Shown one piece after another: positions 1 to 14,820 of a stretch of DNA of 14,820 nucleotides. Position 1 is the stretch's first letter; each line of letters opens with the position of its first letter. Source of the stretch: Planctomycetota bacterium. Its GTDB lineage: Bacteria > Planctomycetota > UBA8108 > UBA1146. The stretch is taken from NCBI GenBank assembly GCA_036338595.1, contig JAYZBV010000101.1, positions 1 to 14,820 on the forward strand, in the 5' to 3' direction. The position numbers and the translations under genes were made by a program. Under the pieces are notes generated by a model, which had not been told where the DNA came from, made no database searches, and worked only from the letters and a program-made list of their open reading frames with translations.

Positions 1-498
1 GACCATCAATGCTGTCAGAGCGATGGCCACCATCGAGATCAGTACCGCGCGCGAGATGTTCAGCAGAAATCCGAGCACCATTCCCAGAAGTGGCACCGGC
101 AACAGCAACATCGAGACATCCGGCTGCTGAAGAATCACCCAGTTGGCGATCAGGAATCCATTGAGCAGCAGGAAGCAGCGCCCGATGCGTGGCTCGTGTC
201 TGTGGCGCTCGGAACGCTGGGATCTATCCAGAAGCAACGCTCCGGCATGAATCAACACGACCGCGGCAAGCAGTTCACCCCAGTGCCAGGCAGAAGCTGG
301 CGTCAGATCGGGTGCGTCGACCCCCCGCCACCCCACCACGATGGTCGCAGCGACGATCTGGAACAGCAGGATCAGCAGCACCCGGAAGCGGTGTGCTGCA
401 AGTTGGTCCGCCGCGATCTGACCCGATCGCGTCGTCCTTCTGCCGAAAGAGAGTCGCTGCCAGGTCTTTCGACCGGCTCGACCGCGTGCGCTCGCCAT
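1..498 (-). CDS. Multi-pass membrane protein, 3'-truncated by the window edge; probably 7TM-HD (PgpH/YqfF-like) phosphohydrolase
   Basis: Not in the ORF track because there is no stop in the window. Manual translation from ATG 498: MASARGRAGRKTWQRLSFGRR...FRVLLILLFQIVAATIVVGW...WGELLAAVVLIHAGALLL...CFLLLNGFLIANWVIL...MLLLPVPLLGMVLGFLLNISRAVLISMVAIALTALMV. SD-like GGAAGGA lies upstream. Family call rests on position after phoH and TM pattern; the HD domain itself is not visible. Confidence 0.7.
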   Translation of the reverse strand, partial: MASARGRAGRKTWQRLSFGRRTTRSGQIAADQLAAHRFRVLLILLFQIVAATIVVGWRGVDAPDLTPASAWHWGELLAAVVLIHAGALLLDRSQRSERHRHEPRIGRCFLLLNGFLIANWVILQQPDVSMLLLPVPLLGMVLGFLLNISRAVLISMVAIALTALMV

Positions 499-636
499 GG
501 GTATCCTTCCACCCGATCGATGACCGGGTCCTGCGGGATCACCGTCGATCCCACAAGCACTCCATTGTCCGAGGAAACCGTCCATCTGTCCAAGGGATGC
601 CACAGATCGGAGGCTAAGTCGTTCAAGAAGTTGTGG

Positions 637-1638
637 TTACGATTTCTTCTGTGAAGCGGCAGCAGTGCCTTCGTGGCGTTCGTAGGCATCGACGATCCGG
701 GTCACGAGGCGGTTTCGCACAATATCGGCCGCCGTCAGATCGACCCAGGAGATCCCCTTCACCGTCCCGAGCACACGTCGAGCGTGGAGCAGGCCCGAAG
801 GCTGGCCCTTCTGAAGATCGAGCTGGGTCGGATCCCCGGTCACGACGATTCGTGATTTCGCCCCCATCCGGGTCAAGAACATCTTCATCTGCGCCGGAGT
901 CGTGTTCTGTGCCTCATCGAGGATGATGAATGCGTGGTTGAGGGTCCTGCCCCTCATGTACGCCAGCGGCACGATCTCGATGATCTCTCGATCGCTGTAT
1001 CGACGCACCTGATCGTAGTCGAGCATCTCGTGCAGTGAGTCGTAGAGAGGCCTCAGATAGGGATTCACCTTCTGCTGGAAGTCCCCCGGCAAGAAACCCA
1101 GTTTCTCGCCCGCCTCGACCGCAGGCCGGCACAGGATCAGTTTTCGTACCTCGCCCGCCTTCAGCGCCTCGACCGCGGCTCGCACGGCGAGATAGGTCTT
1201 GCCGGTTCCCGCAGGACCCAGAGATACGACGATCTCGTTCTGAGCCATCGCTTCCAGGTATCGCACCTGGCCATCGGTTCGGGCGATCCGGGTCAAGTCT
1301 CTCCAGCCCTGACCGTCCTCATCCGAGAACAGTTCTGCAGACCGATTGGTTGCTGCGACGGGCTCATCCGCCCCGGAGCCTCCTCGATGGTGACGGATGG
1401 CTGCGTCCAGTTCTTCTTCCGGCGTGGATTTTCCTGGCTTGCGATGAACTGCCTGCATCCGTTCGACCGCTACCTTTGCAGCGGCCACTCCCACTTCCGA
1501 CCCCTGCAGATCGAGGGATTGGCCCCGCGCCGATGCGACGATATCGAAGCCTTCTCGCATCTGTCTGAGATACATGTCCCGGACGCCGAGCACAGCCTGG
1601 GCTTCCTCGTCATCCTCGAACTCGATCGTTACCTCCAC
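637..1638 (-). CDS. phoH: PhoH family ATPase (YbeZ-like)
   Basis: Walker A GPAGTGKT, RPAVEAGEKLGFLPGD, PLAYMRGRTL, ILDEAQN, VTGDPTQLDL; GTG start with AGAGGA upstream. Confidence 0.96.
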   Translation of the reverse strand: MEVTIEFEDDEEAQAVLGVRDMYLRQMREGFDIVASARGQSLDLQGSEVGVAAAKVAVERMQAVHRKPGKSTPEEELDAAIRHHRGGSGADEPVAATNRSAELFSDEDGQGWRDLTRIARTDGQVRYLEAMAQNEIVVSLGPAGTGKTYLAVRAAVEALKAGEVRKLILCRPAVEAGEKLGFLPGDFQQKVNPYLRPLYDSLHEMLDYDQVRRYSDREIIEIVPLAYMRGRTLNHAFIILDEAQNTTPAQMKMFLTRMGAKSRIVVTGDPTQLDLQKGQPSGLLHARRVLGTVKGISWVDLTAADIVRNRLVTRIVDAYERHEGTAAASQKKS

Positions 1639-1655
1639 GGCTCATCCTCTCCGGA

Positions 1656-2540
1656 TCATGCTGCCAGGACCACGCGCCACCACAATACGAGGGGCATCAC
1701 CAGCACCAGGCTATCGAGCATGTCGAGGGCTCCTCCCAGTCCCGGGATCGAAGCACCCGAGTCCTTGCGGCCCGCACATCTCTTCATCGCAGACTCCTGA
1801 AGATCAGAGATCTGCCCCACCACTGCAACCAGCACCCCGAGTACCAGGGCCATGCCCGCCGAAAAGGTCGGATCGTCCAACTGCACCGCATAAAGGTAAC
1901 CGATGACAGCCGAGGTCAGGACCCCGGCGATCAGCCCCTCGATCGTCTTTCTGGGGCTGACCGGATGCAGCGGTCGCTTTCCGAACCTTCGCCCGATGAA
2001 GTAGGCGCCGGTGTCACTTCCCTTGACCATCAAGACGGTACACAGCACCAGATGAATCCCGACTGGATCCACCTCGGCCAGCACCACGGTGCAAACCATC
2101 GGAATCGACATCCATAGCACCGTCAGGGGCGGGTGCACTCTGGCCCAGAGAAGGTTCTTCTGGCCGCCGCTGAGCGCCGTCGAGACCAGCGCCCCGAGCA
2201 ACAACACGGCTCCGAACAAGGTTGTTGCAGGATTCGCCATCTCGCCAGGCCATGCGACGGATGAATTGAATCCCAATTGGCCCTCACTGGTGGTCAAGAC
2301 CACCCCGTAGAAGGTCACAACGTAGAAGGCGAGGACCCAGAGCAGCCGCCTTTCCCGGCGGAACCCCTGTGGGTGATCCAGCATCGAGAGCGCCTCGTAG
2401 GTGGCTCCGGTACCGAACACCAGGCACAGGATCCACAGCCCGTAACCATCGCTCCAGCCGAGCAAATCTGCGCCCATCAGTGCCACTGCACCGAGCAGAA
2501 TCGGAATTCCCCACAGCAACCTGCTGGCGAGCCCGCTCAC
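1656..2540 (-). CDS. cdsA: Phosphatidate cytidylyltransferase
   Basis: Hydrophobic protein with SDTGAYFIGRRFGK, SPRKTIEG, SDLQESAMKR..GRKDSG..IPGLGGALDMLDS; follows uppS with GTGA overlap. Confidence 0.95.
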   Translation of the reverse strand: MSGLASRLLWGIPILLGAVALMGADLLGWSDGYGLWILCLVFGTGATYEALSMLDHPQGFRRERRLLWVLAFYVVTFYGVVLTTSEGQLGFNSSVAWPGEMANPATTLFGAVLLLGALVSTALSGGQKNLLWARVHPPLTVLWMSIPMVCTVVLAEVDPVGIHLVLCTVLMVKGSDTGAYFIGRRFGKRPLHPVSPRKTIEGLIAGVLTSAVIGYLYAVQLDDPTFSAGMALVLGVLVAVVGQISDLQESAMKRCAGRKDSGASIPGLGGALDMLDSLVLVMPLVLWWRVVLAA

Positions 2541-3322
2541 GCCTCACCTCCGTGGGATCTGGAGGGAACCGATCCGAAACGGCGAGATCTGCGAGAGTAT
2601 TCCTCGAGAGCCAGATCGAGATGCTGGGCATCGAAATCGGGCCACAGAACATCGGTGAAATACAACTCGGCATAGGAGGACTGCCACAGCAAGAAGTTAG
2701 AGAGCCGCATCTCACCCCCGGTGCGGATCAGCAGGTCGAGATCGGTCATCCCCGGTTCATAGAGATGTTCACTGACCTGCCTCTCGCGCTGGCTGAGGGA
2801 GAGATCGACGTCTGCGCTGGCAGCGGAAGAGAGGGCATCGGCGATCTCGGCTCTGCCTCCGTAATTCACGGCAAGCCGGAACACGATACCCTCGTGATGG
2901 GCGGTCTCACGCCGGGCAACGTCGAGTGCCTGCACCACCTCTGGCGGCAATCCGTCGCGACGACCGATGGAGCGAAAACAGACCTGATGCCGATCCATCT
3001 CTTCGCGCTCCTGTTGGAGGTGTTGAACCAGCAACTCGAGCAGAAACTGCACTTCCGGATCGGGTCTGTGGAGCAGGTTTTCGGTCGAGAGCGCGAAGCA
3101 GGTGACCTCCGAGATGCCACGTTCCTTCGCCAATCTGATCATCCTCCGCAGCGACTGGGCACCCTCGGAATGTCCGTGAGTCCGGGGAAGTTGACGCTGC
3201 TGGGCCCAGCGGCCATTTCCATCCATGATGAACCCAATGTGGCGCGGACCCACTTGGCGAGGGTCCACCTCGTCTCCACCTTCAGGTCGCATCGGTAGCC
3301 CGAAATCCCCGGTCGAACTCAA
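2537..3322 (-). CDS. uppS: Undecaprenyl/isoprenyl diphosphate synthase (cis-prenyltransferase)
   Basis: HIGFIMDGNGRWA, GHSEG, FALSTEN, AVNYGGRAEI, DLLIRTGGEMRLSNFLLWQSSYAELYF, RRFG. TTG start overlaps the purA stop (TTGA) with GAGGGGG upstream; alternative ATG at 3292. Confidence 0.96.
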   Translation of the reverse strand: MSSTGDFGLPMRPEGGDEVDPRQVGPRHIGFIMDGNGRWAQQRQLPRTHGHSEGAQSLRRMIRLAKERGISEVTCFALSTENLLHRPDPEVQFLLELLVQHLQQEREEMDRHQVCFRSIGRRDGLPPEVVQALDVARRETAHHEGIVFRLAVNYGGRAEIADALSSAASADVDLSLSQRERQVSEHLYEPGMTDLDLLIRTGGEMRLSNFLLWQSSYAELYFTDVLWPDFDAQHLDLALEEYSRRSRRFGSVPSRSHGGEA

Positions 3323-4593
3323 GCGAGTTCCCCCTCTGCCCTGAACGGCTCAAAGACACAGACCTCGTCGCGACGGCGACCGGTCGACAGGATCGAGACG
3401 GGGATCCCGGTCGCCTGCCTCAGGCGATCGATGAAGGGTCGCATCGAGACTTCATCCACCTGAGACCAGCCAGGCCACTGTTCGATCACGGGCTCGAGGC
3501 CCTCCAGATCCGTCAGCGAATCGGGAAACTGATCCAGTGTCTCGCCATCGAGACGATAAGCCGTGACGACAGGAATCGTCTCCCAACCGTCGAGCACGTC
3601 CGCCTTGGTGAGTGCGAAGGAGTCGAGGTCATTGAGATCCACGGCGAAGCGAAGCGCCGGGATGTCGAGCCAGCCGACTCTCCTGGGGCGACCGGTCGTG
3701 GTCCCGAATTCCCCCCCTGCCTCACGCAACGCCTCGGCTTCTTCACCGTGAATCTCGGAGGGAAAGGGCCCCTCTCCCACTCGGGTGCAGTACGCCTTGG
3801 TGACTCCGACCACATGATCGACCTTGCGTGGAGAGAATCCTGTTCCCGGCCCCAGGCCGAGAAAGGAGGGGCTCGATGAGGTGACAAAGGGGTAAGTACC
3901 AAAATCGATGTCGAGCATGCATCCCTGGGCTCCCTCGAAGAGCAACTTCTTTCCCTGCTGATGCATCTTGTGCAGCAGTTGACGCGTGTCGGTCACCTGC
4001 GATTCGAGTCGGTCCTTCAATCGATGACAGATCTGGATCGCCTCATCGATTCCTTCACCGGGGATGCCGAGTCGTTGCGTACGTTCACGCAGCTTCTCGG
4101 GCAGGACATCTTCAATGAATCCGGGAGTCATGATGTCTCCCATCCGAATCCCGTCACGACCGAACTTGTCCTGATATGCAGGACCGATACCTCGGAGCGT
4201 GGTTCCGATCGGATGAGCAGCACTCTGTTCACGAATTTTCTCTACCGCTTGGTGATGTGGCAGCACAACGTGAGCTCTATCGGAGATCCTGATCCTGGAA
4301 ACCGCTTCCTCCGGGAGTGACTCGACTTCATCGAGCAACTTGTGAGGTTCGAGTACCATGCCGTTACCGAGAACCGCCAGGATCCCGTCGTGCAAGACTC
4401 CCATCGGCAGATGATGGAGGACATGGCGTACTTCACCGATATACACGGTGTGGCCGGCGTTGGCCCCTCCCTGGTAGCGAACGACGGCATCGGCATCACT
4501 CGCCAACACATCCACGATCTTACCCTTGCCCTCGTCACCCCAGTTCAATCCCACAACGCAGACATGCTGCATCTGCTTCTCCAGTTCTGTCAT
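3319..4593 (-). CDS. purA: Adenylosuccinate synthetase
   Basis: WGDEGKGK, GGANAGHT, IGTTLRGIGPAYQDK, FEGAQG, GTYPFVTSS, TRVGEGPFP, EFGTTTGRPRRVGWLD; ATGA overlap with serS. Confidence 0.98.
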   Translation of the reverse strand: MTELEKQMQHVCVVGLNWGDEGKGKIVDVLASDADAVVRYQGGANAGHTVYIGEVRHVLHHLPMGVLHDGILAVLGNGMVLEPHKLLDEVESLPEEAVSRIRISDRAHVVLPHHQAVEKIREQSAAHPIGTTLRGIGPAYQDKFGRDGIRMGDIMTPGFIEDVLPEKLRERTQRLGIPGEGIDEAIQICHRLKDRLESQVTDTRQLLHKMHQQGKKLLFEGAQGCMLDIDFGTYPFVTSSSPSFLGLGPGTGFSPRKVDHVVGVTKAYCTRVGEGPFPSEIHGEEAEALREAGGEFGTTTGRPRRVGWLDIPALRFAVDLNDLDSFALTKADVLDGWETIPVVTAYRLDGETLDQFPDSLTDLEGLEPVIEQWPGWSQVDEVSMRPFIDRLRQATGIPVSILSTGRRRDEVCVFEPFRAEGELA

Positions 4594-5876
4594 TTTGAGC
4601 CATCTTCTTTCGTCGGAATCATCTCGGTCAGTCCACCCATGTATGGCACGAGCACCTCGGGGATCTTCACTGATCCATCGGCTCGCTGGTTATTTTCAAG
4701 TATCGCAATCAGCACCCGTGGCGTGGCGATGGCAGTGTTGTTGAGCGTGTGGCAGAAATGGACCTTGCCATCCTCGCCTCGATATCGCAGGTCCATCCTG
4801 CGTGCCTGGTAACTGTGGAAACGGGAAGCAGAGTGCGTCTCGCCCCAGCCACGCGATGGCATCCACGCCTCGATATCAAACTTCCTCACCTGGCCAACTC
4901 CCAGATCGCCAGTACAGACATCGACCACCCTGTAGGGAATCTCCATCGCCTGAAGAATCTCCTCGGCATTATTCCTGATGAACTCGTGATGCTGGATCGA
5001 TTCCTCGATGTCGTTCTTGCAGATGATCACCTGCTCGACCTTGTTGAACTGGTGAATCCTGTACAGCCCGCGTGTCTCTTTCCCTGCAGCACCCGCCTCT
5101 CGACGGTAGCAGGTTGACCAACCGGCATAGCGAATCGGCAGCTGTGACTCCTCCAGTACCTCACCGCTGTGGAATGCAGTGACCGGAACCTCGCTGGTTC
5201 CGGTCAGGAACAGGTTGTCGCGCGGGATCTCGTAAGTTTGTTCCTCACCCCCCGGAAAATACGCGGTGCCATAGAGAGGTTCGTACTTGACCATCGTCGG
5301 CACCATCATCGGAGTGAACCCACGCTCCACCACATGGTCGAGAGCAAAGCGCAGCACTGCGAGTTCGAGCAGAGCACCGGCCCCCTTGAGGATGTAGGTC
5401 TGTGAACCGGCGAGTTTAGATGCTCTCGCAAAGTCAACGATGTCGAGAGCCTGGCCCAGTTCGACATGGTCCTTATGCTCGAACTCGAATTCAGTCGGGG
5501 TCCCGACCACCTTCAGTTCGACATTGTCACCGTCATCCTTGCCGACGGGTACCTCGGGGTCTGCCGGCATCGGAACTCTCGACTGGATGTCCTGGAGTTC
5601 ATCCAGCACCGCCCGCAACTGATCTCCAAGGATCTTGATCTTGTCCGAGACTTCGCCCATGCGCCCGATCGCCTGCTGTTTCGCATCCCCTTCCAGGGAA
5701 GCGATTTCCTTGCCAGCATTCTTCTGGTCATGGCGTAGCTGTTCCTGCTCCGTGAGCAGTTGCTTGCGTTCGTCATCGAGGTGGACCAGTCGGTCGAGAT
5801 TGACCTCGACACGCTTATCGAGAGCTCCCTGGCGAACCAGTTCCAGTTCGGACCGGATGTACTTGATGTCGAGCAT
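4590..5876 (-). CDS. serS: Serine--tRNA ligase
   Basis: MLDIKYIR N-terminus with coiled-coil arm, GTSEVP, CYRREAG, RGLYRIHQFNKVEQ, KFDIEAWMP, HTLNNT; SD GGAGG. Confidence 0.98.
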   Translation of the reverse strand: MLDIKYIRSELELVRQGALDKRVEVNLDRLVHLDDERKQLLTEQEQLRHDQKNAGKEIASLEGDAKQQAIGRMGEVSDKIKILGDQLRAVLDELQDIQSRVPMPADPEVPVGKDDGDNVELKVVGTPTEFEFEHKDHVELGQALDIVDFARASKLAGSQTYILKGAGALLELAVLRFALDHVVERGFTPMMVPTMVKYEPLYGTAYFPGGEEQTYEIPRDNLFLTGTSEVPVTAFHSGEVLEESQLPIRYAGWSTCYRREAGAAGKETRGLYRIHQFNKVEQVIICKNDIEESIQHHEFIRNNAEEILQAMEIPYRVVDVCTGDLGVGQVRKFDIEAWMPSRGWGETHSASRFHSYQARRMDLRYRGEDGKVHFCHTLNNTAIATPRVLIAILENNQRADGSVKIPEVLVPYMGGLTEMIPTKEDGSK

Positions 5877-5936
5877 CGGATCGCCTCCGGAGATGTGCTC
5901 GATATCCGCCCCCGGATTCGAGACTCCCGCCGGGCG

Positions 5937-5965
5937 AGGATAGACCCGTATCCCTCTCGCTTCAA
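5937..5965 (-). promoter_or_regulatory. Predicted sigma70-type promoter for the serS-purA-uppS-cdsA-phoH operon
   Basis: Minus strand TTGAAG-17 nt-TATCCT, about 60 nt upstream of the serS ATG. Confidence 0.6.
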
Positions 5966-5975
5966 TCGAGGCAGG

Positions 5976-7715
5976 TCAGGGAGTATCAGATAGTAGAGTC
6001 GCCACCTTGACGATTTCGAGCTGCACCTGGCACCAGCGGGCGATCTCGATCGCCGCCTCCTGCTGGAGGTCCTGGTCGTGCTCATCGGCCCCGATCAGGG
6101 CAGGAAGTAGCAATTCACGCGCTCGAGCGGGGTCGCCTGCCAGCGCCAGATCTCTCGCCCCTTGCAGGGCGGTGGCGAGCCTCTGGCGGGCGATCCGCTG
6201 CGCCAGGATCTCGAGTTTCCCCTCCAGCGTCGCCAGCACCTCATTCCTGGCCAACTCGAGATCGGACCGGGTCACTGGCAATCCCTCACGAGACAGATCG
6301 GAGGGAGCCACCGCCCGCTGGACCTCGATGGTCTGCTCGACCCGCCTTCCCATCTCATCGATCACCACGACGGGCAGGGTGCCGTGGATCACCCAGCTTT
6401 CACTGTTTCGTGGCGGCAGTTGTTCACTCCAGACGGTTCTCCAGCGTCGGGCAGGACTCCGTTCCAACCGACGAGACAGGCGCATTGCTTCCGCCAGGCG
6501 AAAAGAACGGCGCGATGAGAGCAGCAGAGCCTCGACCGGCGTCGCAGGAATCCAGCGGTGGGTGAGGTCGACGATCTCGCCGATCAACTGCTTCCACCGC
6601 TTCACATCGGCAAAGTGAGCGGGAGATCGACTCCAGACACGACCGTTTTCGCCCATCTTCGGCCTCGAACTGAGGGCCCCGATCGAACCCACCGTGGTGA
6701 CGGTCGCCACTCCCGGCCTGAGGATGAGTTGACGCCCATCCTCGATCGAGCTGCGAAGAGCACCTCGGATCACGACTGGCCGAAGAGGAATCTCGATTCT
6801 GGATCTCAGCAGCCCGAGGCGATCGCCGATCGGCTCGCCCGCTTCCAGCAAGATGGCCATCTTCAGCAGGGCTCCGCACGGCTGACCCGTAGCGAGAAGA
6901 GATTCTGCGTCGTCTCGAAGTTGTTGCAGTGCCCACCGGCCAGCAGCCCTGGAAGCAGGATCTTCTGCATCGATGGCACCGAGCAGTCGTGTCGCTGTCA
7001 GCACTGCGCAGGGGTCCTTACGTTGTTGGCCCTCACGGATGTCTGCCTTGATCTGCTCGAGGACGCCGTGACGCATCACGGCAACATATCGATCGAGCAA
7101 TGCATCATCTGGCAAACGCTGTAACAACGGTTCGAGGATCTTGATCGCCTCGACCGCATGGCCCTCCAGATAATGCTGCTGGGCGCTGCGGAGCACCTGA
7201 TCGCAAGATTCTCGCAATTCGATCCTGCGCCGCCAGTGGCTCAGAACCCGTTCGTGATGGCGCGGAGTTTCGATCCCTGCTGCGATGCAGGCGATGGGAA
7301 TTCGCTGCAATCGGGGAAACAGTTCCCGCATCTCTCTCGAACCATGAGGTCGCTCTGCACAGGCGAGTCGGTCGCGAAGATGTCGCCAAGCTCGATCCCG
7401 AACCTGATCGATCACCGGCTGACCACCAGGCTCTGGATGCAGCGGTGTGACAAATCTGCGCAGAGGAACTTGCAGCGCCAGCATCTCGAGGAAAGCATCT
7501 TCCCATCGAGCCTGCTCGAGGGAGTGGGTGGCCGCTTCGATGCGCTCGAGGTCGATGACACCCAACCTGGATTGCGGTGAGTCGGCATGAGTGCTGGAGC
7601 CTTCTCCATGCAGCACCACCACTCCTGTGGTGAGCAGAACCGTGGCGATGATGGTCGAATAGAACTTCAGGAATCGCACGACCGTGTTCCTCATCTGGAG
7701 AGGCTGCCGGGGCAT
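5976..7715 (-). CDS. Hypothetical exported or membrane-anchored alpha-helical protein with TPR-like segments
   Basis: Long ORF filling the ribD-serS gap in the same orientation as its neighbours; N-terminal hydrophobic stretch (FYSTIIATVLLTTGVVVL). Start uncertain (7772, 7715 or 7694). Confidence 0.75.
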   Translation of the reverse strand: MPRQPLQMRNTVVRFLKFYSTIIATVLLTTGVVVLHGEGSSTHADSPQSRLGVIDLERIEAATHSLEQARWEDAFLEMLALQVPLRRFVTPLHPEPGGQPVIDQVRDRAWRHLRDRLACAERPHGSREMRELFPRLQRIPIACIAAGIETPRHHERVLSHWRRRIELRESCDQVLRSAQQHYLEGHAVEAIKILEPLLQRLPDDALLDRYVAVMRHGVLEQIKADIREGQQRKDPCAVLTATRLLGAIDAEDPASRAAGRWALQQLRDDAESLLATGQPCGALLKMAILLEAGEPIGDRLGLLRSRIEIPLRPVVIRGALRSSIEDGRQLILRPGVATVTTVGSIGALSSRPKMGENGRVWSRSPAHFADVKRWKQLIGEIVDLTHRWIPATPVEALLLSSRRSFRLAEAMRLSRRLERSPARRWRTVWSEQLPPRNSESWVIHGTLPVVVIDEMGRRVEQTIEVQRAVAPSDLSREGLPVTRSDLELARNEVLATLEGKLEILAQRIARQRLATALQGARDLALAGDPARARELLLPALIGADEHDQDLQQEAAIEIARWCQVQLEIVKVATLLSDTP

Positions 7716-7733
7716 CCGGGAACCCCGATAATT

Positions 7734-7760
7734 CCTGGATCCGGACACACCGGATCCAGG
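7734..7760. repeat. Perfect 11-bp inverted repeat (hairpin)
   Basis: CCTGGATCCGG-acaca-CCGGATCCAGG between the ribD stop and the next gene; no U-tract on either side. Confidence 0.8.
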
Positions 7761-7802
7761 TAAGCCTATCATCCAGAAGGAGATATGGTCCTGGAGAGGC
7801 GT

Positions 7803-8936
7803 CTAGAGGGAGGCCTCGCCGAGCCCCTCGGCAGTGAGCGTAGCCTCCAGGACCCGATCATCGCCCGATTCGCGCCACTGCGGTTGATGCAACTCGATCG
7901 CCTCCTGCATCTTCGAGATGCCATCACCGCCGGTCGGCCCCGGGGCTGCGCGTCCACCGACCAGTTTCGGCGCGATGAGGATCTGGACCCGATCGATCAA
8001 CCGGGCATCGATGAATCGGCCATGGGTCTCACTACCACCCTCGACCAGAAGATGCTGGATCCCGCGGCCGGCGAGATCTTCCAGCAACACCTTCAGCGGC
8101 ATCCTGTCCTCCTCGAGCGGGAGCCCGATCAGTTGTGCTCCGGCACTTCGCAGTGCGGACGCTGGCTCTCCCTCCAGCTGATCCTGATGACAGAAGATGA
8201 GCGCCCCCCCGGGTTCCTTCAGCAGGGATGCCCCCGGGGGTGTCCGGCAACTGGAATCGATGACGATCCGCACCGGTTCGGGTTGGTCATCGACACGGCT
8301 GGTCAGTTGGGGATCATCCTGGAGCACCGTCTCGACTCCGACCAGGATCGCATCGATCAGCCCCCTCGCCTCTCGCGTGGCTGCTCTCGTCAGATCACTG
8401 GTGATCCATCGAGAATCTCCTCCGACGCAGGCGATCTTACCGTCCGCAGTCATCGCCCACTTGGCTGTAACGAGTGGTCGGCCATTTCGAATCCTGCACA
8501 GATAGGGAGCCGCCAGATAGCGCCCCTCTTGCACCATGAAATCTCTGACCACTTCGATCCCAGCAGCCTCGAGTTTCTGGTAGCCGACACCCGATGTGAC
8601 CGGGTTTGGATCGTCGACCGCCACGATCACGCGCCCGATCCCTGCCGCAATGATGGACTCGACACAGGGTGGTGTCTTGCCCTGATGACCACAGGGTTCG
8701 AGGGTGACATAGAGATCCGCTCCAGCGCCATCGAGTCCGGCCCGACGAGCCATCGCCAGGCAATTGACCTCGGCGTGAGCATCTCCGTAGGCCTGATGCC
8801 ATCCCTCAGCTGTTCCAGCAGCGCAGACCAGCACCGCACCGACAGCTGGATTGGGAGAGACTCTACCGAGTCCTCGCCTCGCCACCTCCAGCGCTCGTTG
8901 CATCTGCCTGGGGTCGGGGTCGGCTCTGGTCATCAC
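7803..8936 (-). CDS. ribD: Bifunctional riboflavin biosynthesis deaminase/reductase
   Basis: SPNPAVGAV, HAE, TLEPCGHQGKTPPC (Zn deaminase); KWAMTADGK, SRWIT, DDPQLT, LVEGG (reductase). Start GTG 8936 or ATG 8933, both overlapping the miaB stop. Confidence 0.97.
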   Translation of the reverse strand: MMTRADPDPRQMQRALEVARRGLGRVSPNPAVGAVLVCAAGTAEGWHQAYGDAHAEVNCLAMARRAGLDGAGADLYVTLEPCGHQGKTPPCVESIIAAGIGRVIVAVDDPNPVTSGVGYQKLEAAGIEVVRDFMVQEGRYLAAPYLCRIRNGRPLVTAKWAMTADGKIACVGGDSRWITSDLTRAATREARGLIDAILVGVETVLQDDPQLTSRVDDQPEPVRIVIDSSCRTPPGASLLKEPGGALIFCHQDQLEGEPASALRSAGAQLIGLPLEEDRMPLKVLLEDLAGRGIQHLLVEGGSETHGRFIDARLIDRVQILIAPKLVGGRAAPGPTGGDGISKMQEAIELHQPQWRESGDDRVLEATLTAEGLGEASL

Positions 8937-10324
8937 TTCGAGGTCTGTAGCGTCGGCCGCTGCGAGGGTCTGGTGGCTCGCTGGCCGTACAGGGTTGCCG
9001 CAGAAGCGCGGTCCACATCGACAGCGACGAATGAACCCGCCTCTTCGTCATCTTGCGCATCCCAGATGACGGTGCGGTGGTCCCCTGCCCGACCCGCCCA
9101 ACGACTCTCATCGAGGCGAGACGGACCCTCCGCAAGTACCTCTACCCTTCTGCCGATGAAACGCTGGTTGCGGCTCTCTGCCTCTGCTGAGACTGCCGCC
9201 AGCAACTGGTGATTACGCTGCTTCTTTACATCGAGCGGGATGTCATCTGACATCCTGGCATCGCTGACGGTCCCTGGCCGAGGAGAATATTGAAAAACAT
9301 AGCTAGGATCGAATCCGACCTCGGTGACGAGGGAGAGACTCTGATCAAACTCCTCCTGAGTCTCTCCGGGAAAGCCGACGATGAAATCGGTTGCGAGGGT
9401 GATATCGGGAATCTGCGTCCTCAACCGATCGATGACATGCAAGTAAAAGGAGCGGTCATAGGTTCGCTTCATCCTTGCCAGCATCGAGTCGCTGCCCGAT
9501 TGAACGGGCAGATGCAGGTAATCCATCACCTTGGTGCATTCCGCCATCGCCTGGATCAACTTTGGCCTCAGGAATCTTGGATGCGAGGTGATGAAATGAC
9601 ACCGCTCGATGCCATCGATCTCCTCGACACCACGTAACAGGGTATCTAGCCCCACTCCCCGCCCGAGCCTCTTGCCGTAGGAGTTGACCGTCTGGCCCAG
9701 GAATGTGATCTCCTTGACCCCGGCATCGGCGAGACGCCGGACTTCATCGAGGATCTCATCGGGGGACCTGGAGACTTCCTTGCCTCGGGTGGTGGGAACG
9801 ATGCAGTAGGTGCAAACCATGTCACAACCTCGCATCACCGAAACAAACGCGTGCCACCGATTGGGTCCCAGATTTCTCTGGCGCACAAATTCAAGAGGCG
9901 AATCCATGTCCGTCGCCAGCAGCGTACTGCTCTGTCCCCTCGCCTCCTCGATCAACTCGGGCAGTCGATCAAACTCCCGCGTGCCGACGATGAGGTCGAT
10001 CCAGGGGGCTCTTTGAGACAACTGATCCTGCTTGTGCTGAGCCACACATCCTGTCAGACCGATGATCAGTTCAGGCTCCTGCTGCTTTCTCTTCTTGAAA
10101 CTGGTCATTCGCATGACAGCACGCTCCTCGGCGTGTTCCCGAACCGAGCAGGTGTTGTACAGAATCACTCCGGCATCATCCGGATCATGGACCAGGAAGT
10201 AGCCCTTCCTCTTGAGACCCTCGAGCATCAACTCGGCATCGAGTTTGTTCATCTGACAGCCGAACACCTCGAAGTAGACACGATGTGACCTGGGTACATC
10301 TGCGGAGATGGGAGCGGTCTGCAT
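8933..10324 (-). CDS. miaB: tRNA-2-methylthio-N6-dimethylallyladenosine synthase (radical SAM methylthiotransferase)
   Basis: FGCQMN, NTCSVREHAE, TGCVAQ, CDMVCTYC radical SAM motif, TSHP, HLPVQSGSD, TDFIVGFPGET, YSPRPGT, C-terminal TRAM. The ORF-track start 10462 lies upstream of the predicted promoter; likely start is ATG 10324 or TTG 10342 (GGAGG just upstream). Confidence 0.95.
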   Translation of the reverse strand: MQTAPISADVPRSHRVYFEVFGCQMNKLDAELMLEGLKRKGYFLVHDPDDAGVILYNTCSVREHAEERAVMRMTSFKKRKQQEPELIIGLTGCVAQHKQDQLSQRAPWIDLIVGTREFDRLPELIEEARGQSSTLLATDMDSPLEFVRQRNLGPNRWHAFVSVMRGCDMVCTYCIVPTTRGKEVSRSPDEILDEVRRLADAGVKEITFLGQTVNSYGKRLGRGVGLDTLLRGVEEIDGIERCHFITSHPRFLRPKLIQAMAECTKVMDYLHLPVQSGSDSMLARMKRTYDRSFYLHVIDRLRTQIPDITLATDFIVGFPGETQEEFDQSLSLVTEVGFDPSYVFQYSPRPGTVSDARMSDDIPLDVKKQRNHQLLAAVSAEAESRNQRFIGRRVEVLAEGPSRLDESRWAGRAGDHRTVIWDAQDDEEAGSFVAVDVDRASAATLYGQRATRPSQRPTLQTSK

Positions 10325-10382
10325 CGGATAGGTCAGTTTCAATGATCCTCCATCGCTCGAAGAGGTGTTCTGTGCGACCCGG

Positions 10383-10411
10383 ATGGTAGGAACACCGATC
10401 CCACGGGTCAA
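10383..10411 (-). promoter_or_regulatory. Predicted sigma70-type promoter for miaB-ribD
   Basis: Minus strand TTGACC-17 nt-TACCAT in the gap between the UbiB-family gene and miaB. Confidence 0.7.
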
Positions 10412-10446
10412 CAGGACCGGTTGCACTGGAGGGAACTTCCGGGTGC

Positions 10447-12075
10447 CTAGCGACCCGCCCACGGCGACAGAAAGCCGACCAGCAGGCGCACAATCAGCGC
10501 TGAGGCACCACAGAGCGCCAGGATGGCGAGCCAGTAGTGATCGGTGACATAAAGCAGGGTGGCACAGATCAACGCAGCGGCTGCGATCACCGATTCCACG
10601 ACCCTGCGGTTGGAGCCGTCGACTCGCCGAATCAGCCGATCGAGCCCGACGATCTCCGACTCGACCCGCAACCTGCCTCGAGTCGCCTTGCGAAGCGCGT
10701 CGGACATCAACTCCGGTAGATCAGCCAGCATTTCGATGTTGTCGATGGTCTGATCCGCGGTGCGGCGAAGCAGGTTCTCGGGGCCGATTTTCTCTTTCAT
10801 CAGATCGATCAGCAGCGGTTCCAACTCACTCGCAGTATCAAATCCTGGATCCAGTTTTTCCGTCAGACCTTCGAGAAGAACCAGCGATCGAGTCATGCGA
10901 ACAAATCCAGGCGCAATTTCGATTCTGTGTTCCGTGGCGATATCGATGATGCACTTGAGCAGCGCTGGAAGATCCACCTCGGAAAGTTTCAGACCAATAT
11001 ATGGATCGAGGCGATTGGCAATCGACTGAGTGAGAGAAAATGTGTCTGCATCTCCGTGACAGTAGCCGACATGAAGGACCTGATGGGCGAGTTCCTCATA
11101 GTTCCTGCTCACCAGCGCCTTCAACATCCTCGACAGCCTATGTCGTAGTTCTTCGGTGAGGAGGCCCGTGAGACCGAAGTCGATCCAGGCAATCCTACCG
11201 TCACGGGCCACGATGATATTCGATGGGTGGGGATCGCCATGAAACTGACCATGCAGGAAGATCATCTGGAACAGCGATCGGGCGACGATCTGCGCCACTC
11301 TACGCCCTTCGGTGGTACTCAGTTCAGCACGCCCCACCGAGACTCCATCCACCCAGTCCATGACCAGCACCTCACGGCTCGATACTGCCGCATGGGTACC
11401 TGGAATCAGCACGTCCTCGTCTCCCTCGAAGGAGGCCCTGATTCGATCGATGGCATTTCTCTCGAAGTTGAAGTTGATCTCGTTCGCGAGCGCCAGTCTC
11501 AGTTCATTGACCACGCCCTGGGGATCGAAGCCGCCCGACTCGGGGTGCTTGGCCAGTGCCTCGGCAAATAGATCGAGCAAACCCATATCCTGCTCGATCA
11601 ACTTCTCGATTCCCGGCTTTCTGACCTTGATCGCCACGCGGTGGCCATCGAGTGTCATACCGCGGTATACCTGTGCGATCGACGCGCTGGCGACCGGTTG
11701 TTCCTCGATCTGAGCAAAGCAACTGGAGAGTTCTTTACCCAGAGATTGCTCGATCACCTGGCGAACCTCTTCGAATGGAATCGGATCCACATCGTCACGC
11801 AGTCGCTCCAGTTCCTTGACCAGAACTTCCGGAAAGACATCGGGTCGACTGGCAATCAATTGCCCCAGTTTGATATAGAGAGGGCCCAGATCCTGAAGTG
11901 CAAATCTGAGTCGTCGAGGAAACGAGTTCTCGGACCGAGCAGATCCACCGAGCAGGCGCACTCGAACACCGGCCCCCAGGCGAGATGCCAGGTCTCCCAG
12001 CCCATGTCGTGCCAGGATCAGGGATACATCCTTGAGTCTGGGGATATTTCGGAGAGTGCGAAGGGGTGTCACCAC
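10447..12075 (-). CDS. UbiB/AarF/ABC1 family atypical kinase
   Basis: LGPLYIKLGQ (KxGQ), ASASIAQV A-rich loop, VAIKV, FHGDPHPSN, IDFG, two C-terminal TM helices; SD AGGAG overlaps the upstream stop. Confidence 0.93.
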   Translation of the reverse strand: MVTPLRTLRNIPRLKDVSLILARHGLGDLASRLGAGVRVRLLGGSARSENSFPRRLRFALQDLGPLYIKLGQLIASRPDVFPEVLVKELERLRDDVDPIPFEEVRQVIEQSLGKELSSCFAQIEEQPVASASIAQVYRGMTLDGHRVAIKVRKPGIEKLIEQDMGLLDLFAEALAKHPESGGFDPQGVVNELRLALANEINFNFERNAIDRIRASFEGDEDVLIPGTHAAVSSREVLVMDWVDGVSVGRAELSTTEGRRVAQIVARSLFQMIFLHGQFHGDPHPSNIIVARDGRIAWIDFGLTGLLTEELRHRLSRMLKALVSRNYEELAHQVLHVGYCHGDADTFSLTQSIANRLDPYIGLKLSEVDLPALLKCIIDIATEHRIEIAPGFVRMTRSLVLLEGLTEKLDPGFDTASELEPLLIDLMKEKIGPENLLRRTADQTIDNIEMLADLPELMSDALRKATRGRLRVESEIVGLDRLIRRVDGSNRRVVESVIAAAALICATLLYVTDHYWLAILALCGASALIVRLLVGFLSPWAGR

Positions 12076-12084
12076 CGGTATCTC

Positions 12085-12399
12085 CTAGCGGCAGCGAAGT
12101 TGCTGCTCCAGTTCCTGGACGCGGGCCACCAGTTGATCATGCTCCTCGCGACTGACCGGAACCAACTTCTGTACAAGTCGTTTCAGATCATCCTGAGTGG
12201 AACCCTCGCGCTCGGGAGCGATCGGAGGAGGTGCTTCTTCTCTGTCAGTCTTGCGCTGCCAGGCATCGAGGACCGCTTCCGCCTGTTCGCGTGAGATGGT
12301 TCCCTCTTCGACCAGATCATCGACCGCATGGCGCAGCCCCGAACGAGCTCGCTCGATCGCATCCAGTCCTGCGTGTATCAATTGACGAACAGCGTCCAA
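12085..12399 (-). CDS. Phasin-like (PhaF/PhaI-related) small coiled-coil protein
   Basis: LIHAGLDA, VDDLVEEGTISREQA, VSREEHDQLVARVQELE match the pattern of the small phasin-like proteins commonly encoded before ABC1 kinases; TTG start with GAGAGG upstream. Confidence 0.8.
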   Translation of the reverse strand: MDAVRQLIHAGLDAIERARSGLRHAVDDLVEEGTISREQAEAVLDAWQRKTDREEAPPPIAPEREGSTQDDLKRLVQKLVPVSREEHDQLVARVQELEQQLRCR

Positions 12400-12485
12400 T
12401 TTCCGCTTCCTCTCCCGATGCTACCGACGAGCATCCTATAGGATCGCCCGCTGCCGGGCGAGCGGGGGTGCAGATCGGGATGGGT

Positions 12486-12522
12486 AAAAAAATAGGGAGT
12501 CCGTTGAGATTCAACGGACTCC
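12486..12522 (-). terminator. Rho-independent terminator
   Basis: Minus strand GGAGTCCGTTGA-atc-TCAACGGACTCC (perfect 12-bp stem), then CTA and T7. Confidence 0.88.
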
Positions 12523-12567
12523 GCGGGAAAGGGGGGGAGTGCAGATTGTGGAGGAGATTCTCCTCAC
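12486..12567 (-). ncRNA. Candidate sigma54-dependent small regulatory RNA (~82 nt) with C/U-rich tract
   Basis: Promoter, 5' hairpin (GAGGAG-aat-CTCCTC), unpaired ACTCCCCCCCTTTCCCGC and terminator are contiguous, with no ORF inside. No Rfam family recognised. Confidence 0.65.
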
Positions 12568-12576
12568 ATTAGCACT

Positions 12577-12593
12577 GGCAATCGACGGGCCAA
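12577..12593 (-). promoter_or_regulatory. Predicted sigma54 (RpoN) -24/-12 promoter
   Basis: Minus strand TTGGCCCGTCGATTGCC versus consensus TGGCACG-N4-TTGC: GG at 12591-12590, GC at 12579-12578, exactly 10 nt apart. Predicted +1 near 12566-12567. Confidence 0.72.
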
Positions 12594-12773
12594 TCGGCGC
12601 TGATTCTGGAAATTGGCCCTAAGAACCACATGGAAGTCAGGTTACACCACTCGGTCCGATCGCCGCTGCACCCCGCTAGCGCGGCAACGGTTTCCGACCC
12701 GGAAGCAATGCCATGACTCGATTCCCGAGCGTCCTGGATGGCACCCGATGAGAGTCCGGCGAGGAGTGGAGCA

Positions 12774-13853
12774 TCAACCTGAGGAGATCACCCGGCCCAG
12801 TGCCTCGAGTGCAGGCCGCAACTGATCTGGCGCCAATCCGAAGCCGATCCGGACATGGTCACGGGCACCGAAGAAGCGTCCTGGCGTCAGATTGACACCC
12901 TGTTCGATACAGAGTTTCTGAAAGCCGTCCCCGTCGGTTCCGAGATGCTCAGGGACTCTCGGAAAGCAGACCAGCCCGCCCGCAGGCTCCACCACCTCGA
13001 TGGCTTGATGCTGCAACCAGTCGCGCATGATCTCCCATCCATCGCAGGCGATGCGCCGACCTCTGGCTCGCAGAGGCTGCCACTTCTTCATCGCAGCCCT
13101 CGCCACCTGGTCGGTCAGGCACGAGTTGTGCAAGGTCGTGGAATCGAGAACCCGTCGAGCTCGATCGACCAGCTGGGGCGTCGCTAATCCCCAGCCAAAG
13201 CGAACCTGAGAAACACCGTGAACCTTGTTGAGCCCACCGATGCTGACGATGGATGGGTGACGAAGTGAAAGCGGTCCAGGGTCCGGATCGAGGAAGGGTC
13301 GGTACATCTCATCGACGATGACATGGAACCCGTGGTCTTCTGCCAGCGCTGCAATGCCCAGTTCCTCCTCCAGAGAGAGTCTGACACCGCTCGGATTGTG
13401 CAGGTTGGTCAGCAGCAGCAGGGCAGGCTGGTGCTCTTCGAGCGTCCTGGCGAGCGCCTCCAGATCGATCCTGTATCCCTGCTCGAAGTGACGCTCGAAG
13501 GGCACCGTCTTGACGCCCACAACCGACAGCGCATCGACGACGGGAAGATAACCGGGAATCTCATGCACGACCGTCTCGCCTGGCCTCGCCAGAGCAGCAC
13601 CGAAACAAAAATGAGAATGCGAGGCGCTGGAGGCGAGCAGGATGCCATCGGGATCGATCCCCCACAGCTTCTCGATCTCAGCCATCACCTCCGTCGGCCC
13701 ATAGGGAGTGAACTCGAACAGTTCCAGGTGCGCCGGGTCGAGTCCGATGTCCTCCCAGTCGACGGGAGGGACGGCACTCATCGTCAGGAGATGTCGTCCG
13801 AGTTGTCCTTCGGATTTTGCCCATCGGATGTAGGGAACCGTTGAGATTGCCAT
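12774..13853 (-). CDS. Class I/II PLP-dependent aminotransferase-like enzyme
   Basis: TNLHNPSG, IVDEMY, GGLNKVHGVSQVRFGW (PLP lysine region), PGRFFG..HVRIGFG. Start placed at ATG 13853 after the strong SD GGAGGAGG rather than at 14006. Confidence 0.9.
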   Translation of the reverse strand: MAISTVPYIRWAKSEGQLGRHLLTMSAVPPVDWEDIGLDPAHLELFEFTPYGPTEVMAEIEKLWGIDPDGILLASSASHSHFCFGAALARPGETVVHEIPGYLPVVDALSVVGVKTVPFERHFEQGYRIDLEALARTLEEHQPALLLLTNLHNPSGVRLSLEEELGIAALAEDHGFHVIVDEMYRPFLDPDPGPLSLRHPSIVSIGGLNKVHGVSQVRFGWGLATPQLVDRARRVLDSTTLHNSCLTDQVARAAMKKWQPLRARGRRIACDGWEIMRDWLQHQAIEVVEPAGGLVCFPRVPEHLGTDGDGFQKLCIEQGVNLTPGRFFGARDHVRIGFGLAPDQLRPALEALGRVISSG

Positions 13854-14782
13854 TCTTCCTCCTCCATCTGACGCAGTCGCCTCCTCCGACGGGTGCTCTG
13901 AACCACTGCCGCAATGATGACCAGTAATGCGAGCCCCTTCCAGGACAGGATCAGGTCCACGATCAGACCCAGGTACACATCGGACCGTGCCAGCTCCTGC
14001 GACCACATGCTCGTCGCATCGTCGATGCTGAGTCCGGTCTCCAGCTCGAATCCTTGCTGCCAGGGTGTTCCGTCTCTACAGCGAGCAAGAATCCGCTTGT
14101 GCAATTGATGATCAAAGTTACGGCGAGTCCACTCGATGAAGGAACACGCCTCGGCGTAGAGCAGCGAGGCCCTGACATGGGTTTTCGGTAGATACTGGTC
14201 GAGGTCGGTGATGGGAACCAGAGCGATTCCCCTCGCCTGCAGGATCAGATTTCTTCGGGTCGGTGGATCCGGAAGTTGATGTGCTGCTGACTGTGCAATG
14301 CCCTCGTGGACCCAGCGCGGCAACGCCCCTGCCGCCTCTTCCAGTACCAGATGAGCCAGTTCATGGACCACCGTGGCACTGCCAGCGGCCGGATTGGCTG
14401 CCATGTACTGGATGTCGATGATCACGATGCCCTTGCGAGTCAGGGCCACTGCGGGAACCCAACCGGGTACCGGATCGCTACCGTAATGCGCCAGAGTACG
14501 GTTGAGGGCAGCATTGGACACGACCAGCACCACCAGTGGCTTGCGTTGCGAGCGCGAACCGAGCCAGTTGCGCAGATGTTGCAGATTATTCTCGACCAGC
14601 GCGGAGAGAGTATCGGGAGGCAGTCCCGTTCCCGGAGCGATCGCCCAGTCGAAGGCGATTCCGGGGATGTGCTGGAAGCCAGCTGGCGGCTCGTCTGCCG
14701 CTACCGTGGGGCTCAGAGCCAGCACCAGGATCGTCACCAGGATCCAGCTCCAGTTTTTCTGTGACGATGCAGCCGGGACCAC
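13784..14782 (-). CDS. Peptidase MA-like (gluzincin) zinc metallopeptidase with signal peptide and C-terminal membrane anchor
   Basis: VVHELAH followed by LPRWVHEGIAQ (HEXXH...E), LLYAEA; N-terminal WILVTILVLALSPTVAA; C-terminal TM then RRRRR. The frame stays open to the window edge, so the start is uncertain. Confidence 0.85.
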   Translation of the reverse strand: MVPAASSQKNWSWILVTILVLALSPTVAADEPPAGFQHIPGIAFDWAIAPGTGLPPDTLSALVENNLQHLRNWLGSRSQRKPLVVLVVSNAALNRTLAHYGSDPVPGWVPAVALTRKGIVIIDIQYMAANPAAGSATVVHELAHLVLEEAAGALPRWVHEGIAQSAAHQLPDPPTRRNLILQARGIALVPITDLDQYLPKTHVRASLLYAEACSFIEWTRRNFDHQLHKRILARCRDGTPWQQGFELETGLSIDDATSMWSQELARSDVYLGLIVDLILSWKGLALLVIIAAVVQSTRRRRRLRQMEEEEWQSQRFPTSDGQNPKDNSDDIS

Positions 14783-14820
14783 GAGAATTCTCCGATGGAA
14801 AGAGAGGGGGGGGGGGGGGG

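Follow-up and report, generated by a model that had tools for sequence, protein, structure and literature searches.

The window analysed here is a 14,820-nt stretch of contig JAYZBV010000101.1 (assembly GCA_036338595.1, Planctomycetota bacterium), and all positions are counted from its start. A run of housekeeping genes lies on the minus strand at 637-12075 and 13784-14782. These genes encode PhoH, a CDP-transferase, UppS, PurA, SerS, RibD, a MiaB-like radical SAM protein, a UbiB-like kinase and a peptidase MA, and the run also holds a 598-amino-acid open reading frame (5976-7772) with no Pfam family. A cassette predicted to encode a small RNA (sRNA) was identified between an aminotransferase gene and a phasin-like open reading frame. 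The features of this interval, in the direction of minus-strand transcription, are as follows.

12774-13853, minus strand: aminotransferase, class I/II PLP (PF00155, E = 2.5e-34); upstream neighbour, outside the sRNA unit
12683-12712, minus strand: imperfect palindrome lying some 105 bp upstream of the -24 GG; likely sigma54-activator site (UAS)
12619-12645, minus strand: conserved TAA...TT element within an AT-richer stretch
12578-12593, minus strand: sigma54-type -24/-12 box, with GG at 12591-12590 and GC at 12579-12578
12486-12567, minus strand: predicted sRNA of about 82 nt (77-110 nt in relatives), its transcription being a prediction
12548-12567, minus strand: 5' hairpin with one bulged C, whose sequence and length vary; begins at the predicted transcription start
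12547-12541, minus strand: single-stranded linker 5' of the C-tract
12540-12523, minus strand: unpaired C-tract, with an invariant core (12537-12523) that is the predicted pairing site
12486-12522, minus strand: intrinsic terminator with a 12-bp stem (12522-12496), a 3-nt loop and T7 (12492-12486)
12441-12433, minus strand: -10-like element of the phasin-like gene, read by eye
12399-12085, minus strand: phasin-like open reading frame, the downstream neighbour, ahead of a ubiB-like kinase gene

A preliminary description of this DNA had placed a sigma54 box, a hairpin, a C-tract and a terminator on the minus strand, and all four lie where it put them. The box is one mismatch away from the sigma54 consensus, in agreement with that description. 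The perfect 12-bp stem followed by T7 is present in both its parts, but three bases separate the stem from the T7; 10 of the 12 terminator pairs are kept across the family. The hairpin reported at the expected +1 is likewise present, although canonical numbering from the -12 element gives +1 at 12566 and not at 12567, the position from which the hairpin-start analyses were numbered. The interval had also been said to contain no open reading frame. This holds for the minus-strand frames, which have stops or lack a start, whereas plus-strand and read-through open reading frame calls overlap the interval mechanically. The lengths of the sRNA homologues differ by non-multiples of three.

The 82-nt sRNA folds at -30.0 kcal/mol into two hairpins, and the linker and C-tract are about 80-90% or more unpaired. 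In 26 of 28 family copies the 5' hairpin has its first paired base between +1 and +3, and the per-copy z-scores of this hairpin are modest (-3.4 to +1.1). The terminator stem is paired in 100% of cells across the family, and at the order level two-sided changes occur at 6 of 10 pairs in a model-fitted alignment that includes four reverse-strand stem matches. The stem (12496-12522) is also kept in sequence, with 7 of 10 pairs invariant across 25 copies. The terminator loop measures 3-7 nt in the sRNA copies, with the seed on the 5' side of the stem. A C-tract is not a general feature of terminators in the source genome, where just 4 of 73 are preceded by a C5 run at a distance of 30 nt or less. 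Further terminators that follow C-rich or anti-Shine-Dalgarno (anti-SD)-like tracts were seen in this genome (G000) on C71 (minus strand, about 31340), C111 (plus strand, about 50344) and C65 (plus strand, about 5975), and these mark possible further 3'-UTR RNAs.

Taken alone, the sigma54 box is weak evidence of a promoter, because its looser form, TGGC-N7-TTGC, is common (194 occurrences in the source genome); GG-N10-GC is found at 0.6% of positions. The box at this locus stands above chance because neither GG nor GC varies in any of the 25 aligned family copies and both keep a fixed distance to the RNA start; the intervening bases drift. GG-N10-GC is carried by all 33 order-level sRNA copies and by 13 of 13 metagenome copies. 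Further upstream, a CGG half-site lies 103-105 nt 5' of the GG in 23 of 25 copies, and a TAA-type motif lies 52-58 nt 5' of the GG, also in 23 of 25, with its AA and a downstream T forming invariant columns. Two of three strict palindrome patterns match this locus alone among the intergenic sites of the source genome. The TAA...TT element may be an IHF-like bending site, and its position together with that of the CGG half-site gives the layout that would be expected of a bending site plus an activator site. No recurrence of the palindrome was seen before the other predicted sigma54 boxes of the source genome, and no activator was pinned down. The presence of rpoN, proposed earlier as a check, was established in the source genome and in all 34 genomes of the order, most of which contain two full-length rpoN paralogs. 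A search of the source genome for activator domains gave 13 strong matches, and the neighbour annotation places no activator gene adjacent to the sRNA locus.

The sRNA element was detected by blastn in 24 of 24 genomes of the same family. A covariance model built from 25 sRNA copies matches 28 of 28 family genomes and five of six further genomes of the order. The promoter and the C-tract, whose conservation in relatives had been suggested as another check, are both kept. All three features, GG-N10-GC, C-rich tract and terminator, recur in the five order-level copies, four of which precede the phasin-like gene. The sRNA is absent from G028, which has no covariance-model match and no copy before its phasin-like gene. 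Two orthologs with a changed seed were found (L099:1903-2008 in G030 and L097:4021-4158 in G029), and the porin site described below is lost or displaced in both genomes. Among 16 genomes outside the family, blastn did not find the element, and its one match (G039) is to DNA upstream of it. The covariance model gave two matches (G050 and G052) among 25 genomes of the class outside the order, and one extra match (G089) in a 151-genome sample of the phylum; the former were dropped as terminator only and the latter as lying within a coding region. Second matches in G024 and G013 were dropped on inspection. Of the 29 pattern loci, 7 were examined, and L046 and L058 were dropped for having neither box nor terminator. 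As judged by sequence conservation, the copies form a real, order-wide sRNA family with no convincing match outside the order.

The preliminary description recognized no described family for this RNA. The window and six related loci were compared with Rfam 15 (McaS and the other 4,226 models), and nothing reached the gathering threshold. The nearest candidate, McaS/IsrA (RF00115), scored 27.2 bits against a gathering score of 42 and was rejected; the likeness is that of the terminator stem, the alignment takes the promoter as RNA, and homologous loci have no McaS match. FuFi-1 and mir-2774, with sub-threshold Rfam scores, were also rejected. No description of this RNA was found in a literature search whose coverage excluded subscription journals and preprint supplements, and the family is apparently undescribed so far. 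The 34 genomes of the order, 22 of which are 90% complete or better, yielded no Hfq in a search whose control was detected in 5 of 14 known genomes. The source genome, which is 88% complete, yielded neither CsrA nor ProQ, and no KhpA/B-type protein over the cut-off.

In most genomes, the aminotransferase gene, the element and the phasin-like gene follow one another on one strand. G001 and G007 have the entire cassette in inverted orientation, flanked by the same two genes, and the aminotransferase gene is thus convergent to the sRNA. Because it is inverted as a block in two genomes, the cassette is a unit of its own. G029 shows no aminotransferase match upstream of the sRNA. The -10-like element, read by eye, stays with the phasin-like gene when the sRNA cassette inverts. 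The phasin-like open reading frame itself belongs to no Pfam or NCBIfam family, and an Atlas search gave a lead to phasin clusters at 0.86 only. A stand-alone sigma54-dependent sRNA gene is very probably what the cassette represents. One RNA run, with a 0.14 share of words, gave five scattered contigs of a relative at depth 4-8, and six further runs were empty at the sRNA locus. One RNA-library contig at the locus, from a relative, unstranded and at a depth of about 4, spans 12553-12794 and reaches 14 nt across the predicted start. This contig ends in adapter and shows no 5' end, and the five contigs cover neither the seed nor the terminator. The start-crossing contig fits DNA carry-over or read-through.

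Candidate targets were sought among the leaders of the source genome, for which about 2,270 genes were called by a simple script on which the start sites rest. In these leaders a G-rich stretch, the SD zone, lies at about -14 to -8. The best of 2,250 leaders for contiguous pairing with the seed is that of the gene G000:C80:3305-4696 (minus strand), which forms 16 pairs from -23 to -8 at G000:C80:4704-4719 on the minus strand. Its pairing energy is -33.9 kcal/mol, and the runner-up among the 2,250 leaders reaches -26.9 kcal/mol. This leader ranks fourth when bulges and an accessibility term are included, and second by hybrid energy. Shuffled seeds reach at least 16 pairs in 2-4% of 300 trials, so the source genome alone only suggests this target, which was chosen after the fact.

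The product of G000:C80:3305-4696 is a predicted outer-membrane channel, here called the porin. The structure predicted for it has 18 beta-strands (pTM 0.77), and its top fold matches are AlgE and the Campylobacter MOMP (E about 1e-14 to 1e-13). An apparent signal peptide was read by eye, a weak Alginate_exp match was obtained, and sequence comparison with solved structures gave no match. Of the 34 genomes of the order, 33 carry the porin gene. At the porin loci (L137 and L170-L203), a conserved sigma70-like promoter was noted by eye some 130 nt upstream, and the G-run of the leader varies from 4 to 8.

In genera g1, g5 and g7, every one of 22 genomes has a porin leader that can form 10-16 contiguous pairs with its cognate seed. 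These 22 are the genomes, of 23 in the three genera, that have the leader; G020 was dropped because its copy is without the 5' end. They represent few independent events, because just three genera are involved. The pairing reaches -8, but it reaches -10 in genera g5 and g7. In an alignment of 21 leaders (G002 was missed by the pattern), 14-21 of 21 leaders agree over the paired block, compared with 7-16 of 21 upstream of the block. The porin proteins of these three genera are about 60-79% identical to that of the source genome. The site pattern occurs before an ATG 1-8 times per genome in the same genera, with a sole match in G014 and G023. A GGGG/CCCC hairpin of the leader's own is predicted in three of four leaders folded and could explain part of the conservation of the leader.

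Complementarity is weaker in the deeper lineages, where three of nine genomes (G016, G009 and G025) reach 9 pairs and six of nine have 7 or fewer. In G010, G011 and G013 the seed is kept and a good porin site is absent. G025 carries one swapped pair, changed in both the RNA and the leader, and G027 is mismatched at the same position. G028, which is without the sRNA, is also without a site in its porin leader, a single case that fits the pairing. Where the porin G-run is down to 4, the C-run of the sRNA still measures 7-8, which makes further targets or roles likely. A MoxR ATPase gene, ranked second in the source genome, was rejected as a target since just 5 of 22 genomes show at least 10 pairs; as a control in the deeper lineages it reaches 9 pairs in one of five. 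The phasin-like gene was also rejected, with a variable match of 9 pairs or fewer and at least 10 pairs in 0 of 30 leaders. Of 20 other recurring sites that were retrieved, some come back within one genus or in genomes here and there, and none was seen in all three genera. A 13-base intergenic complement of the seed was also noticed on the plus strand at about G000:C33:10065-10080, between divergent genes and about 120 nt upstream of a helicase-like open reading frame. The earlier proposal of a trans-acting translational regulator has thereby gained a named candidate target whose complementarity is conserved in sequence.

In the source genome, the covariance model has its second match in the 3' UTR of an actin-like gene of the MamK family, whose product scores 392.7 bits against the MamK-family profile (cut-off 400).

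G000:C113:91694-93640, minus strand: two-gene MamK-like operon with the actin-like gene last (loci L088 and L106-L135)

The sRNA and this 3' UTR have a 15-mer in common, which is found in two copies in the genome, each just 5' of a terminator. A sigma54-type box lies upstream of the MamK-like operon in 20 of 20 genomes examined. The 3' UTR forms 16 paired bases with the porin leader in the source genome. The lengths of the porin G-run and of the C-run of this sibling seed are 7 and 7 in six genomes, 8 and 6 in one, 5 and 5 in two, 4 and 4 in two, and 4 and 3 in two. In genus g7 the 3' UTR does not fit the porin, and none of seven genomes reaches 9 pairs. The matching run lengths in three clades support, at the level of sequence, the porin leader as a real pairing site. 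Release of the 3' UTR as an RNA from the MamK-like operon is putative only. The source genome also contains a second, more distant actin-like paralog (G000:C33:45364-46359), and the MamK-like match has one in-frame TAG near its end in L125 (G023) and L126 (G014).

The porin ribosome-binding site is likely silenced by the sRNA, because the C-rich tract of the latter matches it. A signal would activate an enhancer-binding protein, which would bind the palindrome and switch on the promoter, and the sigma54 polymerase would then make the short RNA. The 5' hairpin and the terminator would guard this RNA and hold its seed open. The open C-tract would form a long G:C helix over the porin leader from -23 to -8, block the 30S subunit and lower the amount of porin. 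We consider it likely that the sigma54-dependent sRNA represses porin translation in this manner, through its C-tract on the G-rich ribosome-binding site, probably without Hfq. The conserved cassette, its independence from the neighbouring genes, the 16-bp complementarity and the conservation of the site are read directly from the genomes; transcription of the RNA, its pairing in cells and the sign of the regulation are what the model predicts. The 3' UTR of the MamK-like operon, as another RNA that has this seed, would act on the same porin site. An extended version, in which the two sigma54-driven RNAs converge without Hfq on the porin ribosome-binding site and the co-evolving lengths of C-run and G-run set the strength of repression, is put forward tentatively, as a possibility rather than as our expectation.

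Several other explanations were weighed against repression of the porin. The RNA may be a real sigma54-dependent trans-acting sRNA that serves as a broad anti-SD regulator, with the porin as one late-acquired target. In this sense, 11 of 2,250 leaders pair with the seed at -20 kcal/mol or below, the figure for coding windows being 1 of 2,231; G010, G011 and G013 retain the seed despite a weak porin site; and the tract of G030 resembles a plain anti-SD. The leaders are G-rich in any case, however, none of the 20 other recurring sites extends to all three genera, and the MoxR and phasin-like sites are unconserved, which makes a broad regulator unlikely. Activation or stabilization of the porin mRNA, by opening of the GGGG/CCCC hairpin close to the start codon, would agree with the hairpin predicted in most of the leaders folded and with RepG, which passes from repression to activation depending on how long the G-repeat is, according to the available text of PMC8295292. 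It is judged improbable, since the duplex from -23 to -8 (-10 in g5 and g7) takes in the SD zone at about -14 to -8.

An sRNA that acts as a decoy for a C-tract-binding protein, which would also bind the MamK-like 3' UTR and leave the porin match incidental, appears slightly less probable still. The same 15-mer stands 5' of two terminators and the terminator stem is conserved in sequence (7 of 10 pairs invariant in 25 copies); the 88%-complete source genome yielded none of CsrA, ProQ and Hfq, nor a KhpA/B-type protein over the cut-off, and the C-run of the 3' UTR tracks the porin G-run as pairing predicts. Least probable of all is that no separate RNA exists and that the element either terminates a long aminotransferase 3' UTR or serves the phasin-ubiB genes as an attenuator leader. 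The common gene order on one strand and the contig across the predicted start would suit this explanation, and so would the ability of the nascent RNA to pair part of the tract with the 5' arm of the terminator, and of a read-through RNA to pair the tract with the SD of the phasin-like gene. Against it, the cassette is inverted relative to both genes in G001 and G007, G029 is without the upstream aminotransferase gene, and the promoter elements are conserved at fixed spacing. The phasin-like gene moreover keeps its own -10-like element, and the match to its SD is unconserved.

Little is known of small RNAs in the PVC superphylum, and one review table lists eight annotated sRNA families for this entire group (PMC9029176, in the part available). 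An order-wide family is now described with a promoter, a seed and a specific target candidate. If repression of the porin is true, it would be the first predicted sRNA-target pair of the phylum in the literature searched. Together with the MamK-like operon, it would tie an actin-like cytoskeleton to outer-membrane permeability and point to a circuit of envelope remodelling under sigma54 in Planctomycetota. Co-evolution of sRNA and target becomes testable through the sibling seed and the matched run lengths.

Porins are repressed by MicF, MicC, MicA, RybB and OmrA/B, which depend on Hfq and are transcribed under sigma70 or sigmaE. The predicted outcome described here is similar, namely a blocked ribosome-binding site on the mRNA of an outer-membrane beta-barrel. 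In contrast to the Mic-type regulators, the sRNA has a sigma54-type box, and Hfq was not found in the genomes of the order. This combination suggests that porin control by an sRNA may have arisen independently under sigma54, without Hfq and by means of a long C:G helix.

Qrr, GlmY and CrcZ are likewise stand-alone sRNAs behind sigma54 promoters. The Rfam comparison gave no match to the Pxr, Qrr, GlmY or CrcZ families. Pxr of Myxococcus is also about 100 nt long and stands alone behind a sigma54 promoter, but it is described in the available part of PMC5568312 with three stem-loops and beside the activator gene nla19, whereas the present sRNA has two stems and an aminotransferase gene upstream. 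FlmE (CJnc230) of Campylobacter jejuni is RpoN-dependent and has two stem-loops around a single-stranded anti-SD stretch, and it derives from the 3' end of an RpoN-dependent mRNA, as the MamK-like sibling would here (PMC11187230, available text). According to the same text, FlmE is processed from the flgE mRNA and has flagellar targets, whereas the sRNA described here has its own promoter box and terminator. By Rfam score or by architecture, the sRNA is outside all of the families compared.

RepG of Helicobacter pylori and CJnc190 of C. jejuni repress leaders that are G-rich or contain a variable G-repeat by means of a C/U-rich single-stranded seed, and C. jejuni contains neither Hfq nor ProQ, as far as the available text of PMC8295292 and PMC8687705 goes. 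An unpaired C/U-rich seed, a G-rich ribosome-binding region and a host in which Hfq was not found are common to these systems and the present one, where the complementarity holds in three genera and is weak deeper in the order. In the available text of the same papers, the seeds of RepG and CJnc190 lie in loops (the terminator loop in RepG) and neither RNA is described as sigma54-driven, whereas the present seed lies between two hairpins behind a sigma54-type box; the targets also differ. The preliminary description had compared the C-tract with the seeds of Firmicute sRNAs. RepG and CJnc190 of the Hfq-less epsilonproteobacteria would by analogy be closer functional analogues than the Firmicute RsaE/RoxS, FsrA and RNAIII.
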